A stretch of DNA of 63,340 bases, counting the filler. It is 18 parts of 18 records of this genome, joined end to end, with 100 filler letters (N's around TTAATTAATTAA, not from the genome) between each part and the next. Parts side by side here need not be neighbours in the genome. Positions count along the whole stretch, not along the records: positions 32,523 to 35,620 come from SRR7504441_64633; 17 more parts are not named here. The stretch is one strand, 5' to 3'. A program made the translations under genes and the position numbers. The notes under the pieces were generated by a model. It searched no databases. It saw only the letters and a list, made by a program, of their open reading frames with translations, and was not told the origin of the DNA. Positions 1 to 63,340 of the stretch are shown here, in pieces (the stretch's first letter is position 1; the number at the start of each line of letters is the position of its first letter).

Positions 1-3000
1 ATAGTCTCCAGAACCCAAGTGGTACGTCGTTGTAGCGGTGCCAGGTTCACACGAACCAACGAGATGCACACCCAAGCTTTCTTTAACTGGGATTCCACTC
101 TCCCGGACTACACTGCTGTTGGTGGGCAGATAGGCATGCGCTTCTGTGTTTGGTGGAACGGAGACATTGTACTGACAGGCCCGCCCATGCACCGACCAAG
201 AGCTTCGGATCGGGCCAAAGCCAGCGTCGAAGCTTGCTGACGCTGAGCTTACTCCACCGACACCGAATGGTGGCCTGAGCGCAAACAATGCAAACCCAGC
301 ATGGCCAGCAGGACGTCGTATGCCACCGATGCCCGAGACGAACCACTGCCCTATCCCATTCAGGGTGCCGTGCATGACTGAGAGAGAGCCGCTAGTCCAT
401 TTGTTGCACTTGTATGGCTGCTGTGGGTTGGAGTCGCCATCGCCGCACCTGCCATACAGAACCGGTTCAGTACAGTCAAGCTTTCCAAGGCAGCAGAGCG
501 CGTGACCTGCCCCACTCCTCGGGCCATGTGCTGTATCCTTTGGAGAGCAAGTCGCTGTAGCCGGGCGCCGTCTCGACAGTGGCCAGCTGGTGTACTAGGG
601 TGTCATGGCCGCCACCATTCGGGAGCGAAGTGTCGTACAGGAGTTTGGTCATGAAATAGAGCCCCTGCAAGCCTGTGTCGATGTGCCCTGCCTGGCGGCC
701 ACTGATCTCGTCGGACAGTGCTGCCCAGACGCGCTCTTGGTACTCGAATGGCACTGCACCGGATATCAAGGGCATCGCCAGATGCGTCTGGCGAGAGTCC
801 AGGTAAGTGGCGGTGCTTTGGTTGAACCACTTGCTATGGATTGCTGCTGCCAGTGCCTCAGCAGCACGATGGTGCGCAGATGCCTTGGACTCAAAGCCCA
901 GCACGTTGGACACATTGGAGACGATTCGTGTGCAGTACAGGATGTAGCAGTTGTTGAACAGCTCTGCCTCTGGGCTGCTCAAACCCCCTTGTGGAGGCTG
1001 CTCAGAGCCATGAGGGCTGACCTGTCACCACTTGGGTTCAGCCGCCAGAAAGCTTGTCGGCACTACATGCTTACCCAGTCGCCCAGGAATGTCCAAGGGT
1101 CGATTACTTTACCGTTCTGGACGCCCCAATCATGGACCAGCCCGTCTGTGGCGCTAAGGCTGCGGCCCCAGAAAGAGAGTAGAGACTCCATGGCACTGAA
1201 TGAGCTTTGTAACATTTGCACATCGCCGTATGTGAGGTAGACTTGCCTGGCACACCGGCTCAGTCAGCCCTGGCGGTGTGGCGAGGCGGGGGGCGATGGC
1301 ACGACCCACCAGGGCATAGTGATCAGGAAGCCACTCCATGCAGGCCCACCACCTCCGTCGATGGTTGGCGCTGTGTGAGGCACATAGCCCGTGCTGTTGA
1401 GCCCCGCTGTGTGCGCCGGATACGACTGCACGTCTTGGATGTCTTGCAGCCACTTCGTATAGAACTGTCCAGACTCGAGGTTCTGCAGTGCAGTCTCGAG
1501 GCTGGTATGCGCGTCTCCGAGGTAGCCTAGGCGCTCCCTATGAGGGCAATCCACACTCATCCCACCAGTCACGAGATTCGCGAGCGTCCAAATCGAGGTG
1601 CGATACACTTGGTTGAGCAGCTGATCAGAGCTCTCAAAGGTGCTGATAGTTGCCCTACCGCTCTGCTGGCCTGCTGCGGCGATGTTGCCTACACGGTAGC
1701 CCATCAGCTGTTGGAGTGCCGGAGCCTCCAAGAGCCCTTCAATCACGAGATAGTGGACTTCATGGTACGAAAACCTCGGCAGAAAGGTCCAGTTGCCGCC
1801 CGATGCAGCGGACGTCACCACCCGATGCTCCATGTTGTACTCAGGGGCGTTGCTGCAGAAAGGCCGGCCCTGCTTCGATGCTTGCCTCGCCTCCAGTGTG
1901 CCGCACACGGGCACTGAGCTTGCTTTGATTGCCACTGTCGCCCCGCCGCTGCTCTTCATGCCGCTCAGAGACACCCAACCGGCAAACGGGCGCTCAAACT
2001 CAACCAAATACTTTTGCGCGAAGGGCAGCAGCTGGCGTACCGCCTTGGCTGCAATCCTCTCTCGCAGCTGGTTGGGCTCGGAGCAATCGTGGCTGAGGGA
2101 TCGCCCAGCTGGAGTGTGCACCGGTACTGCTTGCTGCCAGCCGTCGCTGTCCTTCAACTGCGGCGAGGCCCACAGAGGCTCCGAGAGGCTGTGATTGACC
2201 TCATCGCCCCCGAAGTCAGAGTTGCGCCACTTGCCGAGATGCCTGGTGTCGGAGCGCTTGGCCTGCCAAGTGCCGTCGCTGACCAGCATCAGGGCTGGTT
2301 GGGGTGCAGCCTCCGAGGTGAAGCTCAGCTGTGCGAGAGTGATCGGCGAGCCAGCTGAGCTATTGAATAGATTGGGCACGGAGGGGTTGACTGAGGTGTA
2401 GTCACTCCAGCCGCGTGCCAGCCAGAGGCCCAGCACATTGGGCTCCCCTGCCCTGAGCAGTGGTGTGATGTCGTAGGTCCTCAGCAGGATCCGCTTGGAG
2501 AGATCGGAGACTGCAGGAGCCAGCACGTCGCTGCTGGCCTTCTTGCCATTTATCCAGAGCTCGTGGTACCCGATGGACCCCACAGTGGCCAGCACGGTGC
2601 TGCCGGCTGAGTGGAGCGTGGATGCTGGCAGCTGGAAGCTTTTGCGAAGCCACGGACAGTCTGCACCATCAGTGCTCGCTGCGCCAATGAAGCGAGCTGA
2701 GGCATCGATTGCAGCACCGACGCTGAACCGGCGGATCGGGCTGGTGGATGTGTTGGTGCTGGTGTTGAAGGTCAGCTCCACCCGCCAGTGGTAGACGGCC
2801 CCTCGAAGGAGCGGATCGGTGCCAGCGAACCGAACGAGCTGCGAGGCGCGGCTCTGGACGATGCCAGAGTCCCACACCGTCGAAGTGGCGGAGAGCGAGG
2901 CAGAGGTGGCCACAACCAGCCTGTAGGAAGCCTGTACACTGGCCCGCGGCAGCCCGACGCGGGGATGCCAGCTGAAACGTGGGCGCGTCGATTGGAGGCC

Positions 3001-3126
3001 CAGCGGGCTGCTTACATACTCGACTTTGGTCTCCACCGTCGACTGGGCCGCACAGCCAAGGATTAGCACGAGGAGCGCCGCACAGTGCGCTGCTCGACAC
3101 CTCATTGCCAGTAGTGATGTATGCAC
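1..3126 (-). CDS. Secreted GH78 alpha-L-rhamnosidase-like glycosidase, 4 exons, 3' end runs off contig
   Basis: Signal peptide (ALLVLILGCAA), PRFSW N-domain, DCPHRERLGYLGD, FLGDW, TWPEEW and terminal LGSGDY. GT-AG introns at 1247-1309, 1022-1074 and 449-506 join ORFs 1264..3126 and 476..982 and a final exon in frame. Confidence 0.9.
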
Positions 3127-3281
3127 AACCTTCTAGCTTAATCGCAGACGCCCAACGCGCAGATCAGCCTGCGCCGCCCCGGTGCCCGTCAGCTCCGGTG
3201 CTCTGCCGTTACTGAACATTCAGTTGACGGTAACGATCTCAGCGCGGCGACTGCGCTGGCCGCTCGGTGGCGCGGGGCGAT

Positions 3282-5451
3282 ATGGCGCGAGTTCGGTCGT
3301 TGTACGACTCCGGGGGAAGGTACAACTCCGCGGGAAGGTTGATGCAGACAGCCGAGGTGGACCCAGACACTGCAGATATCTACCACGCCACTGATTTCGA
3401 CGTTTACTTCGATCCCAACGGATTCGCCTCGCTGGGCTTTACTGATTATAAGCCGGGTGGTCAACCAGGACAGGCCGTGCCCATCACAAACTCAGCGGGC
3501 GAGGAGCTGTACGTGCAGCCATCAGGTCGCTGTGCTCTGGCGAGCGCAGGCACCGCCCCTCAAGAGGACAGCCGCTGGATTTATCGAGGTGGCTTCCTGA
3601 CGCTCCCGAATGGCAGACAGCTGTACGCAACTAGTGATGGGTGGGCCAATGCTGATTCAGAGAGTGACACAGTGGACAAGAGCGAGCGGCAGTGGAGCCT
3701 GGTGGATGGTGTGTTTTCGCTGGCCGACGGAAGGCAGCTATACATGAGTGCTGGCGGGGCCGGACTAGCAATGCCCGGCCAGTACTCAAACACAAGCGAG
3801 ACACGACGAGTATGGCTCGTGGCCCAACTGCAGGTAACACTCCACTGACTGCTGTTTGAACCAGTGCGAGTGACCCACTGACTGCTGTGTGCAGCAAGCG
3901 AGCAAGGCGTTTCTGGCGCTTCCTAATGGCCACCAACTGTATGCCCGGCCCGATGGTCGCTGTGACGTTGTCCAGCCAGGGTCGGAATACATCAACGAAG
4001 AGGACGTCTTGTGGAACTTCGATGCCAAAGGGTTTCTCATGCTGCCCGACGGCAGGCAGCTCTACGCAACTAGTGATGGCTGGGCAAATGCAGCGAAGCC
4101 TGGACAAGAAACCAACAGCAGCGATTCTAATCGAGTGTGGAGACACGTGGATGGAGTCTTTACGCTCGCTGACGGCCGGCAGCTCTATACGAGCGCTGGA
4201 GGAGCCGGACTTGCCCAGCTGGACCAGTATTCGAACTATGCAGCAGCTGCAGACAGGCGTCTCCTCCACTTTGTGGAGCCTGACTTCCGGCGTCCGGCAT
4301 CTCCACTGACAGTGCTGCAAGACATTTCCCGTTGGGAAGTGATAGAAGGCTACTGCTTCGACATGCATTTTCCAGTCAACTCGGGTGCGGTGCATACCGA
4401 GGAGGAGGAAACATTTGTTCGGCACGAATGCATGAAAATGGGCTACGGTGGGTTTCACAAGAAACATGGGTCATACCAGGGTAAGGGCGGGGCAGAGGAT
4501 AGGCCTCCAGTCTGCTTCTATATGCAGAAGACTCAAGCCGAGCTGAAGGCACTCCTCAAACCGTACCCAGGCTACACGGCCTATATTGCGCCACCAGAGC
4601 ACACTCCGGACTCACGCTTTCGTCCATACGCCGCAGCATGTCACTGTAGGTGGCAGATGCCGCAATGCCCCTTCGGTGTGACCAGCTTTGCAGTCACAGT
4701 CCGCGTGGACGCTCCCACCAACTCCACCTACTATATGGCAATCGGCTTCGACGGAGGCTATTCTGGGATGCAGCAAGGCTGGGGAGGCACCCCTGCCTCT
4801 TATGTAGGCCGGCACCAAACACTCTTCTCAGTCTGGGAACCCACACCAGAGCATCCTGTCACCACACCGTATCTCGGGGCAGGCGTCACTGCTAGCGCAT
4901 TTGGTGGAGGTGAGGGCAACGGTGGAGGTGCGTACTCAAACTCAGATGAGAGCTCGCTGGTGGCGTTTGGTCCAGGAGAAGAAGTCACATTTATTCTGCG
5001 GGCAGTGCCTGATCGGTCTGGAGAAGGCACCGTGCTTGCATTGATGCGGCATACAGAGCGTTACGGCTGGGAGCATTTCGCCACCCATGTGGTTTGGGTG
5101 GAAGATCCAAAGTACCGAGGGCGCATCACCGGTCTCCACAGCTTCATCGAGGCGTTTGGTGGTGAGTATGGGTTGACTAGCCGCAGTGGGGTGTGGAAGG
5201 CATGGGGTCAAGAGAATGACGGGACTGATTGGTTCCCCGTGACCCAGGTGAGTGGATCATGCACAATGGATGGGTACGGGGACAAGTCTTATGGGAACAC
5301 TCGGGTGGGTCCTTATGACGGAGGAGTTGAGATGTGCACTGGAGGCCCCAGATTGAACGATGGCCGCGGCTCGGAAATTTACAAGGGCCCAATCGCCCCG
5401 CAGCCGGTGCCTGCTCACGTTCTCTCTGCCCCTGCAAGCATTTTTGAATGA
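3282..5451 (+). CDS. Protein with six ~40-aa repeats (2 x 3, beta-trefoil-like) plus a C-terminal DUF3472-like domain
   Basis: ATG at 3282; GT-AG intron 3834-3894 joins the two ORFs in frame. Repeats follow L(P/A)xGRQLY...W...G(F/V)F. The C-terminus has YYMAIGFDGGYSGMQ, LFSVW, FGGGEGNG and HSFIEAF, resembling DUF3472. Confidence 0.7.
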
Positions 5452-5476
5452 ACTACTAATTATAATAGTACGAGTC

Positions 5477-5576
5477 NNNNNNNNNNNNNNNNNNNNNNNN
5501 NNNNNNNNNNNNNNNNNNNNTTAATTAATTAANNNNNNNNNNNNNNNNNNNNNNNNNNNNNNNNNNNNNNNNNNNN
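5477..5576. other. Artificial contig linker (N-run + TTAATTAATTAA + N-run), 17 copies in the window
   Basis: The same ~100-nt linker recurs near 5477, 8722, 11841, 15227, 18405, 21658, 25260, 28380, 32423, 35621, 39249, 42903, 46405, 49840, 53314, 56440 and 59933. TTAATTAATTAA gives stops in all six frames. Confidence 0.98.
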
Positions 5577-5742
5577 ACTTGCTGCGCTGCCGGCCGTGGG
5601 GACAAGGCGCCATTGGGCTGGGGCGTGCGAAGTCTCGAGAAACTTGGTCGTCTTTGCTGCAGTCTGCTTTAGTCTGCTTCCAAGCGTCGAGAGATCCAAC
5701 CGATGAAACGTTGGTGGGTTCCGTTGCTGCACCGGCTCGCCA

Positions 5743-6876
5743 ATGGGATCTGATGAGCCGCGGCTGGGCGGCCTACCGGCGGCCGTGCAGAGCCCAGAGG
5801 CGCTGGCCCAACACTCCCGACGCGCCTGGGGTTTCTGGGCCCGGCTGGGCAGCCCGCGGCACGTCTGCGCCCCGATGGTCCGGCAGTCCGAGCTGGCATT
5901 CCGGATGCTGGTGCGCGCCCGCGGCTGCCAACTGTGCTTCAGCCCTATGATCCCAGCCGAGCGGTACCTCGCAGCCGACGCGGCCGGGCGGGCGGGCCTC
6001 TTCCGGACGGTGGAGGCGGACAGGCCGTTGATCGTCCAGCTGGGCGGCCGGGACCCGCAGGCGCTTCTGGAAGCTGGCCGACTGCTGGCGCCGCACTGCG
6101 ATGGGCTGGACATCAACTTGGGCTGCCCCCAGGCGACCGCCCGGCGCGATCGGATCGGGGCCTACTTGATGGACGAGCCCGAGCTCGCGGCCAGGATAGT
6201 CGGGGCGCTTGCCTCGCTCCAAGTCCCAGTGAGTGCTAAGATCCGTGTGTTCGGGGAGCTGCATGACACTGTCAAGTATGCTCGGATGCTCCAGGATGCT
6301 GGCGCTAGTCTGCTGACGGTGCACGGCCGGACCAGGAGCCAGCGGCACTCGGGCAGGGCGTGCTGGGCGCAGATAGCTGCCGTGCGGGCAGCCGTGCGAA
6401 TCCCTGTGATTGCTAACGGAAATATCCGCGATCTGACCGACGTCGAGGCCTGCCTGGAGCACACTGGGTGCGCCGCAGTGATGTCTGCGTACGGTTTACT
6501 GAAGAATCCTTTTCTGTTCGATCGCGAACGAGAGGCCGAATCGAGTTTCGTGATGGCGTCCGAGTACTTGGCATCGTGCCGCGATTACCCGCCTGCCACG
6601 CGACTGATTATCTGCGACCACCTGCTGGCTGTGCTCGGGGATGAGCTAGCCGAGCATCGAGACGTGACGCAGTTGCTCCGTTGCCCGTCGAGCCACCAGC
6701 ACTTGTCTTTGGAGCAGTTTGGTATGCTTGTTCAACTAGTTAGCGAAAGCACAAGGCCAGACGGCCCGCGCTTGACTGTGCGGCGAATCATCAAATTCGG
6801 GAGGAAGCAGCGTGAACGAGAGCGGAAACAAGCTAAAAAACAACTTGAGCATGGTTCTGAGTTATTAAAACACTAA
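5743..6876 (+). CDS. DUS1: tRNA-dihydrouridine synthase, DUS1-like
   Basis: APMV, PLIVQLGG, DINLGCPQ, SAKIR, LTVHGRT, VIANGNI and GLLKNPFLF motifs. Confidence 0.88.
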   Translation: MGSDEPRLGGLPAAVQSPEALAQHSRRAWGFWARLGSPRHVCAPMVRQSELAFRMLVRARGCQLCFSPMIPAERYLAADAAGRAGLFRTVEADRPLIVQLGGRDPQALLEAGRLLAPHCDGLDINLGCPQATARRDRIGAYLMDEPELAARIVGALASLQVPVSAKIRVFGELHDTVKYARMLQDAGASLLTVHGRTRSQRHSGRACWAQIAAVRAAVRIPVIANGNIRDLTDVEACLEHTGCAAVMSAYGLLKNPFLFDREREAESSFVMASEYLASCRDYPPATRLIICDHLLAVLGDELAEHRDVTQLLRCPSSHQHLSLEQFGMLVQLVSESTRPDGPRLTVRRIIKFGRKQRERERKQAKKQLEHGSELLKH

Positions 6877-7058
6877 CGTTACTTGAGTGAGTTAATGTTT
6901 AATTAATACTTGAATGCTCAAGGAGATACGTAGTACTTTCAACTAACTACGACGCCACTGGACGTGGCCTGTCCTGATCTTTTAAATGATGCCCAGTTCG
7001 AACCATCATGCTTAGTGTTAGCAACATTGCATATACGCAAAGGCTCTGTTATACTTAC

Positions 7059-8609
7059 TCACAGTTGACCGGCGAGCAGCTCAGCAAACTGATCTTGGCC
7101 AATAGGGTCGCTGGAGATCATCGCGACCAGCGCCGCAGCCGTGATGGTCTCATACTGCTCTGAGCTGCTGATCATGTCGTTCTCTCGGGCCAGGGCCGCG
7201 CCGAATTCAACAGAGTCGATCTGCAAGCTGAGCTCGGCCTCGTAAAAGGTAGATCTGTGCCATGCGTTCCAACTGCCAATCAGCACCACCCGTTCATCTA
7301 TAACCGCCACCTTGGCGTGTACATGGCTGAGCTGCAGCCTGGGCGTGATCAGCTGGCCGCCAGCTTGGACCATCGGCAAGCACGAGCGGTGGGTGGCGGA
7401 CTGGACCCACCAAAGGTCGTTTGTGGCTCGCGAGTTAGTGATCAACCGCACCTTGACCCCTCGTTCGAGCGCGCGCACAAGCTCGTGAACAAGCGGCGGG
7501 AGCAGCACAGTGTACGCATACCGCAGGTCTATCGACTTAACACTAGCCCGGACCGCTTGGATCAGACTGATCAGAATGGGATCCATCCCAGAGGCGAGCG
7601 ATGCGCTGTCCGAAGCCAGGACCCGACAGGAGCCAGCGCTCGCGCCATCGAGCAACTCGCTCCAACGGTCGGGCTCCTCCGCCCGCAGCACTGCAAACTC
7701 GGCCCCACCTCCGTCCGTCCATTGCGCCCGGAAAGCTGTTGCGAGCTCCACAACAGTCGAGCCTCCGACCAGCACCTCCGAGCACGAGTAGGCTGGATTA
7801 TGAAAGTACGCAGAACCCACGTTCCGGTCAGTCACGAGCCCGATCTGCGCATCGACCGCGAACATCTTGGTGTGGTTCTTGCAGTCGGCAGTCGGCCTCC
7901 GCCAGAAGCAGAGCTGGACGCCACCAGCCGCCATGAGTGTGACCAGCTCCTGGATCCCGCTGCACGCATCGCCAAACCTCGGATCGGGCCCGGCGAACAC
8001 GAACGAGTCCGCCCCAAAGTTGTCGAGCATCAGCAGCACTTGCACCCCGCGCCCAGCGCACGCCACAAGCTCCTGCGCAAACTGCTTCCCCACAGGATCT
8101 GCCGCCCAGTACGCTGTGGCCAGCAGCACCTGCCGCTGCGCTCCACGGAGCAGCTCCAGCCTCCAGCGGTGGGCCTCCGCCCCGTCCCGCGGGCTCCGCA
8201 CCGCGCACTCGGTCTCGGGCGGCCCCAGCCGGGCCAGTCCCACCCGGCGCCCCCATTCCTGTGGGTCCGTTCGGGCTGCAATGGCCCTGAAGACCGGTCC
8301 GGGGGCCTGCTGCTCGTACACGTCCGCCCGGATGGAGAATAGGCTGCGCGGCTGGCCGGTGGTGGTGTCCAGGCACTCGCGGGCGTCCGCTCCGAAGACT
8401 GAGAGTGCGTGGAGCCCGGCGAGGTACGCGAGTCGGCAGCACACCGCCAGCTCGAGCCCAAGCCTGCCCGGGAGCCGTAGCAGCTCGGCGCTGGAGGTGG
8501 CCCGGCCGGACGAGCGGAGCACGAGCAGCCCGGCCGCCAGCCCGGTTCCAGGGAGCAGCTTCCGGCAAGTCACCCACCACACACCGAGCATTTTCCGCTG
8601 GTGTTGCAC
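7059..8609 (-). CDS. Phospholipase D superfamily enzyme with two HKD motifs (bacterial cardiolipin synthase-like); start uncertain
   Basis: HTKMFAVD and HAKVAVID...IGSWN motifs; RGVQVLLMLDNFG and RGVKVRLITNS. Confidence 0.82.
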   Translation of the reverse strand: MQHQRKMLGVWWVTCRKLLPGTGLAAGLLVLRSSGRATSSAELLRLPGRLGLELAVCCRLAYLAGLHALSVFGADARECLDTTTGQPRSLFSIRADVYEQQAPGPVFRAIAARTDPQEWGRRVGLARLGPPETECAVRSPRDGAEAHRWRLELLRGAQRQVLLATAYWAADPVGKQFAQELVACAGRGVQVLLMLDNFGADSFVFAGPDPRFGDACSGIQELVTLMAAGGVQLCFWRRPTADCKNHTKMFAVDAQIGLVTDRNVGSAYFHNPAYSCSEVLVGGSTVVELATAFRAQWTDGGGAEFAVLRAEEPDRWSELLDGASAGSCRVLASDSASLASGMDPILISLIQAVRASVKSIDLRYAYTVLLPPLVHELVRALERGVKVRLITNSRATNDLWWVQSATHRSCLPMVQAGGQLITPRLQLSHVHAKVAVIDERVVLIGSWNAWHRSTFYEAELSLQIDSVEFGAALARENDMISSSEQYETITAAALVAMISSDPIGQDQFAELLAGQL

Positions 8610-8892
8610 GCGGTTGACTCATCAGATCAATGTCCGTTATTACGACCTACATCAGCGCTATAACCAGCTGGTGTGGCATGGATAGCTTGGTCGAGCTGCA
8701 TCTGGCCCGGCCAGGCACCGCNNNNNNNNNNNNNNNNNNNNNNNNNNNNNNNNNNNNNNNNNNNNTTAATTAATTAANNNNNNNNNNNNNNNNNNNNNNN
8801 NNNNNNNNNNNNNNNNNNNNNCGCACTTCCCTGCCTTATTTATTCTATAGGCAGTTGGCACCCCTCCCTAAGGGCGCTACCGACCAAAAATC

Positions 8893-9693
8893 ATGCGATG
8901 TCTAGCTATACGCTGTTTCACTATCTGGCTACACTTTACTTATTCTAGGAGAATCGGCGAAACGCCGCTCAAGGTTCAGAGCTCGAGCCGCGTCACTACA
9001 GCGACACCGAACGGCCCGAGCTCCGGGGGCCCATGCATAGCCTTTAGCCCCCTCCCTCGTCCCTGCGGGGCAACGCCACTAGCCTTGGCTATACAAAGAG
9101 GGGACCACAAGATATGCCAGACCTTGTTGCAAGCGAATGCGTGTGTGGATAGTAGCACACTCGAGGTGGCCTTGAGCTGCACAGATGAAAAGCTCCAGAA
9201 ATTGGTTGTCCCAGACAAGCGAATTGCGCTGAGGGCAACTGATGAGAACAACGCAACTGTGCTGCATTGGGCGGCGCAAAAGAAAAATATTGCGGTTGCG
9301 GCAGAGATACTTGCCATGCTACAGGCAGACGAGATGCTTGCCACTCTAGTGGTGAATGCATGTGACAAGAATGGAACAACCCCCTTAATGCTGGCTGCCA
9401 AGTATGGAGCCATGCGAGTGTGCAGCCAATTGATCAAGGCTAAAGCAGATGTTCATTTAAGTGATTGCGATGGAAACACGCCCCTTCATTATACATCTTG
9501 GGAGCATCCAGAGAGTGGGAAAGTTTATCACAACACCAAAATCTACGAGGCTTTGTGCAAGCACACAGACGCAAACCCAGATGCGATGAATAAAAAGGGG
9601 GAAAAGCCAAAGAAGGTGGGAGATGCAGAAGACGAACTCGAGAAGGATGTCAAGCAGGCTAGGCTGTGGTCTAGTATTGGTCACTTATTATAA
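8893..9693 (+). CDS. Ankyrin-repeat protein; start uncertain
   Basis: GATPLALA, TVLHWAA, GTTPLMLAAKYG and GNTPLHY repeats. Confidence 0.85.
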   Translation: MRCLAIRCFTIWLHFTYSRRIGETPLKVQSSSRVTTATPNGPSSGGPCIAFSPLPRPCGATPLALAIQRGDHKICQTLLQANACVDSSTLEVALSCTDEKLQKLVVPDKRIALRATDENNATVLHWAAQKKNIAVAAEILAMLQADEMLATLVVNACDKNGTTPLMLAAKYGAMRVCSQLIKAKADVHLSDCDGNTPLHYTSWEHPESGKVYHNTKIYEALCKHTDANPDAMNKKGEKPKKVGDAEDELEKDVKQARLWSSIGHLL

Positions 9694-10011
9694 TGTGTCG
9701 AGGGCTAACCTGATTTGGATATCTGAACCGCTAGATTGCACACGGGCCTATCGATTTCTCATCACATACGGCTCCCCACATGTGTAGCTTTTTTTACATG
9801 TATCCGGACGGTGTGCACACGTGTTTAATAATGTATAAGTTTACAATGTGTTCGTTCTTTGACCAATTTTAATTACTCGTATATGCATTTTTTCTATACT
9901 TCTAATGAATTCGCTCATTTCACTTTGACATGGCGAAACTTTTGCTAACCAAGTTGGCTTCCAGAGGATTCATTTGCCCGGTCAGTTCCCTCGTACTTGT
10001 CCGCAGATTTT

Positions 10012-11837
10012 CTAAAAGTTGGGCTTGTAGGTTTGCCACGCAGCAGGGGGCTGGACAGCGAGCCGGCAGACATGCTCATCCCGAACCCGCTGCCGCCCCA
10101 GGCGCGCATCCGCATCGGTCGAAAGAAGGGGTCGGCACCCAAACCCCGATGGCTTGTCCAGCCACTTGGATTCTAAGTGGTTCTTCACGAATAAAATTGC
10201 GGCATCAACCGGCATTGGTGCCTGATCCGCTTCTGAGCCGCTGGTTCCGAGCTGGTGGCTGCCGTTTTCAATAATATGCAACTCGTTGTGGTGGAGAGAG
10301 GTTGTTTTCCATGGATGTTGCCTTATCGGCTGGGTAAGTGCGCTGTAGAGCCGGGCGGACTGCTTCGTTGGGACCATCGTGTCCATATCGCCATGGGCGA
10401 TGAAGAACGGCGGCGCGTCGTTATGCACGTGCAAGCATGGATTGGATGAGGTCAGCAGGTCTCGATGAGCCACCGAGTATGTGCGAGTAGCCTGCTTGCC
10501 AGCCGGGTGATTCCTGCAGTCGATGCTCGAGACCTCTGTAGCTATTGGCGGCCAATGGTAGAATTGAGCCCAGTTCCTAGCGTCACTGACTGTTGTGACA
10601 TCGAATCCCATCAGCTCACTCGCAAGTTTGCCCGCACGCTTGCTCGCATCCGCAAACTCGCGCTGGTGCTTGCCAGCTCGCGTGCTATGCGCAAATTCCA
10701 CCTCCGGCACTCGGAGCGCAGATGGCGGGGCACCCACATCTGGACCCCCACAGTTGGCCCAGCCAGCCCAGGCGGCTCACCATTGGCCAGCTCGCTGAAC
10801 ACAGTTGGGCCATAGAAATCAACCACGGCCCTGATCGGCAGGTTGAACTCACGCGTGCCTCGCAGCGCCACGATCGCCGCGAGGAACCCGCCAGTCGACT
10901 CGCCCCACAGTGCGAGCAGCGTGCTGTCCAGCCGGTGCTGCTTGCACACGTCTTCGGAGCACAGGTCCTGCCACAGGCCTAGGCACGGCAGGCTGTGGGG
11001 GCACCTGGATCTGAGCCACCAGGTCCTCATACTGGGCAGGCCACCTGACAGAGCTGTGGCGCGCTGTCAGCCCATGCATGCCCCCAGCCAGCGCACCACC
11101 CGTCCCACTCTCGAGCCTCGGAAGTGAGCCGATAACTGAGTATCGCCAGAGCAAACGCTCCCTCTGTGACTGCAGCAGACAGCTCCTGCCCGCCTGATCA
11201 GCCCAGTGCGCCGCCCAGTCGGCACCGGGGTCACGCTCCCTTGCAGCGCGCTGTCTCGGGCGGCTACAGAATGGAACCCTCCCCCGTGGATATAGCAAAC
11301 CACCGGGAAACCGGCTGCTGGCGGCTCAGTCTCGGGCACCAAGAGCCGATACTCCAGCAGCCGGGCATCGCTCTCCTCTGGAGCATTGCGCACCGCGGCT
11401 GTGTCCAGCACGGGCACCGGGGTCGGCTCGGAGGCTTCAGACGGGAGGCTGCCGCTGCGGGGCTCGGCCTGGGCCGGCCGCTTGGGAGCAAGCCCCGAGA
11501 AACCGGTAAGGGCGAACTTGCCGGCCTGCTGCTCGGCTGCCACCGCCTGCAATTTGGCCAGCTTGGCCGCCCACGCGTCGTGAGACCGAGTCCGGGCATC
11601 CTCGGCGCGGGCCAGCTCGGCGCGGCACCGCTGGAGGTCGCCGTCACCCTGCGGCCGGCGGTCAGCCAGCGGCCGGCGCGTGGAGAGACCTGGCACAGCT
11701 TGGACCGAGTGGCCAGCCGAGTGCCCCGGGGCGAGAGCCCGTTGCACGCTGGGCTGCCGACCGGAACCGAACGATGGACGAGCATGACCGGTGAGCTCAC
11801 GTAACAACGATCCGCTATGCCGCCGGTTGGGGAACAA
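10012..11837 (-). CDS. Alpha/beta-hydrolase (HSL-like esterase), multi-exon, probably 5'-partial
   Basis: YIHGGGF oxyanion motif, SYRLT, GESTGG nucleophile elbow, VVDFYGP, IAHGDMD and GSH, joined by at least four short GT-AG introns. Confidence 0.82.
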
Positions 11838-12357
11838 CGANNNNNNNNNNNNNNNNNNNNNNNNNNNNNNNNNNNNNNNNNNNNTTAATTAATTAANNNN
11901 NNNNNNNNNNNNNNNNNNNNNNNNNNNNNNNNNNNNNNNNCACAACGATTTTCCAAACGGCGACTGATAGGCGACTGAAGCTGTAAAGCCAGGTAAAAGC
12001 CAAGTAAGAATTCCTAGCCCCTCCAATGCGCAATACAAGACTGATGTATGGTTTAAAATATCAGAGCTCCATGAGTATGATTCGGCGTCAATCCCCATGC
12101 ATAGGCCTCCTCCCGGTCCACTAAGATCAGACTCCCGCCCGCCGGCGCCCTGGTAGCGCCCTGGCCATGCATCGATGCATGCTCAATACCCATCTGTGTC
12201 TGACTCATCAAGCCTGTCCTCATCATCAAGCCTGTCGGTAGGATTTTGAGCCGCGGTTACATGCATGCTTTGGAAAATGGTTTCTGACTGAATGGTGGGA
12301 GCAAGCTCTAACAGGTGATGCCTCTGGCGGAAGACTGCGACGAGTGGTGGGACGACC

Positions 12358-13971
12358 ATGCGTCGGGTGAAGGCCCGCCCGCCCTCTCCCCCCGTTCCCG
12401 GGTTGGGCGCCCCATCTACGTCAGTTCGCGCAAGGCGTCCGCGGGCTCGGTACGGCGCAACCGGTGACTACGGCTGAGTGCGCACCGACTGAGCGTGGCG
12501 CAGGGCTCTCGTATCATATGACAAACCCAGGCTGCAGCACGTCTACCGGCTTGAGCCGCCCACGCTGCCTCCTAAAAGCCCAACTGGCTCTGAGCGGAGG
12601 GCTGCATCGCCCGTGCACCAGGGGGTGCTGGTGGCCGGTGGGCTGCGGCCCGGGCCTGAGTACACTGGCCCGCACGAGTGGTCGCTGGCGGCGCCCGGAC
12701 GCGGCCAGTACAAGGATGCACCACCAGTGACGCTCACACATTTAGCCTGCCGCGGACGGGCAGAGCTGCCTGTTCTGCTGCTCGAGTGCGCCGGTTATCC
12801 GTATTCAGTCCGGCGGCTGCTCGACAGCGACTGCGGGCTCGGGCGGTTCCGGCCGTCGCTGGCCTACTGGGAGCTGCCTGTGCTCCAGGACGGGCCGTTA
12901 GAGCTCTCGCACGGGCCGGCGGTGGTGCGCTACCTGGCAAACAAGCTCGGGCTGGACGGCGGGGAACGGCCGGACTGCCGGGCCCGGTGCGACGTGCTGG
13001 CCGAGCTGCTGGCCAGCACCGGGGCCGAGCTAGATCCAGCGGGGCTGCTCCGAGACGGCTGGTGCGAGTCTCTTCTGCCTAGGGATCGTCGGCCGCTGTG
13101 CTGTGCGAGGGCGATGCCAGGCAGCGAGCGGAGTGTGGCTCGGCTAGGCCAGTGGGAGGCGCTGGTGGCGGATGGATGGGCGGTTGAAGGGAGGCTCAGC
13201 TCTGTGGACCTTGGGCTCTGGCTGCTCACTAGCGAGCTCGGGCCGGACTGGCTGGGCATGAGAGGGTTCCCGGGGCTGGCGCAGCACCTAAAGAAGGTGG
13301 AGGCGCTCCCGGGGATCCGGCTTTACCTGCAGAGCGAGCGGCGGATGCCCCGGGTGGACAGGCACGGCAGGTTCTGCCTAGAAAAGAGAGTGAGTGTCCC
13401 AGGCGAGTTGCAGGCCGTCCAGGATGGTGTGGGTTCCGGTTGCAGGCTATTCAGGGAGGACTTGAATATCGGCCAAGCAAGCGAGACTCAGCCAGGGGCA
13501 CAGCCTTCGGCAAGTGCGGGGGACCTGCAGCGGCGGGCGGGCACCAGTCCAATCAGTGGGCCAGAGGCCGCGGTTGCTTTTGTGTCGAGCGCAATCAGCG
13601 GTGGGGCTGTCGAGCGTGTCGAGGCTGTGACCACCGCTGATATCACCCACGGTCGAAACGAGATGCCCAGTCCTAGTTCAACAAAGACGGTCAAGACACC
13701 GTTTGTAAACCGGAGCTCAATCCTTGGTGTAGCAGCAGCGATGTTCTCCACAGCGACAAGACGGGAAGACACGGCTGGAAAAGAGGCCGGGCCCAACAAA
13801 ACAAAACGGGATTTCAATTGCACCGGCTCGCGAGGCACACTGAGTGGAAATTTAAGTCGGATTTCTCAGTATGGGAACGCAACAAGCCTATTTGGCTCTA
13901 CCGTTTGGTCCGGTCGAGGCGATGACGAGCCCGCTGCGGCCGAGCTCACCGAGGAGCCCATAGATGTGTAA
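12358..13971 (+). CDS. Divergent glutathione S-transferase-like protein with long low-complexity extensions; start tentative (ATG 12358 via one intron)
   Basis: LTHLACRGRAELPVLLLECAG, ELPVLQDG, AVVRYLANKLGLDG, LSSVDL and FPGLAQHLKKVEALPGIRLYL match the sigma/alpha-type GST fold. Confidence 0.7.
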
Positions 13972-14079
13972 CTCTCCTCAGGAGCCCGACGGAGCAAACT
14001 GCGGGGCTGGATTCGAGCCGGCCCGAGACTAGGCGAAGACAAGTTGAATGATTCCTTTTTACGGTATCGTACATAGCTA

Positions 14080-14166
14080 TACAAAAGTGTTGATAATAAT
14101 ATAGATACGTTTATTCGTGAAGTCGAGTCTAGGCCGCATGACCGGTACAAAAGTGTTGATAATAAT
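14080..14166. repeat. Perfect 21-nt direct repeat TACAAAAGTGTTGATAATAAT (2 copies)
   Basis: Copies at 14080-14100 and 14146-14166, in AT-rich DNA downstream of the GST-like gene. Confidence 0.9.
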
Positions 14167-14727
14167 TATTAAGAGTTACGAAATACTAGTACTTGATAGT
14201 ACATGATCATGAAGGTACCGTACGTAAAGCTCTTGAAACGACAACGAGTTATCATCGAGTTTTAATACAAACGCAAGCCTCCTCTTAGCTGTGCAGCCAG
14301 CGAAATGTGGTATTGCCATCCACTGTGTGGGTCTTAAAGTTGCACTTATGGTGTCCACCACGACACGTTGTGCTTACAATAGGGTGTAGGATCTATCTTA
14401 GGATCAGGATTGAACAACTCTCAATGAGACTGCTGCCTTGCACATTGAAAGAGAATGATAGTCCTGCGCACTCAGGCCCTCCTCCAGTTGGGTACTTCCC
14501 CTTTAAAGTTGTGCCGATATTCGGACACGAGAGGCTCGTCGTAATTAATGAAGTTCAGTGCGGTTTTCCGGAAGTTTGAGCCAACACTGTCACAGTCGGC
14601 GTGAGCTGCCATTGCCTCCTTTCATACGCACCTTGTGCTCATGGAGGTGAAGTCGTGGGTTAGGAACCGCGGGGCTGTAGTAGGCACTTCCTGCGCAATA
14701 GCGTGCAGCTGGCCAGGTACCGTCAGC

Positions 14728-15225
14728 CTATAGCGGCGCCGCCAGCACACTGACCTTCAGGGGCTGCCCCGTGGGTATTCTACCAGCTTCATACCCCCCA
14801 GCCCCGGGTGCAAAGAGCCCTTGGGTGCTCTGAAACCTGTCACTGCGTGTCGGCCTGAGAAGCTCTGCGTGCGGCACCTTGGCGGGAGCACGCATGCTGG
14901 AGTCGCCATTGAGCCATTCTGCCCGGCGGTGAGCGAGCAGCACCAGCAGGCGACCCACGTGCTTCACGGTGCACTTGAAGTGGGCGAGCCCCATCCGTGA
15001 CTGGGTGAAATCCACACCAGGCGGCGGCGGCGAGAAGGATCGTGCAAAGCCCTTGCGATGAAAGGGCCTCCCTTGCAGCGGCGACGGGGGGAGGAACCCG
15101 CCGCCGCAAGCAGCCCGGCTAGGCCGGTCGCGTGGGTCCAGGCCCAGCTTGGGGTGGAAGCTAGACGGGGTCAGCGACGCTAGCGGCGGGGCCCCTGGGA
15201 CCACTCTGACCGGTTGGTGCGCCAT
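14728..15225 (-). CDS. Hypothetical protein fragment
   Basis: 165-aa GC-rich ORF at the contig edge; no recognised motif. Confidence 0.35.
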   Translation of the reverse strand: MAHQPVRVVPGAPPLASLTPSSFHPKLGLDPRDRPSRAACGGGFLPPSPLQGRPFHRKGFARSFSPPPPGVDFTQSRMGLAHFKCTVKHVGRLLVLLAHRRAEWLNGDSSMRAPAKVPHAELLRPTRSDRFQSTQGLFAPGAGGYEAGRIPTGQPLKVSVLAAPL

Positions 15226-15475
15226 CNNNNNNNNNNNNNNNNNNNNNNNNNNNNNNNNNNNNNNNNNNNNTTAATTAATTAANNNNNNNNNNNNNNNNNN
15301 NNNNNNNNNNNNNNNNNNNNNNNNNNTTAAGCTTAAACGGTAATTAAACTGTACCTTTATTCGCATCGAAGTACCTACTTAAACGGGTCATGTCATTAGT
15401 ATGCGGTACAGTGCGTATGCAAATGCAGTGCGTTCCAGAACCGGCAATGTGGGCACCTTTTCTAAAGCATGAGTC

Positions 15476-18337
15476 CTATTTGGGACCGATGGAAATGTTG
15501 GTCATCGATGTCGCTGGCTTTGCATGTGGATTCGCAAACAGCCCATCGACACCGCCGATGATGCGACAGTTGTCGAGCTCCAGTGAGCCATACGTGCCGT
15601 GGTCCACAAGGTGACAGTCCCCCTTGCTCCCAGCTGCCTTCCGTTCAATGGTGAGGTTTCGCATCGAGAGGTGTCTCCGCCCATCGATGTATTGGACGCC
15701 AGTGCCTCCATCATGCTCCACCAAGGCGTTTGGACCCCAGCCGAAGTCGAAGACCGCCTTGTGCTTTTGATAATTCCAGGCATACGCATGGTCATCGTCA
15801 ATCTTGTGTCCAAAAACTACATCGAAGCCCTCAATATCGGTGGCGCCTGGTACGCGCCTTATCGGATCCAATGGAAAGCCCTCAGGCTCGTCGGTACCTA
15901 GAACTAGCACGGCTTCGCCGTCGGTGGGGCCTTCGATGACCAACCAAGCTCCAGGATTCACATGGCGCGAATTGAGCTCGTAGCGACCAGCGGCAAGCCG
16001 GATCACGAAAGGCACTGGCCGACCAGAAGGGCTTCTACGAAGAGTTTGCAACTGTGAATTGGTCCATGAGACCGCCTGAAGCGCCCAGTCGATGCCGGTA
16101 TCAATCTCACCCTCTGGCTGCACATTGAATACCCGAGGCCCAAAGGTCTGCCATGTCCAAACCAGCTCCATATCGGGCTCAGCCTCCATCCCAAACACAA
16201 CCCGGCACTGATATGCCGTATTCATCCGGTAGAGTGGCTTGGGGATCAGCCACACTTGGGGTTGAAAGGTTGAAAGATGAAGACTGGGGTCTTGGGGATG
16301 ATCACGCATCTCAGCACACCAGGTCGGTCCAAACCCTGGCGTGTGCCTTGGGCACACCACCCAGCAGGGCACAACTGCCCCAGTTCCGACCTCGGTAAGC
16401 TCTGCCACCTTGAGCTCACGATACTTGGCAGCATCGGCGGGGTCCCAAAAGCCGATCTTGATGAATGAGCCGCCCACATTGCCGCATAGCTTGTTGGCGG
16501 CAGGTGGGAGATGCGACGCGACAGCTCCCACCTGATGATCAGGGTGTCGACGACGGATCACGTCATTCAATTTGTCCATCCCAACAAGCCCTGGTCGGCC
16601 GCCTGCACACTCTCCAAAGAAGCTGTTGTTTACCAGGTGTCCCGGGGGCGGATAAACCCACACTCGACTCGTGTTGTCCGCGGCCAGGCCATCACGGGGT
16701 CCGGGCCAAGCCGGAGCATTGGGCGCGCCATGATCCATTGTGGTGATGAAGCCTTCGGTATGGCCATACATGTTTGCCAGGTCAATGCTTTTCACTTGAA
16801 GATGAGGAACGGGGGATGAGGTGTTCAGAAAATGTGTCATCAGCTCTCTAAACATGTGAAGTCTATCGCCAAAGGATGGCACTCGAAAACTGAGCAGATG
16901 CTGCGGGAAACGAAAGTAGTTGCCGCCCAGAATGCATTGTGCATGTCCAAATCCGTTAGCGTGTGACTGCATGCCGATCGCATTCTGGTATCCATGTGGA
17001 TGATCACCGTGGAGGCCAGAGTAACCTGCCAGGTCAAGAATGTCTCAGGCAGGCAAGGGTCAGGATTGGGGCTTACCGGTGTTTGTATACAAGTCATTCA
17101 TACTAAAGTGCGTGAGCGGGACGAGCTTTGCCCGAGGGAAAGAGACGGCTTGCTGCTGGTCTGCTACGAAGCCACCATAGAAGCAACGAGGCCGACCAAG
17201 AAGCATAAAGAAATGGTTTAGATACTCTGAATTCTGCAACACAGCTCCGTGCCGATCCCCAAGAAGCCTCGGTGCCAAGCACGGGTCAGCACCCAGCTCC
17301 GCATACGTATCCTGCCCAGGCAGCAACCGCGCGCGAGGGTGTGAGTACAAGTTGCCTAGGTGCTGGTCTTCAATCAACGAGCGAGCCGGCTGGTAAACGC
17401 CCACCCAGCGCTCCCGGGTCGGCCAAGGCGCTGCGGGAACGTCAGTGTCCCAGCCCTCCTTGAGTGGGTAGTGGCCTTGCTGGCCCCACTGATCTACGCC
17501 CAACGCATCCTCCGACTGGTGCAATGGCCGTGCATGAGACGGTACAGTCTGCAGGAAGGTCTCACGCTGCGCATCTTCCAAGCAGAGAATATACTGCTGG
17601 CGCTCCCACTTTGAGAGCCTCATGAAGGTGCCCGGCGCAAGCAGTGACACGCTCCGGACCGCGTATCCTCCCGTGTACATGCAGTTACCGCTGTCCCACG
17701 CTGCGGTGACAATTTGCGGGTCGAGCGCTAACGGATCAGTGAACCCCATATCTTTAGAGTGCCGACATTCTTTCGTATCGCCACGCACCATCTTCAGGAA
17801 GCCCTCCGGCAGCGCGAAGATAATAAACCCTTGTGTTGAATGCATATGCCCGTGCACTAGGGCAGGGTTGTGGACACAGTCCCCGTGCACCTCGGCGCTG
17901 ATCTGGCTCGCGCCGTTGTAGGCGGCGCGCACCCTGCCGATATCATTGTTCAGATGGTCGCGCATGGTTGATCTCGGGGGCTGAGGCGCGGGGGCCGGAG
18001 CAGCCCCTGTCCGTGTCCACTTGTACGCACCTCCGTTGGCTGTCAACCCACACACGACCCCACTACCGTCCACCACTAAATCAAACGAGAGCGTCGGATT
18101 GGTCGGGTCTGCGAGCCGGCCGTCGGCGGTCTCGGCGAGGGTCCACACGGCCCAGTCAAATTTGAAGGTGTACTTGCCGCCAGCGGCCCGGGTCATGCTG
18201 CCGGTCAGCGAGTGCGACGCGAGCGCATAGTCCCCGACCGGGTCCCCTGCGAGCGTGCCCATTCGCTTCGGAGGGCGGGCGGCCTGGATCTGGCGGCGGT
18301 CAGCGCTCACCGCTTCAGAGGAGGCGCAGGCTCCCAT
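15476..18337 (-). CDS. ~936-aa protein of unknown function with an N-myristoylation/palmitoylation-type N-terminus and a C-terminal beta-helix-like region
   Basis: ATG 18337 gives MGACASS. GT-AG intron 17026-17076 joins ORFs 17060..18397 and 15476..16972 in frame. The C-terminus reads IRLAAGRYEL...LSMRNLTIE...LELDNCRIIGG. Confidence 0.7.
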
Positions 18338-18603
18338 CTGCCATCCCGACGCCGCGGCAACGGTTCCGAGTTGCTGCTGATGCCGTTGGTGACCCAACTG
18401 ACTTNNNNNNNNNNNNNNNNNNNNNNNNNNNNNNNNNNNNNNNNNNNNTTAATTAATTAANNNNNNNNNNNNNNNNNNNNNNNNNNNNNNNNNNNNNNNN
18501 NNNNTTTTTCGCAAAAAAAAAAAACATGTTTTTGGTTCGGGTTGTGTTATTTGACTTATTTCAACAACGTCTGACCGTTATCTGTGAAATCTGGCTGGCC
18601 GGA

Positions 18604-19620
18604 ATGCGTGTCACAGGTCCAGTGCGCGCGTGGGGCAAGCGGGGCTTTTGCGAGTGGGTCCGAGTCAAGCACCAGTTTGGAGTCTCGGCCGAGGTGGCGC
18701 CCCGCTTCCTGTCGGCCCCCAAGACAGTGGAGATCACCGGGGTGCCGTTCACCTTCGGTCAGCCCATGGCCGGCAACGACATGGGGCCCGAGCTAATCCG
18801 CGAGGCTGGGCTCCGTAGCGTCGCGAGCAGTCTGGGCTGGCAGATCATGGACCATGGGGACATGGAGCTGATCCGCCCGGGACACGACGATCCCACCGGC
18901 CCAATCCGCAACCAATACGCGGTAGGCGCAATGAATCAGCAGGTGGCCGACGCCGTGTATGCGGCCGCCGACGCCGGCTCGTTCCATCTCATGCTCGGCG
19001 GGGACCACTCGATCGGGGCCGGGGCGCTGGCTGGGGCGCTCCGGGCTCGGCCGGACTGCGGGATTTTGTGGGTGGACGCACATGCTGACATCAACACGCC
19101 GGAGGGCTCGCCTTCGGCGAACGCTCACGGGATGCCTGTGGCAATGAACATGAGCCGGCTGATGGATGTGCAGCAGCTGGCGGGGTTCGAGTGGCTCACC
19201 CAGCGGCTGGACCCGGCGCAGATTGTGTATGTCGGATTGCGCGATGTAGATGCACACGAGCGGAGAATCATACAGGATACCGGGATCAAGGCATTCACAA
19301 TGCATGATATCGATAGGCACGGGATCGGGACGGTGATGGAGTACGCACTCGACGCGCTCAAGGGCCGGCCAGTGCACATGAGCTACGATATCGATGCAGT
19401 GGACCCGGAGCACGCGCCATCCACGGGGACTGTGGTGCGAGGCGGGCTAACGTATCGTGAGGCGTTGTATGTCGCTGAAGTGGCCGCTCTGACCGGGCAG
19501 CTGGTCTCAATGGACATGGTCGAGGTCAACCCAACCTTGTCCGATGACAAAGATGCGAGGCTGACTGCTGATTTGGCGCTCAAGATTGTAGGCGCCGCGC
19601 TCGGGAGTCAGATATTATGA
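18604..19620 (+). CDS. Arginase with a basic N-terminal extension (possible mitochondrial presequence)
   Basis: GVPFTFGQ, LGGDHSIG, WVDAHADIN, HGMPV, GLRDVD, SYDIDAVDP, TGTVVRGGLTYRE and VEVNP. An upstream in-frame ATG at 18526 is also possible. Confidence 0.95.
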   Translation: MRVTGPVRAWGKRGFCEWVRVKHQFGVSAEVAPRFLSAPKTVEITGVPFTFGQPMAGNDMGPELIREAGLRSVASSLGWQIMDHGDMELIRPGHDDPTGPIRNQYAVGAMNQQVADAVYAAADAGSFHLMLGGDHSIGAGALAGALRARPDCGILWVDAHADINTPEGSPSANAHGMPVAMNMSRLMDVQQLAGFEWLTQRLDPAQIVYVGLRDVDAHERRIIQDTGIKAFTMHDIDRHGIGTVMEYALDALKGRPVHMSYDIDAVDPEHAPSTGTVVRGGLTYREALYVAEVAALTGQLVSMDMVEVNPTLSDDKDARLTADLALKIVGAALGSQIL

Positions 19621-19779
19621 GCTGTAGAAGTAGATTGGCTGGAATAATCGCAACCCCTTGGGCTGCGTGGTGCATCCATGATAGGTCAGCCAATCCACTA
19701 AGGTGATAAAACCTATTTTTCTCGCAAAAAAACAAAAATAAATTAAAGACCTGAAAATAACGGACTCAGTCGGACTGCC

Positions 19780-20487
19780 ATGGCGAGGTTCCTCGGGTGC
19801 GGCAACTGGTTGGACAAGCAGCTCGACCAGCTCACGGCCGGCTGCCTCAACCAGGCGAGCGCCCCGAGCCGGCTGGTCAAGCAGTTCGAGCCGGGCCGCT
19901 GGGCACGGTTCCGGCAGGGGGTCAAGCGCTCGCTGTGCGGGCTGCAGGTAAAGCACTGGGGGCCAGCCGATCTGCTCGGAGAGCTGGACCGGCTCGGGCT
20001 GATGGTCGAGTACGTGAGCGTACACCGGGCCGGGGGCGGCTGGTCGGTGGCCGATGAGCTGGAACGTCTGGCGGAGCAGTTCCTGCTGGTGCTGATAAGA
20101 ACCGACCAGCTGGGGGCGATAGCACGGGCCGCGGACGGGCTGGAGCTGGCCGGGCTGTCGGGGGCGCTGGGCGAGTGCGGGTTGGAGGAGGAGGCGGCGA
20201 TGCTAGCGATGCTGCCGGTGTACACTGAGGTGTGGGTTCCGGGGCTGGCCGTGAGCCTGGGGCAGGTGGGCTGCTTGCTGCTCGGGGGCACCAGCCACAA
20301 GAAGTTCGAGGACTGCTCGTTCGGGGCTGTGTTCCTGGCCGCGGCCCGGGACGTGCTGCGCGTCTGCCTGGAGGGGCTGACCGGGCACCTGGAGGCGGCC
20401 GGGCTGTCGGTGGAAGGATTTGAAGCGTTTCTAGATGCGAGAGTCCAACAACTCGAGCCGCATCACACCGAGGCAGAAACGGATTAA
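19780..20487 (+). CDS. Hypothetical alpha-helical protein, 235 aa
   Basis: ATG-to-stop ORF with GC3-rich codons flanked by AT-rich intergenic DNA. Confidence 0.6.
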   Translation: MARFLGCGNWLDKQLDQLTAGCLNQASAPSRLVKQFEPGRWARFRQGVKRSLCGLQVKHWGPADLLGELDRLGLMVEYVSVHRAGGGWSVADELERLAEQFLLVLIRTDQLGAIARAADGLELAGLSGALGECGLEEEAAMLAMLPVYTEVWVPGLAVSLGQVGCLLLGGTSHKKFEDCSFGAVFLAAARDVLRVCLEGLTGHLEAAGLSVEGFEAFLDARVQQLEPHHTEAETD

Positions 20488-20658
20488 AACCACAAAAATC
20501 ATAAAGCGTGTTATATATCGGCACTAAAACTTTATTCACGGAGTCACGCTCTATCTCGTTGCTGCTCGCTAAGACTGACTGACAGCACGGGCTTTAGAAT
20601 CACGGCCACAATTGACACCTGTAGACTAGATGACGCGACGTCGGAGCGATCCGCTGGC

Positions 20659-21570
20659 TCACATCCCGGCGAACCCGCCGAGCAGCCCGCCGAGCACATT
20701 CTGCTTGATTGCCTCGACGTACTGGGCTGGCACATAGTACAGGTAGTACTTTGAGTTGTCATTCTTTCCCATCTGGAGCGCGACAATGTGGTAGCCCTTC
20801 CGGTCCTCGATAGCCTCGGAGGTGATTCCGCCGATTGTAGCGTACGGGTACTTTTCGGTCCGCTCCTTGGTCGAAATGCAGATGGTGGCGTCCTTGAAAG
20901 TGAGCCGAGCCACAGTCCCCATATTATTGTAAATCGCAGTGAGCCCGCCGTCCGGCAGCGGCTCGGTCGACATCGCGTTGCCCGTCACAGCCCCTTCCGG
21001 TGGCCCCTTCTCGATGATTTTCTTGTGCTTTGACATCTCCTGAATGTTCTCCTTCACCGGCTGCTCTTCGCCCATCGTCGGGGCGGTCACGTTCTTGGGG
21101 ATCACCACCGCCATCGCCAGGTCAGCCAGCGGGGTGCCAATCAGCATCAGCTTGTCCTTGGGCTCCAGGCTGTAGCTGGCGCAGAACACCACCGCGTCGT
21201 CCTTCAGCTGTTTCTTCTTCAGCATCAGCTTCTGGTTCTGGTGCGGCACGCAGGTCCGCCGCTCGAGTTCCTGCTTGATCCAGCCCACCGTATCCGTGCC
21301 AGTCAGCTCCACGTGGTGCGTCTGCTTCCCGTGCACCACTCGTATGGTCGCCTGCTCGCCGGGCTCACGCGCCGAACCACCGGGCCGGCCGGGCATGCTT
21401 ACCACGATCTCCCTCGGCGCCTCGGCCGCGGGCTCAGCCGCTGCTTCGGGCTCATCCACCTCCATGGTTGCTTCGGCAGCCGGCTCCGCATCCACCTCCA
21501 TGGCGGCCGGCTCGGCGGCCGGTGCCCCGGACTTCTCTGAACTGCCCGGCTCGGCCTGGTCTTCCATCAT
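20659..21570 (-). CDS. UBFD1: Ubiquitin domain-containing protein UBFD1
   Basis: UBL domain (CVPHQNQKLM...KLMLIGT) plus C-terminal HKKIIEKG, RLTFK, TKERTEK, YHIVALQMG and VPAQYVEAIK. Probable in-frame 51-nt intron at 21352-21402. Confidence 0.88.
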   Translation of the reverse strand: MMEDQAEPGSSEKSGAPAAEPAAMEVDAEPAAEATMEVDEPEAAAEPAAEAPREIVVSMPGRPGGSAREPGEQATIRVVHGKQTHHVELTGTDTVGWIKQELERRTCVPHQNQKLMLKKKQLKDDAVVFCASYSLEPKDKLMLIGTPLADLAMAVVIPKNVTAPTMGEEQPVKENIQEMSKHKKIIEKGPPEGAVTGNAMSTEPLPDGGLTAIYNNMGTVARLTFKDATICISTKERTEKYPYATIGGITSEAIEDRKGYHIVALQMGKNDNSKYYLYYVPAQYVEAIKQNVLGGLLGGFAGM

Positions 21571-21757
21571 GTACAGCAACGGTAACGGATCGACATGCTA
21601 CGCGCTGGGTTGGGACGGTTGGCTGGCTCGGCGGTGCTGTTCTCTGGGCTGCAGCACNNNNNNNNNNNNNNNNNNNNNNNNNNNNNNNNNNNNNNNNNNN
21701 NTTAATTAATTAANNNNNNNNNNNNNNNNNNNNNNNNNNNNNNNNNNNNNNNNNNNN

Positions 21758-22030
21758 GCCATTATCATGGACCCAGCAGCCGAGTGGCCAGAGGATGCAG
21801 CTTCCCAGCTGATCGAGCTCGGACTGCGCTGCACAGAGACGGGCCGGCGTGTTGTTGCCAAGCGGCCACCTGTCGAGGGCTGCATCGCCGAGGTGGAGGC
21901 GCTGATGCAGCTGCCGCTGGCGCAGCCCCCGCCGGATGCCCAGAAAGAGCACTCGGTGGCCACCGACGAGATGACGCCGAACTGGACAATGTATATTGAA
22001 TCATTTAAATATATACTTGTAATAATGTAG
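21758..22030 (+). CDS. C-terminal fragment of an IRAK/Pelle/RLK-like kinase
   Basis: MDPAAEWPEDAASQLIELGLRCTE...KRP resembles kinase subdomain XI of the IRAK/RLK group; 5' end is off contig. Confidence 0.55.
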   Translation, partial: AIIMDPAAEWPEDAASQLIELGLRCTETGRRVVAKRPPVEGCIAEVEALMQLPLAQPPPDAQKEHSVATDEMTPNWTMYIESFKYILVIM

Positions 22031-22033
22031 AGC

Positions 22034-24704
22034 TTAAAACCGCTCGTTCCGCGGCTTTTTAAAGAAAGGAATTGGCGGCTTCTTGCCTTGGCCACCTGGC
22101 TGGCTCCCCCGACTCATCGGCCTCCCCTCTTGCTGATCCCCCACGCGAGCTCTCGAGCGCGCCTGTTTATCCAGCGTCGACAAGTAGTCTGCCAGGAACG
22201 AGTCCGTCGACGCGTCGGCCAGATGGTCGTCCCCCCTCGTTCGGTAGTCGTGCCCGTGATGAATCTGGGGCAGCAGCTCACTTCCACTCAGCCCGTTTGC
22301 TAGAGTGCTCCCACTCAGCCCATTATCGCCGTGCGAGCTAAATTTGGTGAACCTTGGGCCTTGCCTAAACCCAAATAGCCCAGCTGCCACCCACAACGGT
22401 CAGGCTGCCCCGCTAGTCAGAGGCTACCTGTCGAGCCCGGCGCTGGCCCATTAAACCCGTTCCCATGCCGCTTCTTCTCCCCGCCGTCACCGCCCCGAGA
22501 GAGAGGCTTCTGAAAGCCAGATGGGTTCCCGGAGTGCCCCTCATGTCCACCCCTTGCCAGCTCGGTGTCGTTATTGCCGTTATTCCCCCAGAGACCTCCC
22601 AGCTGGTGCTGCGCCTGCTGCTGCACCGCCACCATGTGAGCGCTCTGCACCGGCTTCTTCTTCCTCGCAGTCCGAGGTGACCTCGAGTTTCCCTGCAGCC
22701 GCCGCTCAGCCGACTGCCCAGCTCAGGACACGCACCGCGAATGCTTCAGCATACGGGTTAGCAGGGTGATTATTAACTGGCTTATCCTCGTGTTGCTGCT
22801 TTGAGGACGAACCGCTCGGCTTGCCGTTATTTGCGACCACCGTGTGGATTGGGTGTGAGGACGGCCAGTCGACCAGGGACGAGGGCGAGTTAGGTCGGAG
22901 GCCCTTGGACGAGCGGGATGTATGGATGATCTCAGGCTCTTCGTGCCGCTCCTCGTTTCGCTTTCGATGGCCTCCGCCTGGCTCACAGCTCGGCCAGCTA
23001 CCGCACTGGGCAGGCACCTTGCGTCTGGGCGCGCATCGAGGGCGAGTTCCAATCCGATTCGGCGCTCTCAGGTCCGGCTGGCTGCTTAGATTTGGTCGGC
23101 TTGCTCGGTTTGGCATCGAACGCTCCACCATGCAGCGGTGTGATCGGAGGCGAACTGTCAGCACTGTAAGCCGGCTGCTCACCGGCGCGCGCACCGAGTG
23201 TCTGGGTTGGCCACCCTTGGGCTCTGCTCAGCCCGCCGGCTGTGTCGCTCGTGAGACCTGCTCTGGAGTGTCGATCCGCGCTGGGCTGGCTGAGAGGGGT
23301 GGGTGGTCGGCTGCCCAGTCAGTCAGCCCGCAGTGGGTCCGATAGCACACCTCAGAGCTGGCTTTGGCGGCGGCCTCGCGCAGTTCAGCCATCCGCGGGT
23401 CTGGGTCCTTCTCAGCCAGCCCTTCAAAGTACGCGTGCATCAGCGCCGCACTCGAAGAGATTCGGGCAGGTGGGGCCATCAGGAGCACAGCCTGCTCACA
23501 GCTCACCAGGCAGGCAGGGCACAGGCTAGCCTTGAGGAACTGCATCGAGCGCTTGGAGCACTTGCCCAGGTACTTCTTCTCCAACGTCTCGGGCCGGGTC
23601 ATGTCTGGGAACTTGAGCCCCAGGAATCGAGGGTTTCTGCCCCCCCGTGAGTCACCTGCTGGTCGAATGGTCCGGCCACCGTAGGAAGAGCTCCATCTGC
23701 TCGGCAGTCAGCGGGCCCATCACCCGCTGGATTAAGTAGAGCTGGTCGATCTCCGACTCGCCCGGGAACAGCGGCTGGCCGTCGATCATCTCCCCCATTA
23801 TGCATCCTATCGCCCAAAGGTCGACCGGCATTCCGTACGCAGTGTGCCCCTGCAGAGCACTCACAAGCGCATTAAGCAGAGCCAACCTGCCCATTCTGCT
23901 CCCAGCCCAGCAAAAGCTCCGGCGCCCGGTACCACCGCGTGGCCACGTAATCCGTCAGCGCTGCCGCCCGCTGCCCACCGCTGTCAGCTGCCGCCGCGCT
24001 GCACAAGTGCCTGCGGGAGGGTTCTGGCGAATCCAAAGTCGCACAGCTTAAGTTTGCCGTCCAGCCCTATCAGCAGATCTGCCCGTGGCTGAGCTGGGGC
24101 CCGAGCCGTCCACCCACTCTCTGGCTTGATGTCCCTGTGTACGACGCTGTTCAAATGACACCTGCCTCCTCGCTCAGGCCAATCCACTGGCCAACGGACC
24201 AGTCGATCGACTTCAGCAGCTGGTAGATGTAGCTCTGCACCGTGCTCGGCTCCACACCGTTCGGGTTGGCCTCCTGTCGCCTGGCTGTGGCCAGCGGCCG
24301 CCGGTGGGCCACCAGGATCTCGAGCAGCGTTCTCTCCACATACTCAAAGACCAGGTACAGCCGGCCCTTGCGCCGGAACGCCTCGCGCAGGGTCACGATG
24401 TTGTCGTGTTTTAGCATCCGCAGGATCTTAACCTCGCGCAGCGTCGTCTTGCGCACTATCTCGTCGTCTGCGCCCAGCGGATCGGCAGGGCCGGCCGCCG
24501 GGGCTACCCTCAGTCTCCTTGAACTTTTTGATGGCCACGATCTCGTGCGTCTCCTGTCCGGGGCTCAGCCGCACGCCCGGCCGGCTGTCGCCTTGTTTCT
24601 GCATTTGAGTACGACGCTGTACGCGCCTGTGCCCGCAGGCTCAGCCCCGGCGTCGGGGGGCTGGTGCCTTCGCCGACGACGCCGAGCACCTCGTACTTGT
24701 TCAT
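22034..24704 (-). CDS. CDKL5: CDKL5-like kinase, at least 10 introns, with long low-complexity C-tail (tail exons not fully resolved)
   Basis: Spliced [37 protein letters not shown]...[10 protein letters not shown]...HRDIKPEN...DFGFAR...[17 protein letters not shown]...[10 protein letters not shown]. The first 10 introns are 37-43 nt. Confidence 0.9.
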
Positions 24705-25895
24705 CGCGCGGCAGTCGGCGAGATCGGCCCGCGCAGCTCTCGACAGGCGCTCAGCCGGCCCGGCTCACGCGCTCTGTCCGCCGAGGCAGCGCTGCTCCTT
24801 GCATGGCTTTTTTTTTGGACATTGGCTTCAAACGGACTTCATCTGATGCAGCCGGGGGGCCACGGGCGGGAGCACCTTGATGTTGAGCGTCTTGATGCCC
24901 TGAATCTAGTGTCTCCCAATAAGATGTGGCTGTTGTTATAATTATCGGATCTCCATTATCCCAAGTATGAAAATACGAATTCGATTGAAACTAGCTGGCT
25001 CACACCAAAAAGCCTAGTTTTAGTGGTTCTATGTACAGCTGCGCATGCAGTCATGGCTGCAGTGCTAGTACAGTGCTACTTTATTGTCAACGCGTCAACA
25101 GAATAGTATCAACTGGCTTCCTCTGCATGGCCCGAGCGCACCATATAATACCCTTCCATTACCGCAACCTGGGGTCCAGTCTCACAGATATCCTGCGCAA
25201 TGCTCATCCCAAGCTCTATTGTATAGTCGGCTGGTCATTGACAGGCTTGCCCAGTGATGNNNNNNNNNNNNNNNNNNNNNNNNNNNNNNNNNNNNNNNNN
25301 NNNTTAATTAATTAANNNNNNNNNNNNNNNNNNNNNNNNNNNNNNNNNNNNNNNNNNNNAATGTCAGTTCAGTTTGGGCCAACGCGTTCACCAATATCAA
25401 CCAGCAGCTCGTTGTGCCTCTTAGTCGCCAGGACGCGTCACGAGGCAACCTGGCTTCCCGGCGTCGAGCACCAGCGGCTGAAGTAGTTGTCGAGGTAACG
25501 CTGCGCTTACCCTTTGACACCAGTGCTGCTACTGCCTTTGCCATTTGGCCCGGCCTTTCGAGGAAAAATGTGGCACTACACACAGCTGCTAATGGTGACA
25601 TGTTTGCCATGGTCTCCGTTCGGAGAGGGGCGGCATTGTTAGTATTAGAAGGCGTAGAAGGCATGAGGTAATTAACTGCGTGTGCGCTTGTAGGACGATC
25701 AATAGACTATCAATAAGATTTTAATATATGAATAATATAATTTTCACACCAGTCGCACACCACATAAGTGTATGTTGTACAGGGGAGTTCACGACCATTA
25801 CATGTACCATACAATAAAGTTACGAGCTCATAGGATTTCAGCGCGCAATTCTCTCAAGCTTTCGAGTATAGCTTTCGAGCGGCATGGGCTCGTTA

Positions 25896-27332
25896 CTATT
25901 TGGCATAGCAACTCCTCGGTACCTCCAAGTCGGCCTCGTCGATCGTGTTGTTGAACGCCTCGATCCGAGCCGCCGTCTGGACCCAGAGCGGATGGCTCAC
26001 ATTCACATACATTGGGGTCCGGCCATCAGCCTGTGAGTACGCAATCGAAGTCTCCAGATCGAAAGAATCCGCACCGGATGACGAGGCAGCCCTGCCGGTC
26101 CAGACAAGCAGCTGCTCGCCGCCAAAGCTGCGCTGCTCCTTTTTGCTCCACACAGTCACACTCCCGGCCTGCTCGCCGTGGCTGAAGGTTCCATTGGTGT
26201 CCCGCACACAGAACGGGCAGCCACAGGCCTCGCAGATCCGCTTGCTCGTGTCCAGCCCGATCCTGCGGGAGGTGCAACCGCCGCCTCGCGAGGCTGGCGC
26301 GATGGTGAACTCCATCCCCATGTCGCATCGGGTGAGCACCGTGTAAAAGTCTCCGTATACAGTCCTCATCTTCTGCTGAGCCGGATCGCCAGTGCACTCA
26401 GCCTGGCCTCACTAAGCGCCGCCCGGCCAGCGACCGACCGTGAAGTTGACGATGACCAGCCCGGCGTCGTACCCGACTTGGGTCAGATTGGCTGAGACCT
26501 TGGCCTGCCACTGGCCGCCCCAACTCGGCGGTGCCTGGCCTTCATGCTCAGCCGCGCGAGCCCAGGGCCCACCTCTACAGAGCTGTTGGTGCTGCTGGCC
26601 CTGCCGGCCTTGAGCGTGGCGGCCAGCCCGGCCAGGTGGGCGCCCTGGCCGAATCCAAGCTGATAGCCCTCGCTGCCCTGAGCCGCCACCTCGCGCGCGC
26701 CCGCGCCCGCAAGAGGCACCTGCGTGATGGCCTGGCTGCCCGAAGTCACAACACCGGTGCCCTCGCCGTTCTTCCAGCTACTCCCGCCGGCGATCACGAA
26801 TCGATACACCGAGAGGCCTCGATTGATCTGTCCGCCACCTCAGCCGGCATCGCAGCCCATAGCCCGCCTGCTCCAGCACCGGCTGCAGGCCGGCGGTCGC
26901 CGCACCAGCCGTTGCGAAGGAGCCGCCCACCTGCAGATTGGGATTGAGCCACTGCCCGCGCGACCGGGCGCTGCCTTGGCCGAGAGGTCGTCCATAAAGT
27001 CGAACGAATTGATGAACCCCAAAATGTCCGGGGACGCGTTGCCGTTGTACACGCCGGACCCGATGATCACCGCGTCGGCCCACTCAAATACGTCGCGTTT
27101 GTAGTTGGCCTCCTGGACTTGGAGGCACTTGGCCGCCGCCCCGGTGGAGGCGGCCCCAGCCTGGATCCCCTCCGCGAGTTGCTTGGTCTGCCCGCCGGCT
27201 CACGGCTGCGACCGGCGGCGGGTGGGCCTGGTCGTTGCCGTCGTTGGCGTACACCACGAGCACATTGGGCACCGCCGGAAGCGCGCCGGCCAGGCCGAAG
27301 ATCAGCGCGGCCAGGAGCACTGTGCCTTGCAT
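25896..27332 (-). CDS. Signal peptide + WrbA-like flavodoxin domain + ependymin-like C-terminal domain, 6 introns
   Basis: MQGTVLLAALIFGLAGA; VLVVYA..TKQLAEGIQAGA..WADAVIIGSGVYNG..KVGGSFATAG. C-domain PPSWGGQW..KMRTVY..C..LEVPRSC. GC-AG introns at 27188-27227, 26931-26974 and 26828-26867, plus three GT-AG introns. Confidence 0.72.
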
Positions 27333-27405
27333 GGCCGAGGGAGTCCTTGTTACAGTTTTCCCAGTTTTATGCCGCGGTAACGGAAAGTAAGCCGCACCTC
27401 AGGAG

Positions 27406-28379
27406 ATGGAGGAGGCAGGGGAGGAGGCAGGCGATGCCCCGTGGTTTCGGGGGCAGCCGGACTCGCCGGCGCTTCTGCCGCAGCGCCTGCTCCGCCGGAG
27501 TGCCACCATGGCCTCGCACCAGCTCCCTGAGCCACAGCTTGCCCGGGCCTCGTCCGTCGGCGCCTGCCGCCAACACCTGGCCGACACCTCACTCTCACCG
27601 TCCAGCGCCGACCACCCGAGCTTCAAGCTCGAGGAGGATGCCCAGGCGGTCTTCACCTTTGCTGGGCGGAGCTCCAGCCTGCTCGGCCGGGACGGGCCGC
27701 CCTGCAACCCTCTGCCCGTGGAGATCCCACCGATGGTGTCGGTGCGGCAGCTGGCGTGCGGCGGGTTCCACATGGCGATGCTTGCCTCAGATTGGCTGCT
27801 CTACACGTTCGGAGAGGGCCGGGACGGCCAACTCGGGCACGCCAGCTTCGAGAACGCCGACCGGCCTCGGCTGGTGGAGGGGCTGCGCGAGTTTAGGGTG
27901 AGCGCCGTCAGCGCGGGCAACGCGCACACGGCGGCGTTGGTGCGCCGGCAGGCAGGCGGGGAGCGGCAGCTTTGGACGTGGGGGCAGAACTTGTCGTCCC
28001 AGCTGGGTCGCCCTGTTGAGAACTCGCAAGAGTCGACCGAGAATGTAATGAAATCGTTCAAATGTTGCGTGCCTGCACCGGCCGTGTCGCAGCCAATGGA
28101 TCTAGTGGACATATCTGCCGGGGAGGATCACACAGTAGCGCTCGACCCGGACGGGCAGATCTGGCGGTGGGGAATGCATCCTGTTGAGGCCTTTGTGCCG
28201 GCCAAAATCTGGCCTCATGAGCAGCACAAGGGGCCAGTTCAACAGATGGTCGCCGCTTCTATGTTCACGCTTATCCTGGTCGACACTGGCGTGAGGGAGC
28301 CCCGGCCGGGTCGTGCTGATTGGTTTGGCAGGTGCTGGCTATACTCCCCAATACGTCAGCCAACCCGCTGGATTCCGAA
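27406..28379 (+). CDS. RCC1-repeat protein, 3'-partial
   Basis: QLACGGFH, YTFGEGRDGQLGH, VSAGNAHT, WTWGQNLSSQLG and ISAGEDHTVAL. Confidence 0.9.
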
Positions 28380-28479
28380 NNNNNNNNNNNNNNNNNNNNN
28401 NNNNNNNNNNNNNNNNNNNNNNNTTAATTAATTAANNNNNNNNNNNNNNNNNNNNNNNNNNNNNNNNNNNNNNNNNNNN

Positions 28480-29316
28480 CAGGCGGAGGAGATGAAGTTC
28501 ATGCCCGGGAGCTGCATGAAGTCGATGGGCCAGCATTGGTTCTACGATCTGGAGGACGCGCCGGGCAACTCCTGGAACTCTGGCAATCTGCTGCCCATCA
28601 CGCCAATGTACAACATGAAAACCGGCATACTCAACGCTTTCTTCTTCTCGGCCCCAGTGTGCCAGGGCAAGGATGGGCATGGCTCCTCGACCGCGTACAA
28701 CTGGGACAACGTGCCTTCGATCATCGGCTGCGCGCTCCCTCCGGCTGCGATGTGCCAGAACTTCTGTACCAGCAAATGCTCCAACAGCCTTCTGTGGGGC
28801 AGCGACCCATGGAAGAGTTCGGGCACCAAGCACTACGCCACGCTCCACGTCTTTTTCAACAAGGACCCCAAGAACGAGCCCACGTGTCCTGAGTTCTCTG
28901 AGAGCACCTGGGTCACCAACCCTGCAGGTGCCTCACCGCACTGTGCCTGCTGAGCTGAGCCGCAGGCGCCGCGATGGGCCGCACATGCCCGGCCAACACC
29001 GTGCCCACCTCCAAGCTCTCCACCATGTTCGACCAGAAGGCCGCGGACAGCGACTCAAAGAATGTATGCTGCTGGCTTTGTGCCCATCCCTCACGTGGGA
29101 CAGGGGGCGGCCGTCGCTCTGGTGGTGATCTTCGTCGTGATCGGGGTGATGGCCGCCATCGGACTGATCGTCTGGCTGCACCGGCGGGCGGACGGGAAGG
29201 ACGTGGTCGAGCTCGAGCAGATTGTTCCGGAAGTAGAGCACTCTCAGATGGCCGGCAGCAACTACCAGACCGCAGGCAGCAACTACGAGAGCGTCAAGCC
29301 CGACCAGGTTCTGTGA
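28480..29316 (+). CDS. Cys-rich single-pass membrane protein, 5'-partial, 2 introns
   Basis: CMKSMGQHWFY Cys-rich ectodomain. Two short GT-AG introns join it to TM helix AAVALVVIFVVIGVMAAIGLIVWL and a tail ending NYQTAGSNYESVKPDQVL. Confidence 0.7.
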
Positions 29317-29666
29317 GCAAATGCTATGTGAGCACCCGGGATCTATCAGGGCACTGGCCACCCGGGGCTATGTGTAGACAATTATGTGCGTTGACACCGA
29401 GTCCGTGATGCGATTAATTAACGACTGCAAGAAGCAATCTCTGTAAAGATAAGGCTCCGGACCGGCTCCGGGTTGATTATATATTTATGTCATGTAGCAC
29501 TATTTCATAAGATGTGGCTGTGCGGCTGAGATTTTGTACCCAACCCACGATGAGCTCGCACTTCGGCCCACTTGCCGTCCGGCAGTGTGATGTGCGTGAC
29601 TAAGCAGTTAGCTCCAAAGTATTTTTAGCATCACCACGAGCAGGCGACCTAGCCCGGCTGCCCCTG

Positions 29667-30340
29667 ATGATGGCAAGTTGGGGAGCGACTTCCGGGCTCG
29701 GAGGCAGCCTTCAGGCCACCCAGCCGTGGCTCGGGGGTAGCTTGGCCCAATCACAGCAGCCGTGGCTCGGGGGCACCCTCCAAAGCACCCAGCCGTGGCT
29801 CGGGACCAGCCCGGCGAGCCTTCAGCTATCGGCCGGACACCCGTCGGATCGGTCTCAGGTAGTGCGTATGCAGACAGCGGCCCGCCAGCTGCAGCAGGAG
29901 TTGCTGTACAAGACCCAACTCCACACACCCCCGACACACTGGCGGCGGCACCCCGTGACCGGCGGCGCACGGAGCCTATCACGACGTATGAGCGGAGCTC
30001 AAGCCCTGGAGCTTGGGGGCGCGAGTCAGAGAATGCGTTCAAGCGGACGGATTCGGGGCTTGAGATGACCCTAGCTGAGAGTCGGATGACACCCGGGGAA
30101 GCAGCAACGGCCAGCGCACCGCTATCTGGAACATTCCTGAGCATAAGTATCAGTTCGGAGTTGGGCGAGGAGCCGGTGGCGTGTTTTGAGACGGAATTGT
30201 CAGAGCTCATTCGGCAGCTTCACGCGCACGGTAAGAAGGGCGAGCTTGAGAGCTCGCGGGGCAAGTACCCGATCTATGATTGCTTCGGGGACCAAGTGGT
30301 GGGTGAGCTTGAGCTCGGGTTCGAGCTGACTAAGAAATAA
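29667..30340 (+). CDS. Hypothetical protein; frame and exon structure unresolved
   Basis: Overlapping ORFs 29667..30068 (QPWLG x3) and 29762..30340 (globular-looking C-end); no frame-restoring intron was found. Confidence 0.3.
29721..29804 (+). repeat. Three copies of CAGCCGTGGCTCGGG at 36/33-nt spacing
   Basis: Copies start at 29721, 29757 and 29790. The spacing is a multiple of 3, consistent with a coding repeat. Confidence 0.85.
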
Positions 30341-30771
30341 CATCCGTGTCACAGTCTGAAGTCCTACATGTAGAGTCAGACCCTAGTAAGTTGCACTACA
30401 GGTGCTTCATCGATTCTAGGACGTCACAGGCGCTTGTGAGCTTACATTACCGGTCAAACTCAGTGTATGAAATCTTGTAAGCTTAGCGTCGACTTTGCAA
30501 ACATAAACATATACTAGTATACTAGTTTACAGTCATAAGGGCACCGCGGCGCTTAAGTTACTTGATAGCGGCGCTAGTCTTCGAAAGACGTCATACGGTA
30601 CAATCATGTAATTATAATAGAATTGACGTAGAATTGACGGCACGCGCTCGGGTTGTGAAATTTCCATGTACGCAACAGTACATGGATATAGTAGTACTTG
30701 CTATGCAGGTCTTTTAGGGCTGCGCAGAGTCGAACATCTGCCCCCCGCCACACTCAGCGACTAGCCATAGA

Positions 30772-32422
30772 TTAGCCATTAGTCAAGTGGCCGCTCACCA
30801 TCATGTTTTGCTTGTGCAGTGATCGCTGCAAGCTGAGCTGCCTATCCTTCTCGTTCGGATCAAACAGATAGTTCTCCATCGCCTCTCGGTAAACGCGCAA
30901 GGGTGGGATGGAGTCGCAGTCTTCAATGTTCAGCAGGTTGCCAAACAGCAACTGCCACAGATCCTTCTGCCAGTACCGTTTGAATGGCTTGGCCGGCATC
31001 CATCGTTGGTTGTCCATCAGCTGAACCTCCATGTATTCGTTGTGCAGCAGACAATGGACCACATTGAGCAGCCCATAAATGTCCGCCTGGAAGGTCCACG
31101 GCCTGCCCGTAACCATCTCGATGCACTGAAACCCGTCGCAGTGGCAATCGCCCTCAAACAGCGTCCCCTCATCAGTGAGCCGCAGGTCGATTGAGCGGCC
31201 AAAATCTACTAGCTGCAAGCCCTGAGGGTGCAGGTTGTCGTGCGAGACCCAACCGGTTGCCTTGGACGAGTTGTCGTTACGGAGAAGCAGATTATCTGGT
31301 TTGACGTCCCCGTGGATGATATCTGCGGCGTGTAGATGCTCAAGCATTCGGAGCATCTCTATGGTGTAAAATGCCACGATGTGCTCGTCCATCGCAGTCC
31401 CGTTCTTGAGGTATGCATTGATAACATCCTGCAGCGTCTCGGTGTCGCCCTGCTCTGAGAGTAGCAAAGAACGGTTCGGGTGGACTTGTACTCGCTCAGG
31501 CTTGGTGAACAGCCTCCTAAACCCTGGGTCCACCCGCTTCTGTATTTCGTTTGCAATGTAGAACTCGACTGCGCAGCTCGATGCCTGCACTTTGAGCGCA
31601 TAGCATGCCATATAATCCTCAGACTCTGGAGGCGCTGCAGAATACACCTTTGCAAACGCCCCATGGCCTAGAAGCCAGTTGACTGCAACTTCTTGCTTCG
31701 CTACAGTCACCCGCGAACCGACTCGAATTGAGCCTGTGGCCTCCTCCTCTAGGATGACGACGTTGAGCGATGCCTTGAGCATGCTACGAACTGTCTGCTC
31801 AATGGACGCCTGATGTTCGACTGAGTAGGGATCGACCACTGCAACCTCGATTAGATCATCCACTTCCGCCTCACAGGCACCCTCCTCACTCTGAATCTCG
31901 TCCTCGACGGTCGAATTTGGGTTGTCATCTTGTTCCGGGGCCGCATTCTGCTCGGATGGTGCAACCTCCTCCTCAAACACTTCGAATTTCATGGACTTGG
32001 CTTGTTTGGCCGGCTTTCCCGGCTCTCTCTCAGCAGCTGGCTCATCAAGTGCAGGCGTTGACTCCTCGAAAACAGTGAACTGCGGTCTTACTGCTGGCTG
32101 TGGAGTGGGCTGCTTGGCAAAGGAGACCCCAAAGATATCGTTCAAGTTAGAGGTAGCGTCTGGCTTGAGCTTCGGTCCTTTGGAGTAGCCATCATGGTAG
32201 ATGACACCTTTCGCTGGTAGGCATTCTGTGGTGTTCTCAGGCTGCTCCGAAGCAACCTCTTTCTCGAGCTGAATGGTGCCATCAAACATGTCCATAATGT
32301 CGAACATGGCCTCCTTGGTGCCCATTGTCATTGTTGGCTCCGGCTGTGCAGCCACTTCGGGTACCTCCTTCAGCTTAGCCGGTGCTGGTGCTGGTGCTGG
32401 TGCCTCCTCCTGGAACACCTCA
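30772..32422 (-). CDS. BUB1: Spindle checkpoint kinase BUB1 (MadBub), 5'-partial
   Basis: CD1-like PTMTMGTKEAMFDIMDMF and ABBA-like FTVFEE/FEVFEE. Kinase motifs LGHGAFAKVY, ALKVQ, EFYI, IIHGDVKPDN, DFGRSIDL, FQCIEM..GRPWTFQAD and KRYWQ. Confidence 0.92.
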
Positions 32423-32522
32423 NNNNNNNNNNNNNNNNNNNNNNNNNNNNNNNNNNNNNNNNNNNNTTAATTAATTAANNNNNNNNNNNNNNNNNNNNNN
32501 NNNNNNNNNNNNNNNNNNNNNN

Positions 32523-33881
32523 CGAGCTTAGGGCGCGGCCTGCGCCGGCTGTGCAGCTTGCCGAGCACGGCCATGCCATTCGACGCGGTGCAGCTCGACC
32601 TCGGCCGGCTCGACCCGGACCAATTCGCCGCCAGGCTCCCCGCAGCGCTGGCGAGCTGGCGGGAGCAGGGCAAGTCCGCAGTCTGGCTGCGCGCCCCCGA
32701 GTCCTCCCCGGCCGGGATGGTGGCCCAGGCGGCCGAGCTTGGCTTCCGTTACCACCACGCCGAGCCCGGTTCGGCCATGCTCTCGCTCTGGCTCGGGCCA
32801 GGAGAGAGCAAGATCCCTGGGTACGCCACGCACAAGGTCGGCTGCGCCGGGATGGTGTTCAACCAGCAAAGCGAGCTGCTGGTTATCCGGGAGACCCGCG
32901 GGGTGGACGGGCGGCCCGGCGGGTTTGGGACCGGCTGGAAGCTGCCCGGTGGGCTGGCCGATCTGGGCGAGGGGATCGGAGCGGCGGCGGCTCGTGAGGT
33001 GGAGGAGGAGACTGGCGTGCTGTGCGAGCCTGTTGGGCTGGTCGGATTCCGGGAGCAGCACAATACGGTGTGGGGCCGGTCTGACCTCTACTTTATATGT
33101 GAGATGACGCTTGCCGGGTCGCCCGAACTGACTGCAGCACCGGGGGAGATCGCTGAGGCAAGGTGGATGCCAGTGGACGAGTTCGCAGCATCTACCGACT
33201 CCCAGATGAACAACTTAGTGGCACGGACCGTCGCGGCCCGGGCCGGCCGCCCCAGCTGCCTGCACCCTACCACGCTGGAAGTCAAGCCGTCGGGCAGCCG
33301 GGGCGGTGTGCTTCACATGCCAGGCCCGCAGCCAGCACTCTCGGCCGCCCAAGCGTGCGCCGTGCTGCTCCGCGAGCGAAGGCAGACGGTGGCGCTCGCC
33401 GAGAGCTCGAGCGGTGGCCTGGCTGCCGGTGAGCGGCTGTGTGCGCTGGGCTGACGGGAGGACAGGGCTGCTGCTGGAGGTGCCTGGCGCTTCGGGGTTC
33501 ATTGGCTCGAGTGTTGTTTGCTACTCAAAGGCCGCAAAGCAGCAACTGCTCGGGCTCAGCCAAGCAGAGCAGCAAACCGCTGCCTCGGCCACGCCCGAGC
33601 ACGCGCTGGTGCTTGCCCGAGCCGCGAGGGAGAGGCTGGGAGCGGACTGGGGTGTCGGGGAGACGGGAGTGGCAGGGCCAACCCCAAACAGCCGAGGGGT
33701 GCCCCCGGGAGTGAGCTACGTGGGGGTGGCCGGGCCGGGCGGCGTCTCTGCGACTTGTCGGGTGGGTGTGGATGGGCTGGATCACACGCGCGGAGAGTGG
33801 ATGCGAACCTTTGCTGCGGGTGCAATCGAGTTGTTGCGTGATACTATCAGCGATGACAAGCAGCGTGACCGTCAATGTTAG
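32523..33881 (+). CDS. NUDT6-type Nudix hydrolase fused to a CinA C-terminal (PncC-like NMN deamidase) domain; 1 intron; frame open to contig edge
   Basis: Pre-Nudix SLASWREQGKSAVWL..GFRYHHA..WL..IPGYATHKVG and Nudix box GLADLGEGIGAAAAREVEEETGV. Intron 33429-33465 joins AESSSGGLAA to GLLLEVPGASG..CYSKAAK..ETGVAGP. Confidence 0.88.
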
Positions 33882-34081
33882 ATCAGTGTCAGGGATTTCG
33901 TCATGGAGTCCTAGCGCCCTTGCATCCGTGGACCGGAGCCGGAGATTTTAACTTTAAGCTCCACTCGCAGGAGGCGCGCAAACTTATCTAACTTATGTTG
34001 TTTTAATTAGAGCTGAATTTATTGTTCTAAATCAGCTTTTGGGGTACATATAGTTGCTTTGGGGTTTAGTTTTCCCCATCC

Positions 34082-35338
34082 TCATTGGTTGTCCATGGCC
34101 GTTCCATACGAGGCTCCCGACTCGTCATCAAGGTGCACTTCAATCATTGGACCATACCACACACCATCCACAAGATCAGCGTTCAACATCTCGTCGGTGC
34201 CATCAGCGAGGTCTCGAGGCTGTAACACCACCCCAACCTCAATCCCGGCAAGGTTGGCAATCAAGGCACCATAAACGCATGAGAGCTCACGGCCCCGCGC
34301 CGCCAGCCAGCCTTGTACATGAGAATAGTTGCCAGTTGTGAGCTGAAGACGTGATATTCGGACTCGAGAAGTTGCTCTTCGGTCTGCAGCTCGGTGGAAT
34401 TGCAACAGAGCCATGGCGGGACGTAACAGCAAGGGCAGCAAGATTGGCAACGCAGCAAGGGGGGGACGCAAGATCGGCCCGGCGAGTCTTGGGTAGGCCT
34501 ACCAATGAAATTGATGGCCTGCACACCGCTTGCTCAGTCCCAACAGCACACCCTTTGGTGCACCTCCTGACTCCATTCTCTGAAGTTGGCAGGCTGCCGC
34601 AGCTCCTGTGAGTAGGCCAACCTCATTTTCTCCTCGTAGGCCGACCACTCCGGTGATCTGAACTTGATCATGTCCAGCCCTTGCACCTCCTGATTCTTGC
34701 CCTTGACTAGCAACGTGTAGGAACGTGGATGATAATCGAACACAAAGGGGCGAGTAGGCTGCTCCCTGCCCCCCCTTCAACCTCTGCGGGAGGCCGGCCC
34801 ACTCGTCGCGGCGCTTGTACGTCGGGATCGCCATCGGTTCCCCACTGGAGCTCCTTGGCTCGCCCTCCAGAGCAGGCCGGTGCACCCTTCGCCAAAACAC
34901 GGCAGCCCCCTGCCGGAGGTATTCCTTGACCACCAGCTGCACTGGGTCCATCAGGCAGTACGGGCCTACTGCCTCCAGCAGGTGTGGCGCTTCCATTTGG
35001 AGTTCCAATCTGCCCACCGTCAACCAGGTCGGCAGGCCGGCCACCGTCCCCCATCCGGTGCTCTGCCGGGAACAGTCGTAGCCGTCCAGACCACCATCCC
35101 GACGTGATCTGCCCAACCGTCCCCGCTCTGACGCTCGTGCTGCGCTACCGATCGGGGAGCGGGTGCAGCAACGAATACAGCCGCTCCCAGCCACTGAGGA
35201 GTGGCCAAACAGGATGAGGTCCCCAGCCCGCATCTGGGTGAGCATCTCGGCAACTGTCGTCCGGTCCGGCGCTCCGCTGACCACCGCCGCCGCAGCCGCG
35301 AGCTTGAGCGCGCCCGCCTCGCCGCCGACTCCCGACAT
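34082..35338 (-). CDS. Permuted papain-like (NlpC/P60 YiiX-type) protein with Ser at the usual catalytic Cys, 5 introns
   Basis: Spliced MRAGDLILF..IRCCTRSPIDHVGMVVW..LLEA..VFWRR..IGRP..VFSSQLA..AG..FMPRDL. Confidence 0.68.
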
Positions 35339-35720
35339 CTCCAGAGAGACGCGTCAACCACTGCTTAGACTACCGGTAAGTTGGCAGTTGCGGACTCTGC
35401 TTATCAGTTCACAACCGTAGAAAAGCTGTTGCATCTCATCGCCACTCTCCTCCTCGCCGCCCAGTGCCGGTGAGCCCACCCCTATGTCCACCAGAGTAGC
35501 CCCCGACGCGTGCTGCCAGTCACGCCGGACCGCCCGCTCTGCCCGGCCCCGCCCGCCTCTGGTCTCTCTGCTTGCGCCCTGGTGTATGCGGGCTCGGCTC
35601 GTCCACGCCAAGTTCCTGACNNNNNNNNNNNNNNNNNNNNNNNNNNNNNNNNNNNNNNNNNNNNTTAATTAATTAANNNNNNNNNNNNNNNNNNNNNNNN
35701 NNNNNNNNNNNNNNNNNNNN

Positions 35721-38700
35721 GTTGCATTCCGCAGCTCGTAAGCAGCACTGAAACCTTGTAAACGTACGCCAGAGGCGATGGCCTCCGGTAAAGGATTCAC
35801 CACTCGAATCGACAATTGAGTGTAGTCGGCGGATAGCGAAGCATGGGCGTCCAGGGCCACTGGAGTGCTGAGCGGCCCGCCAGAAGAAGAGTTGAAGGAA
35901 GCATTGTAGGCTGTGCTAACGTTGAGCACCAGCGGTTGATGAGACAGCGCAAGCATCCTGGCCGAGTAGTAAGTGGGCTGACCCCAGACATGGCCCATGT
36001 TGTCAAAAAAGACAGTCCCCTGGTCCCAATCGTTGCAGTGGCGGTCATCAGTCGCTGGGTTGCAATCAGGGGCGTGGTTTTGTTGGTATGCCTGTAGGCA
36101 GTCCGCCTGTCCAACAAAGCGCACCTGGCTGCCTACGGAACTCGGGCCAGGAACTCGCTGAAATGCGAGCACATTCTGCGCATGGCCGAGGGCGCGTGCT
36201 AGATCGTGGATATTCTTGCCTTGCTGCCACCCCGGTTGACCGTTCTCTTCAAAGACGACTGTCCGTATCCCTTGATGCTTGCCAGAGCACCCTGACTCCT
36301 GTTGCCACTGTGCGGTGAATTTGCGCATCGCCTCGAATCCCTCAGCGAAGCTCGCGTGCGGCTTACCTCCGTGATATGGCGCGTTGGGATCCATACCATT
36401 GACATGTTGGTCCCAACGCACGTCCAAACCGGCGCAATATGCGCGCTGCACAAGTTCCTTTTGATCAGCCTGCTGCTCGTCGAAGTTGCCCCAAGGGTGT
36501 AGCGCGAGCACAAAAGGCAGCTTGCCCAGCTTGAGCTCATCTGCTCTCTTCTGTGCAGCCTGCGCAAAGCTAAAGAAAGCCTCGACGCAGTCGCCATTCT
36601 CAGTGCAAAACTCGTTGTGCTGTGACGGTGCTCTTTCGTTCCCAAGCTCGAGAAGAACTCGGCTTAGATTGTATGGTGCGGCTCGACCGTCCTGCCGACG
36701 TAGTGCCCCGTGGGCTGTTGTGATGTCCCCGAACATGTACTCCACAACCGCGACCGGATCGTCCCTCTCGTTGAGGCTAACAGCAGCTGTGAGCTCGGCG
36801 GCATCACAAAAGTCCAAGAAGTCTACCCAGCCCCAGCCTGCACTTGCAAACGGATACTCTATTCCCATCATGGGCTGGCGATGCCATCTTGGCCCTCGGA
36901 AATTGGCTAACACGTACCCTGAACCAGGAGCAGAATCGGCCGGCACCTGGCTGCGAGCATTGATCGTGCCACCGCCCATCCGCATGCCTCTCATGCCTGT
37001 GCTCAGCAGGAACTCTGCTATATCGCGCCTCACAGGCAACCCCTTGAACCGACCCCACTCTCCCGGCTGGAGAAACGCCATATCCAGATCGAGTGTAGAT
37101 CCCGCTGTGCGCAGCGCGATTACAAAGGATCCGTTCCCAATGCACTGCTTGGAGGGCGTGAGACTCAGGTTGAACATGCCCCATTGAGGCCCCTTCTGAG
37201 GGACCAGCAAACTCTGCTCAGCAAGCACCTCTCTCCCGCAGTGCATCCTCACACTCACTGTACAGTCACGGCCCAAAGCCCTGGCCCAGAGCCACCCTTC
37301 CAGCTCTCCGCCAGCCACCAGAGTCATCCCAGCCATGCCCAGGCCTCGATTCTCAGCCAAGACTTCCTCCCCAGAACTCAGAGCCAGCCGCAAGTACTGC
37401 ACCCCATTGAGCCTCTCACTCGCATTACTACTCCGCAGCGTGACATTAGCACTCGTGTAATCCCCACCTACGCGCCACTGGGAGGAGATGCCCGTGCTGT
37501 TGTTGTAGTCTTCCTCAAATGACTCGCCCACCAGCATCTGGGAGTACAGTCCGCCGTAGATCTCATGCTCAAGGTACTCTATCCCACAGCCTGCGCCGTT
37601 CATCTCCTCTGGCAGCGTTGCCACCACATTTGCTGTGACCGTGATCAGGTTACCAGACCCATTCACCGCCAACCTGGGCACTTCCTGACGACCAAAGTGC
37701 ACTTTGGAAGCAGCCGTCACCTTAAGCAACACGGCATCGTGCGGACCAAGCCTAGCAGTTATAGCTGTGGCGTTGCTCATCACAGCCTGATCGTGCTGCC
37801 AGAGGTCTGACACGTGCAGCTTGCCAACCCCCTGCAGACGCAGGCTCGAAAGAGACACACTCACCGCCGCCGGCACATCAGCCAGATTAAAGAGCGCTAC
37901 AAATCGAGCGTCGTCATTGGCCGCGTCCTGCGCTGCCCATACCACGGACTCGTTTGTTGTTGAGTGAATTACTTGATTGTGGCAACTCTCTCGCTGAACT
38001 GCGAGCACATCCTGGTTTGAGAGCAGGGACAGCGTGCTAAGATTTGACTTGATTGGGTCGCCCCCCCAGATGAGAGGCGCCCGTGCCATGACCCACAGGC
38101 TCACCATCGAGCGCTGCTCTGCTTGAGTGAGTAAAGAAAATCGTGGTTTGCCTCCAGTGTGTGCGAGCCAGCCCATGGGCAGCATGTCTAGATCGGGCGA
38201 GAACAGCCGGGTCGAGTACTCTGCTAGCTCGGCCTCATAGTCAAAGTGGCCTCTCAGCTCTGTCCAGACATCCCAGAAGTCTCCCGTTAGCCTAGCCATC
38301 ATTGGCTGATGGAGCGCCTCCGCCATTTTCTGCGCGGCGATCGCCAGCGTGACATTCGGAGTAGATGATCCTGGCGAGAGTGAAATCAGCATCGGTCGGC
38401 CTCTGTGCTGAATGGCCTTGACCAGCGCAGTGATGTAGGCCTCGCCCCGGAACCAGTCTGGCCCAAACACGCAGTCAATCTTCAGCATGTCCAGCTGCCA
38501 CTCATCGGCATACAGATCAGCCAGCGAGTCAATGTACGGCTGGGCGCCGGGGTGGCTCATGTTGATCCCGTGGACCAGCCAAGGGTTCCACGGGCAATCC
38601 ATCGCCCCGGTCGCCTTGCCGTCCTTATTCACTGGGCCGCCCAGCACTGCAATGTCAGCTGCAGTGTACCTGGTGCCCTTTACCGGCACCCTGGCCTCCA

Positions 38701-39121
38701 CCGCCATTCGCGGCACGCCGCCCATGATCCAGGCGCCCATCTTCAGTCCCAGCTGGTGGACTCTGTCCGCCACTGGCCGGAGCCCGCGTCCCCCGGCACT
38801 GCTTGGGAACTGAGTAGTGTTGGGCACCAGCCGGCCGTACTGGTCTACTGTCTGCGCACCGTAAAGGTTATCCTCGCCGAACCAGCCGCTGTCCAGCGTG
38901 AAGGTTTCGAAACCTTCCAGCCTGTTGCTCAGGGCATCGGCGTCCTGCGCGGCCCGCTGCTCGGTGATTGACTCCCTGCTCTGCGTCCACGGCGGCGAGC
39001 TGTCGTACGAATTCCAGCCTCGTGGTGGCACCCGGAGCTCCGAGTCGGCACAGCGCTGCCCGATCCCCGGGCTGGCCAGGCTCGCTGTGCAGCACAGCAC
39101 GAGCAGATGGATCCGCATCAA
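35721..39121 (-). CDS. Secreted GH27 + GH51 fusion glycosidase, 3'-partial, no intron needed
   Basis: GH27: PPRGWNSY, LDSGW, DQYGRLVP..FPS, MLKIDC, LSPG, RLTGDFWD, PDLDMLPMG. GH51: EIYGGLYSQM..ESFE, RMGGG, LELGNE, VVFEEN. Confidence 0.88.
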
Positions 39122-39467
39122 TGTCGGAACATAAAGTCGTTAGCTCTTGATGGATGTGGGTGGACGTTTGGATCTCGGAAGTGCAAGCACTGGTGGACGG
39201 CGGGGGCCTCGCCGGGCGCCTCTGAGGGGTGCACGGCTGGGCGGGCGGNNNNNNNNNNNNNNNNNNNNNNNNNNNNNNNNNNNNNNNNNNNNTTAATTAA
39301 TTAANNNNNNNNNNNNNNNNNNNNNNNNNNNNNNNNNNNNNNNNNNNNCGATACCACGGATCGATTTCGACTCACACAACTCGGGCCAGCCCAGAGCTTT
39401 CAGCGCCGCATAGAGCGCAGGGAAGGCATGCCCGGCGGCAAGTTGCTCAGGATAACGGAACTACGGC

Positions 39468-39692
39468 ATGCCTGACGGGCCCAACCTTGGGCTGCCCGGG
39501 CCCGGGGTGAGCCTTGGGATGGACGAGCGGGAGTACGAGGTGCTGCTCCGGATGGCCTTCGTCTGGTGCCTGCTCCTCTCCGGGCTGCTCCTGGCCATGC
39601 TCTGGCGCTGCCGCACCAAGCCCGGCCTGATCCGGGTCTCCGACCCTGAGGCCGCCCACACCCTGCTCGCCCGCCGCAGCCCCTCAAGCTAG
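39468..39692 (+). CDS. Possible small single-TM protein or exon
   Basis: Hydrophobic stretch MAFVWCLLLSGLLLAMLW followed by basic residues; GC3-rich codons. Confidence 0.35.
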   Translation: MPDGPNLGLPGPGVSLGMDEREYEVLLRMAFVWCLLLSGLLLAMLWRCRTKPGLIRVSDPEAAHTLLARRSPSS

Positions 39693-40758
39693 CGCCAACC
39701 CCAGTGGATACCCCGGGCGCAGCATGGCCCGATCCTGGGCGCACCTGCGCGCAAGGTCGCGTCACGCCGGTGTGCCGGCGTACCCGAGGATGGTCACCAC
39801 CGCCGGCTGATTGGCAGCCCCCCCGGCGGGACGGAAGCGAGGCGACTGTGGTCGAGCGGGGGGCGGTCGGCGGCACCGAACGGGCCCACGCACGGTGCGG
39901 GGCGCACCAAGAGAGTGACCGCCGTGCTGAAGAGCGCACACGCTGGCCCTGGTTCGGATGGTCGGCACGTCGGCGGGACTGGGTTACGTCATTGGCCTGA
40001 AGGGCGACGGGTCTGAGGAGTGGTGGGAGACAAGGAGCTCAGTCATAAAGCCGAGCCAGCCTGCGTGCACGAACAGCGCTGCCCATTCGAATCGCTCGGC
40101 AGAAAACGCCCGGGCCGGCTCAGTCTAGCTGGGGGCGGCCATTGGTAAGGGGCCTCCGCCTACTCCGGTTCCCCCGCGGACTACCCGAGCAAGTCTCCTA
40201 GGAGGGGATGTGGATGTTCTCTCACACGCGCAGACGCAGCCCGGCCGCTGAGCAGAGGATCAGCCTGCGGATAGCAGCTCGTGGGGAGGCGGTCTGCGCG
40301 AGCGCACCGCGGAGGGCTGACTAGCACAACGTAGAGACTGCTCTCACCGGCAACTGTGAAGATAGATTGACGCTCAGCGCGCTGCTGGCCGGATGAGCTT
40401 TACGATACGTGCTTGCATCGTTTCACGCATTCTTGTGAGATGTCATTACGAGTAATTAGTACGTGTACACAATGTACTCGTACGTAGCCTAGACGTCCTG
40501 CAGCTAAATGAATGATTGATATCGATCACGGCGTTTAATTGCTGACGTGTCATTGGCCTTTAATTATGTCATTGATAATTAACACGTCAATCGTTATTCA
40601 TTAGGGCGATTGTGACATGAGAACACCCTTCGTGAATCCATGCAAGTCAATCAAACCAATTGCACAGCATCAACTTAATCCCAACTCACGCGCCTCGCTA
40701 CCCGACTTGTGCCATCAGCAGCCGGCCACGCCACCCGCACTCCTGCCGCGCCCGCCAT

Positions 40759-41853
40759 CTACCGAACCACTTGCCAAACGTACTCAGTGCAGGCTCCAGC
40801 CCAGCTCTCGCCGAGTCCCTGAGCCGGCGGGCGTGCGTGGTCCAGATCGACTCTTCCAAAGCCCCACACACCTGTGAGACCCGCCTGCCGGCCAGTCAGC
40901 CCCCAACAGCCAGGCTTCACGCACCGCAGCCACAAGCAAATCACCAGTGCCCATGAGGCGAGCGGCTCACTAACTGTTTCCACAAACTGCTCCTTGGCCA
41001 CAAGAGACGTGAACTCGCCCACCAGCCCGGTGATCTGCGGCCAACGGCAGGCGCCCAGCTGCAGCACGTCCAGCCCCGCCAGCCGGCCAGTCAGCTCGTC
41101 CGGCCGCTCGAGAAGCCCCGCCCAGCTGGTTTCTAAGCGGTCCCGGTGCGTGTAGGTAGGGTCATCGGCTGAGCCGGGGGCAAGCATGGTGCACACCACC
41201 CGGATGGCCAGCAGCACCAGGTCGGACGGCGGCTCTAGCTCGCCGCTCTGGAGGAACTGGTCCTCCGTCAGTCGACAGACCGCGCTCACTGCGTCCTTCA
41301 TGATCGTCGACACCGCCGCCTCTTCCTCCGCGCTGACCGGCGGGGCCCGGCTGGCCGCAATTTGGTACGCCCGGGTGCTATACCCGCACATATCACGGGC
41401 CAGCATCAGATTGGACTCGGCATCGGCGGTGGCCAGCCCAACGCTGGCCGCCCGGGCCGCCGCCCGCGCCTCGAATGGTATCAGACTCATCACCAGCCGC
41501 AACGGCCCGAGCGGCAGGCCGGCCAGTCTCAGCCTGCCCGGCCGGGCCGGCGCCTTGGAGGGTTCCGGCTTGGGGGTCGCCGCCGGCCGGACGGCCGGTG
41601 GAGGACGGGTCTTGCCGGCCACTCGCCGGGCGGGGCGGTGCCGCGGGGGGTCGGCGCGGGCGCGGCTCTTGCGGGCAGAGAGCAGCGCCAGCTGCTCCTC
41701 GATCATTTGGCCCAGCCGGTCCGGCCCAGGCAGGACGCGCATGCAGGGACCGCACATTGCCGCCATTTCTGTCGTGGCTTGTGAGCCGTCCAATCCAACT
41801 GAAAACATCGGAGCCGACCACGCTTCATCTCCTCCGACGACGCCGCCCAACAT
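40759..41853 (-). CDS. Protein with an F-box-like motif and a dynein microtubule-binding-stalk-like domain; start and end uncertain
   Basis: LAGLPLGPLRLVMSLIP..RAAARAAS (F-box-like); ELEPPSDLVLLAIRVVCTML..SW..LL..LAGLD..VETVSEPLASWA (MTBD-like). Confidence 0.45.
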   Translation of the reverse strand: MLGGVVGGDEAWSAPMFSVGLDGSQATTEMAAMCGPCMRVLPGPDRLGQMIEEQLALLSARKSRARADPPRHRPARRVAGKTRPPPAVRPAATPKPEPSKAPARPGRLRLAGLPLGPLRLVMSLIPFEARAAARAASVGLATADAESNLMLARDMCGYSTRAYQIAASRAPPVSAEEEAAVSTIMKDAVSAVCRLTEDQFLQSGELEPPSDLVLLAIRVVCTMLAPGSADDPTYTHRDRLETSWAGLLERPDELTGRLAGLDVLQLGACRWPQITGLVGEFTSLVAKEQFVETVSEPLASWALVICLWLRCVKPGCWGLTGRQAGLTGVWGFGRVDLDHARPPAQGLGESWAGACTEYVWQVVR

Positions 41854-41855
41854 CC

Positions 41856-42608
41856 ATGTCGGCTCTGGCGCTCGACGCCTGGCTGGAAGGCGACCTAAGC
41901 CGGATCGGCGAGAGCCTGCGGACCGCGCCGCCGCTCGAGCCCCCCCCGCTGGCCGACTCTCCCTACCTGGGCCCCAGCGCAGGCTCGCCCCCTGCCGCGC
42001 TCGACCACTTGCTCTGCCCGCCTGAGGGGCCCGAACCGCCCGCGCCGATCGAGCCGCCAGAGGAGCCAGCCCCGCCGGTCGAGCCGCCGGTCGAGCTGCC
42101 GGCCCCAGGTCCGGCTCCGGCTCCGCCCGGCCCGGAGGGGCTGCCCAGAGCCGAGTTGGGGCGGCCGGTGGCTTATGTCACCTTCCGGAACTTAGGGGAG
42201 GGCCGGATGGCAGCGCCGACGGTGGTGTGGCAGCCGGGCGGGCAGGCCGAGCTGGAGGGGATGGACATGTCCTGGCTGTTCGGCAGATTCGAGAGTCTGA
42301 TCCTCGAGTTGCTCACCGGCCAGGCTATCCCCAAACCTGCCTCGGCCGCGGCGGTGGCCGCGCTGGAGGACCGGACCCCCGGGCCGGAGGACGGGTCGTG
42401 TCCGATCTGCCTGGGGGAGCTGGCGCAGGAGGAGGACCAGCAGGCGGTGTGTGCCATGCCGTGTGGGCACCTGTTTCATAAGGAGTGTCTCAAGAACTGG
42501 CTGTCTCGGAGGAACAACTGCCCGACATGCAGGCACGAGCTAGAGCCGGAGCCGTCGATGATGGTCGAGCTGATCTCCAACATCGGGCCTCCGACTCCGC
42601 CGCCATGA
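41856..42608 (+). CDS. RING-H2 E3 ubiquitin ligase (RNF115/126/181-like C-terminus)
   Basis: PASAAAVAAL..CPICLGE..MPCGHLFHKECLKNWLSRRNNCPTCRHEL; Pro-rich N-terminus. Confidence 0.9.
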   Translation: MSALALDAWLEGDLSRIGESLRTAPPLEPPPLADSPYLGPSAGSPPAALDHLLCPPEGPEPPAPIEPPEEPAPPVEPPVELPAPGPAPAPPGPEGLPRAELGRPVAYVTFRNLGEGRMAAPTVVWQPGGQAELEGMDMSWLFGRFESLILELLTGQAIPKPASAAAVAALEDRTPGPEDGSCPICLGELAQEEDQQAVCAMPCGHLFHKECLKNWLSRRNNCPTCRHELEPEPSMMVELISNIGPPTPPP

Positions 42609-43002
42609 CTGGACAGCCGGGCATGCTGGACGCCTCTAGTTTGGGCGTCTACCGTATGGGCCGGATCGACGATACGATTAGATCACTACCGAGTATGAGT
42701 AGATCTGGAGCCTTAGTGTACATTACTCACGTGTACCGATTGATGAGCAATCAATTAAAACTATCACGTACAACCCCTGATATCACAAGATGGTAATAAA
42801 TGTATCTATCTATCTAGCAGGGCGATGGACGCCGCACGCGGAGACAGACGAGGTGGGCCAGCTGCTGGAGCGGCTGTGCCGCCGCTGGGGGCTGATGGCA
42901 GCNNNNNNNNNNNNNNNNNNNNNNNNNNNNNNNNNNNNNNNNNNNNTTAATTAATTAANNNNNNNNNNNNNNNNNNNNNNNNNNNNNNNNNNNNNNNNNN
43001 NN

Positions 43003-46000
43003 CATTCTTGTATTGAGAATGTGTATAGTTGACGAACCGCGCAGAATTCCGTGTTTAAGATCCGCAATGGAATATTCATGCGAGTCGATATTATATTGGA
43101 ATGATTTGAACCTGCCAGAACAGTCATCAATTGTGAACAACGCGATGAAAGCTCCCACATTGTAGCTCTTTTGAATAGGTTGTCTGGGGGGCCATTGGTC
43201 ACGATCATATGTATGCACATGATGTTATACAAGTTTATCCAGAATGCGAGCTTTTCACGAAACGACAGTGTCGACAGGTCCACCATTTGTAACTCAGTGA
43301 GCATCATCTCCTGTCACCAAAACAAGCCGCTCAGGGCGCAGTTGCTTCATACTTTCGTGGAACTGACCAAATCGTAGAACAAGTGGCTCTGCTTCATTGC
43401 TTCATACTTTATACGCCGTCCATCTGGCGAGACGTACTCTTGGTACACCTAGTAGTAGACAAGTAAGAAATGTCTGTCCTCTACCAGAATCATAAATAGA
43501 TGATGCCTTTTGCAACTGGGATCGCAGAGTATGTGCAACTTCATGTGCAGGTCTTGCAGGAGTGATATCCCATATTCGTTTCAAGTTAAGGCATGGCTCA
43601 GTCACATCCTCCTGAGAGCAGCAAGCATTAGAAGCAGACGGTCTGAGCAGCTGTGCTGACCTGAAAGTGATAAAATTCATCTGCACTATCCAGTAAGCTC
43701 TTGGCAGTGCCATTACTGTGTGTGATGATCTGCAACGGGTGCAATCAGACAAGATCATTGGGAGAAACAAACCTGACGATTCAGTAATTCATTGCACACA
43801 GGAAGTACATGAGAGCGATCTTCAATCTGAAAGTAACTCACCTGGCATAAAAAAGACAGTCGGTACACTCAACCCGAGGTTGGGGTGCAACTAAAAAACA
43901 CGAAGTACGAGCAATTGGCTGACCATCCATGTGACGAGATCAGAACCACAGCAGCATAGCTTATATGTCTGGAGAAGGCTTCCCCGATCTTTGACAGATA
44001 TTTCTACTCGCGCAGCATGGGCAAGAGCTTCCAGCTGTGCAAAAAAAGCAAGCACTTAATTCATCAATCAGACAGGAATAATGGGCAAACAAAGTCGACT
44101 TGCCTGCATTTTATCAGCTCCAATGAACGTAGAAGCATCTGCAGGAATCGGTGGGAAGTTGGCTAACATTCGCGGGTCGATTCCCACACTGTCCCGACGT
44201 AGACGTGGAGAGACAAATTGATCCAGGCCATCAAGGCCCTGTCCGAGAGATGCCGACATATGGCTGGACCCAAGAAACTCATCTGTCCCCTCAGCGGATC
44301 AGAGGCCAACAAGGTCTGAATTAGCTCACTTTGCACCAAATTATTGTCATTGACCCCACTTGGAACCACAAGCGTCTGAGCCTTTTCAATCTCGTTCATA
44401 GAAGGCACTGGGCTTTGGGCCTGCAACCATTTCATAAGCTGTTCTCATAATTTCTAGACCTGTGCCATTGGATGCATTTGCACAGGGCTCATTGTATTGC
44501 GAGGCATGGGCGCCTTGAGGGGTTCCAGGATTGTGGATACAGGGGTGTTGGTAGGTGTATTATTCTGTGATGACAGATCTCGCTTCATCGTTGCAAACAT
44601 TGATCTGATTTTTTCTGGGACCGGAGACGCCTGTCGTGGTAAATCAAAAATCCAGATTCAGAAAAAGCACAATCAGTCAGCCGCTATGGGAGTAGATTCG
44701 CACCGCAGGTGAGCCGGAATGAGAAGACATTGAGGAGGTGGGATCAGTAGAGTGAGGCGTGGAGGGCAGCGGTCTTGGTGGACGAGATACTGGACTCAGT
44801 GGGGTCAAATTCCTTGTGGAATTTTGTCTGAAAGAAAGCACATTGTTATTATTCTGCCCCGTGTTGGCTGGATGGCTACCCTTCGAAAATGATTCCTGTC
44901 TGACTCGCATTGAAGCTTCCTCGTGGTACGTCACTGTTCGTACGGCGGTGCTTTGGACGCACGTGCTTGGTTTGTGCTTGCTCTTCGCGTTGCAGCACCC
45001 CTGGTAATGTGGTTGTGGTGAAATCTTTCACAGACGGCAGCTCTGCAACTTCAGCCATGGAGGGACGTGTGCTTGGAGATTTCTGCCAAATCCATCAGAA
45101 TTGCATTACCCTGTACGTGCCTTGAGCAATGAATAGACAAGCTTGATTATATCACGACCCCATTCCTCTGGGACCGGGGCACACTCTTCGTGGCAGATCT
45201 TCATCACTACAGCATGGAGATTTTTCCCCTGAAAATCGCATTCATTCCAGAGCCAGGCAATAACGTCACGTGAAATGGCCGCCGTAACGTCAGCAGCTCA
45301 TACAGGACACAACCCAGTGCCCAACAGTCGCTCTTCTGGTTATAAGATTGCCCAAGGCAAAGTTCGGGTGACAAGTAGTAAGGTGTCCCACAAGCCTAAT
45401 TCAACCGCACGCCTCAGATGCTGGTGAGTTGCGCATAAAACAAGAGCAATCCCAACTTAAAAGAAGCTCACCGTTTCTGCAAGCTGGGTTTCGCTAGAAA
45501 GTGTCCTTGCCAACCCAAAGTCCCCAAGTTTAACCCATGACCGGCCAACAAGGAAAATGTTGGCTTGCTTCAGGTCTCGGTGTAGAATACGCTTTGAATG
45601 TGTATACCTGTCGGTGTCGTCAGTCACATGTTCCTATAGCCGCAGAACATACTTGAGAGCAAGCACTAGTTGACAAGTCCAGGACATCACTTCCTGCGGT
45701 GGCCCCAGCAAACTTAATCCTACAGCTTGTTCGGCGGCCACCTCTTTGGAGAAGTGTGTGCCATTCTTTTGCGCGGCGCGTACCACGTCCTCCAGGGTAC
45801 CACCTGCCACCCTTCCTCTGTGCCGCTGCAGGGTGCTAGGCATTCAATCGTGCAGGAGGGCAGACAGGAGCGGCAACTCAGGCGCAGTTGGGCGGGGCGC
45901 AACAGGTCATCGGGATGATCAGTGGAGCACTGCAGTGCATTTACCATCTGCGTAGTCCATCAAAATATGTAGCCAGGAATTGTGCATGAAGCTTCCATAA

Positions 46001-46393
46001 TAGCCGATAATGTGGGGGTGTTTGAGCTTCGTGAGAATCTTCACCTCGTTGTTGACGCTCCTGTGATCCTGCTGGGCAGCTTCCTCCGCGTTGACCTGGC
46101 CAAACAGTCACAGTCCGTGGCCCGGCGCCTTCTCTCACCTGGATCACTTTCATCACCAGCAGCATGCCGTCGCTCTTCCGACGCACGAGCTCCGCTGTGC
46201 CGGAAGAGCCCCGGCCGAGCTGCCGTTGAAACTCGAACATGTGCCAGCCCAGCGCACTCACCTGCCAGTGCTCACGCGGCCACCTCGCGCGGTGTACCGG
46301 GCTGGCCGGCGCTCCTGGCCTGCGCACGGCGGAGACCAGTGGTGACAGACCCGCCGACGCCGAGCACTCGGGCGGGCTCCCCTCCCTCTCCAT
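43003..46393 (-). CDS. NEK-family kinase fused to DEP and DUF547 domains, about 20 introns, 3'-partial
   Basis: Kinase: [94 protein letters not shown]547: [11 protein letters not shown]. The frame is continuous across introns, e.g. 45083-45120, 44828-44879 and 44035-44103. Confidence 0.78.
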
Positions 46394-46809
46394 GTGTCAC
46401 TCTCNNNNNNNNNNNNNNNNNNNNNNNNNNNNNNNNNNNNNNNNNNNNTTAATTAATTAANNNNNNNNNNNNNNNNNNNNNNNNNNNNNNNNNNNNNNNN
46501 NNNNGTGAGGGCAGACGGCGGCTTTGTGCTCATCGCGCCAAGCACTGAGCGGTTGGTCGGAATCACCCAACAAAGGTGATGGTCTGGCTGGGTGTGCTGG
46601 TCGGGTCCACCACTCTGGCCGAGCGGGTCGTCGAGCGCAAAAGTTGGTTCGACTCCTCAGCTGGAACCCGGAGTCCGGCGTTTGCGCGGGGCAAGGTTTG
46701 AGCTTCGGCGGCTTCGGACTTCCAGGATTCCGTTGCTGCACAGCTGGCAAAACCACCGCAGCTTGCTCTCTGCAGCTCATCGCGTGCAGCACGTAGCGCA
46801 GCTTGTTTG

Positions 46810-48822
46810 ATGCCCCGTCGGGGGTCGCGGGAGCGCTCGCCCTACAGGCGGAGGCACAGTTCGCCGTCCAGGCAGAGGCGGAGGCGGCGGTCGCCCTCGC
46901 CGCGGTACCGCTCGTCCAGACGGCGGCGGCGATCCCGGAGCCGCTCCAGACGGCATCGCAGCCCAACACGCCGACGGGCGCACTCCGAAGAGCGCCGGGG
47001 CGGTGGGAGCAAGTGGAGCAGTAGCCGGCGCGGGAACGCGAGTGGTTCTGGGAGCTCTTACGACTCCACGATCGGGGAATTCGAGGGCGGTATCGGGCAG
47101 TCAATCAGTGGGCGGTATCGCATAACTGGGGTGGCTGGACGGGGTCCTCTCGGCATTGATGCGTGACGCTGACAATCATGAGGCGCAGGCACATTTGGAC
47201 GAGTGCTCGAGTGTGCGGTGGCTGATCAGACCGAGACAGTGGCAATCAAGGTGATTCGGAGAGTCAAACAGTACTGTGACGAGGCCAAGATCGAGGCCGA
47301 CATCGTCAAGGTGCCAGTTTTACAGCTCGCATGCTCAGATCTGACTGCCTTATCAACGCATTAATCGGCGATGGTTTCAAGAGCTTTGAGCTGTGCTGCT
47401 GTCAGGCGATGAACGGATTAGATGTTCAGGACAAGTGGCACTGCGTGAGACTTCTGGACATGTGAGAGATAACACCGTCAGGCCAGAGCTTCACAGTGCG
47501 CGGACCAGGTTTGAATTCGAGCAGCACGTGTGTCTGGTGTTCGAGCAGCTCGGGCCGTCGCTGTACGAGTTTGTCAAAGCCAACAACTACCAAGTCACCC
47601 CTGCTCTACTTGCAGCTTGCCTATGTGGGGCCGATGGTGGCAGCCGTTCGAGCCCCAGCACGTGCAGTCATTTGGCCGGCAGATGCTTGAAGCTATATGC
47701 TTCTTGCATCATGCCGGGCTCATTCATACAGATCTGAAACCAGAGTGAGTTACTTTTTGTGTAGAAACATTCCCTCTGATTGGTGCTGCAGGAACGTGCT
47801 GCTAGTCCGAGGGGGTCATCAGACAGCGGACGGCGGATCGAAGCGCATACCACGGTGCTAGCCAGAGTTAATGAGCCTACAAGGATTGGGACGGATAGGG
47901 ACACAGCCATAAAAATAATTGACTTCGGTGGTGCCACCTTTGACCATGAAGACAAAGCTTCCATTATCAGCACCCGGCAGTACCGAGCACCAGAGGTGAG
48001 CTTGTTTAGCTCTGACGCATGCCAACAAGGCGGTGCGAGGTCATGCTTGGTCTTGATTGGAGCTACCCGTCCGATGTCTGGTCTGTTGGCTGCATTATGA
48101 TGGAGCTGTATATGGGTGGACTTTTCTTCCAGACACACGACGATACTGAGCATTTCGCGTTGATTGAAAAGTGTTGCCCCCATGTCCCCATCGCCGCAGC
48201 TGGGTGCACAGGCGGTTAGCCCCTCAAACCATTCCCAGCGGCATGATCCAGTGCGGATCAAGGTATGACATGAGTCATATCCCGGGTTGAGAGCTGTATG
48301 TATCACAGAGAAGCTAAAGCCTGCTTTCGTTACGACGCAGGTCAGTGGAGACTGGACTGGCCACGAAAACAGACGTCACAGGATAGCGAGAATTTTGTGA
48401 AACAGGTCAGGTTTCAGCGTGCTACTTGATGATTAGATTTGTGATGGCGGAATATGCTTATAAATACTGTGGCATGGCAGGTCAAGACACTTTCGGACTT
48501 ACAATCTGAGGCCCATCTGGAGAGAGTATTGTCTATTGCAATGATGGATGCAGGTATCAGCCATTGCGTTAGCTATCCTGCAAGCCCTATCAATTTCTGT
48601 GCACGCCAAGTCACTCTATCTTATTTAAGCTTGATCAAAGCTGTCCTTGCGAACTACTTGCGAACTGTGCGTGTCTGCATTCCGAACAGCACTGACATTG
48701 CTCATGCTTTCCTCATGCATTTATATGACAATTTGTTTGCAGTTCGTCAAATGCTGATTATCGATGACCGCAATCGTGGCTCGGCACAAAATGTCTTGAA
48801 GCATGATTATTTTTCTAAATAA
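46810..48822 (+). CDS. CLK/LAMMER-family dual-specificity kinase with an N-terminal RS domain, multi-exon
   Basis: RS-rich N-terminus; [73 protein letters not shown] and [15 protein letters not shown]. Confidence 0.9.
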
Positions 48823-49212
48823 ATCCCTTGTAAAATCCGCAAATCTACAATGGCATGATACGATAGATACATGGTCATATTCGTACTCGTATGACTAAGT
48901 CTTGTATGAGTACACGGTTTTAATACATGTCTTGGGCGTCCGGGCGTCCTTCAACATTGCACTCAATCACTCAATTAAGCACTAGTTAGATTTAATCGAA
49001 GCTTACTATGACCATCAAGATACCATCAAGAAGCTGGCTGACTTGAAGCTACTCAAGACTTCAGTAACTGTTGGTACCTACTTCCGTGACCGATTAGTAG
49101 ATTGAATACATGTATCTTGCACATCAATGAGCTTCGGAGCAAAACCAGAACTTAGACTTTAAGGCTTGCGAATGTCCTTCACATTGCATGTTCATTGAAT
49201 GCCACGAGCATA

Positions 49213-49839
49213 TCACTGGTATGCATTGGGCTTGATCACATCGTCAATCTTGAGGATCATGCGTACAACTTGAGTAGCTAGGCGGAACTGTTGGATCTTC
49301 CCAATCAGGGTTTCAAAAACAAACTGCTCCTTCATATCTGCAGAGACAGAGCCGGTCAGTCGCAATCTAGGGTACTGCTAGAACTACTCACTATCTTGGT
49401 CTTTCTCCATGCAGTCCACCCCTATGTGCGGGCACTGCTCCTGAATCTGCTTTGCCTTGATCCGGGCAACAGTCTCAATCGGAGAGAGTCCTGAGTTCTC
49501 AGCCAATGCCATTGGTGCAGCCTCAAGTGCATCAGCAAATGATCTGAGAGCATATTGCTCGATGCCTGACACCTAAGAACAATCAAAGATCATTCCCTTT
49601 CCAAACCACAGGCACATCCAAGCAAGTCCAGGGCACATAATTTCAAAACTTCAGTGTGATTATTAACGTTGCAGACAAGGCATCTGCATCTGACCTGAGA
49701 AGCGGATTCCATGACTTTGAGAGAGCATGCAATCTCTGCAGAACCACCACCATACACAATTTCATTATCAACCACTAGATTGCGAGCGACACAGATAGCA
49801 TCGTGAAGTGACCGCGAGGCCTCATCCACCATCTGCCAC
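49213..49839 (-). CDS. CCT5: T-complex protein 1 subunit epsilon, C-terminal part
   Basis: [50 protein letters not shown] and [16 protein letters not shown]; 2 introns. Confidence 0.92.
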
Positions 49840-49999
49840 NNNNNNNNNNNNNNNNNNNNNNNNNNNNNNNNNNNNNNNNNNNNTTAATTAATTAANNNNN
49901 NNNNNNNNNNNNNNNNNNNNNNNNNNNNNNNNNNNNNNNATCGAGTTAAATCGAGTTACACACCTATGCACCGTACGAGTACACGAATCTAAAAGTCCT

Positions 50000-51659
50000 T
50001 AAGTATGGATTGTCGAGACCGAGCTGTCGGATTTGGTGAGCGCGCAGCCGGCTGAAGCCGGAGTGTGGTCGCGCCTGTCCTGGGAGACAAGCTGTCCGGC
50101 TGCAGCAATGGCCAGTCAGACCGGCAGGCTGGAAGGCCCGCACGTTGCTACTCGGAGCTGAGCTCTTGGACTTAAGCCTCATGTTGGTGCAGAGCCCAAC
50201 CAGGATGAGCACGCCTGTGGCAACTCAGCTGGCCCGGGCGGTAGCTGAGCAGCGTCACCGCCAGCTAGGTGTGCCATGAAGACATCTGTGCTGAGCAGGT
50301 AGTGCGACAGAAACGCAGTAAATACAGGATTCGTCCCGTGGAACAATGAGACTGTCGAGGCCGGCAGCACCTGCACCCGCACCCTCAGACCGGCCAGAGC
50401 AGCCGGTCACCGAGTTGGCCCAGGTGTACAGGTTGTAGTTGATGGCCGTGCCGATCAGCACCACGAATGCGAGCACAGACCCGAGTTCAAAACTAACTGT
50501 AACCACCGCCTGGCCTGGCACTCAGCACCCGCACAGGAGCTCCGACTCGCCTCGCTTGTCAGCTGCCCGGAGAACAGTGCGAGGGCGCCCATCTCGAGCA
50601 TTCCAATCGAGTAGCCCCAAGTGGTCAGCTGCACCGGATTGACTGTTTGAAGCGGGGCACAGCACACACCGTCATTGGCGGCACTTTGGATAAAAACGCT
50701 TTCTGCAGGAACAGGAAGCAGGCGAACGACGTTACGTTGCTGCCGCACAGAGCCCACCTCAGACAGGTGCGGCCAGACGCAGCGGCGGACCACAGCAAGC
50801 AGAGATTGCCCACAATCATCGACATGCTCCAGCCAGTGTCGTCAGCCTCGTCGGTGACCACCTCCATGCTGCGAATCACTGAGCACCGCACACGGTGAAT
50901 GCCCAGCTGGTGGCCACGAGCGGCACCGGTGGCGTTGGCGGCAGTTCCGTTGAGCGATGCGGCCAGCCCGTGATCGGCACCCGAGGTGTGATGGACTGCT
51001 CCACTGTGGTGGTGCAGCTCACCGGAAGAGGCTTGAATGATCACCATGGCCCCGGCCACCACTGGGCCCAGATCTCAGCCCAGTATGGCGCGGGCACACA
51101 CCTGCCGAGATCGACATCACCCACTGGAGCCAGAGCAGCCGGGTGCTGTAAGTCTCTGTGTGTGTGAGCACCGCCAGCACGCCGCCCACCACAGGCACCA
51201 GCGGGGTGTAGATCGCCTGCCGGCCGGCTCGACTGGCAGCTGCAGCCCGGGCACCGCGATGTTGGGCGAGGTTAGCAGCAGGCCGATCAGGAACAGAACG
51301 TGCGGCAGGAAGGTGCCGCAGGTGCCGAGCACCAGCAGCCGGGGCAAGTCGCTCCAGGCCGGGCTGCCAGCGCCAGAATTCAGGATCGACAGCCAGCACT
51401 GGGCAGCGGGCGCACCGGATCAGCCCGTCTTTGATCACGGCCAACATCGCCATCAGCATCGAGGCGTACAGCTGCGCCCTGGGCTGAACCAGCGGCCCCG
51501 AGGGGGCGGGCGGACCTCTCTCAGGAAGGCAAACTGGAGGGTGGGCATGTGCGCGCCGTGGGATAGCGCGTGGCTCATCCCGATGTTGCCCAGCGACCAG
51601 GTGAACTGCGCGAAGATCAGCGCGCTGTAGGCCACTGCCTCTCTCGATAGCCCCATCAT
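50000..51659 (-). CDS. EamA/DMT-family transporter (WAT1-like), multi-exon; 3' end approximate
   Basis: Multiple TM exons: FAFLRE, YTPLVPVVGGVLA, IVGNLCLL, TTWGYSIG, INYNLYTWAN, NPVFTAFLS and GVLILVGL. Confidence 0.78.
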
Positions 51660-51868
51660 CGGTCGCGGTCCCGGTGCGGCGATCCCGGAGTCGACTGATC
51701 AAGTGCTACTCGCTGCGAGATCCGCTTGCCCTACCAGCTCGCGCTGTCCACCACATCCTGCTCAGAACTCCGAAGGACCTGTGGCGCGGTGCGTGCGTTC
51801 GGCGAGACCAGTCTGGGCCAGCTGCAGCCGTTGGCGCCGCGCTGCCCAGCTGCCACGCGTCCAGAGGG

Positions 51869-53053
51869 ATGGCCGGGCTCGGGCACGAGGACGACGACCT
51901 GGAGCCGGACAGGCCAGCGATAGATCCGATACCGGAGCTGGCGGAGGGGCCGGGGGACGACAGCCAGCTCGGGTCGGACGACTCGCGCTCGTGCGGTGCC
52001 CGGCGGCGGCAGGGCTGGGCTGGAGTCCGGGTCGGCAGAGGGTTTCTCGCGGCACAACTATAAAGTGATAGTAATCGGGGACTGCAACTCGGGTGCCCCA
52101 CCCCCTGGGCACGCCAGAGCGGGGCTGCGCAGGCAAGACCTCGTTCATCCGGCGCTATGTGAGCGGGGACTATTCGCCGGAGGTGGCGACCACGATCGGT
52201 GCGCCCCGGGTGCGGGCCGGGGGCAGCGGCGGCAGGGGTGGACTACTCGCTCAAGACTATCACCATCCGACAGCTGAAGATGGTGATACTCCTCCAGGCG
52301 GGGCGCCGGCCAGGGGCGAGCCCGAGCGGTCCACGGTCAGATATGGGACATAGCCGGGCAGGACCGCAACCGGACGATGGTCCGGCCGTTCTTCAACGAC
52401 GCGGTGCGCAATCGGGCCTGGGCGTGAGCATCGGGCGGCAGGTGGGCGCCATCATCATGGTGGACTGCACCAAGATGGTGCGTGGGCTGCCAGCCGTGTG
52501 GCGGAGCGGTGGGAGCAGCAGGAGAGCAAGCCGTTCCACTCGGAGTGGAAGAGCGATCTGGACTCCAAGGTGACCCTGCCCGACGGGCGGAGGCTGCCGG
52601 TGGTGCTCGTGGCCAACAAGGTTTGTGCCGGCCCGGGCTGCACTGATCGTGTCCAGTGTGACTTGCTTAGTCCGGACGAGATGGAGTTGATAGAGGAGCG
52701 CTGCGATCAAGCGGCGCGCGAACAGGGGTGACCGTCCGGCGCTGTCCCGCTCACGAGTGCTAGGTACTGCGCTGCGGTGGTGGCTTCTGCCAAGGAGGAC
52801 ATTAACGTGGAGGGTGCGGTGTACATGCTGGTGAACCAGGTGCTATAGCTTTGTGAGAGCCTGTGCTGATCTGCCGTCAGCTGGTCCGGCTGAATGACTC
52901 GATAGAGAAGCCAGTGGCTGGGGTCAACACGGTGTGCCAGCCGGGCCGCAGCCGCAGACCCGGGGACAGGTGGGACTGACGGCCGCCGAATTCATAGCGC
53001 TCAAACAGCGGGGCTATGTGCCGGTCCGCGAGCAGCAACAGTGTGGTTGTTGA
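51869..53053 (+). CDS. Rab32/38/29-like small GTPase, about 10 short introns
   Basis: YKVIVIGDCNSGKTS, TTIGVDY, WDIAGQ (family signature), WKSDLDSKVTLPDG, LVANKCD, SAK and C-terminal CGC. Confidence 0.88.
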
Positions 53054-53645
53054 CGCTGTTCACGACCTAGTTGTGACCCTAACTGCGCAATGATACCTTG
53101 GAGCCATAGTTAACTAGCCGGCTTAAGTAGTAATACCGTAGTACAAACTCTTGAATTAGTCGAGGTATTAAAGTACTTACTCGTACAAGTTTATGGACAT
53201 CCGACTCGTGAGCTACTAGTGACAGGAGGTACGTTTGATAGACATTTATTCATTAGTGGTTTAATAGGGGGGGGAATCGTTACATGTCAGGGATGGCTGT
53301 TGAGAACAGGTCGNNNNNNNNNNNNNNNNNNNNNNNNNNNNNNNNNNNNNNNNNNNNTTAATTAATTAANNNNNNNNNNNNNNNNNNNNNNNNNNNNNNN
53401 NNNNNNNNNNNNNGGGGTCACGCGCCTCACGCCGCAATCGAGTCTGCCTATAATTACTGTGCTACGAGTATCGCCTTCAATTTTTATCAATGTATTGTTT
53501 TATGTTAAATTATAGATCAAGATCTTGGGTGCTATAGCTAGCTTAATAACTTAGACCGGTGGCCCTCTATTCGGCGCCACCTGCTAAGCCTGGCTTTCAC
53601 TAGGTTATCTCTGGATTAATGCTGGATTGATGCAAAAGCTGATTC

Positions 53646-56326
53646 CTATGAATGCTTCTTCATAGGCTGATTCTCTAAGGTTGAGTCGTCTCGATCCTGC
53701 TGCAAGCTTTTTCGGCGCTGCCTCATCCCTTGGGGGATGGGGCCGCTGCCTAGAGCAAGCTGAGGAGAGGTCACATTACTGTCTGGTTCCCAGCCGACCG
53801 ACGCCGCTGGAGGCGGTGCGTCGCTCGGCGGTGCCGGCGGTGCTGGTGGGACTAGACTGATGTTCCGTGGAGGTGCCACGGGGTTACTAGGTTCCATCGA
53901 TTGTCTCGGTGGGGATCTGGGGGTGCGCTTCGGTCGCCTCGCTGACCGGCTGCCACTTCGTTGCCATCGTGTGTTGAAGCTGGCCTCAGGTGAGATCGCA
54001 CCCGGTAAAGGCATTGGTCTGATCAGCTGAGGCTGCGGCACGTCTGGTGGTGCCGGCGGTGGCGTGCTCGAGGGCGATCCTGGCGGGGCAGGCGGTGGCG
54101 GTGCTATCACTGAGGCCATCGAATTCCAAAACCTGCCCAGCCACTCAACCACCCAGCCCGGCGGCCGGCGCACTGGGGTTGGGTCTCTACAGTCGGCGCC
54201 TTGGGTGCTGCAGTGGCCTGGAGCCTTCCTATCCTATACTCGCCGAAATGGTGTATCCCGCCCAAAAGTCGCTCGGGCTTGATCCGGATGTATTCGCGTC
54301 GGAACCTCTCGGTCTCTTGCTCGTATGCCGTGCCCTGACAGACTGCGCCCGATCCGAGCAGCACCGCCAGCAGCACCGCCGCGACTGCTATCCAGATATC
54401 CCAGGTGTTGTACTCTACTCGCGAGCAGTCCGGCCCATAATACGGCTCTCTGCACCAGCACTCGCCCTTCTGGCTGTTGCAGGAGCCACGACCGGAGCAC
54501 CGGTTAGGACAGATTGCTGACTGGCAGCCAGGCCCGCCATAGCCGTTATCGCACGTACAGCTCTGGTCCTGTCGACGGCTCAGCAGGGCCCAGCGCGCGG
54601 GTTCGGACCGAGATGTTGCAGATGCCGTGCCCCGAGCAGGACATTGTTTGATTCAGAATCGGGTCGAGACGGTCCCCAGGGCACGCCTCGGCGCAGGCCG
54701 GCCCACGATAGGGCGGCGTGCACTGGCAGCTCCCCGTGAAGATGTCGCAGGTGCCGTGCAGGCAACCGGAGTCGCACTTACCTGTGGCAGACTCGACTCA
54801 GGCGGGTGTTGCGGGCGAGCGGACCAGTCACTGCGTACAGGTACCCGTCCTCGCCCCCGAAGAAGACCGTCCCATCCGGCGCGACCACCGGCGAGGTGTA
54901 CACCTGTCCGCGGGATGGACCGAGCGCCCGAGGCTGGCAAGCACCTCGCCTCCCCCGCAAAATTCTGACAACACTGCGCCACTAGAGCTCTCGACCTTAA
55001 TCAGACAGCCCTCACGAGTAGTCACGTAGAATATCCTGGGCGCCCAGTGAGCGTCGGGCCTAGGGCGCATGGTGGCACCCGCCCTGAACGACGACTGGAC
55101 TGCCCATGTACACGCCCAGCCGCTGGCTCCAGTGCACGTCTCCGCTCTGCGGGTCTAAGGCCACCACCACCCCGCTACTCGCGCCTGCCCCGGCCCATCT
55201 ACCTCGCCCGACCTCCGGCACCCACCAATTATCACCAGCTGGCTCGACGGGTCGTACACAGGTGTCATGAACACTAAATGTTCGTGGTCCACGCTGACAT
55301 TCCACTGCAAGAGTCCTCGCTCCGTCGCTACAGAGAGCGCCCGTCCCCGATCGTTCCCTATAAACACCTGCGACTCGTCCAACGGACTTTCAACCCCAGT
55401 GAGCCCCCCGCCCGCATTCCACCGCCACCTGACTGCAGGCGCCGACATGTGATTAGCCCCCATCCGCACCACCCACCGCCGCTTCGCATCACCCTCCCCT
55501 GTCCAGGCCTCAGCAGGCGCCGGCCGCTCCCGGGCACCGGGCTCCAACGCGTACAGCCTGCCGTCATGAGCCGCCACGTAGATAACCCCCGATTTGGCGC
55601 TACTGAGCGCACACCCCACCTCCGCCCCCACCTGCGCCCATCAGCCTGCAGCGCTCTCGGGCGCCGCACCCGGTGCCGCCAGCGCTCCGCGCCCGTGTCG
55701 ACATCGAGACCAACCACCCCCCCGCACCGCCCGCCCACCACCTGGCTCGCTCACTGGCCGGGCGCTCCCAGGCAGGCACTCACCACATGACCGCTGCCCA
55801 CTGTGACTGGAGCGGCCGTGATGCCTATATCACTTACCCGCGCCGACCACAGCTGCTCCGTCAGATCGTCCTTCAGAGCAAGCACCACCCCGTCAGCCAC
55901 GGCCACGTACACCCTGCCCCCTGATCGGACCGGCGCCCCGGGCTGGGCGGACCGGCCGGGCCCGAGGCTCAGCTGGGAGGACGTGTGCCGGGCTATGTCG
56001 TACAACCCCTCCAGACGTCCCTGACTGGACAGCTTGTACACAAACCCCTTCGAGTCCGCCAGGTACACAGCCCCCGCTGCGTCCACCACCGGCGATCCCC
56101 GCATTCGGCCTGCCCCCGTCCTTCGCACAGCCCCGCCGGCCGGGGGGGCGCCTGCAACTGGGAATCGCCACTTGAGCGCCAGATCCTCGATCGGACGCGC
56201 CTGCGAGTCCCGGTTCCCGGTCGAACCCCCTCCAGAGCTGAAGCTGGACCACCAACCCGCCTCACCCCCCGCTGGCGGCGGCAGCAGCCCCGTCAGCAGC
56301 AACAGCGCCGCAAGGGCGAGCTGCAT
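53646..56326 (-). CDS. Type I membrane protein: signal peptide, PQQ/BamB-like beta-propeller, 3 EGF-like repeats, TM, Pro-rich tail; multi-exon
   Basis: MQLALAALLLLTGLL; SPVVDAAGAVYLAD, YVAAHDGRLYAL and SPVVAPDGTVFFGGEDGYLYAV; CLHGTC..CQC, CSGHGIC..CTC and CSGRGSC..CWC; WIAVAAVLLAVLLG. Confidence 0.8.
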
Positions 56327-56756
56327 ATTAGTGTCTGGCCGGTCTGGGGTGCTGGGCTGGCGGCGCTGGTCTGTGCCCCGTCGATCCGCGCATGTGGCCA
56401 CCCGCACTGCCACCAGGCCGCGGCATGCTGCCTGCTGCCNNNNNNNNNNNNNNNNNNNNNNNNNNNNNNNNNNNNNNNNNNNNTTAATTAATTAANNNNN
56501 NNNNNNNNNNNNNNNNNNNNNNNNNNNNNNNNNNNNNNNCATATTGATATGACTCTAGCCACCATGGCGCTGTCTAAGTGCCACGGAGAGTACCGACCCT
56601 CCATGTCCATACCATGTCCATCCAGCAGGCAGCTCCTTTCGATCTCGAGCGAAGCGCGCGCAAATATCATGACCGTGTTTGTGGCTGTGAGAAGCCCTCT
56701 TGCCACCGTCCGAGGCCGGTCGAGCAAAAAGAGAATCCACCAGCTCAGGCGGGCCA

Positions 56757-59749
56757 ATGCCGGCCTTGGACTTCATCACCCCGACCGCCAACGCGCGGTC
56801 GGGTGGTGTGTCAAACGGCTCGCATCCCGGTCCGGCGCCGGATGCCTCGACCCCGCTGGTCAAAAGCCCGCAGGAGCCTTGGTTCGACCGGCCCGTCGCG
56901 GTGGCCCGGCCTGAGCACTGGACGGAGGCCCAGATCCTGGCCGCGATCGAGGCGCAGCTGCGGAAGGACGAGACGGCGGACAAGCTGCACGAGGTTGGGT
57001 GGGAGGACCGGGACTTGGCCGAGGAACTCGGGGTGAGCTCGATGGTGGGCCTGCGACTGATCAAGGGGCTCCAAAATCAGCTGGGCTTCTTCCTGCCCAA
57101 GGGGCTGCTCTTCGAGCACCCCACCGCCCGACTGATGGCCGAGCATCTGTTTGAGCTACAAGACACAGCCAAGCCGATACCGCCCGACATGCTGGACGCC
57201 GAGGATAAGCAAGAGGACGACGAGCTCCGGCCGTTGATCGCCCAACAGGCCGGCCCGCCGGCTTGGAAGCCTTCCGACCCGCCGCCCGGGTCGGAGGCGC
57301 AGCTGGTGGAGACCGGCGGGATCTCATCTGGGGTGGTCTGGCTCTGCCTGCTTGTTGGGCTGATCTGGTGTATGGTGGCGCCGTGGTACCTGATGCTGTG
57401 GGTGATCATCAACAAGATTTACCCGTCGCATGAGATGACCGACTCGGCCCACTGGCGGCTTATTACTATATTCGCGGTGATCCCGGTTGGCATCTTCGGG
57501 GTTCATCTGATGGGGCTCTTGGTTGCGGTGCTGTTCAAGTGGCTGGTGCTCGGCCGACTGCATCAAGGCACCCCCCGCCCCGGCCCAGCTCTGACACGGC
57601 GCAGGCGAATCCTTCCGGGACTCCACGATGCTCCACCACCGCTGGTGGGTGACGGACAGACTGCTCCGGCTGTCTTCTGGCTCCTACCTTATCAACTGGG
57701 CAAACACTTGGTGCACTAATAGTCATACTGCCGGCTGTGAGCGGCGGCGGCAGGGTTTGCCCGATGTGGATGCGAATGCTCGGAGCACAAGTCGGGTCCG
57801 GGTGCCGCTTCGAGAGCCGCTGCACCTTCCTGGACATGGACTTGATCACAATTGAGGACAACACGCAGATCGCAACAGGTGTTACGCTCAGCACTCACTG
57901 GTTTGATTTCAACAAGTCCGGTCCTGGGATGTGGTGCATCTTCGAGCCAGTGGTGGTGGGCAAGAACTGCGTGATCAACTGCAACTCTCACCTGGTTGGA
58001 CCACTCGAAGTGCCTGACAACACGCATTCAATCGCGCAGGCGTGCAACAAAACAATTATCACTGAGTCAACTCTTGTTGCGCCGGAGCCCAGTCCGAGCT
58101 GGTGTCAGGTGATCACACTCAACATCGTTGACACGACCGGGGTGTACTTTCTGTGGTGTGTTGTGGCGGGTATTTGCTTCCCGGTCTTCCTGTTTGCCAG
58201 TTGGATGATGAAGGAGAATGACGTGATGCCCGCTCCGTGGATGAATGCTCTCACTCCAGAGTTGAAAGAAATGTCCCAGAACTTGGCACTAATAGTCATT
58301 CTGTTCCAGTCCCCGATGTTCATCGGGCCTCTCATCCTGATTTTCACGGATGCAGCTGCACTCATCTTTGTCTCACCTACCCAGCTGCTCGAACCTGCTG
58401 AGTTCCTTCTCAAGTGGTATGAACAGACTTGGTGGTTTGAAAAGAGGCTGGTGGGAGTCATCTACATCTTTTGCATCATGGGTGTGATGCTGTGGGCACT
58501 GCAAACGGTTGTAGTGGTCATGCTCAAGTGGGCCATCATCCCCGAGCGGAAGATCGGCGTGGTCTCCGCCACAAGCTTTTACGGAGTGCGTCGACGTTTC
58601 CTAAAGCCGCTTCTTATGTTGGCCATGTCCGCGCAGCCAACTCAAGCTGGGTACTGGATTGTGATCAATCTGCTTGGCGGCAAGGCCGGAAGAATGCTCA
58701 GTATGATCAAGCATTTCACCATTGGTCAATCGGATATGTGGCTGCTTAACATAGGCAACCGTGCGCACAATGTCGGCACTCTCGCCGTGGCTCGACCACT
58801 GTCGTACAACAAGGAAATGCTCGGCCCAATCAAGCTAGGCAATGACTGCATTGCCGGCGGGATGAGCGTGATCGGGCCCTTCACCGAGCTCAAGGACAGA
58901 GCAAATACAGGATTCATCACCGGCCTCGAGTATTCAGGAACCGAATCGCGTCCACTGGTGCTCCCAGAGGGTGCTAGCTATCAAGGCCGGCCCGGCTTCT
59001 GGGTGAACAGGAATCACGATACAATGCCAGACGAGACTGTTGGTCTGCAGGCTGTCTACTTCATTACTCTGCCTTGGACAATCATGGGTCAAGCGCTCAT
59101 CTCGTTGATTGCAATCTTCCCAGCACTGTATGTCAGCACATATGCCGCTGTCAATATGAGCAACGCGGCTGCCGTCGGACTCGTGCCATTTTTGGCCCTG
59201 TTTACGATGGCTTGCTTCAACGCGATTGGGCTGCTGATCAATCACTCAGTGCAGCAGAGGTCTGGTGAAAAGCTTATGTGGAATTACTCAACATTGCTCC
59301 AAAATCCAATTACCATGTTTTCTTTCGATGTGGTGGAAATTCCCATTACCGTAGCTTACTTCCAGGGCTCACACTTTCATTTGTTTTATTTGAGGCTACG
59401 TGGGATGAGGGTAGGCCGCGGAGTGCAGCTTTGGTGTGCCCAGGCCTTGGAGCCCGAGTTGTGTGAGGTCGGGGATAACAGTGTCATGCAAGAAATGAGT
59501 CTGCTCCATCCGCAGATCTTCATGGTAGGCAAGATCAACATCGCACGTGTCAAAATCGGCGAGGAGTGCAACATTGGACAATCTTCTTTTGCCATTCACG
59601 GGGCAGACATCAAGAACGGGATTCATACAGAAATGTTTGAGGTGGTGGCAAAGGAAGTTCACCAGAGAAAAGACGCCTCTGACCAAGCAACAGCGGGCGT
59701 GCTGGGCCGGCCGTTGAAAGGTAAGGACCTCAATGGACAACCTGCATAG
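56757..59749 (+). CDS. Carrier (T/ACP) domain + Pls/PosA-type NRPS terminal module (TM segments and three left-handed beta-helix-like domains), 2 introns
   Basis: ELGVSSMVGLRL..LFEHPTARLMAEHL carrier domain. KWLVLGR..HRWW..MRMLGAQVG, KWAII..LLGGKAG and YLRLRGMRVGRG are each followed by hexapeptide-like repeats. Introns at 57568-57604 (GC-AG) and 57711-57753 (GT-AG). Confidence 0.82.
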
Positions 59750-60032
59750 ACATTCGTATAACCTGCCGAGCATTTAGGCTAGGTTCCATAATAAAAGCTA
59801 AATTAAAGCCACATGAAGCCACACGCATTATCGGCACAATCCGCTGAGCCGTTCATCCAGGAACGGCACACGCGCTTCTTCGAGGTCCGCCGACAGCCGT
59901 TTGCTGCAGGGAAAGTGACGGCCAGTCGCCCANNNNNNNNNNNNNNNNNNNNNNNNNNNNNNNNNNNNNNNNNNNNTTAATTAATTAANNNNNNNNNNNN
60001 NNNNNNNNNNNNNNNNNNNNNNNNNNNNNNNN

Positions 60033-60756
60033 CACGCGCTTTATCATCTATTCTCGACGAGCCATGATTTAAGCTTCTGCAGCGCACGGCCACGGTGCGA
60101 GATCGAGTTCTTTGTTTCCTTGGGCATTTCGGCATACCTACAACCAGCAGGACAGTGAGCTCATCTCTCACGACCGGCGGCACGTTTGGTCAAACCCGTC
60201 CGGCTGGAACACAGGATCCCAGCCAAAATCAGTGGGGCCCCGAGCCGGCACGATCTGGCCCTCTGTCCGGCCGCTGAATACCAACGGCTCCGCGCCCTCT
60301 TCTCCTGAGCTGTACGCGAAGGTGCACAAGGCGTAGGCTGAGGGGTCTTCGAACCCGACAAGCATTTTGTTGAGTCCGTCGTGCCCTAGTTTGTCCAGAA
60401 ACCACTGCCCAGCGATCGGCTGGCGCCTGGCGCCCGCTGCACCTTGATATACGGCCCAGGTAGCCCCCCCAGCGCGTTGAAGCACAGGCAGGTGTCCTCC
60501 ACTATCACAGCCCCACCCACCTGCTCGGCCTCTCAGTCAGAGGCCGGCGGGGCGCACGCGCCGCCTTGGCGGCCAGCCGGCACTTTTCGGCCGCGATGTC
60601 GTCGGGCTCGCCTTGTAGCTCGGGCAGGTCGATCTTCTGGTTGGTGAGGCAGTCTGCCAGCGGGTGCCCGGCGAATATGGCTCTGACCTCCTCGAGTTTC
60701 TTCTGGTTGCCGGTGACGAATGTGATGGCCTGGGTGCTCTGGTTCGTCCGCTTCAT
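60033..60756 (-). CDS. ITPA: Inosine triphosphate pyrophosphatase (Ham1), multi-exon, 3'-partial
   Basis: [42 protein letters not shown] and [11 protein letters not shown]. Confidence 0.93.
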
Positions 60757-61214
60757 CTTCGGGTCGAGCGAGTTGGCGTGCAGGCGGGCGACTCGGGCGA
60801 CTCGGACGGGCAGTGCGCGGACCCCCGTGTTTTACCCGCGTCACACAAGAAAGCTGCCAGTACAAAATGGCTGTAATGGCTGATGGCTGGGTGCGATGTG
60901 GCAGCACAATCGTGGCTCCTATACAATACGCAGTATGTACACTACACACCTCACACAGGCATAGGACTCGCTGGTAACTCATACCACTTACATACCATTG
61001 GAAGAGATAAAATGGTTTTGTTTGTGCACACTGGCAGCAGCACATTTTATTCTCTGCATGCTCAATTGCGTCGCACTAGCATCATCATGTCACCAACGTC
61101 GGCTCGCTCACGAGTCGATGCGGCAGCAAAACAGCAAGTGCCACACCATACACCCGGATACCGAGTACATGGATTCAAGTAGAGAGAGCGAGGTCGCGGA
61201 AGGGTCGTTCAATG

Positions 61215-62539
61215 TCACCCAAACACATTGAACAGGCCTTCCGCAACCACAGTCTTCTCTACTTGTGGGTTCAGCGGCTCCACCTCTTCAATCTCAAAGT
61301 AAGAGGAGTCCGTTGGCCCGGAGACGCGCGGTACAATCGGAGGAGTCACCTGCACACCACTTAGGCGTGGAGCTCACGGCCCGAAACTCACTTCGCGCGC
61401 TGCTAGTTTCTCCCAGTCAATCCCTCTAAAGAACCGATGCCGTTTGACATCCTCAGCGCCCCCCTGTCGGGCGGATTAGCCGGTTGGGCTCAGCTGCCTG
61501 CGACCTGCAGATTCCCCAGTCTCTGTGTAACATCCCGCATCAGGAACCGCTTGATCAAGTCTTTGGCATAGAGCTCCATTCCGCTCGGGAAACGGACTTG
61601 ACCGTTGAGGATTTTGGTGTAGATCGCCACAGGGTTGTCGCTTTCCTCGTCGTAAAAAGGCGGGAAGCCAGCCAGCATTTCGTACATCAGGATTCCGAGA
61701 GCCCACCTGGATTGAATCAACCGCTGAGCACAGCCCGCCCGCACCAGTCCACATTCTTGTCGTAGGTTTCCCCGCGGATGATCTCCGGGGCCAAATACTC
61801 CGGCGTGCCACACATGGTCGTGGTGCCCTCCGCTGCGAAGCCACGCTCAGCTCGACAAGCACCGAGCCTCTCGCACCTCCAAGCACTTTCGCGAAGCCAA
61901 AATCCGTCAGCTTGACGTGGCCGACCCGGTCTATCAAGATATTCTCTGCGCCACACCCAGCGTCAGCGCGCGAGACCGGTCTAGTCTACAGAGCGGCAGG
62001 GCCAGCAGTGCATGAGCAGTCACCAGGTTTGAGATCGCGATAGGCGATGTTCCGTTCGTGCAGGTACTGCAGCAGTAAGGTCATCTCTCCGATATAAAAT
62101 CTCGTATCGCCCTCGCTCAGTTGTCCCTGATTGCGCATGTGTGTGAAGAGTTCGCCGCCGCAGGCGAACTCCAGAATCATATACAGGTTGGCTTCGTCCT
62201 GCCAGCGGGCTGAGCCAGGTGGCCGGGCTGCAGGCGGCACCTGCATCGTGTTATAGAGCTTGACTACGTACGGGTTGTCGACCTGCCGCAGGATCTCTAC
62301 CTCCTGTCCCCGACCTGGTGAGCCCGGCCCCCGCGGTGGTCGACTTGGGTGACGTGCACCACTTGCTTCAGGTAGACGATCTTCTTCTTGCTCAGTATCT
62401 TCACCACAAACACCCGCCCGTTCTTCTTGTATCGGCACAGATTCACCACACAAAACGTGCCCGAGCCAACTTGCTGCAGGATCTCGTAGTCGCTGATGCT
62501 GGCGTTGGCCTGCATGTCCTCGGCCTCGGCTGCCTCCAT
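61215..62539 (-). CDS. cAMP-dependent protein kinase catalytic subunit-like (PKA-C/PRKX-like), multi-exon
   Basis: [68 protein letters not shown] and terminal FNVF (FxxF). Confidence 0.9.
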
Positions 62540-62936
62540 GATCCGGGACCCGCTCCCGCTCGATCACCCCTCCCGCGCCGCTCGAAAGCTAACACCTCCG
62601 TGCGCGCACCGCCCCCAGCTGCCTTGGCTCGGCACCGCCACTGCCTGACCGCCACTGCCTTGGCTCGGACCGTTGGCACGCACCGGAAAACACCAGTTGT
62701 CTAGGTCATCAGTTTCGGAGAAGGGGGGGAGGCTACAGGTTATTATACAGGTGCAGGCCTTGCCACTGGAAAAGACAACGCAGGGTAAAGGTGATGGGCG
62801 TTGCGAGATCATCGTAACAAGGCCACCGTAGGACCTATCCGGTGGCTCCTTCCTCGTCCTAAAATGTGCGATACATGTCCAGCATTCGGGGCCTCCCTAG
62901 GGCCTCCATCCGAAATGTCAGTCAGCCAAGAAGCCG

Positions 62937-63302
62937 TTGGCCTCAAAAAGAAGGCACAGCTCCTCAAAATGGCCAGGCCTGCGTTCCAGCGCGGCTGAGT
63001 CAGCCGAGCGGCCGTCGCCACTCTGGGTGCAACTGCCCCCCAAGAGGCAGCTTTACTCACCTGCAGTCGTCTCGGCGGCTGGGGAGGTGGCATATGCTGC
63101 AGCAGAGGGGAAATCACGTGTAGCATACTTAGCTTTCCTCTTCACATTCGGCCTGGCGATATCGTTCTGGGTGCTGGCAATGGTCGGACCTCCGAGCCTC
63201 GCACTCGGAGGCCTGATGGTGCGACTGGGGGCTCGGCCGCCGGTGGGGCCGCCGGTGGTGGCTCCCGGAACGGGTTGCTATCCAGGGGGCCTGTGCCTCT
63301 AG
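62937..63302 (+). CDS. Possible membrane protein fragment
   Basis: Hydrophobic YLAFLFTFGLAISFWVLAMV segment; exon structure unresolved near the window end. Confidence 0.35.
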   Translation: MASKRRHSSSKWPGLRSSAAESAERPSPLWVQLPPKRQLYSPAVVSAAGEVAYAAAEGKSRVAYLAFLFTFGLAISFWVLAMVGPPSLALGGLMVRLGARPPVGPPVVAPGTGCYPGGLCL

Positions 63303-63340
63303 CGTCAGGGGGGATCTTCCAGGACGTTGATAGAGACAAC

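Follow-up and report, generated by a model that had tools for sequence, protein, structure and literature searches.

A Marine Nudix–CinA/PncC Fusion Gene with a Candidate Short Intron and a Possible Role in NAD Recycling

Introduction

The fusion of an ADP-ribose (ADPR) pyrophosphatase to an enzyme of NAD recycling has precedents, and two of them, COG1058–PncC and Nudix–NadM, are named in the part of PMC3680494 that was available. In bacterial two-domain CinA/PncC, a pyrophosphatase half (COG1058/MocF) is followed by a C-terminal PncC-type domain; examples are the CinA of Thermus thermophilus (4CT8/4UOC) and the PncC proteins of Shewanella oneidensis and Oceanobacillus iheyensis. Bacterial NadM–Nudix combines an ADPR pyrophosphatase of the Nudix type with an NMN-recycling enzyme in one protein, according to the same excerpt (PMC3680494). 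NMN deamidase has been treated as essentially bacterial, and the available portion of a phylogenetic survey of the enzyme holds only three fungal sequences, all predicted to be inactive (PMC3855486). A search of the freely accessible literature turned up no account of a Nudix–CinA fusion, nor of an NMN deamidase from algae or protists.

The closest Nudix proteins are AtNUDX7 (4ZB3/4ZBP), AtNUDX2/6/10 and human NUDT6, in which a PF18290 domain precedes PF00293 and the chain ends after the Nudix domain. We know of no established substrate for human NUDT6. The plant enzymes AtNUDT2/6/7 hydrolyse ADPR about equally with NADH, as given in part of PMC6856373.

The gene described here lies in a window (the whole stretch of DNA that was analysed, 63,340 nucleotides) and encodes a protein with the same PF18290 and PF00293 domains that, unlike these Nudix hydrolases, runs on into a PncC-type domain. 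It shares with bacterial two-domain CinA the order of a pyrophosphatase half and then a C-terminal PncC-type domain, but its N-terminal half has the Nudix fold, with no PF00994/COG1058 match in a Pfam search, the KH-type middle domain is lacking, and the gene is eukaryotic, with a candidate intron and a putative leader peptide. The fusion resembles bacterial CinA in its predicted function and is not a member of that family. Its partner domain is of the deamidase type, whereas that of NadM–Nudix is an adenylyltransferase, and an NCBIfam model of the NadM–Nudix type gave a weak match to the Nudix part only (21.1 bits, cut-off 449).

Organization of the Fused Gene

Seventeen identical joints divide the window into 18 contigs of about 3.1–3.5 kb each. 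The fusion gene's own contig (32523–35620, about 3.1 kb) belongs to a fragmentary assembly. On the plus strand, 32573–33428 joined to 33466–33881 encodes a 423-amino acid protein after removal of a 37-nt GT..AG element, in the order NUDT6/AtNUDX7-type N-domain, NUDIX domain and CinA/PncC domain (Table 1).

Table 1. Positions of the features of the fusion gene along the window.
Feature	Position	Strand	Remarks
Contig joint	32423..32522	.	N44 + TTAATTAATTAA + N44; left-hand sequence is a different contig
Open codons, in frame upstream of ATG	32525..32572	+	16 codons, SLGRGLRRLCSLPSTA; adjoin the contig joint
Exon 1	32573..33428	+	ATG at 32573; 285 codons and first base of a split Gly codon
PF18290 Nudix_hydro, NUDT6/AtNUDX-type N-domain	32591..32794	+	Residues 7–74; 58.4 bits, cut-off 26.5
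NUDIX domain PF00293	32837..33205	+	Residues 89–211; 72.8 bits, cut-off 21.1
Interdomain conserved motif KPSGSRGGVLHMP	33284..33322	+	From alignment; corresponds to beta-hairpin 287–307 in the P0003 model
CinA/PncC domain, first part	33344..33424	+	Profile positions 4–30; weak alone, 13.4 bits
Block P-I AESSSGG, with Ser31 equivalent	33398–33418	+	Motif search
Candidate spliceosomal intron, phase 1	33429..33465	+	37 nt; GTGAGC donor, CTGAC branch-like, CAG acceptor
Exon 2	33466..33881	+	Last two Gly-codon bases, 137 codons, TAG stop 33879–33881
CinA/PncC domain, rest	33471..33845	+	Profile positions 34–154; 93 bits, cut-off 23.5, E 1.8e-26
GAS motif	33483–33500	+	CinA/PncC domain, exon 2
YSKAAK motif	33522–33539	+	CinA/PncC domain, exon 2
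ASAT motif	33582–33602	+	CinA/PncC domain, exon 2
ETGVAGP motif	33660–33680	+	CinA/PncC domain, exon 2
Arg145 equivalent	within 33786–33812	+	CinA/PncC domain, exon 2

The earlier note had maintained that the fusion is no product of merged neighbouring genes, and this is borne out by five homologues (P0003/L001, P0134, P0016, P0017 and P0143) in which Nudix and then CinA lie in a single uninterrupted ORF. One of them, P0003, is 488 amino acids long, and the ORF at 1145–2608 of locus L001 is 99.8% identical to it. When P0003 was searched against the PDB, AtNUDT7 (4zb3, 9.1e-37) was the top match, followed by NUDT6 (3h95, 7.3e-19) and Thermus CinA (4ct8, 8.1e-15), the last being the best solved match for the C-terminal half. 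The AF2 model of P0003 (pLDDT 86.4, pTM 0.60) has a disordered linker at 266–285. Foldseek matched the model to AtNUDT7 (4zbp, E 3.5e-21, TMt 0.67–0.70), again the top PDB match, and to CinA chains with TMt 0.83–0.91 and rmsd 1.6–2.3 Å.

The N-Terminal Leader and the Nudix Half

The frame upstream of the ATG had been described previously as open and presequence-like. It is open for 16 codons, and P0003 begins with an Arg/Ser-rich leader of 27 amino acids, MLRFRRLLARADAHSRRSLSSALPQIT, ahead of a conserved MPF(N/D)AV, so that this part of the claim stands; the start at 32523, in turn, is simply the edge of the contig, and the gene may therefore lack its 5′ end. The codons for SLGRGLRRLCSLPSTA probably encode what is left of an N-terminal targeting leader, the rest of which falls beyond that edge; a leader this short and rich in Arg and Ser suggests mitochondrial import.

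The consensus of the Nudix box is GX5EX7REUXEEXGU. The box found here, GGLADLGEGIGAAAAREVEEETGV at 32948–33019, matches it and is intact; with PF18290 followed by PF00293, the protein has what defines the NUDT6/AtNUDX2-6-7-10 type. By analogy with the plant members, the Nudix half would be an ADP-ribose/NADH pyrophosphatase. Between the two halves, the GS.GG.L of the interdomain motif is kept in the alignment in P0003, P0015, P0016 and P0017.

The CinA/PncC Domain

Membership of the C-terminal half in PF02464 is given by exon 2 by itself, which lies above the Pfam gathering threshold. Mutation of S31A, Y58A, K63A or R145A abolishes the activity of AtCinA, according to the accessible part of PMC5384747, and Ser31, Tyr58, Lys63 and Arg145 are all found in the protein encoded here. 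That the Nudix box is intact and that the Ser of AES and the Lys of YSxxxK are present, as had been noted earlier, was confirmed by motif search and alignment. Among the 10 aligned rows of its clade, Glu30 is invariant, as are G46, S48, Y58, K63, T105, G106, G120 and R145 (10/10 for each, with every one of them in the present protein), while Ser31, which it also has, is kept in eight, the exceptions being Gly in P0134 and Thr in P0239. The blocks P-I, P-II, P-III (Tyr, Lys), P-VI, P-VII and P-VIII of bacterial PncC can likewise be recognized. In a tree that included 32 bacterial CinA rows, a fully supported branch separates these from the CinA domain of the present type.

Some positions differ from the bacterial consensus. 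Block P-IV reads ASAT instead of G[AV]VS, with Thr in all 10 rows of the clade at the Ser position, and the Asn60 of YxNxxK is replaced by Lys. Changes in these two blocks have been associated with inactive paralogues, in the excerpt of PMC3855486, and the earlier note had held that the AESSSGG variant and the missing GAVS motif leave deamidase activity uncertain. Such doubts weigh little. The C32A variant of AtCinA kept 260 of 362.5 mM-1 s-1 (Table 1 of PMC5384747, a source available in part), and Thermus CinA, an active NMN deamidase according to a portion of PMC4246079, has ESLTGG, YSVGAK and RTVS at the corresponding sites in the alignment with P0003. The G[AV]VS and Asn60 blocks are not strictly required, because this active enzyme departs there too. 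From its residues, the domain is expected to deamidate NMN to NaMN and ammonia.

Stand-alone CinA/PncC-like ORFs of the AESSAGG type were found on GC-rich marine metagenome contigs (L002–L013 and P0018). They are about 170–190 amino acids long, show 38–45% identity with the CinA portion of P0003, and share the motifs AES/T-S-x-GG, CY[ST]xxSK, TATE.HA and GETGVAGP together with the Arg; unlike the fusion, they carry an additional insertion ahead of the last helix. No Nudix match to P0003 was found on the loci L002–L013, and a Pfam search of the six ORFs that flank the CinA-like gene on L011 gave no matches.

It is unlikely, though it has some evidence on its side, that the CinA-like half is an NMN-binding or regulatory module, or an enzyme for another substrate, carried by an ordinary ADPR/NADH Nudix hydrolase. 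PncC-like domains that lack catalytic residues are common in fusions, as in the family of reverse domain order described below (Lys63 in 0/26), and NCBIfam has a model of the family under the name 2-oxo-tetronate isomerase. CinA-family paralogues of E. coli are without NMN deamidase activity, in the available text of PMC3855486. Against the NCBIfam model TIGR00199, PncC_domain (cut-off 68.9 bits), both P0003 (60.8) and P0134 (63.2) score slightly under the cut-off, and exon 2 by itself reaches 49.2 bits, the domain encoded here being scorable only in pieces. The clade nevertheless has the residues whose mutation kills AtCinA (PMC5384747, in part), with Lys63 in 10/10, and one of its stand-alone relatives, L004, clears the same cut-off (71.6 against 68.9 bits).

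A Proposed Role in NAD Recycling

The reading that we consider somewhat probable is that the fusion works in NAD recycling with two enzyme activities, as an analogue of bacterial COG1058–PncC. The N-terminal half, a Nudix pyrophosphatase of the NUDT6/AtNUDX7 type, would cleave ADP-ribose or NADH, and the C-terminal half, a PncC-type amidohydrolase with a full Ser/Lys dyad and phosphate-binding set, would convert NMN to NaMN and ammonia. Together the two would fill the role of bacterial two-domain CinA by means of a non-homologous pyrophosphatase, removing ADP-ribose (or NADH) and NMN as by-products of NAD consumption and returning the pieces to the Preiss–Handler route. Both enzyme activities, their coupling and the localisation are what we infer from the domains and the leader. 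NMN is accepted directly by eukaryotic NMNATs, which makes it less clear why a deamidase would be needed.

The earlier note had proposed, by analogy with bacterial CinA, a sequential channel in which the Nudix half splits NAD+ or NADH into AMP and NMN(H) and the PncC half deamidates the product, running NAD(H) to NMN to NaMN in one polypeptide. Both halves do appear intact in the encoded protein, NADH is hydrolysed by AtNUDT2/6/7 (PMC6856373, as excerpted), and diatom clusters of NAD(+) diphosphatase with NUDIX and CinA in the Atlas fit the NAD-to-NMN-to-NaMN logic, although these are Atlas leads with scores of 0.76–0.77. The analogy itself did not hold in this form: COG1058 is an ADPR pyrophosphatase that makes no NMN from NAD, so the bacterial model fusion differs, and "ADPR pyrophosphatase plus NMN deamidase" is the part of it that survives as the closest analogy (PMC3680494, in the portion available). 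Moreover, NADH cleavage yields NMNH, not NMN. We know of no evidence that NMNH from this cleavage is a PncC substrate. With its disordered linker and pTM, the P0003 model does not predict the two sites to be in a fixed position relative to each other, and a sequential channel appears rather improbable.

A broader form of the NAD-recycling proposal is offered as possible rather than probable: that a bacterial-CinA-like recycling enzyme was built from a Nudix hydrolase and a competent PncC, that, among eukaryotes, it would be the first NMN deamidase to have an intact dyad, probably located in mitochondria, and that it arose independently of the reverse-order, lysine-less family. If so, protists would have fused Nudix with CinA on two or more occasions, pyrophosphatases of two unrelated folds would each have become paired with an NMN deamidase, and some protists would send NMN through the deamidated Preiss–Handler branch, an ADPR/NMN clearance step that has gone unrecognised in eukaryotic NAD turnover. 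The intronless homologue P0003/L001 is suited to direct expression and assay.

Other Nudix and CinA Architectures

A large protist family carries the domains in the order CinA, Nudix_hydro and NUDIX, opposite to that of the present protein. Examples are P0141, MMETSP and EukProt transcripts, a record of Cladocopium goreaui under the name "Nudix hydrolase 8" and an automatic JGI annotation, "NMN deamidase PncC / MutT". Three Pfam domains and an origin in marine protists are common to both; at least 58 among the 120 listed relatives of P0141 have all three, and the order is reversed in those checked. In this family, Lys63 is present in 0/26 rows (Ala in 22, Ser in 4) and Ser31 in 14/26, whereas the present protein has Nudix before CinA and keeps Lys63. 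The contrast between this abundant, lysine-less family and the present clade offers a natural comparison of presumably active and inactive forms.

Trees of the two domains bear on how often the pairing arose. For CinA, a long, fully supported branch lies between the present clade and the reverse-order group, and the clade is unresolved between that group and the bacterial one. For Nudix, the two fusion orders lie on opposite sides of a 96% branch, and the maximum likelihood tree favours independent origins; under an AU test, a single Nudix clade remains acceptable (delta lnL 22.9, p = 0.22).

In the Atlas, P0003 and P0141 are both nearest to one eukaryotic cluster of 69 members. Further Atlas leads are clusters of bacterial CinA+NUDIX proteins and, at scores of 0.76–0.77, the diatom NAD(+) diphosphatase clusters, which have 54 and 56 members with CinA on 94–95%. 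The recurrence of the Nudix–CinA pairing in other lineages supports a functional link. The earlier note had reckoned with the architecture being already widespread and described: it is widespread, as the relatives of P0141 and the Atlas clusters attest, and no published description was found. The fusion is neither unique nor categorically new, as Nudix+CinA architectures, automatically named, are already in public protein sets; the present gene is a rare variant and not a one-off, among fusions that are common in marine microbes but unstudied.

Genomic Setting and the 37-nt Element

A kinase ORF to the left of the fusion gene was dropped as genomic context, as it belongs to a different contig. 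The remainder of the gene's contig (34085–35620, minus strand) gave no matches in a Pfam search, nor did the window in an Rfam search. Bacterial contamination was rejected on the grounds of the candidate intron, the NUDT6-type N-domain and matches in oligo-dT libraries. The named relatives of that N-domain in a homologue search are ochrophyte algae, and the gene is best read as nuclear, from a marine protist of high GC content.

Exon 1 was found at 96–100% identity in contigs from four marine RNA libraries of three studies, two of them oligo-dT. Five runs were found with 0.05–0.13 of the sampled words, and the four of these that were examined gave six short contigs, all in exon 1 (32650–33378 only) and not reaching 33429. 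These contigs hint that the fusion gene is expressed, though RNA libraries could include DNA carry-over.

The 37-nt element had been placed earlier inside the CinA-like domain, and the Pfam profile confirms this, since exon 1 carries the profile to position 30 and exon 2 takes it up from position 34. The unspliced frame meets a stop at codon 293. When the element is taken out, the frame is open again and the product can be aligned without gaps to metagenomic homologues whose coding sequence is one ORF (P0003, locus L001). The branch-like CTGAC lies at 33450–33454, its A 12 nt from the 3′ end of the element, and with the GT..AG ends and the restored frame and homology, the sequence features of a spliceosomal intron are all present; splicing of the element is predicted on these grounds. 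That the 37 nt instead arose by insertion, by misassembly or as the lesion of a pseudogene, leaving a Nudix protein with a CinA stub only, is very improbable: the RNA contigs end at 33378, short of the junction, at 37 nt, a spliceosomal intron would be very short, the contigs come from a fragmentary assembly and an intron on another contig differs in style, but the element has a canonical GTGAGC donor, CTGAC branch site and CAG acceptor, the match to homologues is exact and gap-free once it is removed, the conserved catalytic residues are all kept in exon 2, and a similar intron occurs in the same window.

Two more introns were seen in the window. One, of 51 nt at 17026–17076 on the minus strand (GTAAGC..CTGAC..CAG), is also short and links a 442-codon open frame to one of 515 codons; the other, on another contig, is 122 nt long and of a different style.

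A Nudix–PncC fusion and its homologues

The gene on the plus strand at 32573–33428 and 33466–33881 is, on the evidence of its sequence, a real and rare fusion of a Nudix half followed by a CinA/PncC half (the same order), with an intact deamidase site. A single reading frame encodes both halves, each folded and with its catalytic motifs intact. The fold is that of a model of P0003, the homologue on which the structure work was done, whose identity to the window protein is 55% in the CinA columns and 58% in the Nudix columns. By sequence, the best solved relatives of P0003 are AtNUDT7 (4zb3, 9.1e-37) and Thermus thermophilus CinA (4ct8, 8.1e-15), with human NUDT6 (3h95, 3fxt) also among them. 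In its AlphaFold2 model (52-row alignment, mean pLDDT 86.4, pTM 0.60), the first unit was matched by Foldseek to AMPCPR-bound AtNUDT7 (E 3.5e-21, TMt 0.67–0.70), and the second to the CinA-family chains 6l19 and 5kvk (TMt 0.91, rmsd 1.6–1.7 Å) and to 2a9s (TMt 0.83).

The fusion is independent of the 37-nt element, a candidate intron. All three domains recur in P0003 (488 aa), with an identity of 51% to exon 1 and 56% to exon 2. Its gene forms one unbroken ORF (1145–2608) on L001, a separate metagenome contig, where the identity is 99.8%. A reading from Nudix into CinA is also present in P0134 (373 aa, N-truncated), P0016, P0017 and P0143, and close CinA-bearing fragments were found in P0015, P0145, P0170 and P0239; all of these, P0003 included, are metagenomic and come from short contigs. 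When P0003 was searched against a library of 1.84 billion proteins, the best 150 representatives comprised three in the same order, five in the reverse order (CinA, Nudix_hydro, NUDIX), three close CinA-only fragments and 139 Nudix-only matches, in which a local search found no CinA part. The existence of an intronless homologue makes the Nudix–PncC fusion directly testable.

The 37-nt element

The frame opened by the ATG at 32573 reaches 33428, and an unspliced reading meets a stop at codon 293. The element has the donor GTGAGC, a branch-like CTGAC motif (A at 12 nt from the element end) and the acceptor CAG; its removal brings together the two parts of a split Gly codon, for a product of 423 aa ending at TAG 33879–33881. 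Since the CinA profile match is divided between the two exons, the break falls inside the CinA domain, which bears out what the earlier note had claimed. The Nudix box, AESSSGG and YSKAAK were all found, as was the open upstream frame, 16 codons 5' of the ATG up to the contig edge.

Positions of the features discussed
Feature	Position	Strand or exon	Detail
37-nt element	33429–33465	+	GTGAGC, CTGAC, CAG
PF18290	residues 7–74	exon 1	Pfam
PF00293	residues 89–211	exon 1	Pfam
CinA, first part	profile positions 4–30	exon 1	Pfam
CinA, second part	profile positions 34–154	exon 2	Pfam, E 1.8e-26
51-nt element	17026–17076	-	GTAAGC..CTGAC..CAG
Frames joined by 51-nt element	17063–18403 and 15479–17044	-	442 and 515 codons
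In-frame stops of frame 34085–35620	35354–35356 (TGA); 34499–34501 (TAG)	-	
Joints	5477–5576, 8722–8821, ... 59933–60032		N44-TTAATTAATTAA-N44, within window 1–63340
P0003 model, Nudix unit	residues 26–265		
P0003 model, disordered	residues 266–285		
P0003 model, hairpin	residues 287–307		
P0003 model, CinA unit	residues 325–487		

Across the junction, the spliced protein lines up gap-free with five homologues (AESSSGGLAA-G-LLLEVPGASGF against AESSSGGAAASELVAVEGASQF and similar). Five marine RNA runs contained 0.05–0.13 of the sampled words, and six RNA contigs (151–228 nt, from four runs) match exon 1 at 32650–33378 with 96–100% identity; the junction 33428/33466 was reached by none of these six. 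The fusion is confirmed by sequence, with splicing unobserved, and the 37-nt element, for which the indirect evidence is good, is a candidate intron.

A scan of the window for introns (GTRAG..YAG, 20–160 nt, a CTRAY motif inside, joining open frames of 80 codons or more) gave ten candidate rows, spread over six places. Two are short and clean, this element and a 51-nt one of like style on the minus strand, so short introns of this kind occur elsewhere in the assembly. A Pfam search of both frames joined by the 51-nt element gave no match, and the locus is probably a large intron-containing gene with no family assigned.

The deamidase site

Blocks P-I to P-IX were defined on the A. tumefaciens CinA (PMC3855486), whose numbering is followed here, and in that enzyme activity is lost in S31A, Y58A, K63A and R145A, whereas C32A retains 260 of 362.5 mM-1 s-1 (PMC5384747). 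In a 68-row alignment the window protein has E30, S31, G46, S48, Y58, K63, T105, G106, G120 and R145, and each was present in all ten rows of its clade except S31 (8/10, with Gly in P0134 and Thr in P0239). Judged by these residues, the site is intact. Position 32 is Ser, not Cys, throughout the clade (10/10), block P-IV reads ASAT, with Thr replacing the Ser of GAVS in 10/10, and Asn60 is replaced by Lys. The earlier note had doubted the deamidase because of AESSSGG and the missing GAVS; these stand as facts of sequence but are weak as arguments, since C32A is tolerated and Thermus CinA, which is active as an NMN deamidase (PMC4246079), aligns with ESLTGG, YSVGAK and RTVS at the corresponding sites. 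Scores against the curated NCBIfam PncC_domain model (cut-off 68.9 bits) count against membership, with 60.8 for P0003, 63.2 for P0134 and 49.2 for window exon 2 alone; L004, a stand-alone relative, exceeds the cut-off at 71.6 bits.

The P0134 motif is AEGSAGG, and the residue after its Gly is Ser in 10/10 clade rows; either P0134 is inactive or this neighbouring Ser matters in the clade.

Reverse-order proteins and phylogeny

The Nudix and CinA architecture is not unique to the window gene, which sits in a broader, unstudied habit of joining these domains. The same Pfam domains occur in reverse order in P0141, P0142, P0169, P0226 and P0235. Among the 120 relatives listed for P0141, at least 58 have all three domains and at least nine more have PF18290 and PF02464; in this set are complete ORFs from the MMETSP and EukProt transcriptomes as well as records from dinoflagellates (Cladocopium goreaui "Nudix hydrolase 8", Polarella glacialis), and some carry the automatic JGI name "NMN deamidase PncC / MutT". 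In the ESM Atlas, P0003 (0.95) and P0141 (0.97) are nearest to one 69-member eukaryotic cluster with all three domains, in which Haptophyta is the commonest phylum. Lower-scoring leads there were bacterial CinA+NUDIX clusters (189 members, Chloroflexota; 63 members, Verrucomicrobiota) and diatom "NAD(+) diphosphatase" clusters with NUDIX+CinA (54 and 56 members).

Across the reverse-order family (P0141, P0142, P0169, P0235 and P0282–P0339), the canonical Lys63 is lost in 26 of 26 rows (Ala in 22, Ser in 4), Ser31 remains in 14, and in 24 the Thr105 position holds Ser or Asn; another Lys is invariant at position 4 of block P-IV (motif ASK). This pattern of residues points to a CinA domain that may be remodelled or non-catalytic in dinoflagellates, haptophytes and relatives.

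The CinA tree sets the reverse-order (26) and bacterial (32) rows each behind a fully supported long branch, and the window clade is placed between them, not settled with either. The Nudix tree has a 96% branch that divides four same-order and 23 Nudix-only rows from 20 reverse-order rows and 24 others. Constraining all 24 fused rows together cost 22.9 log-likelihood units (AU p = 0.22); an origin by two independent fusions is favoured but not established. Among unfused proteins, the window CinA domain is closest to stand-alone ORFs of about 170–190 aa (metagenome loci L002–L013), with AES/T-S-A-GG motifs and 38–45% identity to P0003.

These loci and the protein P0018, on GC-rich marine metagenome contigs (0.58–0.72), are CinA/PncC-like with full catalytic motifs and share an insertion, WPDD.L.A.DAYGQAP, ahead of the last helix.

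Proposed function

AtNUDT2, 6 and 7 hydrolyse ADP-ribose and NADH about equally (PMC6856373), and PncC converts NMN to NaMN by a Ser/Lys dyad (PMC5384747). Bacterial precedents are COG1058, an ADP-ribose pyrophosphatase domain joined to PncC, and the Nudix ADPR pyrophosphatases joined to NadM; such fusions have been read as linking NAD consumption with recycling (PMC3680494). The window protein likewise joins a predicted pyrophosphatase to PncC, but its pyrophosphatase half is a Nudix domain, and it resembles the NadM fusions in that half but has PncC as the partner. By analogy, it would be the "missing" combination of Nudix ADPRase and PncC, a fresh variant of a kind of NAD-recycling fusion already known. 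The Nudix half would clear ADP-ribose (or NADH), the PncC half would clear NMN, and AMP, ribose 5-phosphate and NaMN would be returned to NAD synthesis. The interpretation in the earlier note holds in part. Its stricter channel from NAD(H) through NMN to NaMN is possible but less supported, as NADH cleavage yields NMNH and the P0003 model predicts a flexible linker with no fixed pairing of sites. Both the 27-aa leader of P0003, with six Arg, one acidic residue and a predicted helix at 2–12, and the partial leader in the window would fit a mitochondrial presequence.

The literature searched, including the texts of a survey of NADH diphosphatases and a review of the Nudix clan, described neither a Nudix–CinA fusion nor an algal or protist NMN deamidase. 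A passage of PMC3855486 has CinA "occasionally fused with other domains", set aside there, and mentions a few inactive-looking eukaryotic (fungal) sequences.

Setting of the gene

Seventeen identical joints cut the window into 18 pieces of about 3.1–3.5 kb each, so the window is not a single chromosome stretch and gene neighbourhood across any joint is meaningless. The gene (GC 0.69, GC3 0.78) sits at the left end of the piece 32523–35620 (GC 0.64). Because the joints separate the pieces, 32523 is a contig edge, and the gene may lack its 5' end; the kinase ORF to its left lies on another piece and is therefore no physical neighbour. Pfam matches among 105 ORFs across the window (ankyrin, RCC1, UBFD1, TCP-1, protein kinases, glycosidases) look eukaryotic, and, among named relatives, those nearest to the Nudix half come from the ochrophyte algae Tribonema, Pylaiella and Choristocarpus (37–42% identity).

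The rest of the gene's contig, 34085–35620 on the minus strand, is a single open frame broken by two in-frame stops; a Pfam search of it gave no match, and it may be an intron-containing gene or merely a GC-rich open frame. A TCP-1/CCT chaperonin fragment (49384–49838, minus strand) has a 122-nt intron, GTCAGA..TTCTTAG, unlike the GC-rich short introns in style, on an AT-richer contig (GC 0.44–0.57); the assembly may be non-uniform, with mixed sources or compositional classes. The Pfam domains of an alpha-L-rhamnosidase gene (1–3132, minus strand) fall in two or more reading frames (1267–3132 and 1–594) and leave the central part of the six-hairpin domain uncovered; the gene likely contains further introns or frameshifts.

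Follow-up and report, generated by a model that had tools for sequence, protein, structure and literature searches.

A putative ACP-dependent membrane enzyme with a Pls/PosA-type terminal module in an uncultured marine protist

The window, namely the whole stretch of DNA analysed (63,340 nucleotides, linkers included), consists of 18 pieces of 3.0–5.5 kb divided by 17 copies of the linker N44-TTAATTAATTAA-N44, and the ORFs on the adjoining pieces are not genomic neighbours of the Pls-like gene described here. The contig that bears this gene contains the following features.

56540–59932 (+): whole gene-bearing contig, 3393 nt, with artificial linkers on both sides (56440–56539 and 59933–60032)
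56757–57567 (+): exon 1, with the disordered N-terminus (residues 1–52), the carrier and the TM1–TM2 hairpin, ending with the family motif KWLVLGR; placed from the ORF and its translation, the in-frame TGA at 56688, a GC3 of 0.5 upstream versus 0.85 from the ATG, and the AF2 model
56916–57167 (+): carrier domain, a PKS-type ACP (residues 54–137), with Ser95 at codon 57039–57041 in the motif LGVSSM
57294–57551 (+): TM1 (residues 180–221) and TM2 (residues 231–265), AF2 helices at pLDDT 86–89, matching hydropathy segments 183–219 and 233–269
57568–57604 (+): predicted intron 1, 37 nt, GC..AG; by manual reading, no other boundary pair was seen to restore the frame while preserving VLGR
57605–57710 (+): exon 2, a frame-1 ORF with the family R-W-W motif between TM2 and C1, matching profile positions 347–367
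57711–57753 (+): predicted intron 2, 43 nt, GT..AG; the equivalent point is the called ORF start in P0003
57754–59749 (+): exon 3, encoding C1, C2 and C3 with one membrane segment between each and the next, then a disordered tail; stop TAG at 59747–59749
57755–58054 (+): C1 left-handed beta-helix, AF2 pLDDT 79–96, with His354 (exon-3 residue 48, codon 57896–57898) in the motif L-S-T-H-W-F-D
58136–58537 (+): membrane region between C1 and C2, with three hydrophobic segments by hydropathy, not two, and low-confidence AF2 helices
58556–58999 (+): C2 left-handed beta-helix (AF2), with His644 (exon-3 residue 338) where the family has Phe
59030–59248 (+): TM5–TM6 helical hairpin, AF2 helices at residues 426–467 and 470–498 of exon 3, pLDDT 79–90
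59264–59662 (+): C3 left-handed beta-helix, in which the family motif Q-T-H-L-F-E-D-R is changed to H-P-Q-I-F-M-V-G (His891, Gln893)
59790–59795 (+): possible polyadenylation signal AATAAA, 41 nt past the stop; RNA-library contigs reach 59771–59792, positions that are not RNA ends as such

The spliced model joins the three exons (56757–57567, 57605–57710 and 57754–59749) into a CDS of 2913 nt, encoding 970 residues with no internal stop, and the two short introns are both necessary and sufficient for the open frame. The initial annotation named the ATG at 56757, the in-frame TGA at 56688–56690, an LGVSS motif with its second Ser at codon 57039–57041 and the stop TAG at 59747–59749, all of which read as claimed. 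Its two short introns also hold, since their removal opens the frame and leaves the profile match continuous; their placement between the carrier and the membrane helices does not, as both lie between TM2 and C1. The spliced protein forms a single-domain match to the profile of 60 family members (219 bits; profile positions 163–943, residues 50–939), with only 1 and 3 inserted residues at the two exon junctions, and the exons scored singly give 35, 6 and 157 bits (157.5 bits for exon 3). Both introns are predicted from the sequence and are very short, with a rare GC donor in one of them. Thirteen contigs from four marine RNA libraries, two of them poly(A)-selected, align at 57974–59792 with 95–99+% identity; these contigs, from 4 of 23 runs, cover this interval only and span no exon joint, and 56540–57973 lies outside their cover. 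The host is an uncultured marine protist, and the gene is nuclear, intron-containing and real.

GC3 is 0.45–0.55 upstream of the ATG at 56757 versus 0.85 at this ATG, and the in-frame TGA lies 69 nt upstream. In frame 0, the codons of 56691–56756 score −3.8 bits, and the score turns positive from about 56736; coding-type codon usage sets in at about 56736–56751. The start at 56757 is favoured by the stop codon, the ATG and this onset of coding-type codon usage, and we give slightly better than even odds that it is the true start of the gene, upstream exons being possible. A 5′-to-3′ gradient of GC3 was also considered for locating the true 5′ end and was rejected, the other ORFs of the window behaving inconsistently in this respect. 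In the 217 nt between the ATG and the contig end, no Pfam family is found in any frame. An AMP-binding domain is found neither in the gene nor in these upstream frames, in agreement with the initial annotation, and no FAAL or PKS domain lies in cis on the contig. The gene lies alone on its 3393-nt contig, and the apparent absence of an A domain holds for this contig only. In the other 17 contigs, a Pfam scan of 124 ORFs of at least 130 residues at E ≤ 1e-5 detects none of the PKS, AMP-binding and PPTase families. With ATG 56757 as the start, the protein itself would lack a loading domain, and a separate enzyme would charge it in trans.

In the AF2 model, residues 1–52 are disordered (Pro/Ala/Ser-rich) and lead into a four-helix carrier, in which helix II comprises residues 95–109 with Ser95 at its start; this ACP-type carrier sits directly before TM1. 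The phosphopantetheine-carrier likeness noted initially is borne out by the Pfam PP-binding match (29.2 bits, gathering score 20.8). The top six and most of the 27 listed PDB sequence matches are PKS carrier domains (best 6h0j, 1.1e-5), and the first 14 rows of the Foldseek search with the carrier model are PKS-pathway ACPs. As a control, the T domain of P0005, one bacterial family member, matches NRPS PCPs (PvdL and the gramicidin and tyrocidine synthetases). The carrier belongs with the type I PKS-style ACPs and not with the NRPS PCPs. Ser95 is the only invariant column among the aligned sequences (32/32), and phosphopantetheinylation is predicted at this residue. The unusual Ser-Ser carrier motif also occurs in P0112 (YGLSSI) and P0105 (LGLSSM).

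The membrane module, modelled by AF2 with 63 rows, contains three beta-helix domains parted by helical membrane segments (pLDDT 76, pTM 0.77). AF2, hydropathy and the profile alignment agree with the T-TM-C1-C2-C3 layout and the homology to the Pls/PosA terminal domain recognised in the initial annotation, with a four-helix carrier, two long TM helices, three beta-helix domains and, additionally, a third hydrophobic segment between C1 and C2. The C1–C2 spacer is about 70 residues longer than in P0005, as judged by eye against this one bacterial member, and P0003 has the same three segments. The best solved fold matches are maltose/galactoside O-acetyltransferases (Foldseek, TM 0.55–0.61), no solved Pls-type structure appears among the PDB matches, and Pfam Hexapep matches at 31.2 bits (gathering score 27). 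The modelling shows an architecture of a cytosolic PKS-type carrier, a TM hairpin and three hexapeptide-acyltransferase-like beta-helices, with membrane helices before each. The expected similarity of exon 3 to TIGR02353 is significant (79.8 bits, E 1.4e-22, three stretches) but falls far under the curated cut-off of 423.1, marking the membrane module as very divergent, and just 33 of the 102 strongly conserved columns of the family are retained. By sequence comparison, the window protein is not a TIGR02353 member under that cut-off, yet it is a true homologue of the Pls/PosA terminal domain.

The putative active-site motif of the family is altered in the window protein. The His of the C3 motif, present in 58/60 family rows, is the putative catalytic residue in the family; the window protein has its His two positions earlier and lacks Glu-Asp-Arg, and the corresponding motif of P0003 is H-P-G-I-F-M-Y-G. 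Since the canonical C3 His and Glu-Asp-Arg are not kept in place, catalysis by this module is putative. Meanwhile, the C1 motif L-S-T-H-W-F-D, judged by eye from the repeat consensus, appears to resemble the family's C3 catalytic-type motif, and a His at the position of His354 is found in 8/60 family rows. In C2, the column of His644 is Phe in 52 of the 60 rows and His in the window protein, P0003 and P0098. The altered C3 motif, together with the His residues in C1 and C2, suggests an active-site layout unlike that of canonical Pls.

Among 1.84 billion representatives, the closest sequence is P0003 (2.6e-45, 26% identity over all of exon 3), the sole match below 1e-30. In the trees, the window protein and P0003 form a subclade with P0141, P0112/P0159, P0098 and P0117, apart from the A-PCP members; support is 99 (FastTree, 135 rows), 98 (LG+G4, 42 rows), 96 (LG+C20 PMSF) and 95 (without P0003), and all of these placements involve long branches, the end branch of the window protein being 1.9–2.8. 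The eukaryotic homologues anticipated in the initial annotation are represented by a protein of Cryptomeria japonica within this subclade (support 95–99). The complete members of the subclade, one of them from Cryptomeria, carry FAAL-ACP or FAAL-ACP-KS-AT-KR modules, and P0098 begins within an ACP. In the wider clade of 16 rows, a cis adenylating domain is found in all six relatives with an examined N-terminus (P0141, P0159, P0161, P0074, P0092 and P0075), the calls for P0075 and P0161 coming from phmmer similarity or the source's name and the others from a Pfam scan. Furthermore, A-domain similarity is present in 100 of 158 proteins, and the rest often start inside A/T domains or lie on contigs of less than 5 kb; most of the A-less hits listed look truncated or split.

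Closer relatives were sought in several collections. A word-indexed protein search with exon 3 gave no match among 7999 scored candidates of near lengths, and at longer lengths only four distant bacterial Pls/PosA proteins, with no near-identical full-length or transcript-derived protein. A metagenome contig scan with an alignment of the window protein, P0003 and P0098 as query gave 336 relatives; the best 80 of the 336 are all 18–36% identical across their best segments, with no close relative among them, so no longer contig of the same organism was found. A viral contig scan gave 98 pattern matches, of which none was confirmed. The ESM Atlas offers possible leads in clusters that resemble PP-binding and Hexapep, one of which has 142 members mostly labelled diatoms.

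Pls from Streptomyces albulus and PosA from Acinetobacter baumannii have the same carrier followed by membrane helices that alternate with three left-handed beta-helix domains of about 180 residues, and likewise possess no conventional C or TE domain. They differ in having an A domain, of which there is none on the contig of this gene, and a PCP-type T domain (from the one control, P0005) instead of a PKS-type ACP. Identity is about 17–24%, and Q-T-H-L-F-E-D-R is changed in the window protein, which is moreover eukaryotic, has introns, a longer C1–C2 spacer (by about 70 residues against P0005, by eye) and a third hydrophobic segment. The carrier-TM-C1-C2-C3 layout of Pls/PosA, and a PosA model with the same pseudo-trimer on six helices, are described in PMC10522769, where the structure and catalytic residues of the Pls-type terminal module are given as unsolved.

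Other relatives share parts of this arrangement. P0141, a metagenome protein of 2855 residues on a 27-kb JGI contig, carries FAAL-ACP-KS-AT-KR followed by the Pls-like terminal module; it belongs to the same terminal-module subclade and has an ACP-like carrier before the membrane module, but its loading and extension domains are in cis and its identity to the window protein is about 20%. In Cryptomeria japonica, LOC131036185 (P0112, XP_057823992.2; longer form P0159, GLJ23286.1) carries amine oxidase-FAAL-ACP-ACP and then the Pls-like module. It is eukaryotic, in the same subclade and has one ACP with the Ser-Ser site YGLSSI, but comes from a land plant, with a FAAL and a flavin amine oxidase in cis and two carriers. 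P0003, a predicted protein of 639 residues on a 3106-nt ENA metagenome contig, shares H-P-x-I-F-M, the His in C2 and the long C1–C2 spacer, whereas its ORF begins where intron 2 lies in the window gene. The maltose/galactoside O-acetyltransferases (for example PDB 3hjj, 5u2k and 1ocx) have the left-handed beta-helix fold of each C domain, but are soluble homotrimers that use acetyl-CoA, while the window protein has three different copies in one chain, anchored in the membrane with a tethered carrier. In the literature searched, which covered few subscription journals, no description of ACP- or PKS-linked Pls-like forms was found. The window gene, the FAAL-PKS fusion, the Cryptomeria protein and other marine sequences together indicate a branch in which eukaryotes couple this membrane machine to carriers of the acyl or polyketide type.

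This is a real gene, and its enzyme is most likely an ACP-dependent membrane acyltransferase or polymerase. A chimeric contig, or a decaying pseudogene in which errors and not introns account for the frame changes, has only a very small probability: the splice junctions are predicted from homology, the GC of the contig drops from 0.67 to 0.50 along its length and RNA-library contig X3 carries a 1-nt deletion at 59260, but the declines of GC and GC3 (0.85 to 0.57) are gradual, the profile alignment is unbroken over exons 1–3 and from TM2 into C1, each intron model has an AG acceptor and brings back the exact reading frame, the exon-3 ORF is open over 698 codons, and 22 of the 33 differences listed between the environmental contigs and the gene are synonymous (11/33 are not). 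Likewise, a functional equivalent of Pls/PosA, that is, a cationic poly(amino acid) synthetase with a separately encoded A domain that makes an isopeptide-linked diamino-acid homopolymer, is improbable. The shared T-TM-C1-C2-C3 layout and true homology would fit it, and homologues are reported from fungi and some lower eukaryotes (PMC10522769, PMC7179176); against it stand the TIGR02353 score of 79.8 bits versus 423.1, the 33/102 conserved columns, the changed C3 His/Glu-Asp-Arg motif, the PKS-type ACP in place of a PCP, and the grouping in the trees with FAAL/PKS-linked members. The carrier type and this FAAL/PKS-linked subclade also make a secreted polyamide, one of the outcomes proposed in the initial annotation, less likely.

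The remaining alternative, a gene cut by the contig end, has a substantial probability, somewhat short of an even chance. Exons 5′ of 56540 would then encode a FAAL/A loading or extension module, possibly KS-AT-KR, the ACP-TM-LbH part would be the terminal off-loading module of a large PKS/NRPS-like synthase acting in cis, and the Met at ATG 56757 would be internal, closely preceded by a splice acceptor. Such a structure is suggested by the cis adenylating domains in 6/6 examined N-termini of the wider 16-row clade, by the FAAL-ACP-KS-AT-KR that P0141 has ahead of the same module, by the disordered stretch of 52 residues that precedes the ACP and looks like an interdomain linker, and by the CAG acceptor-like sites at 56741–56743 and 56746–56748, just 5′ of the ATG; in addition, only 217 nt of contig lie 5′ of the ATG. 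A weak coding-like signal also occurs in another frame at 56564–56686, with a Kozak-perfect ATG at 56564 and a codon score of +6.6 bits, its sliding scores being mixed and the opposite strand scoring +9.2. However, this would place an in-frame Met by coincidence within three codons of the putative acceptor and would require an intron of more than about 200 nt, as against the known introns of 37 and 43 nt, and by eye no canonical in-phase donor/acceptor pair joins 56564–56686 to frame 0, save a 28-nt GT..GAG intron. Furthermore, no domain is detectable in the upstream frames, and none of the 124 ORFs (at least 130 residues) on the other 17 contigs is PKS or AMP-binding at E ≤ 1e-5.

The preferred reading is a protist membrane enzyme with a PKS-type ACP and a Pls/PosA-type module that uses an acyl donor, starts at 56757 and is loaded in trans, and we assign it a probability of roughly 45%. 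The carrier would be charged in trans by a separate acyl-AMP ligase, acyltransferase or PKS. As in the family, the three beta-helices may pack as a pseudo-trimer atop the membrane bundle, and the phosphopantetheine arm would bring the thioester-bound acyl group to this pseudo-trimer. The module might then join the acyl group to an incoming nucleophile via an amide or ester, in a single step or repeatedly, on the membrane or across it. The donor is more likely to be a fatty, polyketide or modified acyl group than a free diamino acid, given the ACP-like carrier and the grouping with FAAL-ACP and FAAL-ACP-KS-AT-KR proteins; because the subclade is tied to FAAL/PKS loading and not to amino-acid A domains, an acyl or polyketide substrate is also likelier than a Pls-like polyamide.

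To our knowledge, no enzymes other than the Pls-type terminal modules polymerise amino acids bound to a carrier at the membrane with neither a ribosome nor a classical condensation domain. A more far-reaching reading, which we consider unlikely, is a stand-alone membrane polymerase or acyltransferase with its own trans-charged PKS-type ACP, whose rearranged active site assembles or exports a non-peptide product, and which represents an unstudied eukaryote-rich lineage of marine protists and land plants. If this were true, possible products would include oligo-esters or oligo-amides built from hydroxy- or amino-acyl units, and acylated surface lipids. If the coupling of this module to acyl or polyketide carriers is confirmed, it would broaden the chemistry expected from the Pls-type module, and would point to unknown lipids or polymers from abundant marine protists and plants.

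To judge from sequence comparison, the gene at 56757–59749 (plus strand) encodes a genuine variant, eukaryotic and highly diverged, of the terminal module of Pls and PosA, the bacterial epsilon-poly-L-lysine and delta-poly-L-ornithine synthetases, fused to a PKS-type ACP. The predicted gene model is as follows:

56757–57567, plus strand, exon 1
57568–57604, plus strand, intron 1 (37 nt, GC..AG)
57605–57710, plus strand, exon 2
57711–57753, plus strand, intron 2 (43 nt, GT..AG)
57754–59749, plus strand, exon 3

After splicing, the CDS comprises 2913 nt and specifies 970 aa, with no internal stop. Against a profile of 60 family members, the spliced protein aligns as one unbroken domain (profile 163–943, residues 50–939, 219 bits), with just 1 and 3 inserted residues at the exon junctions; exons 1, 2, and 3 scored singly give 35, 6, and 157 bits. 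Both introns are predicted from this homology and from their boundary sequences, the RNA contigs covering 57974–59792, i.e., neither intron. The sequence details of the initial annotation, which had described a carrier-bearing gene with two short introns, were all borne out on re-reading the sequence and its translation.

At 57974–59792, the gene is matched at 95–99+% identity by contigs of four RNA libraries from the sea, of which two were poly(A)-selected, and 22 of the 33 listed differences from the gene are synonymous, an excess. One poly(A) contig, from the run X3, spans 59154–59792 and carries a 1-nt deletion at 59260 and a 3′-UTR that differs after 59781; it probably represents a related strain or, given its depth of 12, an error. 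Along 56757–59749, GC3 declines steadily from 0.85 (first 150 codons) to 0.57 (last), and overall GC goes from 0.67 to 0.50.

The 63,340-base window is no single chromosome stretch; it is made of 18 pieces (3.0–5.5 kb each, GC 0.51–0.66) separated by 17 artificial 100-base linkers (44 N, TTAATTAATTAA, 44 N; e.g., 56440–56539 and 59933–60032). Hence, the genes flanking the Pls-like gene are not its genomic neighbours, and gene-neighbourhood arguments across any linker are invalid. The piece 56540–59932 (3393 nt) carries this gene alone, with 217 nt upstream of the proposed ATG. Because the other pieces hold typical genes of eukaryotes (Pfam: ankyrin, RCC1, RING, UBFD1, and protein kinases, among others), and because an arginase-family ORF has oomycetes, a cryptophyte, and diatoms as its best named relatives (52–55% identity; 63–68% to unnamed marine sequences), the source organism is taken as an uncultured marine protist that may be a stramenopile. 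On the minus strand at 1–3132, GH78 alpha-L-rhamnosidase domains lie over three ORFs in different frames (1–594, 479–1024, and 1267–3132), which suggests an intron-split gene; this family is best known from bacteria and fungi. A DUF3472 ORF (3874–5448) adjoins this region. Elsewhere, a 1140-codon unbroken ORF (35720–39139, minus strand) bears Melibiase_2 and Melibiase_C (alpha-galactosidase) within its first 475 residues, and its last ~650 residues match no Pfam family.

The Pls paper is reportedly that of Yamanaka and colleagues (2008). The initial annotation proposed an HMM check of the carrier and of TIGR02353, the NCBIfam terminal-domain model; the carrier held, with Pfam PP-binding at 29.2 bits (gathering score 20.8), and the TIGR02353 match, at 79.8 bits (E 1.4e-22), fell far under the 423.1 cut-off. 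Pfam Hexapep matches at 31.2 bits (gathering score 27). Searched in full with HMMER, 1.84 billion representatives yield 281 matches at E ≤ 0.001 and just one below 1e-30, namely P0003 (639 aa, on a 3106-nt ENA contig), which is 26% identical and whose start coincides exactly with the start of exon 3. The remaining matches are ~21–36% identical, the majority being bacterial A-T-TM-C proteins. Among 102 columns that 75% or more of the 60 family members share, the Pls-like protein retains 33. The family C3 motif Q-T-H-L-F-E-D-R (His in 58/60 rows) becomes H-P-Q-I-F-M-V-G, and H-P-G-I-F-M-Y-G in P0003. C1 carries a His at the corresponding site, as do 8 of the 60 family rows, and in C2 a His replaces the Phe present in 52 rows; with this altered histidine pattern, the active-site layout may differ from that of Pls.

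By sequence and fold comparison, the carrier is a PKS-type ACP. Type I modular PKS ACPs make up the top six and most of the 27 listed matches among PDB sequences (best 6h0j, 1.1e-5), sharing with the carrier the motif L-G-x-[DS]-S-[LM] ... L-x-F-[DE]-H-P-T, and PKS-pathway ACPs fill the first 14 rows of a fold search. The control, a T domain from the bacterial member P0005, matches NRPS PCPs (e.g., PvdL and the gramicidin and tyrocidine synthetases). The Ser-Ser carrier site also occurs in the relatives P0112 and P0105. In the AlphaFold2 model of exon 1, a disordered stretch (residues 1–52) precedes a four-helix carrier, which is followed by a linker helix and a pair of long TM helices; helix II of the carrier begins at Ser95, the sole invariant column in a 32-sequence alignment.

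Trees were built from the terminal module alone (570 profile columns) after removal of six near-duplicate rows, and P0003 and P0098, excluded at first by a coverage filter, were put in. The Pls-like protein falls in a six-row group with P0003 and the following relatives:

P0141: FAAL-ACP-KS-AT-KR-...
P0112/P0159: Cryptomeria japonica, amine oxidase-FAAL-ACP-ACP-...
P0117: Perilla frutescens fragment
P0098: begins inside an ACP

Support for the group is 99 (FastTree, 135 rows), 98 (IQ-TREE LG+G4, 42 rows), 96 (LG+C20 PMSF), and 95 (P0003 omitted); since all branches of the groups are long, the placement is a supported lead, no proof. The wider 16-row group is eukaryote-rich: 8 of 16 rows bear, or cluster with a protein bearing, a eukaryote's name (Cryptomeria, Perilla, Phalansterium, Obelidium, Goniomonas, Pyxidicula, and two rows of Rhizoclosmatium). 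Pls-like terminal modules are encoded in land plants, and the one of Cryptomeria is joined to an amine oxidase, a FAAL, and two ACPs; the source annotation calls the Cryptomeria proteins uncharacterised or hypothetical, and the fragment from Perilla is labelled an HXXXD-type acyl-transferase family protein. The P0105 cluster (P0164–P0167; ENA/Logan contigs of 7–24 kb) comprises proteins of 1125–1171 aa with a carrier-like LGLSSM site, a Pls-like terminal module, and no detectable A domain. By eye, with no support from Pfam, their first ~130 residues are reminiscent of the last part of a flavin amine oxidase, a domain that P0159 carries at its head.

With a probability of about 0.55–0.6, slightly better than even, the gene stands alone from ATG 56757. 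The ORF contains no Met before this ATG, and an in-frame TGA lies 69 nt upstream; GC3 rises at the ATG from 0.45–0.55 to 0.85, and the frame-0 codon-usage score is −3.8 bits over 56691–56756, turning positive from ~56736–56751. Pfam gives no match in any frame of the 217 nt before the ATG, and an intron reaching past the contig end would exceed 200 nt, beside introns of 37 and 43 nt. Alternatively, exons beyond the contig would supply a cis adenylating domain and ATG 56757 would not be the true start. Such a domain occurs in all six wider-clade relatives with examined N-termini (two by phmmer similarity or source name), the majority of A-less database entries look truncated, the disordered stretch ahead of the ACP resembles a linker, and CAG sites immediately precede the ATG. 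Furthermore, a Kozak-perfect ATG at 56564 (gccaccATGg) lies in a frame that meets no stop between the contig edge and 56914 and whose score is weakly coding-like (+6.6 bits, 41 codons). A donor-like GTGAGA occurs at 56687, and a minus-strand ORF (56488–56772) scores +9.2 bits. The signals in 56540–56756 could reflect a uORF, one more exon at the 5′ end, or a divergent gene starting here.

In exon 3 (AlphaFold2, pLDDT 76, pTM 0.77), three left-handed beta-helix domains are predicted with helical membrane regions between them, in keeping with the carrier, TM, and three beta-helix layout first proposed from sequence. The best solved-structure matches are maltose and galactoside O-acetyltransferases (TM 0.55–0.61), with no Pls-type terminal domain among the PDB sequence or structure matches. 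The layout agrees with the published PosA model as given in PMC10522769 (section 13), a pseudo-trimer of three beta-helices on six membrane helices. The same paper reports that fungi, Amoebozoa, Metazoa, and Alveolata have homologues and treats them all as A-T-terminal-domain enzymes, and PMC13291983 refers to a hybrid cluster in which an A-PCP protein bears a Pls/PosA-like domain. Within the literature searched, which took in few of the subscription journals, Pls-type modules linked to an ACP or PKS were not found described.

The carrier would present a thioester to the pseudo-trimer seated in the membrane, which may form an amide or ester bond, and the donor is more likely acyl or polyketide-like than a diamino acid. 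In a stand-alone protein of this kind, the carrier would be loaded in trans. The C1–C2 membrane spacer (58136–58537) is ~70 residues longer than in P0005, the one bacterial member compared by eye, and contains a third, proline-containing hydrophobic segment (~exon-3 residues 177–206; low-confidence prediction) common to P0003. If this segment spans the membrane, the topology would differ from that expected for Pls.
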